From Eledone cirrhosa (Eukaryota), in the NCBI GenBank assembly GCA_964016885.1, contig OZ024740.1, positions 31,930,001 through 31,994,000 on the forward strand: a stretch of 64,000 bases of DNA, written 5' to 3'. This document shows positions 1 through 64,000 of the stretch, one piece after another (the stretch's first letter is position 1; the number at the start of each line of letters is the position of its first letter). A program made the translations under genes and the position numbers. The notes below the pieces were generated by a model. That model was not told where the DNA came from and ran no database searches. It saw only the letters and a program-made list of their open reading frames with translations.

Positions 1-265
1 CTGCTGAAGACATGATAACCTTTCCAGTGCTGTTACCATGATAAAATGTAACCAGTACAGTATAAGGTGGTTGGTGTTGGAAAGAGCATACAACCATAGA
101 AACCATGCCAAATATGGAGCATATGAGCAAGACATGGTCTTCCTACCTATTTAAGAGGACAGTAACTCAAAATAAGAACTGTTCAACCCATAACAACATG
201 GAAAGCAGATGTAAAAATGGTGATAACAATGATGATTGTGGTGGTGGTGGTGGTGATGATGGTGG
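1..265 (+). mobile_element. Degenerate SINE/RTE-tail-type dispersed repeat
   Basis: Contains the motif agtgctg...ataaaatg...cagtac...gtggttgg...catagaaacc that recurs through the first 13 kb. Ends in an (atg/gtg)n tail. Confidence 0.55.
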
Positions 266-1429
266 TAATATCAAAATGATAATTTGATGCATGAAATTCA
301 ATTCAATAAATGGCAAATATATTGATGTTAGATAGGCACAGTTTTTCTACAAAACAAGGGGGAGGTGGGGGTGAAAACAGTACTGATTTTTAATCAAGGC
401 ATTTTGAAGTAGGTATCCTGAAATACTCAATTTCTGCCACAAATGTCAGAGATACATTAACAAATAACAGAACTTTAACCAACTGATGAAATATTTGAAG
501 TGTATAGTGGTTTCACTGCTGAATATTTAATAAATTATTGATTTATGTCATACACTTGATCATTCAATAACATTTATGACTAAAAATAACAGTGAGTTGG
601 CAGAAGTGTTTAGGCATCTAACTACAAGCTTTACAAGATTTTGTTTTGCCTTCCTACAAAAAGAGTCAAAAGGAGTCTTTAGTTATGTCAGAGAAATGAC
701 AAACTCCCTAGTGTCAGTGATCTATATGATAATCACATCTAATACACTAGTGGTCAGTGATATGAAGGGCATCCAGCCATAGAAAACCTGCCAAACAAAG
801 GATCAGGAGAATTCTTCTGCTGTGTCAATGACAACTTCCCGAGTGCTAGTGTCACAATAAAATGCACTCAGTAGAGTATGGGATCCTATGTTGAGTCTGA
901 CTCATCTGGAGGTCAGTGGCTCCACTTGAGGACTGACCTGTCTAAGATGACACAGGCAAAGATGATGATTTGTATATTTTGAATTCAAATCCTACTAGAG
1001 TCAACCTTCCTTGTCAATAGTAGTAGATAGTAGAGAGACAGGCTGAATGCTTTACTATATATAGTGTTCATGTCAGAATCTACCTTGCCTTCCATTCATC
1101 ACTTAAATGGCAGGGTTTAGTGGATTAAATATACAAACATTAGCATTATCAAAAGAAATTAATATTTATGACAAATGGTTTTCAATATATTTTACATGGT
1201 GACGAGAATCTCAAAACAAGGGAGAAGTTAATTAAAAAAGTTTAGAATGAAAAGGCTCAGAATAAAACTTTGTTGATAAGCGATTTTTCTGAACTTATAA
1301 ATGCAACTAGGTAACAGTACATTATGCTTATAAAATGAATAAATAAGGATTGGGTATTGCATATACTGGATGACCAGACCTTATAAATATGATAATCTTT
1401 AAACTCATTACAAAATGTTACAAAGTTTA

Positions 1430-1670
1430 TGCATGCCTAATACACTCTGTAAAGTGGTTGGCATTAGAAAATGCATCTCATGCTAAAAAGGGTAGAGAAG
1501 ATTCTTCAGTCATATCAAGACATGAAAACCTGCCTAGTGCAGGTGCCATAATAATTTGCATCCAGTGAACTTTGTAAAGTGGTTGATATTAGGACAGACA
1601 TCTAGTTGTAGAAACCATGCAAAAAAATGGAAAAACAGACATAAAATAATGATGATGATGATGATGATGA
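1430..1670 (+). mobile_element. Degenerate copy of the same dispersed repeat
   Basis: ctctgtaaagtggttggcattag...gtagaaaccatgc motif, with a (GAT)n tail at 1648-1670. Confidence 0.5.
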
Positions 1671-1811
1671 CGACACATTTTTATTGCTATTGACAAGCAG
1701 TGTCACAGTAAAGAAAATATGGTGAGAGGTGGAAGATGACATGGAGTGGAGAGGTCCCTTAGCCAGCAGTGGATCATATGACCTTTGGCACAAAGGAACA
1801 AGCCAAGATTT

Positions 1812-2282
1812 TGCCTTGCTTCCCTGGACATGGATACATTGAAGCTCTGACGTCTGGCAACTGACTTGGTAAACACCCACAAAATTATTAACCATTTTGC
1901 CAACAACAACTTTGAGTACCTTTTTGATTTCCATGTGTCTGACACACGTGGGCATGCCAACAAAGTCAGAAAACAGCACAGCTCCCATGACTTTCAGAAA
2001 CATCTTTTCACACTCAGAGTTGCTGAAGCATGGAGCAAACTACCTGCATCAGTTATTAGCTGTCAAGACACTGCATCCTTTAAAATCTCCATGCTTCCTA
2101 AGATTCGCCAACACTACACCTGATGTCCTCGCTCTATACACATGTACACATGTATTTCATGACTCTACACTGTTCATTTTCCTGACATTTGTACATTATT
2201 CTATGTACTATACATGCACCTTTGATGAGTTGTAGTGCACCTGAGCACTGTACACAATAATTTCATTATTATTAGTATTATA
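1812..2282 (+). mobile_element. CR1-type LINE, 5'-truncated 3' end (ORF2 C-terminus plus 3' UTR)
   Basis: Reads DLVNTHKII...DTRGHANKVRKQ...LFTLRVAEAWSKLPASVIS...FK, the typical CR1/L2-group ORF2 C-terminal motif (TRGHxxK...RVxxxWNxLP). There is an upstream in-frame stop and an (ATT)n-like tail near 2265-2282. Confidence 0.8.
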
Positions 2283-2289
2283 AGATAAT

Positions 2290-2680
2290 GTAAGTGTCAT
2301 GATAGAAAGCACCTAGTATTCTCTGTAATGTGGTTGGTAATCAAACAGACTATATAAGGTAGTGAGGACTGTTCAGTCTGGCCAAACATATGACCTCTCT
2401 AGTGCTGCTGCTATGATAAAATGCACCTAGTATATGCTATAAAGTGGGAGGGCTGGTGCCATGATATAAAATGCACCCAGTATACTTTGTAAAGTGGTAG
2501 TGTTGGTGCCACGATAAAACAACCTGTACACTCTGGAAGGACATCCAGCCATAGAAACATACTATACCAAATATGGAACACATGAGCAAGATAAAGTCTC
2601 TCCGACCTATCTATTCTCATACCGTGACAATTTGTCCAAATCCATGAAAGGTGGATTTAAAATGATGATGATGATGATGG
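2290..2680 (+). mobile_element. Degenerate SINE-like repeat with tandemly repeated internal domain
   Basis: Several copies of gtgctggtgccatgataaaatgcacccagta, then ggaaggacatccagccatagaaac, then a (GAT)n tail. Confidence 0.55.
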
Positions 2681-2785
2681 GGACATATTTTGTTAAAATA
2701 AAGTTTATATAAATGTTACTGACAGATGTATTAGTGAAAATGTATCTGTAAAAAGCATTACCAAACTATAAATGAGGTTACTTAC

Positions 2786-2932
2786 CTTAAAAGCAGTATA
2801 TATCACCAGCAAGAACGTAGAAAACCATTGACCCCCATATGAATCATCCAGTAAAAAGTACACCCAAGGAACAATTGGCGTTAAACAACCATAAAAATAT
2901 ATCATCTGCTCGATTAACATGAAATATTTGCC
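2786..2932 (-). CDS. RNFT2: RNFT1/RNFT2-family gene, internal coding exon
   Basis: ctag|GGC AAA...TTT AAG|gtaag, 147 nt, reads GKYFMLIEQMIYFYGCLTPIVPWVYFLLDDSYGGQWFSTFLLVIYTAFK. Matches the RNFT KGxxYxLxE...PxxxW...YxxxK pattern. The C-terminal RING exons are expected beyond position 1. Confidence 0.9.
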
Positions 2933-3101
2933 CTAGTAAGAAAAAGAAAAAAAGAAACAATTTCATATAAAGATCCCATTTAGCTGTTACAATAACTCAA
3001 AGATATTTCTAAAAGAAGACAAGTTAATTTTAATACTATAGAATACACTATAGTTATGCTGTGTTTTTGGCTATGATGTTGAGTCTGATATACAGCCTGA
3101 C

Positions 3102-3259
3102 CAGGACTGGATTAACCACTAAGCAAAATAAACACATGCTTAGGGCATCAAAGGAAACGGGGCACCATGATATTTAAATTAAATGAATTTATCATTCAAA
3201 CAATTTTTTCCACAGACTTTTAAATGCTTAACACCTCAAAAGGTCTTAATCTGGTGGTG
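3102..3259. mobile_element. Possible degenerate MITE
   Basis: Imperfect terminal inverted repeats caggactggattaa ... ttaatctggtggtg, about 160 bp apart. No clear TSD. Confidence 0.3.
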
Positions 3260-3989
3260 CTATAAGGGTTAACAACACTTCTACTGTATCCTTAATTTAA
3301 TACCTTCACCACATAAATGACTGTTTAAAAAAATAGTCATTTAACTGAAAAAAAAAACAGCATAGCAACTGTAGATGTGTAAAATATACACGGCAGTCAA
3401 CAGATTAAAGAAGCAGCTTTAATGGCAATAAGATAACAAGATAGACAAGATTCTATATAAGGTCTCACATATACATATGGTTGACATTGCTCTTCACCTC
3501 AAACATGTTTAACATTTAACAATGTCTTGAAATCTTGAAATTATATGGATATATGTGTATAAGATCAAGAAACATGGCGCTATGCTGTGATGATGAAGAC
3601 CCAGCCACAAGCATACAATATAACCTGACCCATCCATGCCCCCCTCCCAATTCCACTAGCACTTTCTAGCAGCTATCATCACTAATACTGCACTCATGTC
3701 CCCTCCAGTACTCTTTAACTATTCCCCATCTAAAACCCTTAGATACTCTCACTGTCTCACCATAGTAGCTACTCTCTACCCCTTGTGCACCCCCTTCTTA
3801 GTTATTTCTCCATTACTGGCCATTCCCTTGCACCCTATCAACCACACCATCCACCCTTCACAACATTACTCCCTACTCCCCATACACTACTAGCCACCCA
3901 TTTCCCTTACTTGTTGCCCTGCCATATTACTACATACACCGATAACTTCATATCTTCCCGCTACCTGTGAGGGCTCTTCAGTTGGGACT

Positions 3990-4320
3990 ATGACCAACAA
4001 CCCGTAAGGGGGTTGGTGACAGGAAGGACACCCTGCTGTAGAAACCTTGTCAATGACACAACAACCGTTCCAGTGTTGATGATCTACATGATAAACACAC
4101 CCAGTACACGCTATAAAGTGGTTGGACATGGCAACCTTCTTAGTGTTGGTGATCTACAAACTAAAAGCACTGAGTACATGCTGAAAAGTGGTCACTGATA
4201 GGAAGGGCATCCAGCCATAGAAAGCTTGCCAAACAAATGGTTTGGAGAACTCTCCAGATGTGTCAAAGACATGACAACCTCATTAGTGCTGGTGACATGA
4301 TAAAATGCACTTAGTAGAAC
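3990..4320 (+). mobile_element. Degenerate SINE-like repeat
   Basis: ggttggtgacaggaaggacaccctgctgtagaaacc and aggaagggcatccagccatagaaa motifs. Preceded by a pyrimidine-rich tract at 3640-3960. Confidence 0.5.
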
Positions 4321-4891
4321 GTGAACCATATGTAAGCGACATGTATTCCAGCTGTGACCATCCTGTTTTTTCTATATCAAATTGTTCTCTATTTGATTAT
4401 GACAGTAAGGTGTGATTTGAAGAGATTTGGTTGTTAATTCTAGACCACATAAAAGCTCTCTCATTTTCTCAATTCAGTCGGTAGAGTATCAGACGTTTAA
4501 TTTTAGTGTCCCTCAGTATGTGCAACTTCTTTTGTGAAATGGCCATCTAGCTGAGTGGTATAGTAATTTTTTTTTAGATTGGAGACAGACTGGGTGCCAA
4601 GGGAAAGTATGTATAAATCATTATGGACCTTATTATATTTACACTAAAGCAGTGCTTCTCTTATTGTGTCAAAATGTTGTAGCAGTGAATACTTGTATAC
4701 TTGATCATTTATTTGCTTCAGTATTGTGTAGCATAAAGGTCAAATACAAAGTTCTAAGAATTTCAATAATATTAATACTGACAATAACAGAGATAGACCA
4801 GCAAAATCTTTGATATAAGCCTAACATTGTACCACAGTGGAAAGAATTAATAGAAAAATCAATGAAAAAAAAAGAGAAGACAGATGCTTAC

Positions 4892-5045
4892 CCTTTGACG
4901 ATAAGGTATATATGTTCGTGGCCACATGGCAACCAAAGATTTTAAAATAATACAAATAAATTTAAGTACAAAATCTGTGATTCCTATAATCCAAGCAAGA
5001 GACCATATATCTAACTTTTCCATAACTGGAAGCTGGAGGTATAAT
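4892..5045 (-). CDS. RNFT2: RNFT1/RNFT2-family gene, internal coding exon
   Basis: ttctag|A TTA...CAA AGG|gtaag, 154 nt, reads LYLQLPVMEKLDIWSLAWIIGITDFVLKFICIILKSLVAMWPRTYIPYRQR. The WIxGITDFxLKF motif is characteristic of RNFT1/2. Confidence 0.92.
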
Positions 5046-5224
5046 CTAGAAAATAAAAAAGAGTAAAAGAAAAATAGTATTAATGATTTACTTGAAATTA
5101 AAAAAAGCAAAACAGCAGAAACAATATTGTTTGCGAGCTCATCTATTGTCAACATTTATCCTTAGACAACACATTTAATCCTAGCTGATTTTAGTCCTTC
5201 TGGGGATGTAAGAACTCTGTAGTA

Positions 5225-5465
5225 CTGATGCCAAAATAAAGTAAAGTGGTAGCGTTGATGCCACAATAAAATACACATAGTACACTCTGTAAAATGATAG
5301 TGCTGGTGCATGATAAAATGCATCCAATATATTGTTAAATGGTTGGCATTAGAAAGGGCATCCACCTTGTACAAATGAGATGTGGTTCTCTGACCTGTCT
5401 AGTCTCAGACCATAATGATCCATCTATTCCATGCCAACAGGGAAAATAGACATAAAATGATGATA
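5225..5465 (+). mobile_element. Degenerate SINE-like repeat
   Basis: Tandem tgatgcca...ataaaatgcatccaata units, then gttggcattagaaagggcatcca, ending in gacataaaatgatgat. Confidence 0.5.
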
Positions 5466-5869
5466 CCCTGTTCTACTTAGTCATAAAAAAAGGGTAATAT
5501 ATTTTCAATTACATTATATAGTATCTTACCCAGAAATAGATCTGTCTCAACTTTATGATATTATTGAATCTAGGGTTAAGCACAGGCTTTGTAAGCCCCG
5601 TGGTTCAAAGAGATATTACATTAGGACTCATAGGATCACTTTTAGGAAAAATATATTATTTACAATATATTTTCTAATAGAAAAGAATTTTAAATTAGTA
5701 AAGGTTAAAATTTAATATGGAAATTTGTTATGAATTAGATACTTTTATTGATATATTTTTTTATTGGATGTTAACACTTTTTTTTTCAAATAGGTGATTC
5801 TAACTTCAACCAAAATTTCCATTATTCATGTTTTCGGTTGACATGTTGAATAAGCTGTACTGAATCTGG

Positions 5870-6300
5870 ATCATCATTATTATCATTTTACGCTGTCTTT
5901 CCAAGCTTTCAAGGGTTGGATGGGTTTTTCCAGCATAATATCCCTCCACTCATTGTGCTCCAGTGATTTGAGGCCAGCTCTCACAACCTCTGCTCAAATC
6001 TTCTTTGGTCTTCCTCTACTGCAGCTTCTTTCTTCAGGGATTTCTTGGCACTTCTCACCCAATGATCATCATCCATACCAGTGCAGTCTTCTCTCTTGGC
6101 CACTACATCTGATTTCTCTTATACCAGGTTTTTCTCTCAGCTCATTAATGCTTCATTGTTCATGCACACCTTAACATTGCATATCCATCAAAGCAGGCTC
6201 CCTTCATTTCTCTAACCTTTGCATAACCTCTAGATTCACTGGGCATGTCTCACTACAATGCAATATCTTACATTGCATGCAGGTATCATAGAGCCAGCTT
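5870..6300 (-). mobile_element. RTE-clade LINE fragment (degraded ORF C-terminus plus tail)
   Basis: Minus strand reads, with frameshifts and stops, ...LHCSETC...ELREKPGIREIRCSGQERRLHWYG...RGRPKK, typical RTE motifs. (ATC)n tail near 5870. Confidence 0.7.
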
Positions 6301-6407
6301 CTTGTTAGTACAATTTAATCTTGTGTTTGTGATGTTAATTTTAAATGAGATGTTAGATTTTTCAATTGAAATTTTATGTCTGGCTGATGATTGTGGCTAG
6401 TTAACAC

Positions 6408-6770
6408 AATCATCATCATCATCATCATTGTTTAACATCCATCTTCCACGCTAGCATGGGTAGGACGGGCTATCCCTTTGTGAGGGATCAGGTCAGGGGA
6501 CCATGATTCGCTGACACAGAACTGATTTTGGCTTGGTTTCTACGGCTAAATGTCCTTCCTAATGCCAACCTCATTTACAGTGTGTGCTGGGTGCTTCTTG
6601 TTGTGTCACCTACATGACCACTTTACAGCGTGGACTGGGTGCTTTTTGTCGTGATACCTACACAACCACTTTACAGTGTGGACTGGGCGCTCGCTTTTGT
6701 CATGACACCTACATGACCACTATAGTGTGGGCTGGGCTCTTTTGTGTGGTGCCAGGGGGATCACTTTATA
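6408..6770 (-). mobile_element. SINE-like element with about four internal ~45-bp tandem repeats
   Basis: (CAT)n tail at 6408-6428 and ggtttctacggctaaatgtccttcctaatgccaacc, then repeats of cacctacatgaccactttacagtgtggactgggtgctttttgtcgtga. Confidence 0.65.
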
Positions 6771-6944
6771 AAGGAGGTTTAAAACTTGGGAAGATGCTTG
6801 GGGAAATTGGAGATGAAATAGAGGAGGTTTACAGGAGGGGAGATGGTAGAAAATGGTGTTGCCTACTAGGTATATCACTCAGCCCGAGAATAATAGAGGG
6901 TGGGTCTTCTGTAATACTTCATAGCACCAGAGGTTACGGTCCTG

Positions 6945-7155
6945 TGTCAGTGAGGTGTAACTGAGCAAAGTTAGCTCTTATTATCTCATCCCAAGTCTTC
7001 CTAGGCCTGCCTACTCCATGCCTACCATCAACTTTGAGCACTCTGCACCTTTTTGTACAGCTGTCATCCTTCATACGCATCACATGTCCACACCAATGCA
7101 TTCTCCTCTCCTGCACACAACATCTGATCCCTCTTATGCCTAATTTCTTACAGCA
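6945..7155 (-). mobile_element. RTE-clade LINE fragment
   Basis: KKLGIRGIRCCVQERRMHWCGHVMRMKDDSCTKRC...GVGRPRKTWDEII, the RTE C-terminal signature (RLxWxGHVxRM...GRPxKxW). Confidence 0.8.
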
Positions 7156-7254
7156 GTTCATTTATGTTTTGGAGGCTTAATTAATATTCACTATCACCAT
7201 ATTTTATAAACACATCTAAGAAAGCCACTTGGAAGGGTTGTTAGAATATCAAAC

Positions 7255-7366
7255 TTTGTGGTATTTGTTCTGGATCTCTACACAGTTCAAATCCTGTTGA
7301 GGTCAACTTTGCTTTTCATCCTTTAGAGTTCAATAAAAATGTACCAGTCCAGTACTGGGGTTGATT
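7255..7366 (+). mobile_element. Degenerate copy of a second SINE family
   Basis: B-box-like agttcaaatcc followed by gaggtcaactttgcttttcatcctttagagttcaataaaaatgtaccagt. Related remnants lie at ~980-1010 and ~9880-9970. Confidence 0.5.
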
Positions 7367-7601
7367 CTTCTTCTCTCTATCTCATACTCACTCTTACTTC
7401 TCTGGAGGAAATTGGCTGTGTTCAGACCTGGAGAGAGGATGGCCTCCAACAGGTTTAAAATGTCCACAATTGCATCCCATCAAAAGTTATGGGTCCAAAG
7501 AAACAAGAAAGCCACATGCTTCTAAGAACTCTGACAGAAACTTTAGTTATTGACAGCATATATTTTGAAAAAAGAAAAATGAAGAAAGTGAATTAACTTA
7601 C

Positions 7602-7714
7602 GTCCGATAGAGCTTCTGATCAGCAAAAACGATGTATATAGACAAAATATTACCAAGAAGAAATAGTATCAACCAGAGTTTAGATAGCAAAGTTCTATGA
7701 TGAGCACCACCTTG
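7602..7714 (-). CDS. RNFT2: RNFT1/RNFT2-family gene, internal coding exon
   Basis: ttgtag|CAA...CGG AC|gtaag, 113 nt, reads QGGAHHRTLLSKLWLILFLLGNILSIYIVFADQKLYR (hydrophobic TM segment). Ends in phase 2, matching the next exon. Confidence 0.85.
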
Positions 7715-8422
7715 CTACAATGAGAGTAGAAAGAAAAAAAAAGGTAAAATATAACTAGGCTAGATAGAATGAGGTTTTCATTTGAAATAAATATGGTATT
7801 AGGAAGGGTTACCAGATGTAGAAATCATGCCCAAAATGGAAAGTATGAGATAGACGTGGTTCCCTTATACCATTTAATCTTGGACTTTAATAACCTGTCC
7901 AACCCATGTCAGTATGGAAAGTGGACATAAAATGATGGTGCTGGTGAATGCTAATGATGGTTAGTAGTCATGACAGAGAGAGAAAGTTGCAGTTGACTGA
8001 ATTCATTGTATGTTGGCATACTAAACATTCCTATGATACTACTAGTACAGTCAAAACAAAGTTTAAATAACTCAATCTTCTTTTGTGTACAAAGATGCCA
8101 TATGGAGGTTGTTCAACTGCTTTAAGCAAATTACATTGATAATCTCAAATATTACCATGAAACTATAGAAGGTAACAGAAAACCTCTCTAATGTGTACTA
8201 CTTGAAACACTATATAAGCCCTTTGTGACATTATACAAGATATAAGGTAGTGGAGTGATATAGACAATAGAGTGACAGACTTAATGCTGTATAGTTTTTG
8301 GTTTCAACTCTGTATGTTCTGAATTCAAATTTTAATTTTTCCATGATCACCAATACAAGCAGCCAAAATGGAGTTCCTCTGAATGGTTTTTGAAGTAACG
8401 TTACTCAATAAGGAGCTTAGCT

Positions 8423-8565
8423 TAGAGGGAGAACCAAGGAAAACCTGTGTAGAAGTGGCAAGAGCAGATCTCAAAACACTGAACCTCACAGAGATGACAA
8501 TGAAATGCAACTAGTAGAGGAATGTTGTACTGAAAAAGACCCATCCAACCCATACAAACTAAGAA
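8423..8565 (+). mobile_element. RTE LINE 3'-end fragment
   Basis: Encodes a degenerate PRKTCVEVARADLKTLNLTEM, homologous to the other RTE fragments. Followed by a catccaacccat tail motif. Confidence 0.55.
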
Positions 8566-8665
8566 AAACACAACAAAAGGAGGATAATAATGTGGTGAAG
8601 AGGTTATGAATAAGTAAAAAGTTGGGGGCAAAAATGTAGAACATTATACATTAATAACAGTAGTA

Positions 8666-9010
8666 ATCATCATCATCATCATTTCATTTTACGTCCGCTT
8701 TTTCCCTGCTTGCAAGGGTGGGACGGGAACTGATTCTGGCTTGATTTCTACAGCTGGATGCCCTTCCTAACACCAACCTCATTTACAGTGAGTGCTGGGT
8801 GCTTAATTGCCGTGGAACCTCCATGACCACTTTGCAGTGGAATGATATGGACCCCTGTCCCTATCATCTCATTTCTACAGCTGAGTAAACTGGAGCAATG
8901 TGAAATAAAGTGTCTTTCTCAAGGAAACAACACATCACCCGGTCTGAGAATTGAACTCACAACCTCTCAATTGCAAGGCCAATGCTCTAACCACTAAGCC
9001 ATGTGCCTCC
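8666..9010 (-). mobile_element. Young full-length tRNA-derived SINE (CORE-like domain), copy 1
   Basis: Near-exact reverse complement of 9085-9427, with a (CAT)n tail at the left end. Confidence 0.9.
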
Positions 9011-9084
9011 ATATAGATAAGTATATTGAATAGATAAGTATATTGAAACTTCACTACTGTCTTATTAAATATAGTTTTAGATTT

Positions 9085-9427
9085 GGAGGCACATGGCTTA
9101 GTGGTTAGAGCATTGGCCTTGCAATCGAAAGGTTGTGAGTTCAATTCTCAGACCGGGTGATGTGTTGTTTCCTTGAGCAAGACACTTTATTTCACATTGC
9201 TCCAGTTTACTCAGCTGTAGAAATGAGATGATAGGACTGGGGTCCATATCATTCCACTGCAAAGTGGTCGTGTAGGCGCCACGGCAAAAAAGCACCCAGC
9301 ACTCACTGTAAATGAGGTTGGTGTTAGGAAGGGCATCCAGCTGTAGAAATCAAGCCAGAATCAGTTCCCATCCCACCCTTGCAAGCAGGGAAAAACAGAC
9401 GTAAAATGATGATGATGATGATGATAA
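9085..9427 (+). mobile_element. Young full-length tRNA-derived SINE (CORE-like domain), copy 2
   Basis: Pol III A box TGGCTTAGTGG, B box GAGTTCAATTC, CORE-like ccttgagcaagacacttt, then aggaagggcatccagctgtagaaa and an (ATG)n tail. Confidence 0.9.
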
Positions 9428-10360
9428 TGTACCTTTGCATCAGCTATATCCTACTGAAGCTTTAACCCTTTTAATACTAAGCTGCATTAAACTGCCTTGG
9501 TTCTATGATACAGAACTGTTTGTTTTAAAATATTTGTCATTGGTGTCATTATCATCAACCTATGTTAAGTTATGTTCCAAACATAAGATAAATAATAAGA
9601 AAGTTAGTTATATTACAAAATCCATCCAAATTTTTCATTAGAAATATGGTATTGAAAGTTTTAATGCAGTATACACAATACTCTATATAGTACTCAAACA
9701 CTGCATTATTATACAACTAAGTCTGGCACTCACATCATTGAGATGCTCTCCTATTTTATTTATCAATCATCATCATCATGAGACAAAAGTTTTTAAAAAT
9801 GGATTATGAAAACTACCTGAAGCCATAGAGCATCAGACTAAAGTCTTTATTGTATTTAGTTGCATCCTTTTCACTTTTGATTTCAAATCTTGCTGGGAGT
9901 TGATTTGGCTCTTCAGACCTTTGGGGTTGATCAAATTATTAACTATAAAATACTAGGGTTAATTCAATTGATTATGCCTAATACCTTAACTTTTGTCGTG
10001 TCAACCTGCCTGACATTACCCCTGTTAATGTATATAAAACAAATTTATCCTTTTTAAATTGTTTACATGTAAATCTGAATCTTTTATCATGATTATAACT
10101 AAGAAACTTTTATTAAGTTGTTAAAAATACCAACTTAATAATGAAGAAATTAATTATTTCACTAAATTCCTCTAAATTGTTTATTATTTTCATAATTAGT
10201 TGAAAGACATGGGCAGTGGATTTCATTAGTATGGTCATGGAAGGGTAAAAATGTTTACTACAAAAAGAAAGAAAAAAGATTTACAAAATTAGAAAAAGAA
10301 ATAAAGCAACAAAATTGTTTTATTTCTTTCTTCTTCTGCGATAGGAAACTTGAAACTTAC

Positions 10361-10446
10361 CCGAGCAATGAGTTGATGTGTCTGTCTATCAAAACCACGA
10401 TTTGCATAGCAGAATGTTCCTAAGAGACTAAAGAATATTAACAACC
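10361..10446 (-). CDS. RNFT2: RNFT1/RNFT2-family gene, internal coding exon (first visible in the window)
   Basis: Minus strand tttttcag|...|gtaag, 86 nt, reads (G)LLIFFSLLGTFCYANRGFDRQTHQLIAR. Resembles the RNFT1/2 segment GLLTTFMYANKSI as recalled. Ends in phase 0, matching the next exon. The RNFT1 vs RNFT2 label cannot be resolved here. Confidence 0.85.
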
Positions 10447-10616
10447 CTGAAAAATAAAAAGAGACAAAATATAAATAAAATTAGAATTCAAATATTCCAA
10501 ATACATTGTTATATATAAATTAGAAAATATATAGCTTTCACCGTATTTTTAACTAAAGGAATTTTAGCTTGATAACGGGGTTTAGAACCCTCAGATAAAT
10601 GGAAAAAGATGAGTAT

Positions 10617-10687
10617 TGACGTACATGGGAGTCGAACCCACATCTGTGGTTATCGCGACCACTGTGCTACCATTACACCAACACATC
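10617..10687 (-). tRNA. Second, inverted copy of the same tRNA-like cloverleaf
   Basis: Reverse complement of 10880-10950. Confidence 0.65.
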
Positions 10688-10879
10688 ACCCATCTCTTTC
10701 CATTCAAATTAGAAACTACATTCTTAGCGAGTTTAAATGGCAAGTAAGTATGTTTTGAAACAGTGAGCGAGTTTGAAATTAGAAAATATATAGTTTTCAC
10801 CGTATTTTTAACTAAAGGAATTTTAGCTTGATAACGGGGTTTAGAATGTAGTTTCTAATTTGAATGGAAAGAGATGGGT

Positions 10880-10950
10880 GATGTGTTGGTGTAATGGTAG
10901 CACAGTGGTCGCGATAACCACAGATGTGGGTTCGACTCCCATGTACGTCA
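10880..10950 (+). tRNA. tRNA-like cloverleaf (Gln-like D arm, non-canonical anticodon loop CGCGATA); pseudo-tRNA within a mobile element
   Basis: GATGTGT TG GTGT-AATGGTA-GCAC A GTGGT-CGCGATA-ACCAC AGAT GTGGG-TTCGACT-CCCAT GTACGTC A. All four stems pair (with G-U). A and B boxes are intact and a T5 run follows at 10960-10964. Confidence 0.65.
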
Positions 10951-11098
10951 ATACTCATCTTTTTCCATTTATCTGAGGGTTCTAAACCCCGTTATCAAGC
11001 TAAAATTCCTTTAGTTAAAAATACGGTGAAAGCTATATATTTTCTAATTTCAAACTCGCTCACTGTTTCAAAACATACTTAATTGTTATATATATATA

Positions 11099-11436
11099 AT
11101 CATCATCATCATCATTTCACATCCGCTTTTCCCTGCTTGCAAGGGTGGGACGGGAACTGATTCTGGCTTGATTTCTACAGCTGGATACCCTTCCTAACAC
11201 CAACCTCATTTACAGTGTGGGATGGGTGCTTTTTTGCCATGGCGCCACCATGACCACTTTGCAGTGGAATGATATGGACCCCAGTGTTATCATCTCATTT
11301 CTACAGCTGAGTAAACTGGAGCAATGTGAAATAAAGTGTCTTGCTCAAGGAAACAACACATCACCCAGTCTGAGAATTGAACTCACAACCTTTTGATTGC
11401 AAGCCCAATGCTCTAACCACTAAGCCATGTACCTCC
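11099..11436 (-). mobile_element. Young full-length tRNA-derived SINE, copy 3
   Basis: Collinear with 8666-9010 apart from a few substitutions. (CAT)n tail at 11099-11115. Confidence 0.9.
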
Positions 11437-11459
11437 ATCTGTATATATATATATATATA

Positions 11460-11750
11460 CTTTGTTTTTTAATTTGTTTTGTAAAATTTCTTATCTGAAA
11501 ATGTGTGTTGAAACAGATATCATTATATTGTCACAAAAATGAGATGGTGAAGGACAGAAAAAAGGAGGGACACAAAATAAGAAAATAGTCACTGAGGAGG
11601 TCGCAGAATTTGTGACGAAAGAGCTTTGACAATATATGAACAACCATCCGGTTATTGAATCAACCAACTGGAAATTTATAATAAATTGAAGTGAAAACCA
11701 AGAGGTGCGCGTGTTTTTATTGGCAGCATAGCCCTCCCAAAGTATAACAA
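11460..11750 (+). mobile_element. Penelope-like pLTR / non-autonomous retrozyme-like fragment inserted in (TA)n
   Basis: About 290 bp bounded by (TA)n tracts at 11442-11459 and 11750-11792. Contains a hammerhead core and a downstream AATAAA. Confidence 0.5.
11585..11633 (+). ncRNA. Minimal type I hammerhead ribozyme (variant)
   Basis: gtca-CTGAGGA-g-gtcgcag(aat)ttgtgac-GAAA-gagc-TT-tgac. Stem I gtca/tgac, CUGANGA box, 7-bp stem II, GAAA box, minimal stem III and a CUU triplet. One extra nucleotide follows CUGANGA. Confidence 0.65.
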
Positions 11751-11761
11751 TATATATATAT

Positions 11762-11792
<31 letters not shown>

Positions 11793-11904
11793 CTTTTAAA
11801 TTAACCTTTTTGTTACTATATATCTAGCTACAAAAGGTTTTTCTCTCAAAATAAAGGGCAGATTGTATGATGCATGTATACAAACAGCAATGTTGAATGG
11901 TAGT

Positions 11905-12275
11905 GAAATCTGTGCGACAAAAAGCGCCCAGCCCACATTGTAATGTGGCCATGTAGGTGTCACGGCAAAAAGCACTCAGCCCACACTGTAAAGTGTTGTG
12001 TTGGTGACACAAGAAAAAGCGCCCAGTTCACACTGTAAAGTGGTCCTGTTGGTGTCACAACAAAAAGCACCCAGTACAGCGATAAAAAGTACCTAGTACA
12101 CTGTAAATGTGGTTGGCATTAGGAAGGACATTCGGTTGTAGAAACCAAACCAGAACAATTTCTATATGAGCAAGACAGGGTCATCTGGTCTGGCTTGCCT
12201 CACAATGGGACAACTCATCTAACCCATGTTAGCATGGAAAAATGGATGTTAAATGGTGAATATGATGGTGATGAT
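11905..12275 (+). mobile_element. SINE-like element with internal ~45-bp tandem repeats
   Basis: Repeats of aaaagcacccagcccacactgtaaagtgg...gtgtcac, then gttggcattaggaaggacattcggttgtagaaacc and ccatgttagcatggaaaatggatgttaaatg. Inverted relative of 6408-6770. Confidence 0.65.
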
Positions 12276-12489
12276 ATATGCAGATGACATGACATAAAAC
12301 AACCCAGTTCCCCGATGGTCATTTTGGTGCCACAATAAAAAGCAACCAGTACACACAGGTTGGTATTAGGAAGGGCATCCAGCCATAGAAACCAAACCAC
12401 AATACAAATCTGTATGAACAAGACATGACTTGTCTCATAACATGACAACCTGTCTAAGCCATGTGTGGAAAATGGACATTAAACAGTAA

Positions 12490-12491
<2 letters not shown>

Positions 12492-12544
<53 letters not shown>

Positions 12545-12700
12545 TTAGGATTTAGCTCATGCATAGCTGTATACAGATATGTATTGAAATTTCGTATTTC
12601 TAAAGAAATATAGTATAGATAAACATTTAGAAAGCCGTAGCTATATATATATATGTATATATATATGTATGTATATATATATATGTATATATATATATAC
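12492..12700. repeat. (TA)n microsatellites flanking a ~100-bp unique insert
   Basis: Pure (AT)n at 12492-12539 and interrupted (TA)n at 12642-12700. Confidence 0.85.
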
Positions 12701-13026
12701 ATACGCACGCACATATGAATACACAGTATAACATCATCCATGCTGGCATGGACTGGACGGGTTGTTACAATCCAAGTCAATTCTTATTTGGAGTTTGAGT
12801 TTCTGGCCTCCTAGATGGTCAGAAGACCATGTCTCATTTTTAAATTCCGATTTTTAGCATGGTTTCTATAACTAAGCTCTTTCTAACACTAACCCCTTAA
12901 CATTGTGGACAGTGTGCATTTTATAGTGACACCAACACAAGAGAGGTTGTCATTTTAACAACAAAACCACAGAGCCATCTCTATACTACGTTGCTTCTGT
13001 TTGATTGCCAATCTCTGTGTGTACTG

Positions 13027-13640
13027 AGTGCATTTTATCATAGCACCAAAACTAGACTCATTGCTTTGTCCCCTGCTGAGCTAAAGAGTGCTCTCTACCA
13101 TAGCACCAAAACTAGACTCGTTGCTTTGTCCCCTGCTGAGCTAAAGAGTGCTCTCTACCATAGCACCAAAACTAGACTCGTTGCTTTGTCCCCTGCTGAG
13201 CTAAAGAGTGCTCTCTACCATAGCACCAAAACTAGACTTGTTGCTTTGTCCCCTGCTGAGCTAAAGAGTGCTCTCTACCATAGCACCAAAACTAGACTTA
13301 TTGCTTTGTCCCCTGCTGAGCTAAAGAGTGCTCTCTACCATAGCACCAAAACTAGACTTGTTGCTTTGTCCCCTGCTGAGCTAAAGAGTGCTCTCTACCA
13401 TAGCACCAAAACTAGACTTGTTGCTTTGTCCCCTGCTGAGCTAAAGAGTGCTCTCCACCATAGCACCAAAACTAGACTTGTTGCTTTGTCCCTTGCTGAG
13501 CTAAACAATGCTCTCCCCCATAGCACCAAAACTAGACTTGTTGCTTTGTCCCCTACTGAGCTAAAGAGTGCTCTCTACCATAGCACCTAAACTAGACTCA
13601 TTGCTTTGTCCCCTGCTGAGCTAAAGAGTGCTCTCCACCA
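13027..13640. repeat. 60-bp minisatellite, ~10 copies
   Basis: The unit ctaaagagtgctctctaccatagcaccaaaactagacttgttgctttgtcccctgctgag repeats in exact 60-bp register. Confidence 0.97.
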
Positions 13641-13821
13641 AATGTTGTCTCCATTTTTCAATGCAAATATTTCCAAAAGTGTGATTTGAAAGAGAGATAT
13701 GGCGAAAGGTTTAAATGTGGAAAGAGTTTGGCTATAAGCGTGAAGAGGGAACAGTATGATGGTAGAGAAAGGAGGGGGTAGTAGCTATATGCTGGTTGTT
13801 AGTAGGAACTTGAGCAACCGA

Positions 13822-13897
13822 GATGTATTATAGTAGGATAGAGTTAGTGATGTATCATAGTAGGATAGAGTTAGTGATGTATCATAGTAGGACAGAG
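13822..13897. repeat. 27-bp tandem repeat, ~2.8 copies
   Basis: gatgtatcatagtaggatagagttagt starts at 13822, 13849 and 13876. Confidence 0.9.
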
Positions 13898-13951
13898 AGG
13901 TGTGATGGTGAGAGTAGTGGATGACAGTTAGGTTTCCTGGAAGAGAATATG

Positions 13952-16900
13952 TTAGAGGGTGATAGTATAGAACACGGTTCTAAGTAATGAGAGGGTGATA
14001 GTATAGAACATGGTTCTAAGTAATGAGAGGATGATAGTATAGAACATGGTTCTAAGTAATGAGAGGATGATAGTATAGAACATGGTTCTGTGTAATGAGA
14101 GGGTGATAGTATAGAACGGGGTTCTGTGTAATGAGAGGGTGATAGTATAGAACGGGGTTCTGTGTAATGAGAGGGTGATAGTATAGAACGGGGTTCTGTG
14201 TAATGAAAGGGTGATAGTATAGAATGGGGTTCTGAGTAATGAGAGGGTGATAGTATAGAACATGGTTCTAAGTAATGAGAGGGTGATAGTATAGAACATG
14301 GTTCTGTGTAATGAGAGGATGATAGTATAGAACATGGTTCTGTGTAATGAGAGGGTGATAGTATAGAACATGGTTCTGTGTAATGAGAGGATGATAGTAT
14401 AGAACATGGTTCTGTGTAATGAGAGGATGATAGTATAGAACATGGTTCTGAGTAATGAGAGGATGATAGTATAGAACATGGTTCTGTGTAATGAGAGGGT
14501 GATAGTATAGAACATGGTTCTAAGTAATGAGAGGATGATAGTATAGATCATGGTTCTGAGTAATGAGAGGGTGATAGTATAGAACATGGTTCTGTGTAAT
14601 GAGAGGGTGATAGTATAGAACATGGTTCTGTGTAATGAGAGGATGATAGTATGGAACATGGTTCTGTGTAATGAGAGGGTGATAGTATAGAACATGGTTC
14701 TGAGTAATGAGAGGATGATAGTATAGAACATGGTTCGGTGTAATGAGAGGGTGATAGTATAGAACATGGTTCTAAGTAATGAGAGGATGATAGTATAGAA
14801 CATGGTTCTAAGTAATGAGAGGATGATAGTATAGAACATGGTTCTGAGTAATGAGAGGGTGATAGTATAGAACATGGTTCTGAGTAATGAGAGGGTGATA
14901 GTATAGAACATGGTTCTAAGTAATGAGAGGATGATAGTATAGAACATGGTTCTGTGTAATGAGAGGGTGATAGTATAGAACATGGTTCTGAGTAATGAGA
15001 GGGTGATAGTATAGAACATGGTTCTAAGTAATGAGAGGATGATAGTATAGAACATGGTTCTAAGTAATTAGAGGATGATAGTATAGAACATGGTTCTAAG
15101 TAATGAGAGGGTGATAGTATAGAACATGGTTCTGTGTAATGAGAGGGTGATAGTATAGAACATGGTTCTAAGTAATGAGAGGATGATAGTATAGAACATG
15201 GTTCTAAGTAGTGAGAGGATGATAGTATAGAACATGGTTCTGAGTAATGAGGGGGTGATAGTATAGAACATGGTTCTGTGTAATGAGAGGGTGATAGTAT
15301 AGAACATGGTTCTGTGTAATGAGAGGGTGATAGTATAGAACATGGTTCTAAGTAATGAGAGGATGATAGTATAGAACATGGTTCTAAGTAATGAGAGGAT
15401 GATAGTATAGAACATGGTTGTAAGTAATGAGAGGATGATAGTATAGAATATGGTTCTGAGTAATGAGAGGGAGATAGTATAGAACATGGTTCTGTGTAAT
15501 GAGAGGGTGATAGTATAGAACTTGGTTCTAAGTAATGCGAGGATGATAGTATAGAACATGGTTCTGAGTAATGAGAGGATGATAGTATAGAACATGGTTC
15601 TAAGTAATGAGAGGATGATAGTATAGAACATGGTTCTAAGTAATGAGCGGATGATAGTATAGAACATGGTTCTAAGTAATGAGAGGATGATAGTATAAAA
15701 CATGGTTCTGAGTAATGAGAGGGTGATAGTATAGAACATGGTTCTGTGTAATGAGAGGGTGAGAGTATAGAACATGGTTCTAAGTAATGAGAGGATGATA
15801 GTATAGAACATGGTTCTGAGTAATGAGAGGGTGATAGTATAGAACATGGTTCTAAGTAATGAGAGGATGATAGTATAGAACATGGTTCTGTGTAATGAGA
15901 GGGTGATAGTATAGAACATGGTGCTGAGTAATGAGAGGGTGATAGTATAGAACATGGTTCTGAGTAATGAGAGGATGATAGTATAGAACATGGTTCTAAG
16001 TAATGAGAGGATGATAGTATAGAACATGGTTCTGTGTAATGAGAGGGTGATAGTATAGAACATGGTGCTGAGTAATGAGAGGGTGATAGTATAGAACATG
16101 GTTCTGAGTAATGAGAGGATGATAGTATAAAGTAATGAGAGGATGATAGTATAGAACATGGTTCTAAGTAATGAGAGGATGATAGTATAGAACATGGTTC
16201 TAAGTAATGAGAGGATGATAGTATAGAACATGGTTCTGTGTAATGAGAGGGTGATAGTATAGAACATGGTTCTAAGTAATGAGAGGATGATAGTATAGAA
16301 CATGGTTCTAAGTAATGAGAGGGTGATAGTATAGAACATGGTTCTGTGTAATGAGAGGGTGATAGTATAGAACATGGTTCTGTGTAATGAGAGGGGGTAT
16401 AGTATAGAACATGGTTCTGTGTAATGAGAGGGTGATAGTATAGAACATGGTTCTAAGTAATGAGAGGATGATAGTATAGAACATGGTTCTATGTAATGAG
16501 AGGGTGATAGTATAGAACATGGTTCTGAGTAATGAGAGGGTGATAGTATAGAACATGGTTCTGTGTAATGAGAGGGTGATAGTATAGAACATGGTTCTGT
16601 GTAATGAGAGGGTGATAGTATAGAACATGGTTCTAAGTAATGAGAGGATGATAGTATAGAAAATGGTGCTGAGTAATGAGAGGGTGATAGTATAGAACAT
16701 GGTTCTGAGTAACGAGAGGATGATAGTATAGAACATGGTTCTAAGTAATGAGAGGGTGATAGTATAGAACATGGTTCTAAGTAATGAGAGGGTGATAGTA
16801 TAGAACATGGTTCTGAGTAATGAGAGGATGATAGTATAGAACATGGTTCTGAGTACTGAGAGGGTGATAGTATAGAACATGGTTCTGTGTAATGAGAGGG

Positions 16901-19900
16901 TGATAGTATAGAACATGGTTCTGTGTAATGAGAGGGTGATAGTATAGAACATGGTTCTAAGTAATGAGAGGATGATAGTATAGAACATGGTTCTAAGTAA
17001 TGAGAGGATGATAGTATAGAACATGGTTCTGAGTAATGAGAGGATGATAGTATAGAACATGGTTCTAAGTAATGAGAGGGTGATAGTATAGAACATGGTT
17101 CTGAGTAATGAGAGGGTGATAGTATAGAACATGGTTCTGTGTAATGAGAGGGTGGTAGTATAGAACATGGTTCTAAGTAATGAGAGGATGATAGTATAGA
17201 ACATGGTTCTAAGTAATGAGAGGATGATAGTATAGAACATGGTTCTGAGTAATGAGCGGATGATAGTATAGAACATGGTTCTAAGTAATGAGAGGATGAT
17301 AGTATAGAACATGGTTCTGAGTAATGAGAGGGTGATAGTATAGAACATGGTTCTGTGTAATGAGAGGGTGATAGTATAGAACATGGTTCTAAGTAATGAG
17401 AGGATGATAGTATAGAACATGGTGCTGAGTAATGAGAGGGTGATAGTATAGAACATGGTTCTGAGTAATGAGAGGATGATAGTATAGAACATGGTTCTAA
17501 GTAATGAGAGGATGATAGTATAGAACATGGTTCTGTGTAATGAGAGGGTGATAGTATAGAACATGGTTCTAAGTAATGAGAGGATAATAGTATAGAACAT
17601 GGTTCTGTGTAATGAGAGGGTGATAGTATAGAACATGGTGCTGAGTAATGAGAGGGTGATAGTATAGAACATGGTTCTGAGTAATGAGAGGATGATAGTA
17701 TAGAACATGGTTCTAAGTAATGAGAGGATGATAGTATAGAACATGGTTCTGTGTAATGAGAGGGTGATAGTATAGAACATGGTGCTGAGTAATGAGAGGG
17801 TGATAGTATAGAACATGGTTCTGAGTAATGAGAGGATGATAGTATAGAACATGGTTCTAAGTAATGAGAGGATGATAGTATAGAACATGGTTCTGTGTAA
17901 TGAGAGGGTGATAGTATAGAACATGGTGCTGAGTAATGAGAGGGTGATAGTATAGAACATGGTTCTGAGTAATGAGAGGATGATAGTATAAAGTAATGAG
18001 AGGATGATAGTATAGAACATGGTTCTAAGTAATGAGAGGATGATAGTATAGAACATGGTTCTGAGTAATGAGAGGATGATAGTATAGAACATGGTTCTGT
18101 GTAATGAGAGGGTGATAGTATAGAACATGGTTCTAAGTAATGAGAGGATGATAGTATAGAACATGGTTCTAAGTAATGAGAGGGTGATAGTATAGAACAT
18201 GGTTCTGTGTAATGAGAGGGTGATAGTATAGAACATGGTTCTGTGTAATGAGAGGGGGTATAGTATAGAACATGGTTCTGTGTAATGAGAGGGTGATAGT
18301 ATAGAACATGGTTCTAAGTAATGAGAGGATGATAGTATAGAACATGGTTCTATGTAATGAGAGGGTGATAGTATAGAACATGGTTCTGAGTAATGAGAGG
18401 GTGATAGTATAGAACATGGTTCTGTGTAATGAGAGGGTGATAGTATAGAACATGGTTCTGTGTAATGAGAGGGTGATAGTATAGAACATGGTTCTAAGTA
18501 ATGAGAGGATGATAGTATAGAAAATGGTGCTGAGTAATGAGAGGGTGATAGTATAGAACATGGTTCTGAGTAACGAGAGGATGATAGTATAGAACATGGT
18601 TCTGAGTAATGAGAGGATGATAGTATAGAACATGGTTCTGAGTACTGAGAGGGTGATAGTATAGAACATGGTTCTGTGTAATGAGAGGGTGATAGTATAG
18701 AACATGGTTCTGTGTAATGAGAGGGTGATAGTATAGAACATGGTTCTAAGTAATGAGAGGATGATAGTATAGAACATGGTTCTAAGTAATGAGAGGATGA
18801 TAGTATAGAACATGGTTCTGAGTAATGAGAGGATGATAGTATAGAACATGGTTCTAAGTAATGAGAGGGTGATAGTATAGAACATGGTTCTGAGTAATGA
18901 GAGGGTGATAGTATAGAACATGGTTCTGTGTAATGAGAGGGTGGTAGTATAGAACATGGTTCTAAGTAATGAGAGGATGATAGTATAGAACATGGTTCTA
19001 AGTAATGAGAGGATGATAGTATAGAACATGGTTCTGAGTATTGAGCGGATGATAGTATAGAACATGGTTCTAAGTAATGAGAGGATGATAGTATAGAACA
19101 TGGTTCTGAGTAATGAGAGGGTGATAGTATAGAACATGGTTCTGTGTAATGAGAGGGTGATAGTATAGAACATGGTTCTAAGTAATGAGAGGATGATAGT
19201 ATAGAACATGGTGCTGAGTAATGAGAGGGTGATAGTATAGAACATGGTCCTAAGTAATGAGAGGATGATAGTATAGAACATGGTTCTGAGTAATGAGAGG
19301 GTGATAGTATAGAACATGGTTCTGTGTAATGAGAGGGTGATAGTATAGAACATGGTTCTGTGTAATGAGAGGGTGATAGTATAGAACATGGTTCTAAGTA
19401 ATGAGAGGATGATAGTATAGAACATGGTTCGAAGTAATGAGAGGATGATAGTATAGAACATGGTTCTAAGTAATGAGAGGATGATAGTATAGAACATGGT
19501 TCTGAGTAATGAGAGGGTGATAGTATAGAACATGGTTCAGTGTAATGAGAGGGTGATAGTATAGAACATGGTTCTAAGTAATGCGAGGATGATAGTATAG
19601 AACATGGTTCTGAGTAATGAGAGGATGATAGTATAGAACATGGTTCTAAGTAATGAGAGGATGATAGTATAGAACATGGTTCTAAGTAATGAGCGGATGA
19701 TAGTATAGAACATGGTTCTAAGTAATGAGACGATGATAGTATAGAACATGGTTCTGAGTAATGAGAGGGTGATAGTATAGAACATGGTTCTGTGTAATGA
19801 GAGGGTGATAGTATGGAACATGGTTCTGTGTAATGAGAGGGTGATAGTATAAAACATGGTTCTGTGTAATGAGAGGGTGATAGTATAGAACATGGTTCTG

Positions 19901-22900
19901 TGTAATGAGAGGGTGATAGTATAGAACATGGTTCTGAGTAATGAGAGGGTGATAGTATAGAACATGGTTCGGTGTAATGAGAGGGTGATAGTATAGAACA
20001 TGGTTCTGTGTAATGAGAGGGTGATAGTATAAAACATGGTTCTCTGTAATGAGAGGGTGATAGTATAGAACATGGTTCTGTGTAATGAGAGGGTGATAGT
20101 ATAGAACATGGTTCTGAGTAATGAGAGGGTGATAGTATAGAACATGGTTCTAAGTAATGAGAGGATGATAGTATAGAACATGGTTCTGAGTAATGAGAGG
20201 GTGATAGTATAGAACATGGTTCTGTGTAATGAGAGGGTGATAGTATAGAACATGGTTCTAAGTAATGAGAGGATGATAGTATAGAACATGGTTCTGAGTA
20301 ATGAGAGGGTGATAGTATAGAACATGGTTCTGTGTAATGAGAGGGTGATAGTATAGAACATGGTTCTGAGTAATGAGAGGGTGATAGTATAGAACATGGT
20401 TCTGAGTAATGAGAGGGTGATAGTATAGAACATGGTTCTAAGTAATGAGAGGATGATAGTATAGAACATGGTTCTGAGTAATGAGAGGGTGATAGTATAG
20501 AACATGGTTCTGAGTAATGAGAGGGTGATAGCATAGAACATGGTTCTAAGTAATGAGAGGATGATAGTATAGAACATGGTTCTGTGTAATGAGAGGGTGA
20601 TAGTATAGAACATGGTTCTGAGTAATGAGAGGGTGATAGTATAGAACATGGTTCTAAGTAATGAGAGGATGATAGTATAGAACATGGTTCTAAGTAATTA
20701 GAGGATGATAGTATAGAACATGGTTCTAAGTAATGAGAGGGTGATAGTATAGAACATGGTTCTGTGTAATGAGAGGGTGATAGTATAGAACATGGTTCTA
20801 AGTAATGAGAGGATGATAGTATAGAACATGGTTCTAAGTAATGAGAGGATGATAGTATAGAACATGGTTCTGAGTAATGAGAGGGTGATAGTATAGAACA
20901 TGGTTCTGTGTAATGAGAGGGTGATAGTATAGAACATGGTTCCGTGTAATGAGAGGGTGATAGTATAGAACATCGTTCTAAGTAATGAGAGGATGATAGT
21001 ATAGAACATGGTTCTAAGTAATGAGAGGATGATAGTATAGAACATGGTTGTAAGTAATGAGAGGATGATAGTATAGAATATGGTTCTGAGTAATGAGAGG
21101 GAGATAGTATAGAACATGGTTCTGTGTAATGAGAGGGTGATAGTATAGAACTTGGTTCTAAGTAATGCGAGGATGATAGTATAGAACATGGTTCTGAGTA
21201 ATGAGAGGATGATAGTATAGAACATGGTTCTAAGTAATGAGCGGATGATAGTATAGAACATGGTTCTAAGTAATGAGCGGATGATAGTATAGAACATGGT
21301 TCTAAGTAATGAGAGGATGATAGTATAAAACATGGTTCTGAGTAATGAGAGGGTGATAGTATAGAACATGGTTCTGTGTAATGAGAGGGTGAGAGTATAG
21401 AACATGGTTCTAAGTAATGAGAGGATGATAGTATAGAACATGGTTCTGAGTAATGAGAGGGTGATAGTATAGAACATGGTTCTAAGTAATGAGAGGATGA
21501 TAGTATAGAACATGGTTCTGTGTAATGAGAGGGTGATAGAATAGAACATGGTGCTGAGTAATGAGAGGGTGATAGTATAGAACATGGTTCTGAGTAATGA
21601 GAGGATGATAGTATAGAACATGGTTCTAAGTAATGAGAGGATGATAGTATAGAACATGGTTCTGTGTAATGAGAGGGTGATAGTATAGAACATGGTTCTG
21701 AGTAATGAGAGAGTGATAGTATAGAACATGGTTCTGTGTAATGAGAGGGTGATAGTATAGAACATGGTTCTAAGTAATGAGAGGATGATAGTATAGAACA
21801 TGTTTCTAAGTAATGAGAGGATGATAGTATAGAACATGTTTCTAAGTAATGAGAGGGTGATAGTACAGAACATGGTTCTGTGTAATGAGAGGGTGATAGT
21901 ATAGAACATGGTTCTAAGTAATGAGAGGATGATAGTATAGAACATGGTGCTGAGTAATGAGAGGATGATAGTATAGAACATGGTTCTGTGTAATGAGAGG
22001 GTGATAGTATAGAACATGGTGCTGAGTAATGAGAGGGTGATAGTATAGAACATGGTTCTGAGTAATGAGAGGATGATAGTATAGAACATGGTTCTAAGTA
22101 ATGAGAGGATGATAGTATAGAACATGGTTCTAAGTAATGAGAGGATGATAGTATAGAACATGGTTCTAAGTAATGAGAGGATGATAGTATAGAACATGGT
22201 TCTGTGTAATTAGAGGGTGATAGTATAGAACATGGTTCTAAGTAATGAGAGGATGATAGTATAGAACATGGTTCTAAGTAATGAGAGGGTGATAGTATAG
22301 AACATGGTTCTGTGTAATGAGAGGGTGATAGTATAGAACATGGTTCTGTGTAATGAGAGGGGGTATAGTATAGAACATGGTTCTGTGTAATGAGAGGGTG
22401 ATAGTATAGAACATGGTTCTAAGTAATGAGAGGATGATAGTATAGAACATGGTTCTATGTAATGAGAGGGTGATAGTATAGAACATGGTTCTGAGTAATG
22501 AGAGGGTGATAGTATAGAACATGGTTCTGTGTAATGAGAGGGTGATAGTATAGAACATGGTTCTGTGTAATGAGAGGGTGATAGTATAGAACATGGTTCT
22601 AAGTAATGAGAGGATGATAGTATAGAAAATGGTGCTGAGTAATGAGAGGGTGATAGTATAGAACATGGTTCTGAGTAATGAGAGGATGATAGTATAGAAC
22701 ATGGTTCTAAGTAATGAGAGGGTGATAGTATAGAACATGGTTCTAAGTAATGAGAGGGTGATAGTATAGAACATGGTTTTGAGTAATGAGAGGATGATAG
22801 TATAGAACATGGTTCTGAGTACTGAGAGGGTGATAGTATAGAACATGGTTCTGTGTAATGAGAGGGTGATAGTATAGAACATGGTTCTGAGTAATGAGAG

Positions 22901-25900
22901 GGTGATAGTATAGAACATGGTTCTGTGTAATGAGAGGGTGATAGTATAGAACATGGTTCTGAGTAATGAGAGGGTGATAGTATAGAACATGGTTCTGAGT
23001 AATGAGAGGGTGATAGTATAGAACATGGTTCTAAGTAATGAGAGGATGATAGTATAGAACATGGTTCTGAGTAATGAGAGGGTGATAGTATAGAACATGG
23101 TTCTGAGTAATGAGAGGGTGATAGTATAGAACATGGTTCTGAGTAATGAGAGGGTGATAGCATAGAACATGGTTCTAAGTAATGAGAGGATGATAGTATA
23201 GAACATGGTTCTGTGTAATGAGAGGGTGATAGTATAGAACATGGTTCTGAGTAATGAGAGGGTGATAGTATAGAACATGGTTCTAAGTAATGAGAGGATG
23301 ATAGTATAGAACATGGTTCTAAGTAATTAGAGGATGATAGTATAGAACATGGTTCTAAGTAATGAGAGGGTGATAGTATAGAACATGGTTCTGTGTAATG
23401 AGAGGGTGATAGTATAGAACATGGTTCTAAGTAATGAGAGGATGATAGTATAGAACATGGTTCTAAGTAATGAGAGGATGATAGTATAGAACATGGTTCT
23501 GAGTAATGAGAGGGTGATAGTATAGAACATGGTTCTGTGTAATGAGAGGGTGATAGTATAGAACATGGTTCCGTGTAATGAGAGGGTGATAGTATAGAAC
23601 ATCGTTCTAAGTAATGAGAGGATGATAGTATAGAACATGGTTCTAAGTAATGAGAGGATGATAGTATAGAACATGGTTGTAAGTAATGAGAGGATGATAG
23701 TATAGAATATGGTTCTGAGTAATGAGAGGGAGATAGTATAGAACATGGTTCTGTGTAATGAGAGGGTGATAGTATAGAACTTGGTTCTAAGTAATGCGAG
23801 GATGATAGTATAGAACATGGTTCTGAGTAATGAGAGGATGATAGTATAGAACATGGTTCTAAGTAATGAGCGGATGATAGTATAGAACATGGTTCTAAGT
23901 AATGAGCGGATGATAGTATAGAACATGGTTCTAAGTAATGAGAGGATGATAGTATAAAACATGGTTCTGAGTAATGAGAGGGTGATAGTATAGAACATGG
24001 TTCTGTGTAATGAGAGGGTGAGAGTATAGAACATGGTTCTAAGTAATGAGAGGATGATAGTATAGAACATGGTTCTGAGTAATGAGAGGGTGATAGTATA
24101 GAACATGGTTCTAAGTAATGAGAGGATGATAGTATAGAACATGGTTCTGTGTAATGAGAGGGTGATAGAATAGAACATGGTGCTGAGTAATGAGAGGGTG
24201 ATAGTATAGAACGTGGTTCTGAGTAATGAGAGGATGATAGTATAGAACATGGTTCTAAGTAATGAGAGGATGATAGTATAGAACATGGTTCTGTGTAATG
24301 AGAGGGTGATAGTATAGAACATGGTTCTGAGTAATGAGAGAGTGATAGTATAGAACATGGTTCTGTGTAATGAGAGGGTGATAGTATAGAACATGGTTCT
24401 AAGTAATGAGAGGATGATAGTATAGAACATGTTTCTAAGTAATGAGAGGATGATAGTATAGAACATGTTTCTAAGTAATGAGAGGGTGATAGTACAGAAC
24501 ATGGTTCTGTGTAATGAGAGGGTGATAGTATAGAACATGGTTCTAAGTAATGAGAGGATGATAGTATAGAACATGGTGCTGAGTAATGAGAGGATGATAG
24601 TATAGAACATGGTTCTGTGTAATGAGAGGGTGATAGTATAGAACATGGTGCTGAGTAATGAGAGGGTGATAGTATAGAACATGGTTCTGAGTAATGAGAG
24701 GATGATAGTATAGAACATGGTTCTAAGTAATGAGAGGATGATAGTATAGAACATGGTTCTAAGTAATGAGAGGATGATAGTATAGAACATGGTTCTAAGT
24801 AATGAGAGGATGATAGTATAGAACATGGTTCTGTGTAATTAGAGGGTGATAGTATAGAACATGGTTCTAAGTAATGAGAGGATGATAGTATAGAACATGG
24901 TTCTAAGTAATGAGAGGGTGATAGTATAGAACATGGTTCTGTGTAATGAGAGGGTGATAGTATAGAACATGGTTCTGTGTAATGAGAGGGGGTATAGTAT
25001 AGAACATGGTTCTGTGTAATGAGAGGGTGATAGTATAGAACATGGTTCTAAGTAATGAGAGGATGATAGTATAGAACATGGTTCTATGTAATGAGAGGGT
25101 GATAGTATAGAACATGGTTCTGAGTAATGAGAGGGTGATAGTATAGAACATGGTTCTGTGTAATGAGAGGGTGATAGTATAGAACATGGTTCTGTGTAAT
25201 GAGAGGGTGATAGTATAGAACATGGTTCTAAGTAATGAGAGGATGATAGTATAGAAAATGGTGCTGAGTAATGAGAGGGTGATAGTATAGAACATGGTTC
25301 TGAGTAATGAGAGGATGATAGTATAGAACATGGTTCTAAGTAATGAGAGGGTGATAGTATAGAACATGGTTCTAAGTAATGAGAGGGTGATAGTATAGAA
25401 CATGGTTTTGAGTAATGAGAGGATGATAGTATAGAACATGGTTCTGAGTACTGAGAGGGTGATAGTATAGAACATGGTTCTGTGTAATGAGAGGGTGATA
25501 GTATAGAACATGGTTCTGTGTAATGAGAGGGTGATAGTATAGAACATGGTTCTAAGTAATGAGAGGATGATAGTATAGAACATGGTTCTAAGTAATGAGA
25601 GGATGATAGTATAGAACATGGTTCTGAGTAATGAGAGGATGATAGTATAGAACATGGTTCTAAGTAATGAGAGGGTGATAGTATAGAACATGGTTCTGAG
25701 TAATGAGAGGGTGATAGTATAGAACATGGTTCTGTGTAATGAGAGGGTGGTAGTATAGAACATGGTTCTAAGTAATGAGAGGATGATAGTATAGAACATG
25801 GTTCTAAGTAATGAGAGGATGATAGTATAGAACATGGTTCTGAGTAATGAGCGGATGATAGTATAGAACATGGATCTAAGTAATGAGAGGATGATAGTAT

Positions 25901-28900
25901 AGAACATGGTTCTGAGTAATGAGAGGGTGATAGTATAGAACATGGTTCTGTGTAATGAGAGGGTGATAGTATAGAACATGGTTCTAAGTAATGAGAGGAT
26001 GATAGTATAGAACATGGTGCTGAGTAATGAGAGGGTGATAGTATAGAACATGGTTCTGAGTAATGAGAGGATGATAGTATAGAACATGGTTCTAAGTAAT
26101 GAGAGGATGATAGTATAGAACATGGTTCTGTGTAATGAGAGGGTGATAGTATAGAACATGGTTCTAAGTAATGAGAGGATGATAGTATAGAACATGGTCC
26201 TAAGTAATGAGAGGATGATAGTATAGAACATGGTTCTGAGTAATGAGAGGGTGATAGTATAGAACATGGTTCTGTGTAATGAGAGGGTGATAGCATAGAA
26301 CATGGTTCTGTGTAATGAGAGGGTGATAGTATAGAACATGGTTCTAAGTAATGAGAGGATGATAGTATAGAACATGGTTCGAAGTAATGAGAGGATGATA
26401 GTATAGAACATGGTTCTAAGTAATGAGAGGATGATAGTATAGAACATGGTTCTGAGTAATGAGAGGGTGATAGTACAGAACATGGTTCAGTGTAATGAGA
26501 GGGTGATAGTATAGAACATGGTTCTAAGTAATGAGAGGATGATAGTATAGAACATGGTTCTGAGTAATGAGAGCGTGATAGTATAGAACATGGTTCTAAG
26601 TAATGAGAGGATGATAGTATAGAACATGGTGCTGAGTAATGAGAGGGTGATAGTATAGAACATGGTTCTGAGTAATGAGAGGATGATAGTATAGAACATG
26701 GTTCTAAGTAATGAGAGGATGATAGTATAGAACATGGTTCTGTGTAATGAGAGGGTGATAGTATAGAACATGGTGCTGAGTAATAAGAGGGTGATAGTAT
26801 AGAACATGGTTCTGAGTAATGAGAGGATGATAGTATAGAACATGGTTCTAAGTAATGAGAGGATGATAGTATAGAACATGGTTCTGTGTAATGAGAGGGT
26901 GATAGTATAGAACATGGTTCTAAGTAATGAGAGGATGATAGTATAGAACATGGTTCTAAGTAATGAGAGGGTGATAGTATAGAACATAGTTCTGTGTAAT
27001 GAGAGGGTGATAGTATAGAACATGGTTCTGTGTAATGAGAGGGGGTATAGTATAGAACATGGTTCTGTGTAATGAGAGGGTGATAGTATAGAACATGGTT
27101 CTAAGTAATGAGAGGATGATAGTATAGAACATGGTTCTATGTAATGAGAGGGTGATAGTATAGAACATGGTTCTGAGTAATGAGAGGGTGATAGTATAGA
27201 ACATGGTTCTGTGTAATGAGAGGGTGATAGTATAGAACATGGTTCTGTGTAATGAGAGGGTGATAGTATAGAACATGGTTCTAAGTAATGAGAGGATGAT
27301 AGTATAGAAAATGGTGGTGAGTAATGAGAGGGTGATAGTATAGAACATGGTTCTGAGTAATGAGAGGATGATAGTATAGAACATGGTTCTAAGTAATGAG
27401 AGGGTGATAGTATAGAACATGGTTCTAAGTAATGAGAGGGTGATAGTATAGAACATGGTTCTGAGTAATGAGAGGATGATAGTATAGAACATGGTTCTGA
27501 GTACTGAGAGGGTGATAGTATAGAACATGGTTCTGTGTAATGAGAGGGTGATAGTATAGAACATGGTTCTGTGTAATGAGAGGGTGATAGTATAGAACAT
27601 GGTTCTAAGTAATGAGAGGATGATAGTATAGAACATGGTTCTAAGTAATGAGAGGATGATAGTATAGAACATGGTTCTGAGTAATGAGAGGATGATAGTA
27701 TAGAACATGGTTCTAAGTAATGAGAGGGTGATAGTATAGAACATGGTTCTGAGTAATGAGAGGGTGATAGTATAGAACATGGTTCTGTGTAATGAGAGGG
27801 TGGTAGTATAGAACATGGTTCTAAGTAATGAGAGGATGATAGTATAGAACATGGTTCTAAGTAATGAGAGGATGATAGTATAGAACATGGTTCTGAGTAA
27901 TGAGCGGATGATAGTATAGAACATGGTTCTAAGTAATGAGAGGATGATAGTATAGAACATGGTTCTGAGTAATGAGAGGGTGATAGTATAGAACATGGTT
28001 CTGTGTAATGAGAGGGTGATAGTATAGAACATGGTTCTAAGTAATGAGAGGATGATAGTATAGAACATGGTGCTGAGTAATGAGAGGGTGATAGTATAGA
28101 ACATGGTTCTGAGTAATGAGAGGATGATAGTATAGAACATGGTTCTAAGTAATGAGAGGATGATAGTATAGAACATGGTTCTGTGTAATGAGAGGGTGAT
28201 AGTATAGAACATGGTTCTAAGTAATGAGAGGATGATAGTATAGAACATGGTTCTAAGTAATGAGAGGGTGATAGTATAGAACATAGTTCTGTGTAATGAG
28301 AGGGTGATAGTATAGAACATGGTTCTGTGTAATGAGAGGGGGTATAGTATAGAACATGGTTCTGTGTAATGAGAGGGTGATAGTATAGAACATGGTTCTA
28401 AGTAATGAGAGGATGATAGTATAGAACATGGTTCTATGTAATGAGAGGGTGATAGTATAGAACATGGTTCTGAGTAATGAGAGGGTGATAGTATAGAACA
28501 TGGTTCTGTGTAATGAGAGGGTGATAGTATAGAACATGGTTCTGTGTAATGAGAGGGTGATAGTATAGAACATGGTTCTAAGTAATGAGAGGATGATAGT
28601 ATAGAAAATGGTGCTGAGTAATGAGAGGGTGATAGTATAGAACATGGTTCTGAGTAATGAGAGGATGATAGTATAGAACATGGTTCTAAGTAATGAGAGG
28701 GTGATAGTATAGAACATGGTTCTAAGTAATGAGAGGGTGATAGTATAGAACATGGTTCTGAGTAATGAGAGGATGATAGTATAGAACATGGTTCTGAGTA
28801 CTGAGAGGGTGATAGTATAGAACATGGTTCTGTGTAATGAGAGGGTGATAGTATAGAACATGGTTCTGTGTAATGAGAGGGTGATAGTATAGAACATGGT

Positions 28901-31900
28901 TCTAAGTAATGAGAGGATGATAGTATAGAACATGGTTCTAAGTAATGAGAGGATGATAGTATAGAACATGGTTCTGAGTAATGAGAGGATGATAGTATAG
29001 AACATGGTTCTAAGTAATGAGAGGGTGATAGTATAGAACATGGTTCTGAGTAATGAGAGGGTGATAGTATAGAACATGGTTCTGTGTAATGAGAGGGTGG
29101 TAGTATAGAACATGGTTCTAAGTAATGAGAGGATGATAGTATAGAACATGGTTCTAAGTAATGAGAGGATGATAGTATAGAACATGGTTCTGAGTAATGA
29201 GCGGATGATAGTATAGAACATGGTTCTAAGTAATGAGAGGATGATAGTATAGAACATGGTTCTGAGTAATGAGAGGGTGATAGTATAGAACATGGTTCTG
29301 TGTAATGAGAGGGTGATAGTATAGAACATGGTTCTAAGTAATGAGAGGATGATAGTATAGAACATGGTGCTGAGTAATGAGAGGGTGATAGTATAGAACA
29401 TGGTTCTGAGTAATGAGAGGATGATAGTATAGAACATGGTTCTAAGTAATGAGAGGATGATAGTATAGAACATGGTTCTGTGTAATGAGAGGGTGATAGT
29501 ATAGAACATGGTTCTAAGTAATGAGAGGATGATAGTATAGAACATGGTCCTAAGTAATGAGAGGATGATAGTATAGAACATGGTTCTGAGTAATGAGAGG
29601 GTGATAGTATAGAACATGGTTCTGTGTAATGAGAGGGTGATAGTATAGAACATGGTTCTGTGTAATGAGAGGGTGATAGTATAGAACATGGTTCTAAGTA
29701 ATGAGAGGATGATAGTATAGAACATGGTTCGAAGTAATGAGAGGATGATAGTATAGAACATGGTTCTAAGTAATGAGAGGATGATAGTATAGAACATGGT
29801 TCTGAGTAATGAGAGGGTGATAGTATAGAACATGGTTCAGTGTAATGAGAGGGTGATAGTATAGAACATGGTTCTAAGTAATGAGAGGATGATAGTATAG
29901 AACATGGTTCTGAGTAATGAGAGGGTGATAGTATAGAACATGGTTCTAAGTAATGAGAGGATGATAGTATAGAACATGGTGCTGAGTAATGAGAGGGTGA
30001 TAGTATAGAACATGGTTCTGAGTAATGAGAGGATGATAGTATAGAACATGGTTCTAAGTAATGAGAGGATGATAGTATAGAACATGGTTCTGTGTAATGA
30101 GAGGGTGATAGTATAGAACATGGTGCTGAGTAATAAGAGGGTGATAGTATAGAACATGGTTCTGAGTAATGAGAGGATGATAGTATAGAACATGGTTCTA
30201 AGTAATGAGAGGATGATAGTATAGAACATGGTTCTGTGTAATGAGAGGGTGATAGTATAGAACATGGTTCTAAGTAATGAGAGGATGATAGTATAGAACA
30301 TGGTTCTAAGTAATGAGAGGGTGATAGTATAGAACATAGTTCTGTGTAATGAGAGGGTGATAGTATAGAACATGGTTCTGTGTAATGAGAGGGGGTATAG
30401 TATAGAACATGGTTCTGTGTAATGAGAGGGTGATAGTATAGAACATGGTTCTAAGTAATGAGAGGATGATAGTATAGAACATGGTTCTATGTAATGAGAG
30501 GGTGATAGTATAGAACATGGTTCTGAGTAATGAGAGGGTGATAGTATAGAACATGGTTCTGTGTAATGAGAGGGTGATAGTATAGAACATGGTTCTGTGT
30601 AATGAGAGGGTGATAGTATAGAACATGGTTCTAAGTAATGAGAGGATGATAGTATAGAAAATGGTGGTGAGTAATGAGAGGGTGATAGTATAGAACATGG
30701 TTCTGAGTAATGAGAGGATGATAGTATAGAACATGGTTCTAAGTAATGAGAGGGTGATAGTATAGAACATGGTTCTAAGTAATGAGAGGGTGATAGTATA
30801 GAACATGGTTCTGAGTAATGAGAGGATGATAGTATAGAACATGGTTCTGAGTACTGAGAGGGTGATAGTATAGAACATGGTTCTGTGTAATGAGAGGGTG
30901 ATAGTATAGAACATGGTTCTGTGTAATGAGAGGGTGATAGTATAGAACATGGTTCTAAGTAATGAGAGGATGATAGTATAGAACATGGTTCTAAGTAATG
31001 AGAGGATGATAGTATAGAACATGGTTCTGAGTAATGAGAGGATGATAGTATAGAACATGGTTCTAAGTAATGAGAGGGTGATAGTATAGAACATGGTTCT
31101 GAGTAATGAGAGGGTGATAGTATAGAACATGGTTCTGTGTAATGAGAGGGTGGTAGTATAGAACATGGTTCTAAGTAATGAGAGGATGATAGTATAGAAC
31201 ATGGTTCTAAGTAATGAGAGGATGATAGTATAGAACATGGTTCTGAGTAATGAGCGGATGATAGTATAGAACATGGTTCTAAGTAATGAGAGGATGATAG
31301 TATAGAACATGGTTCTGAGTAATGAGAGGGTGATAGTATAGAACATGGTTCTGTGTAATGAGAGGGTGATAGTATAGAACATGGTTCTAAGTAATGAGAG
31401 GATGATAGTATAGAACATGGTGCTGAGTAATGAGAGGGTGATAGTATAGAACATGGTTCTGAGTAATGAGAGGATGATAGTATAGAACATGGTTCTAAGT
31501 AATGAGAGGATGATAGTATAGAACATGGTTCTGTGTAATGAGAGGGTGATAGTATAGAACATGGTTCTAAGTAATGAGAGGATGATAGTATAGAACATGG
31601 TTCTAAGTAATGAGAGGGTGATAGTATAGAACATAGTTCTGTGTAATGAGAGGGTGATAGTATAGAACATGGTTCTGTGTAATGAGAGGGGGTATAGTAT
31701 AGAACATGGTTCTGTGTAATGAGAGGGTGATAGTATAGAACATGGTTCTAAGTAATGAGAGGATGATAGTATAGAACATGGTTCTATGTAATGAGAGGGT
31801 GATAGTATAGAACATGGTTCTGAGTAATGAGAGGGTGATAGTATAGAACATGGTTCTGTGTAATGAGAGGGTGATAGTATAGAACATGGTTCTGTGTAAT

Positions 31901-34900
31901 GAGAGGGTGATAGTATAGAACATGGTTCTAAGTAATGAGAGGATGATAGTATAGAAAATGGTGCTGAGTAATGAGAGGGTGATAGTATAGAACATGGTTC
32001 TGAGTAATGAGAGGATGATAGTATAGAACATGGTTCTAAGTAATGAGAGGGTGATAGTATAGAACATGGTTCTAAGTAATGAGAGGGTGATAGTATAGAA
32101 CATGGTTCTGAGTAATGAGAGGATGATAGTATAGAACATGGTTCTGAGTACTGAGAGGGTGATAGTATAGAACATGGTTCTGTGTAATGAGAGGGTGATA
32201 GTATAGAACATGGTTCTGTGTAATGAGAGGGTGATAGTATAGAACATGGTTCTAAGTAATGAGAGGATGATAGTATAGAACATGGTTCTAAGTAATGAGA
32301 GGATGATAGTATAGAACATGGTTCTGAGTAATGAGAGGATGATAGTATAGAACATGGTTCTAAGTAATGAGAGGGTGATAGTATAGAACATGGTTCTGAG
32401 TAATGAGAGGGTGATAGTATAGAACATGGTTCTGTGTAATGAGAGGGTGGTAGTATAGAACATGGTTCTAAGTAATGAGAGGATGATAGTATAGAACATG
32501 GTTCTAAGTAATGAGAGGATGATAGTATAGAACATGGTTCTGAGTAATGAGCGGATGATAGTATAGAACATGGTTCTAAGTAATGAGAGGATGATAGTAT
32601 AGAACATGGTTCTGAGTAATGAGAGGGTGATAGTATAGAACATGGTTCTGTGTAATGAGAGGGTGATAGTATAGAACATGGTTCTAAGTAATGAGAGGAT
32701 GCTAGTATAGAACATGGTGCTGAGTAATGAGAGGGTGATAGTATAGAACATGGTTCTGAGTAATGAGAGGATGATAGTATAGAACATGGTTCTAAGTAAT
32801 GAGAGGATGATAGTATAGAACATGGTTCTGTGTAATGAGAGGGTGATAGTATAGAACATGGTTCTAAGTAATGAGAGGATGATAGTATAGAACATGGTCC
32901 TAAGTAATGAGAGGATGATAGTATAGAACATGGTTCTGAGTAATGAGAGGGTGATAGTATAGAACATGGTTCTGTGTAATGAGAGGGTGATAGTATAGAA
33001 CATGGTTCTGTGTAATGAGAGGGTGATAGTATAGAACATGGTTCTAAGTAATGAGAGGATGATAGTATAGAACATGGTTCGAAGTAATGAGAGGATGATA
33101 GTATAGAACATGGTTCTAAGTAATGAGAGGATGATAGTATAGAACATGGTTCTGAGTAATGAGAGGGTGATAGTATAGAACATGGTTCAGTGTAATGAGA
33201 GGGTGATAGTATAGAACATGGTTCTAAGTAATGAGAGGATGATAGTATAGAACATGGTTCTGAGTAATGAGAGGGTGATAGTATAGAACATGGTTCTAAG
33301 TAATGAGAGGATGATAGTATAGAACATGGTGCTGAGTAATGAGAGGGTGATAGTATAGAACATGGTTCTGAGTAATGAGAGGATGATAGTATAGAACATG
33401 GTTCTAAGTAATGAGAGGATGATAGTATAGAACATGGTTCTGTGTAATGAGAGGGTGATAGTATAGAACATGGTGCTGAGTAATAAGAGGGTGATAGTAT
33501 AGAACATGGTTCTGAGTAATGAGAGGATGATAGTATAGAACATGGTTCTAAGTAATGAGAGGATGATAGTATAGAACATGGTTCTGTGTAATGAGAGGGT
33601 GATAGTATAGAACATGGTTCTAAGTAATGAGAGGATGATAGTATAGAACATGGTTCTAAGTAATGAGAGGGTGATAGTATAGAACATAGTTCTGTGTAAT
33701 GAGAGGGTGATAGTATAGAACATGGTTCTGTGTAATGAGAGGGGGTATAGTATAGAACATGGTTCTGTGTAATGAGAGGGTGATAGTATAGAACATGGTT
33801 CTAAGTAATGAGAGGATGATAGTATAGAACATGGTTCTAAGTAATGAGAGGGTGATAGTATAGAACATGGTTCTGAGTAATGAGAGAGTGATAGTATAGA
33901 ACATGGTTCTGTGTAATGAGAGGGTGATAGTATAGAACATGGTTCTAAGTAATGAGAGGGTGATAGTATAGAACATGGTTCTAAGTAATGAGAGGATGAT
34001 AGTATAGAACATGTTTCTAAGTAATGAGAGGATGATAGTATAGAACATGTTTCTAAGTAATGAGAGGGTGATAGTACAGAACATGGTTCTGTGTAATGAG
34101 AGGGTGATAGTATAGAACATGGTTCTAAGTAATGAGAGGATGATAGTATAGAACATGGTGCTGAGTAATGAGAGGATGATAGTATAGAACATGGTTCTAA
34201 GTAATGAGAGGGTGATAGTATAGAACATGGTTCTGAGTAATGAGAGGATGATAGTATAGAACATGGTTCTGAGTAATGAGAGGGTGATAGTATAGAACAT
34301 GGTTCTGTGTAATGAGAGGGTGATAGTATAGAACATGGTTCTGTGTAATGAGAGGGTGATAGTATAGAACATGGTTCTAAGTAATGAGAGGATGATAGTA
34401 TAGAACATGGTTCTAAGTAATGAGAGGGTGATAGTATAGAACATGGTTCTGTGTAATGAGAGGATGATAGTATAGAACATGGTTCTAAGTAATAAGAGGG
34501 TGATAGTATAGAACATGGTTCTGAGTAATGAGAGGGTGATAGTATAGAACATGGTTCTGTGTAATGAGAGGGTGATAGTATAGAACAAGGTTCTAAGTAA
34601 TGAGAGGATGATAGTATAGAACATGGTTCTAAGTAATGAGAGGGTGATAGTATAGAACATGGTTCTAAGTAATGAGAGGATGATAATATAGAACATGGTG
34701 CTGAGTAATGAGAGGATGATAGTATAGAACATGGTGCTGAGTAATGAGAGGGTGATAGTATAGAACATGGTTCTGAGTAATGAGAGGATGATAGTATAGA
34801 ACATGGTTCTAAGTAATGAGAGGATGATAGTATAGAACATGGTTCTGTGTAATGAGAGGGTGATAGTATGGAACATGGTGCTGAGTAATGAGAGGGTGAT

Positions 34901-37900
34901 AGTATAGAACATGGTTCTGAGTAATGAGAGGATGATAGTATAGAACATGGTTCTATGTAATGAGAGGGTGATAGTATAGAACATGGTTCTGAGTAATGAG
35001 AGGGTGATAGTATAGAACATGGTTCTGTGTAATGAGAGGGTGATAGTATAGAACATGGTTCTGTGTAATGAGAGGGTGATAGTATAGAACATGGTTCTAA
35101 GTAATGAGAGGATGATAGTATAGAAAATGGTGCTGAGTAATGAGAGGGTGATAGTATAGAACATGGTTCTGAGTAATGAGAGGATGATAGTATAGAACAT
35201 GGTTCTAAGTAATGAGAGGGTGATAGTATAGAACATGGTTCTAAGTAATGAGAGGCTGATAGTATAGAACATGGTTCTGAGTAATGAGAGGATGATAGTA
35301 TAGAACATGGTTCTGAGTACTGAGAGGGTGATAGTATAGAACATGGTTCTGTGTAATGAGAGGGTGATAGTATAGAACATGGTTCTGTGTAATGAGAGGG
35401 TGATAGTATAGAACATGGTTCTAAGTAATGAGAGGATGATAGTATAGAACATGGTTCTAAGTAATGAGAGGATGATAGTATAGAACATGGTTCTGAGTAA
35501 TGAGAGGATGATAGTATAGAACATGGTTCTAAGTAATGAGAGGGTGATAGTATAGAACATGGTTCTGAGTAATGAGAGGGTGATAGTATAGAACATGGTT
35601 CTGTGTAATGAGAGGGTGGTAGTATAGAACATGGTTTTAAGTAATGAGAGGATGATAGTATAGAACATGGTTCTAAGTAATGAGAGGATGATAGTATAGA
35701 ACATGGTTCTGAGTAATGAGCGGATGATAGTATAGAACATGGTTCTAAGTAATGAGAGGATGATAGTATAGAACATGGTTCTGAGTAATGAGAGGGTGAT
35801 AGTATAGAACATGGTTCTGTGTAATGAGAGGGTGATAGTATAGAACATGGTTCTAAGTAATGAGAGGATGATAGTATAGAACATGGTGCTGAGTAATGAG
35901 AGGGTGATAGTATAGAACATGGTTCTGAGTAATGAGAGGATGATAGTATAGAACATGGTTCTAAGTAATGAGAGGATGATAGTATAGAACATGGTTCTGT
36001 GTAATGAGAGGGTGATAGTATAGAACATGGTTCTAAGTAATGAGAGGATGATAGTATAGAACATGGTCCTAAGTAATGAGAGGATGATAGTATAGAACAT
36101 GGTTCTGAGTAATGAGAGGGTGATAGTATAGAACATGGTTCTGTGTAATGAGAGGGTGATAGTATAGAACATGGTTCTGTGTAATGAGAGGGTGATAGTA
36201 TAGAACATGGTTCTAAGTAATGAGAGGATGATAGTATAGAACATGGTTCGAAGTAATGAGAGGATGATAGTATAGAACATGGTTCTAAGTAATGAGAGGA
36301 TGATAGTATAGAACATGGTTCTGAGTAATGAGAGGGTGATAGTATAGAACATGGTTCAGTGTAATGAGAGGGTGATAGTATAGAACATGGTTCTAAGTAA
36401 TGAGAGGATGATAGTATAGAACATGGTTCTGAGTAATGAGAGGGTGATAGTATAGAACATGGTTCTAAGTAATGAGAGGATGATAGTATAGAACATGGTG
36501 CTGAGTAATGAGAGGGTGATAGTATAGAACATGGTTCTGAGTAATGAGAGGATGATAGTATAGAACATGGTTCTAAGTAATGAGAGGATGATAGTATAGA
36601 ACATGGTTCTGTGTAATGAGAGGGTGATAGTATAGAACATGGTGCTGAGTAATAAGAGGGTGATAGTATAGAACATGGTTCTGAGTAATGAGAGGATGAT
36701 AGTATAGAACATGGTTCTAAGTAATGAGAGGATGATAGTATAGAACATGGTTCTGTGTAATGAGAGGGTGATAGTATAGAACATGGTTCTAAGTAATGAG
36801 AGGATGATAGTATAGAACATGGTTCTAAGTAATGAGAGGGTGATAGTATAGAACATAGTTCTGTGTAATGAGAGGGTGATAGTATAGAACATGGTTCTGT
36901 GTAATGAGAGGGGGTATAGTATAGAACATGGTTCTGTGTAATGAGAGGGTGATAGTATAGAACATGGTTCTAAGTAATGAGAGGATGATAGTATAGAACA
37001 TGGTTCTATGTAATGAGAGGGTGATAGTATAGAACATGGTTCTGAGTAATGAGAGGGTGATAGTATAGAACATGGTTCTGTGTAATGAGAGGGTGATAGT
37101 ATAGAACATGGTTCTGTGTAATGAGAGGGTGATAGTATAGAACATGGTTCTAAGTAATGAGAGGATGATAGTATAGAAAATGGTGCTGAGTAATGAGAGG
37201 GTGATAGTATAGAACATGGTTCTGAGTAATGAGAGGATGATAGTATAGAACATGGTTCTAAGTAATGAGAGGGTGATAGTATAGAACATGGTTCTAAGTA
37301 ATGAGAGGGTGATAGTATAGAACATGGTTCTGAGTAATGAGAGGATGATAGTATAGAACATGGTTCTGAGTACTGAGAGGGTGATAGTATAGAACATGGT
37401 TCTGTGTAATGAGAGGGTGATAGTATAGAACATGGTTCTGTGTAATGAGAGGGTGATAGTATAGAACATGGTTCTAAGTAATGAGAGGATGATAGTATAG
37501 AACATGGTTCTAAGTAATGAGAGGATGATAGTATAGAACATGGTTCTGAGTAATGAGAGGATGATAGTATAGAACATGGTTCTAAGTAATGAGAGGGTGA
37601 TAGTATAGAACATGGTTCTGAGTAATGAGAGGGTGATAGTATAGAACATGGTTCTGTGTAATGAGAGGGTGGTAGTATAGAACATGGTTCTAAGTAATGA
37701 GAGGATGATAGTATAGAACATGGTTCTAAGTAATGAGAGGATGATAGTATAGAACATGGTTCTGAGTAATGAGCGGATGATAGTATAGAACATGGTTCTA
37801 AGTAATGAGAGGATGATAGTATAGAACATGGTTCTGAGTAATGAGAGGGTGATAGTATAGAACATGGTTCTGTGTAATGAGAGGGTGATAGTATAGAACA

Positions 37901-40900
37901 TGGTTCTAAGTAATGAGAGGATGATAGTATAGAACATGGTGCTGAGTAATGAGAGGGTGATAGTATAGAACATGGTTCTGAGTAATGAGAGGATGATAGT
38001 ATAGAACATGGTTCTAAGTAATGAGAGGATGATAGTATAGAACATGGTTCTGTGTAATGAGAGGGTGATAGTATAGAACATGGTTCTAAGTAATGAGAGG
38101 ATGATAGTATAGAACATGGTTCTAAGTAATGAGAGGGTGATAGTATAGAACATAGTTCTGTGTAATGAGAGGGTGATAGTATAGAACATGGTTCTGTGTA
38201 ATGAGAGGGGGTATAGTATAGAACATGGTTCTGTGTAATGAGAGGGTGATAGTATAGAACATGGTTCTAAGTAATGAGAGGATGATAGTATAGAACATGG
38301 TTCTATGTAATGAGAGGGTGATAGTATAGAACATGGTTCTGAGTAATGAGCGGGTGATAGTATAGAACATGGTTCTGTGTAATGAGAGGGTGATAGTATA
38401 GAACATGGTTCTGTGTAATGAGAGGATGATAGTATAGAACATGGTTCTAAGTAATGAGAGGATGATAGTATAGAAAATGGTGCTGAGTAATGAGAGGGTG
38501 ATAGTATAGAACATGGTTCTGAGTAATGAGAGGATGATAGTATAGAACATGGTTCTAAGTAATGAGAGGGTGATAGTATAGAACATGGTTCTAAGTAATG
38601 AGAGGGTGATAGTATAGAACATGGTTCTGAGTAATGAGAGGATGATAGTATAGAACATGGTTCTGAGTACTGAGAGGGTGATAGTATAGAACATGGTTCT
38701 GTGTAATGAGAGGGTGATAGTATAGAACATGGTTCTGTGTAATGAGAGGGTGATAGTATAGAACATGGTTCTAAGTAATGAGAGGATGATAGTATAGAAC
38801 ATGGTTCTAAGTAATGAGAGGATGATAGTATAGAACATGGTTCTGAGTAATGAGAGGATGATAGTATAGAACATGGTTCTAAGTAATGAGAGGGTGATAG
38901 TATAGAACATGGTTCTGAGTAATGAGAGGGTGATAGTATAGAACATGGTTCTGTGTAATGAGAGGGTGGTAGTATAGAACATGGTTCTAAGTAATGAGAG
39001 GATGATAGTATAGAACATGGTTCTAAGTAATGAGAGGATGATAGTATAGAACATGGTTCTGAGTAATGAGCGGATGATAGTATAGAACATGGTTCTAAGT
39101 AATGAGAGGATGATAGTATAGAACATGGTTCTGAGTAATGAGAGGGTGATAGTATAGAACATGGTTCTGTGTAATGAGAGGGTGATAGTATAGAACATGG
39201 TTCTAAGTAATGAGAGGATGATAGTATAGAACATGGTGCTGAGTAATGAGAGGGTGATAGTATAGAACATGGTTCTGAGTAATGAGAGGATGATAGTATA
39301 GAACATGGTTCTAAGTAATGAGAGGATGATAGTATAGAACATGGTTCTGTGTAATGAGAGGGTGATAGTATAGAACATGGTTCTAAGTAATGAGAGGATG
39401 ATAGTATAGAACATGGTCCTAAGTAATGAGAGGATGATAGTATAGAACATGGTTCTGAGTAATGAGAGGGTGATAGTATAGAACATGGTTCTGTGTAATG
39501 AGAGGGTGATAGTATAGAACATGGTTCTGTGTAATGAGAGGGTGATAGTATAGAACATGGTTCTAAGTAATGAGAGGATGATAGTATAGAACATGGTTCG
39601 AAGTAATGAGAGGATGATAGTATAGAACATGGTTCTAAGTAATGAGAGGATGATAGTATAGAACATGGTTCTGAGTAATGAGAGGGTGATAGTATAGAAC
39701 ATGGTTCAGTGTAATGAGAGGGTGATAGTATAGAACATGGTTCTAAGTAATGAGAGGATGATAGTATAGAACATGGTTCTGAGTAATGAGAGGGTGATAG
39801 TATAGAACATGGTTCTAAGTAATGAGAGGATGATAGTATAGAACATGGTGCTGAGTAATGAGAGGGTGATAGTATAGAACATGGTTCTGAGTAATGAGAG
39901 GATGATAGTATAGAACATGGTTCTAAGTAATGAGAGGATGATAGTATAGAACATGGTTCTGTGTAATGAGAGGGTGATAGTATAGAACATGGTGCTGAGT
40001 AATAAGAGGGTGATAGTATAGAACATGGTTCTGAGTAATGAGAGGATGATAGTATAGAACATGGTTCTAAGTAATGAGAGGATGATAGTATAGAACATGG
40101 TTCTGTGTAATGAGAGGGTGATAGTATAGAACATGGTTCTAAGTAATGAGAGGATGATAGTATAGAACATGGTTCTAAGTAATGAGAGGGTGATAGTATA
40201 GAACATAGTTCTGTGTAATGAGAGGGTGATAGTATAGAACATGGTTCTGTGTAATGAGAGGGGGTATAGTATAGAACATGGTTCTGTGTAATGAGAGGGT
40301 GATAGTATAGAACATGGTTCTAAGTAATGAGAGGATGATAGTATAGAACATGGTTCTAAGTAATGAGAGGGTGATAGTATAGAACATGGTTCTGAGTAAT
40401 GAGAGAGTGATAGTATAGAACATGGTTCTGTGTAATGAGAGGATGATAGTATAGAACATGGTTCTAAGTAATGAGAGGGTGATAGTATAGAACATGGTTC
40501 TAAGTAATGAGAGGATGATAGTATAGAACATGTTTCTAAGTAATGAGAGGATGATAGTATAGAACATGTTTCTAAGTAATGAGAGGGTGATAGTACAGAA
40601 CATGGTTCTGTGTAATGAGAGGGTGATAGTATAGAACATGGTTCTAAGTAATGAGAGGATGATAGTATAGAACATGGTGCTGAGTAATAAGAGGATGATA
40701 GTATAGAACATGGTTCTAAGTAATGAGAAGGTGATAGTATAGAACATGGTTCTAAGTAATGAGAGGGTGATAGTATAGAACATGGTTCTGAGTAATGAGA
40801 GGATGATAGTATAGAACATGGTTCTGAGTAATGAGAGGGTGATAGTATAGAACATGGTTCTGTGTAATGAGAGGGTGATAGTATAGAACATGGTTCTGTG

Positions 40901-43900
40901 TAATGAGAGGGTGATAGTATAGAACATGGTTCTAAGTAATGAGAGGATGATAGTATAGAACATGGTTCTAAGTAATGAGAGGGTGATAGTATAGAACATG
41001 GTTCTGTGTAATGAGAGGATGATAGTATAGAACATGGTTCTAAGTAATAAGAGGGTGATAGTATAGAACATGGTTCTGAGTAATGAGAGGGTGATAGTAT
41101 AGAACATGGTTCTGTGTAATGAGAGGGTGATAGTATAGAACAAGGTTCAAAGTAATGAGAGGATGATAGTATAGAACATGGTTCTAAGTAATGAGAGGGT
41201 GATAGTATAGAACATGGTTCTAAGTAATGAGAGGATGATAATATAGAACATGGTGCTGAGTAATGAGAGGATGATAGTATAGAACATGGTGCTGAGTAAT
41301 GAGAGGGTGATAGTATAGAACATGGTTCTGAGTAATGAGAGGATGATAGTATAGAACATGGTTCTAAGTAATGAGAGGATGATAGTATAGAACATGGTTC
41401 TGTGTAATGAGAGGGTGATAGTATGGAACATGGTGCTGAGTAATGAGAGGGTGATAGTATAGAACATGGTTCTGAGTAATGAGAGGATGATAGTATAGAA
41501 CATGGTTCTATGTAATGAGAGGGTGATAGTATAGAACATGGTTCTGAGTAATGAGAGGGTGATAGTATAGAACATGGTTCTGTGTAATGAGAGGGTGATA
41601 GTATAGAACATGGTTCTGTGTAATTAGAGGGTGATAGTATAGAACATGGTTCTAAGTAATGAGAGGATGATAGTATAGAAAATGGTGCTGAGTAATGAGA
41701 GGGTGATAGTATAGAACATGGTTCTGAGTAATGAGAGGATGATAGTATAGAACATGGTTCTAAGTAATGAGAGGGTGATAGTATAGAACATGGTTCTAAG
41801 TAATGAGAGGGTGATAGTATAGAACATGGTTCTGAGTAATGAGAGGATGATAGTATAGAACATGGTTCTGAGTACTGAGAGGGTGATAGTATAGAACATG
41901 GTTCTGTGTAATGAGAGGGTGATAGTATAGAACATGGTTCTGTGTAATGAGAGGGTGATAGTATAGAACATGGTTCTAAGTAATGAGAGGATGATAGTAT
42001 AGAACATGGTTCTAAGTAATGAGAGGATGATAGTATAGAACATGGTTCTGAGTAATGAGAGGATGATAGTATAGAACATGGTTCTAAGTAATGAGAGGGT
42101 GATAGTATAGAACATGGTTCTGAGTAATGAGAGGGTGATAGTATAGAACATGGTTCTGTGTAATGAGAGGGTGGTAGTATAGAACATGGTTTTAAGTAAT
42201 GAGAGGATGATAGTATAGAACATGGTTCTAAGTAATGAGAGGATGATAGTATAGAACATGGTTCTGAGTAATGAGCGGATGATAGTATAGATCATGGTTC
42301 TAAGTAATGAGAGGATGATAGTATAGAACATGGTTCTGAGTAATGAGAGGGTGATAGTATAGAACATGGTTCTGTGTAATGAGAGGGTGATAGTATAGAA
42401 CATGGTTCTAAGTAATGAGAGGATGATAGTATAGAACATGGTGCTGAGTAATGAGAGGGTGATAGTATAGAACATGGTTCTGAGTAATGAGAGGATGATA
42501 GTATAGAACATGGTTCTAAGTAATGAGAGGATGATAGTATAGAACATGGTTCTGTGTAATGAGAGGGTGATAGTATAGAACATGGTTCTAAGTAATGAGA
42601 GGATGATAGTATAGAACATGGTCCTAAGTAATGAGAGGATGATAGTATAGAACATGGTTCTGAGTAATGAGAGGGTGATAGTATAGAACATGGTTCTGTG
42701 TAATGAGAGGGTGATAGTATAGAACATGGTTCTGTGTAATGAGAGGGTGATAGTATAGAACATGGTTCTAAGTAATGAGAGGATGATAGTATAGAACATG
42801 GTTCGAAGTAATGAGAGGATGATAGTATAGAACATGGTTCTAAGTAATGAGAGGATGATAGTATAGAACATGGTTCTGAGTAATGAGAGGGTGATAGTAT
42901 AGAACATGGTTCAGTGTAATGAGAGGGTGATAGTATAGAACATGGTTCTAAGTAATGAGAGGATGATAGTATAGAACATGGTTCTGAGTAATGAGAGGGT
43001 GATAGTATAGAACATGGTTCTAAGTAATGAGAGGATGATAGTATAGAACATGGTGCTGAGTAATGAGAGGGTGATAGTATAGAACATGGTTCTGAGTAAT
43101 GAGAGGATGATAGTATAGAACATGGTTCTAAGTAATGAGAGGATGATAGTATAGAACATGGTTCTGTGTAATGAGAGGGTGATAGTATAGAACATGGTGC
43201 TGAGTAATGAGAGGGTGATAGTATAGAACATGGTTCTGAGTAATGAGAGGATGATAGTATAGAACATGGTTCTGAGTAATGAGAGAGTGATAGTATAGAA
43301 CATGGTTCTGTGTAATGAGAGGGTGATAGTATAGAACATGGTTCTAAGTAATGAGAGGGTGATAGTATAGAACATGGTTCTAAGTAATGAGAGGATGATA
43401 GTATAGAACATGTTTCTAAGTAATGAGAGGATGATAGTATAGAACATGTTTCTAAGTAATGAGAGGGTGATAGTACAGAACATGGTTCTAAGTAATGAGA
43501 GGGTGATAGTATAGAACATGGTTCTGAGTAATGAGAGGGTGATAGTATAGAACATGGTTCTGTGTAATGAGAGGGTGGTAGTATAGAACATGGTTTTAAG
43601 TAATGAGAGGATGATAGTATAGAACATGGTTCTAAGTAATGAGAGGATGATAGTATAGAACATGGTTCTGAGTAATGAGCGGATGATAGTATAGAACATG
43701 GTTCTAAGTAATGAGAGGATGATAGTATAGAACATGGTTCTGAGTAATGAGAGGGTGATAGTATAGAACATGGTTCTGTGTAATGAGAGGGTGATAGTAT
43801 AGAACATGGTTCTAAGTAATGAGAGGATGATAGTATAGAACATGGTGCTGAGTAATGAGAGGGTGATAGTATAGAACATGGTTCTGAGTAATGAGAGGAT

Positions 43901-46900
43901 GATAGTATAGAACATGGTTCTAAGTAATGAGAGGATGATAGTATAGAACATGGTTCTGTGTAATGAGAGGGTGATAGTATAGAACATGGTTCTAAGTAAT
44001 GAGAGGATGATAGTATAGAACATGGTCCTAAGTAATGAGAGGATGATAGTATAGAACATGGTTCTGAGTAATGAGAGGGTGATAGTATAGAACATGGTTC
44101 TGTGTAATGAGAGGGTGATAGTATAGAACATGGTTCTGTGTAATGAGAGGGTGATAGTATAGAACATGGTTCTAAGTAATGAGAGGATGATAGTATAGAA
44201 CATGGTTCGAAGTAATGAGAGGATGATAGTATAGAACATGGTTCTAAGTAATGAGAGGATGATAGTATAGAACATGGTTCTGAGTAATGAGAGGGTGATA
44301 GTATAGAACATGGTTCAGTGTAATGAGAGGGTGATAGTATAGAACATGGTTCTAAGTAATGAGAGGATGATAGTATAGAACATGGTTCTGAGTAATGAGA
44401 GGGTGATAGTATAGAACATGGTTCTAAGTAATGAGAGGATGATAGTATAGAACATGGTGCTGAGTAATGAGAGGGTGATAGTATAGAACATGGTTCTGAG
44501 TAATGAGAGGATGATAGTATAGAACATGGTTCTAAGTAATGAGAGGATGATAGTATAGAACATGGTTCTGTGTAATGAGAGGGTGATAGTATAGAACATG
44601 GTGCTGAGTAATGAGAGGGTGATAGTATAGAACATGGTTCTGAGTAATGAGAGGATGATAGTATAGAACATGGTTCTGAGTAATGAGAGAGTGATAGTAT
44701 AGAACATGGTTCTGTGTAATGAGAGGGTGATAGTATAGAACATGGTTCTAAGTAATGAGAGGGTGATAGTATAGAACATGGTTCTAAGTAATGAGAGGAT
44801 GATAGTATAGAACATGTTTCTAAGTAATGAGAGGATGATAGTATAGAACATGTTTCTAAGTAATGAGAGGGTGATAGTACAGAACATGGTTCTGTGTAAT
44901 GAGAGGGTGATAGTATAGAACATGGTTCTAAGTAATGAGAGGATGATAGTATAGAACATGGTGCTGAGTAATGAGAGGATGATAGTATAGAACATGGTTC
45001 TAAGTAATGAGAAGGTGATAGTATAGAACATGGTTCTAAGTAATGAGAGGGTGATAGTATAGAACATGGTTCTGAGTAATGAGAGGATGATAGTATAGAA
45101 CATGGTTCTGAGTAATGAGAGGGTGATAGTATAGAACATGGTTCTGAGTAATGAGAGGGTGATAGTATAGAACATGGTTCTGTGTAATGAGAGGGTGATA
45201 GTATAGAACATGGTTCTAAGTAATGAGAGGATGATAGTATAGAACATGGTTCTAAGTAATGAGAGGGTGATAGTATAGAACATGGTTCTGAGTAATGAGA
45301 GGATGATAGTATAGAACATGGTTCTAAGTAATGAGAGGGTGATAGTATAGAACATGGTTCTAAGTAATGAGAGGGTGATAGTATAGAACATGGTTCTGAG
45401 TAATGAGAGGATGATAGTATAGAACATGGTTCTGAGTACTGAGAGGGTGATAGTATAGAACATGGTTCTGTGTAATGAGAGGATGATAGTATAGAACATG
45501 GTTCTAAGTAATAAGAGGGTGATAGTATAGAACATGGTTCTGAGTAATGAGAGGGTGATAGTATAGAACATGGTTCTGTGTAATGAGAGGGTGATAGTAT
45601 AGAACAAGGTTCTAAGTAATGAGAGGATGATAGTATAGAACATGGTTCTAAGTAATGAGAGGGTGATAGTATAGAACATGGTTCTAAGTAATGAGAGGAT
45701 GATAATATAGAACATGGTGCTGAGTAATGAGAGGATGATAGTATAGAACATGGTGCTGAGTAATGAGAGGGTGATAGTATAGAACATGGTTCTGAGTAAT
45801 GAGAGGATGATAGTATAGAACATGGTTCTAAGTAATGAGAGGATGATAGTATAGAACATGGTTCTGTGTAATGAGAGGGTGATAGTATGGAACATGGTGC
45901 TGAGTAATGAGAGGGTGATAGTATAGAACATGGTTCTGAGTAATGAGAGGATGATAGTATAGAACATGGTTCTATGTAATGAGAGGGTGATAGTATAGAA
46001 CATGGTTCTGAGTAATGAGAGGGTGATAGTATAGAACATGGTTCTGTGTAATGAGAGGGTGATAGTATAGAACATGGTTCTGTGTAATGAGAGGGTGATA
46101 GTATAGAACATGGTTCTAAGTAATGAGAGGATGATAGTATAGAAAATGGTGCTGAATAATGAGAGGGTGATAGTATAGAACATGGTTCTGAGTAATGAGA
46201 GGATGATAGTATAGAACATGGTTCTAAGTAATGAGAGGGTGATAGTATAGAACATGGTTCTAAGTAATGAGAGGGTGATAGTATAGAACATGGTTCTGAG
46301 TAATGAGAGGATGATAGTATAGAACATGGTTCTGAGTACTGAGAGGGTGATAGTATAGAACATGGTTCTGTGTAATGAGAGGGTGATAGTATAGAACATG
46401 GTTCTGTGTAATGAGAGGGTGATAGTATAGAACATGGTTCTAAGTAATGAGAGGATGATAGTATAGAACATGGTTCTAAGTAATGAGAGGATGATAGTAT
46501 AGAACATGGTTCTGAGTAATGAGAGGATGATAGTATAGAACATGGTTCTAAGTAATGAGAGGGTGATAGTATAGAACATGGTTCTGAGTAATGAGAGGGT
46601 GATAGTATAGAACATGGTTCTGTGTAATGAGAGGGTGGAAGTATAGAACATGGTTCTAAGTAATGAGAGGATGATAGTATAGAACATGGTTCTAAGTAAT
46701 GAGAGGATGATAGTATAGAACATGGTTCTGAGTAATGAGCGGATGATAGTATAGAACATGGTTCTAAGTAATGAGAGGATGATAGTATAGAACATGGTTC
46801 TGAGTAGTGAGAGGGTGATAGTATAGAACATGGTTCTGTGTAATGAGAGGGTGATAGTATAGAACATGGTTCTAAGTAATGAGAGGATGATAGTATAGAA

Positions 46901-49900
46901 CATGGTGCTGAGTAATGAGAGGGTGATAGTATAGAACATGGTTCTGAGTAATGAGAGGATGATAGTATAGAACATGGTTCTAAGTAATGAGAGGATGATA
47001 GTATAGAACATGGTTCTGTGTAATGAGAGGGTGATAGTATAGAACATGGTTCTAAGTAATGAGAGGATGATAGTATAGAACATGGTCCTAAGTAATGAGA
47101 GGATGATAGTATAGAACATGGTTCTGAGTAATGAGAGGGTGATAGTATAGAACATGGTTCTGTGTAATGAGAGGGTGATAGTATAGAACATGGTTCTGTG
47201 TAATGAGAGGGTGATAGTATAGAACATGGTTCTAAGTAATGAGAGGATGATAGTATAGAACATGGTTCGAAGTAATGAGAGGATGATAGTATAGAACATG
47301 GTTCTAAGTAATGAGAGGATGATAGTATAGAACATGGTTCTGAGTAATGAGAGGGTGATAGTATAGAACATGGTTCAGTGTAATGAGAGGGTGATAGTAT
47401 AGAACATGGTTCTAAGTAATGAGAGGATGATAGTATAGAACATGGTGCTGAGTAATGAGAGGGTGATAGTATAGAACATGGTTCTGAGTAATGAGAGGAT
47501 GATAGTATAGAACATGGTTCTAAGTAATGAGAGGATGATAGTATAGAACATGGTTCTGTGTAATGAGAGGGTGATAGTATAGAACATGGTGCTGAGTAAT
47601 GAGAGGGTGATAGTATAGAACATGGTTCTGAGTAATGAGAGGATGATAGTATAGAACATGGTTCTAAGTAATGAGAGGGTGATAGTATAGAACATAGTTC
47701 TGTGTAATGAGAGGGTGATAGTATAGAACATGGTTCTGTGTAATGAGAGGGGGTATAGTATAGAACATGGTTCTGTGTAATGAGAGGGTGATAGTATAGA
47801 ACATGGTTCTAAGTAATGAGAGGATGATAGTATAGAACATGGTTCTAAGTAATGAGAGGGTGATAGTATAGAACATGGTTCTGAGTAATGAGAGAGTGAT
47901 AGTATAGAACATGGTTCTGTGTAATGAGAGGGTGATAGTATAGAACATGGTTCTAAGTAATGAGAGGATGATAGTATAGAACATGTTTCTAAGTAATGAG
48001 AGGATGATAGTATAGAACATGTTTCTAAGTAATGAGAGGGTGATAGTACAGAACATGGTTCTGTGTAATGAGAGGGTGATAGTATAGAACATGGTTCTAA
48101 GTAATGAGAGGATGATAGTATAGAACATGGTGCTGAGTAATGAGAGGATGATAGTATAGAACATGGTTCTAAGTAATGAGAAGGTGATAGTATAGAACAT
48201 GGTTCTAAGTAATGAGAGGGTGATAGTATAGAACATGGTTCTGTGTAATGAGAGGATGATAGTATAGAACATGGTTCTAAGTAATAAGAGGGTGATAGTA
48301 TAGAACATGGTTCTGAGTAATGAGAGGGTGATAGTATAGAACATGGTTCTGTGTAATGAGAGGGTGATAGTATAGAACATGGTTCTAAGTAATGAGAGGA
48401 TGATAGTATAGAACATGGTTCTAAGTAATGAGAGGGTGATAGTATAGAACATGGTTCTAAGTAATGGGAGGATGATAGTATAGAACATGGTGCTGAGTAA
48501 TGAGAGGATGATAGTATAGAACATGGTGCTGAGTAATTAGAGGATGATAGTATAGAACATGGTTCTGTGTAATGAGAGGGTGATAGTATGGAACATGGTT
48601 CTGTGTAATGAGAGGGTGATAGTATAGAACATGGTGCTGAGTAATGAGAGGGTGATAGTATAGAACATGGTTCTGAGTAATGAGAGGATGATAGTATAGA
48701 ACATGGTTCTAAGTAATGAGAGGATGATAGTATAGAACATGGTTCTGTGTAATGAGAGGGTGATAGTATAGAACATGGTTCTAAGTAATGAGAGGATGAT
48801 AGTATAGAACATGGTTCTGAGTAATGAGAGGGTGATAGTATAGAACATGGTTCTAAGTAATGAGAGGATGATAGTATAGAACATGGTTCTGAGTAATGAG
48901 AGGGTGATAGTATAGAACATGGTGCTGAGTAATGAGAGGGTGATAGTATAGAACATGGTTCTGAGTAATGAGAGGATGATAGTATAGAACATGGTTCTAA
49001 GTAATGAGAGGATGATAGTATAGAACATGGTTCTGTGTAATGAGAGGGTGATAGTATAGAACATGGTTCTAAGTAATGAGAGGATGATAGTATAGAACAT
49101 GGTTCTAAGTAATGAGAGGGTGATAGTATAGAACATGGTTCTGTGTAATGAGAGGGTGATAGTATAGAACATGGTGCTGAGTAATGAGAGGGTGATAGTA
49201 TAGAACATGGTTCTGAGTAATGAGAGGATGATAGTATAGAACATGGTTCTAAGTAATGAGAGGATGATAGTATAGAACATGGTTCTGTGTAATGAGAGGG
49301 TGATAGTATAGAACATGGTTCTAAGTAATGAGAGGATGATAGTATAGAACATGGTTCTAAGTAATGAGAGGGTGATAGTATAGAACATGGTTCTGTGTAA
49401 TGAGAGGGTGATAGTATAGAACATGGTTCTGTGTAATGAGAGGGGGTATAGTATAGAACATGGTTCTGTGTAATGAGAGGGTGATAGTATAGAACATGGT
49501 TCTAAGTAATGAGAGGACGATAGTATAGAACATGGTTCTAAGTAATGAGAGGGTGATAGTATAGAACATGGTTCTGAGTAATGAGAGAGTGATAGTATAG
49601 AACATGGTTCTGTGTAATGAGAGGGTGATAGTATAGAACATGGTTCTAAGTAATGAGAGGGTGATAGTATAGAACATGGTTCTAAGTAATGAGAGGATGA
49701 TAGTATAGAACATGTTTCTAAGTAATGAGAGGATGATAGTATAGAACATGTTTCTAAGAAATGAGAGGGTGATAGTACAGAACATGGTTCTGTGTAATGA
49801 GAGGGTGATAGTATAGAACATGGTTCTAAGTAATGAGAGGATGATAGTATAGAACATGGTGCTGAGTAATGAGAGGATGATAGTATAGAACATGGTTCTA

Positions 49901-52900
49901 AGTAATGAGAAGGTGATAGTATAGAACATGGTTCTAAGTAATGAGAGGGTGATAGTATAGAACATGGTTCTGAGTAATGAGAGGATGATAGTATAGAACA
50001 TGGTTCTGAGTAATGAGAGGGTGATAGTATAGAACATGGTTCTGAGTAATGAGAGGGTGATAGTATAGAACATGGTTCTGTGTAATGAGAGGGTGATAGT
50101 ATAGAACATGGTTCTGTGTAATGAGAGGGTGATAGTATAGAACATGGTTCTAAGTAATGAGAGGATGATAGTATAGAACATGGTTCTAAGTAATGAGAGG
50201 GTGATAGTATAGAACATGGTTCTGTGTAATGAGAGGATGATAGTATAGAACATGGTTCTAAGTAATAAGAGGGTGATAGTATAGAACATGGTTCTGAATA
50301 ATGAGAGGGTGATAGTATAGAACATGGTTCTGTGTAATGAGAGGGTGATAGTATAGAACATGGTTCTAAGTAATGAGAGGATGATAGTATAGAACATGGT
50401 TCTAAGTAATGAGAGGGTGATAGTATAGAACATGGTTCTATGTAATAAGAGGATGATAGTATAGAACATGGTGCTGAGTAATGAGAGGATGATAGTATAG
50501 AACATGGTGCTGAGTAATGAGAGGGAGATAGTATAGAACATGGTTCTGAGTAATGAGAGGATGATACTATAGAACATGGTTCTAAGTAATGAGAGGATGA
50601 TAGTATAGAACATGGTTCTGTGTAATGAGAGGGTGATAGTATGGAACATGGTGCTGAGTAATGAGAGGGTGATAGTATAGAACATGGTTCTGAGTAATGA
50701 GAGGATGATAGTATAGAACATGGTTCTAAGTAATGAGAGGATGATAGTATAGAACATGGTTCTGTGTAATGAGAGGGTGATAGTATAGAACATGGTTCTA
50801 AGTAATGAGAGGATGATAGTATAGAACATGGTTCTAAGTAATGAGAGGGTGATAGTATAGAACATGGTTCTGTGTAATGAGAGGGTGATAGTATAGAACA
50901 TGGTTCTGTGTAATGAGAGGGGTTATAGTATAAAACATGGTTCTGTGTAATGAGAGGGTGATAGTATAGAACATGGTTCTAAGTAATGAGAGGATGATAG
51001 TATAGAACATGGTTCTAAGTAATGAGAGGGTGATAGTATAGAACATGGTTCTGAGTAATGAGAGGGTGATAGTATAGAACATGGTTCTGTGTAATGAGAG
51101 GGTGATAGTATAGAACATGGTTCTAAGTAATGAGAGGGTGATAGTATAGAACATGGTTCTAAGTAATGAGAGGATGATAGTATAGAACATGTTTCTAAGT
51201 AATGAGAGGATGATAGTATAGAACATGTTTCTAAGTAATGAGAGGGTGATAGTACAGAACATGGTTCTAAGTAATGAGAGGATGATAGTATAGAACATGG
51301 TTCTAAGTAATGAGAGGGTGATAGTATAGAACATGGTTCTGTGTAATGAGAGGGTGATAGTATGGAACTAGGTTCTAAGTAATGAGAGGATGATAGTATA
51401 GAACATGGTTCTAAGTAATGAGAGGATGATAGTATAGAACATGGTTCTGAGTAATGAGAGGATGATAGTATAGAACATGGTTCTAAGTAATGAGAGGGTG
51501 ATAGTATAGAACATGGTTCTGAGTAATGAGAAGGTGATAGTATAGAACATGGTTCTGTGTAATGAGAGGGTGATAGTATAGAACATGGTTCTAAGTAATG
51601 AGAGGATGATAGTATAGAACATGGTTCTAAGTAATGAGAGGATTATAGTATAGAACATGGTTCTGAGTAATGAGCGGATGATAGTATAGAACATGGTTCT
51701 AAGTAATGAGAGGATGATAGTATAGAACATGGTTCTGAGTAATGAGAGGGTGATAGTATAGAACATGGTTCTGTGTAATGAGAGGGTGATAGTATAGAAC
51801 ATGGTTCTAAGTAATGAGAGGATGATAGTATAGAACATGGTGCTGAGTAATGAGAGGGTGATAGTATAGAACATGGTTCTGAGTAATGAGAGGATGATAG
51901 TATAGAAAAGGGTTCTAAGTAATGAGAGGATGATAGTATAGAACATGGTTCTGTGTAATGAGAGGGGGTATAGTATAGAACATGGTTCTGTGTAATGAGA
52001 GGGTGATACAATAGAACATGGTTCTAAGTAATGAGAGGATGATAGTATAGAACATGGTTCTAAGTAATGAGAGGGTGATAGTATAGAACATGGTTCTGAG
52101 TAATGAGAGAGTGATAGTATAGAACATGGTTCTGTGTAATGAGAGGGTGATAGTATAGAACATGGTTCTGAGTAATGAGAGGGTGATAGTATAGAACATG
52201 GTTCTGTGTAATGAGAGGGTGATAGTATAGAACATGGTTCTGAGTAATGAGAGGGTGATAGTATAGAACATGGTTCTGAGTAATGAGAGGGTGATAGTAT
52301 AGAACATGGTTCTAAGTAATGAGAGGATGATAGTATAGAACATGGTTCTGAGTAATGAGAGGGTGATAGTATAGAACATGGTTCTGAGTAATGAGAGGGT
52401 GATAGTATAGAACATGGTTCTAAGTAATGAGAGGATGATAGTATAGAACATGGTTCTGTGTAATGAGAGGGTGATAGTATAGAACATGGTTCTGAGTAAT
52501 GAGAGGGTGATAGTATAGAACATGGTTCTAAGTAATGAGAGGATGATAGTATAGAACATGGTTCTAAGTAATTAGAGGATGATAGTATAGAACATGGTTC
52601 TAAGTAATGAGAGGGTGATCGTATAGAACATGGTTCTGTGTAATGAGAGGGTGATAGTATAGAACATGGTTCTAAGTAATGAGAGGATGATAGTATAGAA
52701 CATGGTTCTAAGTAATGAGAGGATGATAGTATAGAACATGGTTCTGAGTAATGAGAGGGTGATAGTATAGAACATGGTTCTGTGTAATGAGAGGGTGATA
52801 GTATAGAACATGGTTCTGTGTAATGAGAGGGTGATAGTATAGAACATGGTTCTAAGTAATGAGAGGATGATAGTATAGAACATGGTTCTAAGTAATGAGA

Positions 52901-55900
52901 GGATGATAGTATAGAACATGGTTGTAAGTAATGAGAGGATGATAGTATAGAATATGGTTCTGAGTAATGAGAGGGAGATAGTATAGAACATGGTTCTGTG
53001 TAATGAGAGGGTGATAGTATAGAACTTGGTTCTAAGTAATGCGAGGATGATAGTATAGAACATGGTTCTGAGTAATGAGAGGATGATAGTATAGAACATG
53101 GTTCTAAGTAATGAGAGGATGATAGTATAGAACATGGTTCTAAGTAATGAGCGGATGATAGTATAGAACATGGTTCTAAGTAATGAGAGGATGATAGTAT
53201 AAAACATGGTTCTGAGTAATGAGAGGGTGATAGTATAGAACATGGTTCTGTGTAATGAGAGGGTGAGAGTATAGAACATGGTTCTAAGTAATGAGAGGAT
53301 GATAGTATAGAACATGGTTCTGAGTAATGAGAGGGTGATAGTATAGAGCATGGTTCTAAGTAATGAGAGGACGATAGTATAGAACATGGTTCTGTGTAAT
53401 GAGAGGGTGATAGTATAGAACATGGTGCTGAGTAATGAGAGGGGGATAGTATAGAACATGGTTCTGAGTAATGAGAGGATGATAGTATAGAACATGGTTC
53501 TAAGTAATGAGAGGATGATAGTATAGAACATGGTTCTGTGTAATGAGAGGGTGATAGTATAGAACATGGTGCTGAGTAATGAGAGGGTGATAGTATAGAA
53601 CATGGTTCTAAGTAATGAGAGTATGATAGTATAGAACATGGTTCTGAGTAATGAGAGGGTGATAGTATAGAACATGGTTCTGTGTAATGAGAGGGTGATA
53701 GTATAGAACATGGTTCTAAGTAATGAGAGGATGATAGTATAGAACATGGTGCTGAGTAATGAGAGGGTGATAGTATAGAACATGGTTCTGAGTAATGAGA
53801 GGATGATAGTATAGAACATGGTTCTAAGTAATGAGAGGATGATAGTATAGAACATGGTTCTGTGTAATGAGAGGGTGATAGTATAGAACATGGTTCTAAG
53901 TAATGAGAGGATGATAGTATAGAACATGGTTCTAAGTAATGAGAGGATGATAGTATAGAACATGGTTCTGAGTAATGAGAGGGTGATAGTATAGAACATG
54001 GTTCTGTGTAATGAGAGGGTGATAGTATAGAACATGGTTCTGTGTAATGAGAGGGTGATAGTATAGAACATGGTTCTAAGTAATGAGAGGATGATAGTAT
54101 AGAACATGGTTCTAAGTAATGAGAGGATGATAGTATAGAACATGGTTCTAAGTAATGAGAGGATGATAGTATAGAACATGGTTCTGAGTAATGAGAGGGT
54201 GATAGTATAGAACATGGTTCAGTGTAATGAGAGGGTGATAGTATAGAACATGGTTCTAAGTAATGCGAGGATGATAGTATAGAACATGGTTCTGAGTAAT
54301 GAGAGGATGATAGTATAGAACATGGTTCTAAGTAATGAGAGGATGATAGTATAGAACATGGTTCTAAGTAATGAGCGGATGATAGTATAGAACATGGTTC
54401 TAAGTAATGAGACGATGATAGTATAGAACATGGTTCTGAGTAATGAGAGGGTGATAGTATAGAACATGGTTCTGTGTAATGAGAGGGTGATAGTATAGAA
54501 CATGGTTCTAAGTAATGAGAGGATGATAGTATAGAACATGGTTCTGAGTAATGAGAGGGTGATAGTATAGAACATGGTTCTAAGTAATGAGAGGATGATA
54601 GTATAGAACATGGTGCTGAGTAATGAGAGGGTGATAGTATAGAACCTGGTTCTGAGTAATGAGAGGATGATAGTATAGAACATGGTTCTAAGTAATGAGA
54701 GGATGATAGTATAGAACATGGTTCTGTGTAATGAGAGGGTGATAGTATAGAACATGGTGCTGAGTAATGAGAGGGTGATAGTATAGAACATGGTTCTGTG
54801 TAATGAGAGGGTGATAGTATAGAACATGGTTCTGTGTAATGAGAGGGGGTATAGTATAGAACATGGTTCTGTGTAATGAGAGGGTGATAGTATAGAACAT
54901 GGTTCTAAGTAATGAGAGGATGATAGTATAGAACATGGTTCTAAGTAATGAGAGGGTGATAGTATAGAACATGGTTCTGAGTAATGAGAGAGTGATAGTA
55001 TAGAACATGGTTCTGTGTAATGAGAGGGTGATAGTATAGAACATGGTTCTAAGTAATGAGAGGGTGATAGTATAGAACATGGTTCTAAGTAATGAGAGGA
55101 TGATAGTATAGAACATGTTTCTAAGTAATGAGAGGATGATAGTATAGAACATGTTTCTAAGTAATGAGAGGGTGATAGTACAGAACATGGTTCTGTGTAA
55201 TGAGAGGGTGATAGTATAGAACATGGTTCTAAGTAATGAGAGGATGATAGTATAGAACATGGTGCTGAGTAATGAGAGGATGATAGTATAGAACATGGTT
55301 CTAAGTAATGAGAAGGTGATAGTATAGAACATGGTTCTAAGTAATGAGAGGGTGATAGTATAGAACATGGTTCTGAGTAATGAGAGGATGATAGTATAGA
55401 ACATGGTTCTGAGTAATGAGAGGGTGATAGTATAGAACATGGTTCTGAGTAATGAGAGGGTGATAGTATAGAACATGGTTCTGTGTAATGAGAGGGTGAT
55501 AGTATAGAACATGGTTCTGTGTAATGAGAGGGTTTATAGTATAGAACATGGTTCTAAGTAATGAGAGGATGATAGTATAGAACATAGTTCTAAGTAATGA
55601 GAGGGTGATAGTATAGAACATGGTTCTGTGTAATGAGAGGATGATAGTATAGAACATGGTTCTAAGTAATAAGAGGGTGATAGTATAGAACATGGTTCTG
55701 AGTAATGAGAGGGTGATAGTATAGAACATGGTTCTGTGTAATGAGAGGGTGATAGTATAGAACATGGTTCTAAGTAATGAGAGGATGATAGTATAGAACA
55801 TGGTTCTAAGTAATGAGAGGGTGATAGTATAGAACATGGTTCTAAGTAATGAGAGGATGATAGTATAGAACATGGTGCTGAGTAATGAGAGGATGATAGT

Positions 55901-58900
55901 ATAGAACATGGTGCTGAGTAATGAGAGGGTGATAGTATAGAACATGGTTCTGAGTAATGAGAGGATGATAGTATAGAACATGGTTCTAAGTAATGAGAGG
56001 ATGATAGTATAGAACATGGTTCTGTGTAATGAGAGGGTGATAGTATGGAACATGGTGCTGAGTAATGAGAGGGTGATAGTATAGAACATGGTTCTGAGTA
56101 ATGAGAGGATGATAGTATAGAACATGGTTCTGTGTAATGAGAGGGTGATAGTATAGAACATGGTTCTAAGTAATGAGAGGATGATAGTATAGAACATGGT
56201 TCTAAGTAATGGGAGGGTGATAGTATAGAACATGGTTCTGTGTAATGAGAGGGTGATAGTATAGAACATGGTTCTGAGTAATGAGAGGATGATAGTATAG
56301 AACATGGTTCTGTGTAATGAGAGGGGGTATAGTATAGAACATGGTTCTGTGTAATGAGAGGGTGATAGTATAGAACATGGTTCTAAGTAATGAGAGGATG
56401 ATAGTATAGAACATGGTTCTAAGTAATGAGAGGGTGATAGTATAGAACATGGTTCTGAGTAATGAGAGGGTGATAGTATAGAACATGGTTCTGTGTAATG
56501 AGAGGGTGATAGTATAGAACATGGTTCTAAGTAATGAGAGGGTGATAGTATAGAACATGGTTCTAAGTAATGAGAGGATGATAGTATAGAACATGTTTCT
56601 AAGTAATGAGAGGATGATAGTATAGAACATGTTTCTAAGTAATGAGAGGGTGATAGTACAGAACATGGTTCTAAGTAATGAGAGGATGATAGTATAGAAC
56701 ATGGTTCTAAGTAATGAGAGGGTGATAGTATAGAACATGGTTCTGTGTAATGAGAGGGTGATAGTATGGAACTAGGTTCTAAGTAATGAGAGGATGATAG
56801 TATAGAACATGGTTCTAAGTAATGAGAGGATGATAGTATAGAACATGGTTCTGAGTAATGAGAGGATGATAGTATAGAACATGGTTCTAAGTAATGAGAG
56901 GGTGATAGTATAGAACATGGTTCTGAGTAATGAGAAGGTGATAGTATAGAACATGGTTCTGTGTAATGAGAGGGTGATAGTATAGAACATGGTTCTAAGT
57001 AATGAGAGGATGATAGTATAGAACATGGTTCTAAGTAATGAGAGGATGATAGTATAGAACATGGTTCTGAGTAATGAGCGGATGATAGTATAGAACATGG
57101 TTCTAAGTAATGAGAGGATGATAGTATAGAACATGGTTCTGAGTAATGAGAGGGTGATAGTATAGAACATGGTTCTGTGTAATGAGAGGGTGATAGTATA
57201 GAACATGGTTCTAAGTAATGAGAGGATGATAGTATAGAACATGGTGCTGAGTAATGAGAGGGTGATAGTATAGAACATGGTTCTGAGTAATGAGAGGATG
57301 ATAGTATAGAACATGGTTCTAAGTAATGAGAGGATGATAGTATAGAACATGGTTCTGTGTAATGAGAGGGTGATAGTATAGAACATGGTTCTAAGTAATG
57401 AGAGGATGATAGTATAGAACATGGTTCTGTGTAATGAGAGGGTGATAGTATAGAACATGGTGCTGAGTAATGAGAGGGTGATAGTATAGAACATGGTTCT
57501 GAGTAATGAGAGGATGATAGTATAGAACATGGTTCTAAGTAATGAGAGGATGATAGTATAGAACATGGTTCTGTGTAATGAGAGGGTGATAGTATAGAAC
57601 ATGGTTCTAAGTAATGAGAGGATGATAGTATAGAACATGGTTCTAAGTAATGAGAGGGTGATAGTATAGAACATGGTTCTGTGTAATGAGAGGGTGATAG
57701 TATAGAACATGGTTCTGTGTAATGAGAGGGGGTATAGTATAGAACATGGTTCTGTGTAATGAGAGGGTGATACAATAGAACATGGTTCTAAGTAATGAGA
57801 GGATGATAGTATAGAACATGGTTCTAAGTAATGAGAGGGTGATAGTATAGAACATGGTTCTGAGTAATGAGAGAGTGATAGTATAGAACATGGTTCTGTG
57901 TAATGAGAGGGTGATAGTATAGAACATGGTTCTAAGTAATGAGAGGGTGATAGTATAGAACATGGTTCTAAGTAATGAGAGGATGATAGTATAGAACATG
58001 TTTCTAAGTAATGAGAGGATGATAGTATAGAACATGTTTCTAAGTAATGAGAGGGTGATAGTACAGAACATGGTTCTGTGTAATGAGAGGGTGATAGTAT
58101 AGAACATGGTTCTAAGTAATGAGAGGATGATAGTATAGAACATGGTGCTGAGTAATGATAGGGTGATAGTATAGAACATGGTTCTGAGTAATGAGAGGAT
58201 GATAGTATAGAACATGGTTCTAAGTAATGAGAGGGTGATAGTATAGAACATGGTTCTGAGTAATGAGAGGATGATAGTATAGAACATGGTTCTGAGTAAT
58301 GAGAGGGTGATAGTATAGAACATGGTTCTGAGTAATGAGAGGGTGATAGTATAGAACATGGTTCTGTGTAATGAGAGGGTGATAGTATAGAACATGGTTC
58401 TGTGTAATGAGAGGGTGATAGTATAGAACATGGTTCTAAGTAATGAGAGGATGATAGTATAGAACATGGTTCTAAGTAATGAGAGGGTGATAGTATAGAA
58501 CATGGTTCTGTGTAATGAGAGGATGATAGTATAGAACATGGTTCTAATAAGAGGGTGATAGTATAGAACATGGTTCTGAGTAATGAGAGGGTGATAGTAT
58601 AGAACATGGTTCTAAGTAATGAGAGGGTGATAGTATAGAACATGGTTCTGTGTAATGAGAGGGTGATAGTATAGAACATGGTTCTAAGTAATGAGAGGAT
58701 GATAGTATAGAACATGGTTCTAAGTAATGAGAGGGTGATAGTATAGAACATGGTTCTAAGTAATGAGAGGATGATAGTATAGAACATGGTGCTGAGTAAT
58801 GAGAGGATGATAGTATAGAACATGGTGCTGAGTAATGAGAGGGTGATAGTATAGAACATGGTTCTGAGTAATGAGAGGATGATAGTATAGAACATGGTTC

Positions 58901-61900
58901 TAAGTAATGAGAGGATGATAGTATAGAACATGGTTCTGTGTAATGAGAGGGTGATAGTATAGAACATGGTTCTAAGTAATGAGAGGATGATAGTATAGAA
59001 CATGGTTCTGTGTAATGAGAGGGTGATAGTATAGAACATGGTTCTGTGCAATGAGAGGGGGTATAGTATAGAACATGGTTCTGTGTAATGAGAGGGTGAT
59101 AGTATAGAACATGGTTCTAAGTAATGAGAGGATGATAGTATAGAACATGGTTCTAAGTAATGAGAGGATGATAGTATAGAACATGTTTCTAAGTAATGAG
59201 AGGATGATAGTATAGAACATGTTTCTAAGTAATGAGAGGGTGATAGTACAGAACATGGTTCTAAGTAATGAGAGGATGATAGTATAGAACATGGTTCTAA
59301 GTAATGAGAGGGTGATAGTATAGAACATGGTTCTGTGTAATGAGAGGGTGATAGTATAGAACATGGTTCTGTGTAATGAGAGGGTGATAGTATAGAACAT
59401 GGTTCTAAGTAATGAGAGGATGATAGTATAGAACATGGTGCTGAGTAATGAGAGGGTGATAGTATAGAACATGGTTCTAAGTAATGAGAGGGTGATAGTA
59501 TAGAACATGGTTCTGAGTAATGAGAAGGTGATAGTATAGAACATGGTTCTGTGTAATGAGAGGGTGATAGTATAGAACATGGTTCTAAGTAATGAGAGGA
59601 TGATAGTATAGAACATGGTTCTAAGTAATGAGAGGATGATAGTATAGAAGATGGTTCTGAGTAATGAGCGGATGATAGTATAGAACATGGTTCTAAGTAA
59701 TGAGAGGATGATAGTATAGAACATGGTTCTGAGTAATGAGAGGGTGATAGTATAGAACATGGTTCTGTGTAATGAGAGGGTGATAGTATAGAACATGGTT
59801 CTAAGTAATGAGAGGATGATAGTATAGAACATGGTGCTGAGTAATGAGAGGGTGATAGTATAGAACATGGTTCTGAGTAATGAGAGGATGATAGTATAGA
59901 ACATGGTTCTAAGTAATGAGAGGATGATAGTATAGAACATGGTTCTGTGTAATGAGAGGGTGATAGTATAGAACATGGTTCTAAGTAATGAGAGGATGAT
60001 AGTATAGAACATGGTTCTGAGTAATGAGAGGGTGATAGTGTAGAACATGGTTCTGTGTAATGAGAGGATGATAGTATAGAACATGGTTCTGTGTAATGAG
60101 AGGGTGATAGTATAGAACATGGTTCTAAGTAATGAGAGGGTGATAGTATAGAACATGGTTCTGTGTAATGAGAGGGTGATAGTATAGAACATGGTTCTGA
60201 GTAATGAGAGGGTGATAGTATAGAACATGGTTCTGTGTAATGAGAGGGTGATAGTATAGAACATGGTTCTGTGTAATGAGAGGGTGATAGTATAGAACAT
60301 GGGTCTGTGTAATGAGAGGGTGATAGTATAGAACATGGTTCTGAGTAATGAGAGAGTGATAGTATAGAACATGGTTCTGTGTAATGAGAGGGTGATAGTA
60401 TAGAACATGGTTCTAAGTAATGAGAGGGTGATAGTATAGAACATGGTTCTAAGTAATGAGAGGATGATAGTATAGAACATGTTTCTAAGTAATGAGAGGA
60501 TGATAGTATAGAACATGTTTCTAGGTAATGAGAGGGTGATAGTACAGAACATGGTTCTAAGTAATGAGAGGATGATAGTATAGAACATGGTTCTAAGTAA
60601 TGAGAGGGTGATAGTATAGAACATGGTTCTGTGTAATGAGAGGGTGATAGTATGGAACTAGGTTCTAAGTAATGAGAGGATGATAGTATAGAACATGGTT
60701 CTAAGTAATGAGAGGATGATAGTATAGAACATGGTTCTGAGTAATGAGAGGATGATAGTATAGAACATGGTTCTAAGTAATGAGAGGGTGATAGTATAGA
60801 ACATGGTTCTGAGTAATGAGAAGGTGATAGTATAGAACATGGTCCTGTGTAATGAGAGGGTGATAGTATAGAACATGGTTCTAAGTAATGAGAGGATGAT
60901 AGTATAGAACATGGTTCTAAGTAATGAGAGGATGATAGTATAGAACATGGTTCTGAGTAATGAGCGGATGATAGTATAGAACATGGTTCTAAGTAATGAG
61001 ATGATGTTAGTATAGAACATGGTTCTGAGTAATGAGAGGGTGATAGTATAGAACATGGTTCTGTGTAATGAGAGGGTGATAGTATAGAACATGGTTCTAA
61101 GTAATGAGAGGATGATAGTATAGAACATGGTGCTGAGTAATGAGAGGGTGATAGTATAGAACATGGTTCTGAGTAATAAGAGGATGATAGTATAGAACAT
61201 GGTTCTAAGTAATGAGAGGATGATAGTATAGAACATGGTTCTGTGTAATGAGAGGGTGATAGTATAGAACATGGTTCTAAGTAATGAGAGGATGATAGTA
61301 TAGAACATGGTTCTAAGTAATGAGAGGGTGATAGTATAGAACATGGTTCTGTGTAATGAGAGGGTGATAGTATGGAACTAGGTTCTAAGTAATGAGAGGA
61401 TGATAGTATAGAATATGGTTCTAAGTAATGAGAGGATGATAGTATAGAACATAGTTCTGAGTAATGAGAGGATGATAGTATAGAACATGGTTCTAAGTAA
61501 TGAGAGGGTGATAGTATAGAACATGGTTCTGAGTAATGAGAAGGTGATAGTATAGAACATGGTTCTGTGTAATGAGAGGATGATAGTATAGAACATAGTT
61601 CTGAGTAATGAGAGGATGATAGTATAGAACATGGTTCTAAGTAATGAGAGGATGATAGTATAGAACATGGTTCTAAGTAATGAGAGGATGATAGTATAGA
61701 ACATGGTTCTGAGTAATGAGCGGATGATAGTATAGAACATGGTTCTAAGTAATGAGAGGATGATAGTATAGAACATGGTTCTGAGTAATGAGAGGGTGAT
61801 AGTATAGAACATGGTTCTGTGTAATGAGAGGGTGATAGTATAGAACATGGTTCTAAGTAATGAGAGGATGATAGTATAGAACATGGTGCTGAGTAATGAG

Positions 61901-64000
61901 AGGGTGATAGTAAAGAACATGGTTCTGAGTAATGAGAGGATGATAGTATAGAACATGGTTCTAAGTAATGAGAGGATGATAGTATAGAACATGGTTCTGT
62001 GTAATGAGAGGGTGATAGTATAGAACATGGTTCTAAGTAATGAGAGGATGATAGTATAGAACATGGTTCTGTGTAATGAGAGGGTGATAGTATAGAACAT
62101 GGTGCTGAGTAATGAGAGGGTGATAGTATAGAACATGGTTCTGAGTAATGAGAGGATGATAGTATAGAACATGGTTCTAAGTAATGAGAGGATGATAGTA
62201 TAGAACATGGTTCTGTGTAATGAGAGGGTGATAGTATAGAACATGGTTCTAAGTAATGAGAGGATGATAGTATAGAACATGGTTCTAAGTAATGAGAGGG
62301 TGATAGTATAGAACATGGTTCTGTGTAATGAGAGGGTGATAGTATAGAACATGGTTCTGTGTAATGAGAGGGGGTATAGTATAGAACATGGTTCTGTGTA
62401 ATGAGAGGGTGATAGTATAGAACATGGTTCTAAGTAATGAGAGGATGATAGTATAGAACATGGTTCTAAGTAATGAGAGGGTGATAGTATAGAACATGGT
62501 TCTGAGTAATGAGAGAGTGATAGTATAGAACATGGTTCTGTGTAATGAGAGGGTGATAGTATAGAACATGGTTCTAAGTAATGAGAGGATGATAGTATAG
62601 AACATGGTTCTAAGTAATGAGAGGGTGATAGTATAGAACATGGTTCTGTGTAATGAGAGGGTGATAGTATAGAACATGGTTCTGTGTAATGAGAGGGGGT
62701 ATAGTATAGAACATGGTTCTGTGTAATGAGAGGGTGATAGTATAGAACATGGTTCTAAGTAATGAGAGGATGATAGTATAGAACATGGTTCTGTGTAATG
62801 AGAGGGTGATAGTATAGAACATGGTGCTGAGTAATGAGAGGGTGATAGTATAGAACATGGTTCTGAGTAATGAGAGGATGATAGTATAGAACATGGTTCT
62901 AAGTAATGAGAGGATGATAGTATAGAACATGGTTCTGTGTAATGAGAGGGTGATAGTATAGAACATGGTTCTAAGTAATGAGAGGATGATAGTATAGAAC
63001 ATGGTTCTAAGTAATGAGAGGGTGATAGTATAGAACATGGTTCTGTGTAATGAGAGGGTGATAGTATAGAACATGGTTCTGTGTAATGAGAGGGGGTATA
63101 GTATAGAACATGGTTCTGTGTAATGAGAGGGTGATACAATAGAACATGGTTCTAAGTAATGAGAGGATGATAGTATAGAACATGGTTCTAAGTAATGAGA
63201 GGGTGATAGTATAGAACATGGTTCTGAGTAATGAGAGAGTGATAGTATAGAACATGGTTCTGTGTAATGAGAGGGTGATAGTATAGAACATGGTTCTAAG
63301 TAATGAGAGGGTGATAGTATAGAACATGGTTCTAAGTAATGAGAGGATGATAGTATAGAACATGTTTCTAAGTAATGAGAGGATGATAGTATAGAACATG
63401 TTTCTAAGTAATGAGAGGGTGATAGTACAGAACATGGTTCTGTGTAATGAGAGGGTGATAGTATAGAACATGGTTCTAAGTAATGAGAGGATGATAGTAT
63501 AGAACATGGTGCTGAGTAATGAGAGGGTGATAGTATAGAACATGGTTCTGAGTAATGAGAGGATGATAGTATAGAACATGGTTCTAAGTAATAAGAGGGT
63601 GATAGTATAGAACATGGTTCTGAGTAATGAGAGGATGATAGTATAGAACATGGTTCTGAGTAATGAGAGGGTGATAATATAGAACATGGTTCTGAGTAAT
63701 GAGAGGGTGATAGTATAGAACATGGTTCTGTGTAATGAGAGGGTGATAGTATAGAACATGGTTCTGTGTAATGAGAGGGTGATAGTATAGAACATGGTTC
63801 TAAGTAATGAGAGGATGATAGTATAGAACATGGTTCTAAGTAATGAGAGGGTGATAGTATAGAACATGGTTCTGTGTAATGAGAGGATGATAGTATAGAA
63901 CATGGTTCTAAGTAATAAGAGGGTGATAGTATAGAACATGGTTCTGAGTAATGAGAGGGTGATAGTATAGAACATGGTTCTAAGTAATGAGAGGGTGATA
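13952..64000. repeat. 36-bp satellite array, ~1390 units, continuing past the window end
   Basis: Consensus (GA/AA/GT)GTAATGAGAGG(G/A)TGATAGTATAGAACATGGTTCT, head-to-tail. No foreign insertions or inversions seen over 50 kb. Confidence 0.99.

Follow-up and report, generated by a model that had tools for sequence, protein, structure and literature searches.

The window analysed here, a stretch of 64,000 nucleotides from Eledone cirrhosa (contig OZ024740.1), contains an insertion made of two inverted arms between short direct repeats (Table 1). We numbered its 259-nt unit in the tRNA-sense direction, with u1 at window position 10775 on the minus strand. The first arm is 330 nt long and holds 1.27 units (u189-259 followed by u1-259), close to the 1.25 tandem copies described in the first-pass annotation. 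That annotation also proposed a strand switch at a 4-nt microhomology into an inverted copy of 239 bp reading across the unit junction. We recovered both: the four nucleotides belong to the two arms alike, and the second arm runs from u52 to u259 and then from u1 to u31. The flanking repeats it noted, of 13 nt and ending in TA, are identical. The element begins with the last base of the left repeat, and TA makes up half of the repeat, which places the target duplication at 12-13 nt. The 71 nt duplicated within arm 1 differ at a single base, and the 208 nt over which arm 2 overlaps arm 1 are 100% complementary, so the insertion must be very young. This copy is atypical, as most arms of the family stop within the tRNA-like part.

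Table 1. Features of the insertion, in window coordinates.
Feature	Position	Strand	Basis
Left target-site duplication, ending in a TA run	10505-10517	+	sequence, repeat comparison
Arm 1, with 1.27 units head to tail; its outer end is of the 3' class without a tail	10517-10846	-	unit alignment
tRNA-like cloverleaf of arm 1, A58 equivalent at 10632	10617-10687	-	ARAGORN, Rfam RF00005
Microhomology joining the 5' ends of both arms, 4 nt	10843-10846	.	sequence
Arm 2, inverted copy (u52-259 and u1-31)	10843-11081	+	unit alignment
Purine-rich leader (u70-88), predicted 19-bp helix with the trailer	10861-10879	+	RNA fold; kept in four subfamilies
tRNA-like cloverleaf of arm 2 (u89-159)	10880-10950	+	ARAGORN, Rfam RF00005
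Pol III A box-like motif (u96-106)	10887-10897	+	sequence, compared with the consensus
Pol III B box-like motif/T loop (u138-148), A58 equivalent at 10935	10929-10939	+	
Family-wide 5'-truncation hotspot (u144-155)	10935-10946	+	begins just 3' of the B box-like motif/A58 equivalent
Pyrimidine-rich trailer (u162-180), with a T5 run at 10960-10964	10953-10971	+	sequence, fold
Tail of PLE type, 31 nt, on arm 2 only	11051-11081	+	definition as given in PMC8557442, consulted in part
Right target-site duplication	11082-11094	+	sequence, repeat comparison

Other repeats surround the insertion. Most of the window (13954-64000) is a 50-kb array of a 36-bp satellite, with about 1,390 copies, 94% matches and a GC skew near 0.69; at its edge lie ten copies of a 60-bp unit (13039-13640) and a short 27-bp repeat (13822-13897). 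Tandem modules of 48-50 bp occur at 2416, 6574 and 11917. Two weaker tRNA-like matches, at 11366-11429 on the minus strand (33.5 bits) and at 9094-9151 on the plus strand (28.1 bits), are probably the heads of a very abundant ordinary SINE.

Family, layout and helper search

The element is present in many copies, which sets aside a one-off rearrangement at this locus. A 24-nt motif of the tail has 892 matches with at most one mismatch in the 3.0 Gb genome, and a 24-mer lying just 3' of the T arm has 8,620 with at most two (reversed controls gave 0 in both cases; the counts are of arms, not of loci). We distinguished at least four subfamilies: the young A (259 nt), to which the window copy belongs, B (approximately 260 nt), C (approximately 290 nt, with a variant of 271 nt), and the older D. 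Within subfamilies, unit length (259, 271 or 290 nt) and unit junction are fixed. Pieces of the element also occur in contigs from runs labelled as three other organisms.

We described the layout of insertions from an unbiased set of all 69 loci with the exact tail motif between 18.7 and 387.5 Mb of one contig (C1). Of these, 45 are head-to-head palindromes, 17 have a single arm, and 7 are other or more complex arrangements. In a broader set of 157 loci, 100 are head-to-head and the tail of 30-40 nt is found on one arm only in 94 of them, on both in 3 and on neither in 3; most of the 157 were chosen by the tail motif, so the informative part is the rarity of loci with two tailed arms (3/100). 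An end of the insertion adjoins (TA)3 in 151 of the 157 loci, against 1057 of 5506 flank positions (19%). Partial tandems are common as well, with 78 tandem motif pairs genome-wide and three places with three such tandem junctions in a row. The insertions described as typical of Penelope-like elements (PLEs) by Craig et al. (PMC8557442, in the passages available to us) are partial tandems with inverted arms, a one-sided tail of 30-40 nt and microsatellite targets, and the one-tailed head-to-head partial tandems in (TA)n match this signature. The tandem and inverted PLE-type structure and the TA-rich targets expected from the single copy are thus borne out in the family, as is the lack of a simple-repeat tail. 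The prediction of variable permutation points is not. The outer (3') ends fall in two narrow classes, u249-259 (with some at u222-232) and u30-42, some 35-45 nt apart, like PLE pseudo-LTRs with their tail; both classes join the target (TA)n by microhomology.

One of the three places with three junctions in a row, at G000:C1:131458929-131465825, is an array of 25 units of the older subfamily that extends over 6.5 kb, with an inverted arm, a tail and PLE-type ends. Its units are mosaic rather than identical, like those of a nascent satellite, and its inverted arm matches no particular unit and is thus uninformative on the template. Copies often lie in (TA)n beside the ends of PLE families or other short palindromic elements, as seen in the flanks of L002, L111, L154 and L059, which suggests repeated nesting at the same microsatellites.

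Two other modes of dispersal were considered. TA-flanked palindromes make up most insertions and the junction of u149 with u149 recurs, as if a palindromic DNA element (a MITE or fold-back) had been copied from one master into TA sites. We find this scarcely credible. The two termini are unlike each other, junctions and arm lengths cover a wide range, a single arm is found in 17 of the 69 loci, and the recurrent junction is seen with three different bases at u225 (T, C and A). In 49 of 55 young loci the arms or units of one locus carry the same base at u225, where random pairing predicts 21.6. This pattern indicates that the palindromes are independent events rather than copies of a single master, and refutes the latter unless conversion between arms is near complete. 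Such conversion could contribute to the agreement within loci, but each palindrome likely arose during its own insertion, from a single template or source. The other mode, an ordinary LINE-dependent tRNA SINE with inversions produced by twin priming, would account for a tRNA head with A and B boxes and for the class of copies that starts at the tRNA 5' end. It seems very improbable to us: the element lacks a poly(A) or simple-repeat tail of its own, its one-sided tail, partial tandems and TA targeting are traits of PLEs, and both arms copy the same region while pointing apart, an overlap that largely refutes twin priming.

Mobilisation by the enzymes of PLEs is, in our assessment, highly likely. 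The genome is rich in these elements, with 10,597 GIY-YIG candidates—all 150 of the 150 scored were above the cut-off—and it contains long open frames encoding both reverse transcriptase and GIY-YIG domains; the clade to which we assign them is a guess from the CxxC finger alone. Young PLE families were seen at seven loci (L051, L053, L054, L058, L061, L062 and L070), some with long open frames (938 and 1,096 codons). Their 3' UTRs include minimal hammerhead-like motifs; in two of these the first core triplet is altered and stem III is palindromic. A comparison of the unit with 40 GIY-YIG loci gave no significant match pointing to a helper. Nor was there significant 3' similarity to any of six PLE 3' regions, of which one had ill-defined limits (18 comparisons, highest z 2.7). 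An 8-nt end common to the element and one PLE family was set aside as an AT-rich chance match.

The tRNA-like domain and the truncation of copies

The tRNA-like part (u89-159) was found by ARAGORN and scored 44.3 bits with Rfam RF00005 (cut-off of 29). The first-pass annotation was right to recognise a cloverleaf, and its placement in the middle of the unit depends on where the unit is cut. Read from the sequence, the domain has a Ser anticodon, but with G at position 33, T at position 37 and a short variable loop it must be a tRNA mimic rather than a working tRNA-Ser. Its A and B boxes are intact. The D arm resembles that of the tRNA-Trp(CCA) genes of the same genome: a degenerate D-arm pattern occurs in 68 places, which are 57 tRNA-Trp-like genes and 11 copies of the element. 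We treat an origin from tRNA-Trp as a lead only, since the pattern was partly designed with that isotype in mind and the overall identity is just 43 of 74 columns. The tRNA-Trp(CCA)-like genes form clusters at C4:353394860-353486302 (about 40 matches) and C4:277407618-277440846 (about 10). Genome-wide, the D-arm motif has 1,895 matches on the reverse strand and 1,089 on the forward one, whereas the trailer motif is evenly divided between strands; a one-strand array of a related sequence, with about 800 units, may lie behind this imbalance.

The predicted fold of the unit is better than that of 199 out of 200 shuffled sequences (z of -3.18) and places the tRNA-like domain within a 19-bp helix of leader and trailer. 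When the consensus sequences of subfamilies A and D are compared, three stems (acceptor, D and anticodon) have changed with pairing kept, and the leader-trailer helix has gained bases on both strands. Subfamily C has lost two pairs of the acceptor stem as well as pairs at the end of the long helix. These pair-preserving changes amount to no more than a handful of events between consensus lines.

The 5' ends of arms are strongly clustered. On the first passage through the unit, 61 of 101 arms stop at u144-155, in the T arm, compared with 3/106 and 0/41 in the flanking windows of 12 nt. Among the arms that survive, 10 of 37 stop at u82-96, and this cluster reaches no further upstream than u82; in family D, 13 of 24 stop at u78-110. 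The genome counts agree: the 8,620 matches just 3' of the T-arm stop fall to 2,984 just 5' of it (with motifs of different length), and in an independent sequencing run contig depth drops approximately fourfold across it, from about 240,000 to 66,000. An apparent cluster at u120-140 in the first long arms examined disappeared in an unbiased set of long arms. The first-pass annotation took copies that all begin at the tRNA 5' end as the mark of a standard SINE, and this is not the pattern here, as 10 of 128 arms start at u82-96. Its suggestion that the tRNA fold provides a Pol III promoter fares well: judged from the intact boxes and from 5' ends at u82-96 that fit a start of transcription, the element is likely transcribed by Pol III. 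The other role it gave to the fold, as a substrate for cuts by RNase P and RNase Z, would produce ends at u89 and u160, whereas the clusters lie at u144-155 and up to u82-83.

The A58 equivalent of the T loop (u144) lies at the upstream edge of the T-arm cluster (u144-145), and we compared subfamilies that differ at this position. In the 290-nt subfamily C, which keeps A58, 21 of 30 arms stop at u145-155 (arms from 26 loci; 4 of 30 rows were dropped, 2 as duplicates and 2 as earlier picks by the tRNA motif). In family D, where the 20 readable T loops all lack an A at position 58 (T58) and where the T stem and palindromes are retained, the stop at u144-155 is seen in only 4 of 37 arms, taken from 30 loci (Fisher's test, p ~1e-6, same search design). 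With one arm per locus, the contrast between A58 copies and family D is 33/50 against 3/26 (p = 7e-6). The comparison involves one family without A58, which is older, is also changed at position 59, and may have a different helper. A stop frequent in A58 subfamilies and rare in a T58 relative with the same stem leads us to infer a Pol III RNA carrying m1A58, a modification established as a stop for reverse transcriptases on tRNA primers (PMC11401796, in the part consulted). We consider m1A58 the likely cause of the T-arm stop, which had no counterpart in the first-pass annotation.

This reading carries two further assumptions. One is trimming, since most stops are at u149-154 and thus miss the expected u145 by 4-9 nt. 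The other is read-through by Pol III, many of whose transcripts should terminate at the T5 run conserved 10 nt beyond the tRNA, ahead of the part that is copied. The exact base of the stop, but not its occurrence, is set by the short palindromes at u149-157, because single-arm copies stop at the same place. Copies that read past u144 have no excess of substitutions there (8/228, the median position having 2.5%) of the kind left by read-through of m1A. This missing misincorporation signature, the concentration of stops in the 3' strand of the T stem (u149-154) and the difference of family D at two loop positions would all suit a PLE passenger whose T-arm break results from RNA structure, a bound protein or cleavage of the T loop. 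We hold such a cause to be unlikely, given that family D retains stem and palindromes and yet rarely stops, that the stronger 19-bp helix produces no comparable peak (3/110 at u180-191), and that the upstream edge of the cluster coincides with u144-145.

Templates and proposed mechanism

Arms already past one full unit rarely stop at the T arm (3/38, and 1/7 in a second set). The full 19-bp helix needs sequence upstream of the inferred start and can therefore form only in multimeric or circular RNA; its presence in long templates may be the reason why they escape the stop. Furthermore, the whole unit is inherited with each subfamily, which implies that templates longer than an RNA from u82 to the tail must exist. 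Array read-through and rolling-circle copying both fit the tandem data, as far as the genomic copies tell.

The first-pass annotation pointed to a circular or multimeric template. In the circular version, the main template would be an RNA circle of one unit, produced by tRNA-processing enzymes rather than by a hammerhead and reverse transcribed by rolling circle. It would fit the fixed unit length and junction within subfamilies, the frequency of arms longer than one unit and the lack of a T-arm stop on later passages; the 19-bp helix would juxtapose distant parts of the RNA, and animal retrozymes are known to form circles (PMC7229834, as far as its consulted sections go). Private variants are also shared now and then by successive units (22 of 249 rare variants in one set of loci; four variants at the locus L270), although local duplication or gene conversion, as at L004, would do the same. 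But approximately two-thirds of arms end inside the tRNA or at its 5' edge, as expected of a linear RNA from about u82, the break-points match neither of the RNase P and Z sites given above, and tandem source loci exist, including the 25-unit array of mosaic units. We therefore find it improbable that circles are the main template, and somewhat doubtful that they contribute at all.

The element is, in our judgement, probably a young, Pol III-transcribed and ribozyme-free repeat with a tRNA-like domain, copied by PLE enzymes and cut short at host m1A58. Under this model, the reverse transcriptase and GIY-YIG nuclease of a PLE would copy the element RNA into (TA)n. Both nicked target strands would prime reverse transcription, their TA annealing to AU-rich spots on the RNA, the first within the tail and the second some 37 nt upstream, and the two cDNAs would be joined at their 3' ends by a microhomology of 2-4 nt to give the palindrome. 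RNAs beginning near u82 would fold into the tRNA-like shape and methylated A58 would halt the enzyme; trimming would then shorten the halted ends as far as an AT or the overlapping short palindromes at u149-157. Templates longer than one unit, a minority arising from tandem read-through or circles, would lack the T-arm stop and yield arms of several units, as in the window copy, regenerating copies with an upstream promoter. Regeneration of this kind has been proposed for the Sm-alpha element of schistosomes (in the passages available from a review, PMC6765202).

A broader proposal is more tentative, and we lean slightly against it as a whole. Such repeats could form a distinct class of Pol III-driven, ribozyme-free counterparts of SINEs for PLEs, with an RNA matured by host tRNA enzymes and with thousands of copies that constitute a fossil record of m1A58. 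The mimic closed by the helix would then give rise both to a methylated linear RNA, source of dead stubs, and to a protected multimer or circle, source of the next active copies. This design may also explain the tRNA-related tandem repeats that stand as orphans in amphibians.

SINEs are, by the usual description, carried by LINEs, and TRIMp3 elements are Pol III passengers that depend on LTR elements. Beside these two, a tRNA-bearing PLE passenger would fill a third slot. If the stop is due to methylation, a host tRNA mark restricts a germ-line retroelement and DNA assemblies can report RNA modification. The insertion mechanism of PLEs, with its inverted arms and one-sided tail, is left unresolved in the passages of PMC8557442 at hand; with its 259 nt, its thousands of young copies and its built-in stop, the present template offers a compact substrate for testing it.

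Comparison with known systems

The element resembles several known systems, each in part. The closest in anatomy are non-autonomous PLEs of the MRC1 type, dependent on Chlamys elements (PMC8557442), which in the description available are likewise short and non-coding, with partial tandems, inverted arms, a tail of 30-40 nt at one end and microsatellite targets. According to the same source they generally share 3' sequence with their helper, whereas none was found for our element in the six PLE 3' regions compared; the tRNA-like domain is also its own and sets it apart from them.

Non-LTR retrozymes of animals, as presented in the portions consulted of PMC7229834 and of bioRxiv 10.64898/2026.07.22.740005, have AT-rich tandem units of 150-450 nt, long target-site duplications and a proposed dependence on PLEs. 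The element has units in this range (259, 271 and 290 nt) and a duplication longer than 4 nt (12-13 nt in the window copy). It differs from retrozymes by its tRNA-like domain and by the lack of a hammerhead on the RNA strand: the simple core of a type I hammerhead, one per unit, is absent from the RNA strand of subfamilies A, C and D, although the same search found it in 28 of 30 loci of a control. This agrees with the first-pass annotation, which supposed that the tRNA fold may stand in for a hammerhead. Rfam and a stricter hammerhead descriptor missed the control too, and so both carry little weight. A hammerhead-like motif antisense to the hairpin at u181-208 was rejected, being on the wrong strand, with a non-consensus core, and absent from C and D when searched with the same pattern. 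The control is a second non-coding family (L032:2440-2870 and L223-L252), with a 314-nt unit, the same tandem, inverted and one-tailed layout in (TA)n, and 2,676 candidates at first look; it is likely a non-LTR retrozyme. A stretch of 40 nt that it has in common with the element was dismissed as AT-rich chance (z of 2.9 in A, 0.8 in C and 0.0 in D).

The nearest precedent is Sm-alpha of schistosomes, except that it has a hammerhead. In the consulted description (the review PMC6765202), Sm-alpha and Sj-alpha are SINE-like Pol III tandem units in which the upstream unit drives the next one, as we propose here; they carry a hammerhead, and that description includes neither PLE-type anatomy nor a stop at A58. 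The repeats PolIII/TAN, OAX and Rana/polIII (PMC10702118) have tandem units of 250-360 nt with an internal tRNA-like part and no matching SINE; the likeness is one of description, their mobilisation mechanism not being given in the part of that source available. In the open literature we found no description of a tRNA-bearing, ribozyme-free PLE passenger or of a truncation linked to A58; a Repbase or Dfam consensus may exist under another label.

Among elements driven by Pol III promoters, the TRIMp3 group (Helenus, Ajax and Cassandra; PMC10886601, seen in part) is also non-autonomous, has a promoter derived from a small RNA and is not made of classical SINEs. These elements have LTRs, a PBS, a PPT, target-site duplications of 5 bp and LTR helpers, and ours, which has no unique internal part and repeats as a whole unit, would be their PLE counterpart. 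With classical tRNA SINEs it shares the tRNA part with A and B boxes, but the tRNA-head start is confined to the 10 of 128 arms given above, many arms having sequence upstream of it, and element ends do not show the poly(A) or simple-repeat 3' end of LINE type. The element is thus like SINEs and TRIMp3 in its promoter and like retrozymes in its layout, while departing from each in a defining trait, and we class it as a non-autonomous derivative of PLEs: a tRNA-bearing, ribozyme-free, SINE-like passenger.
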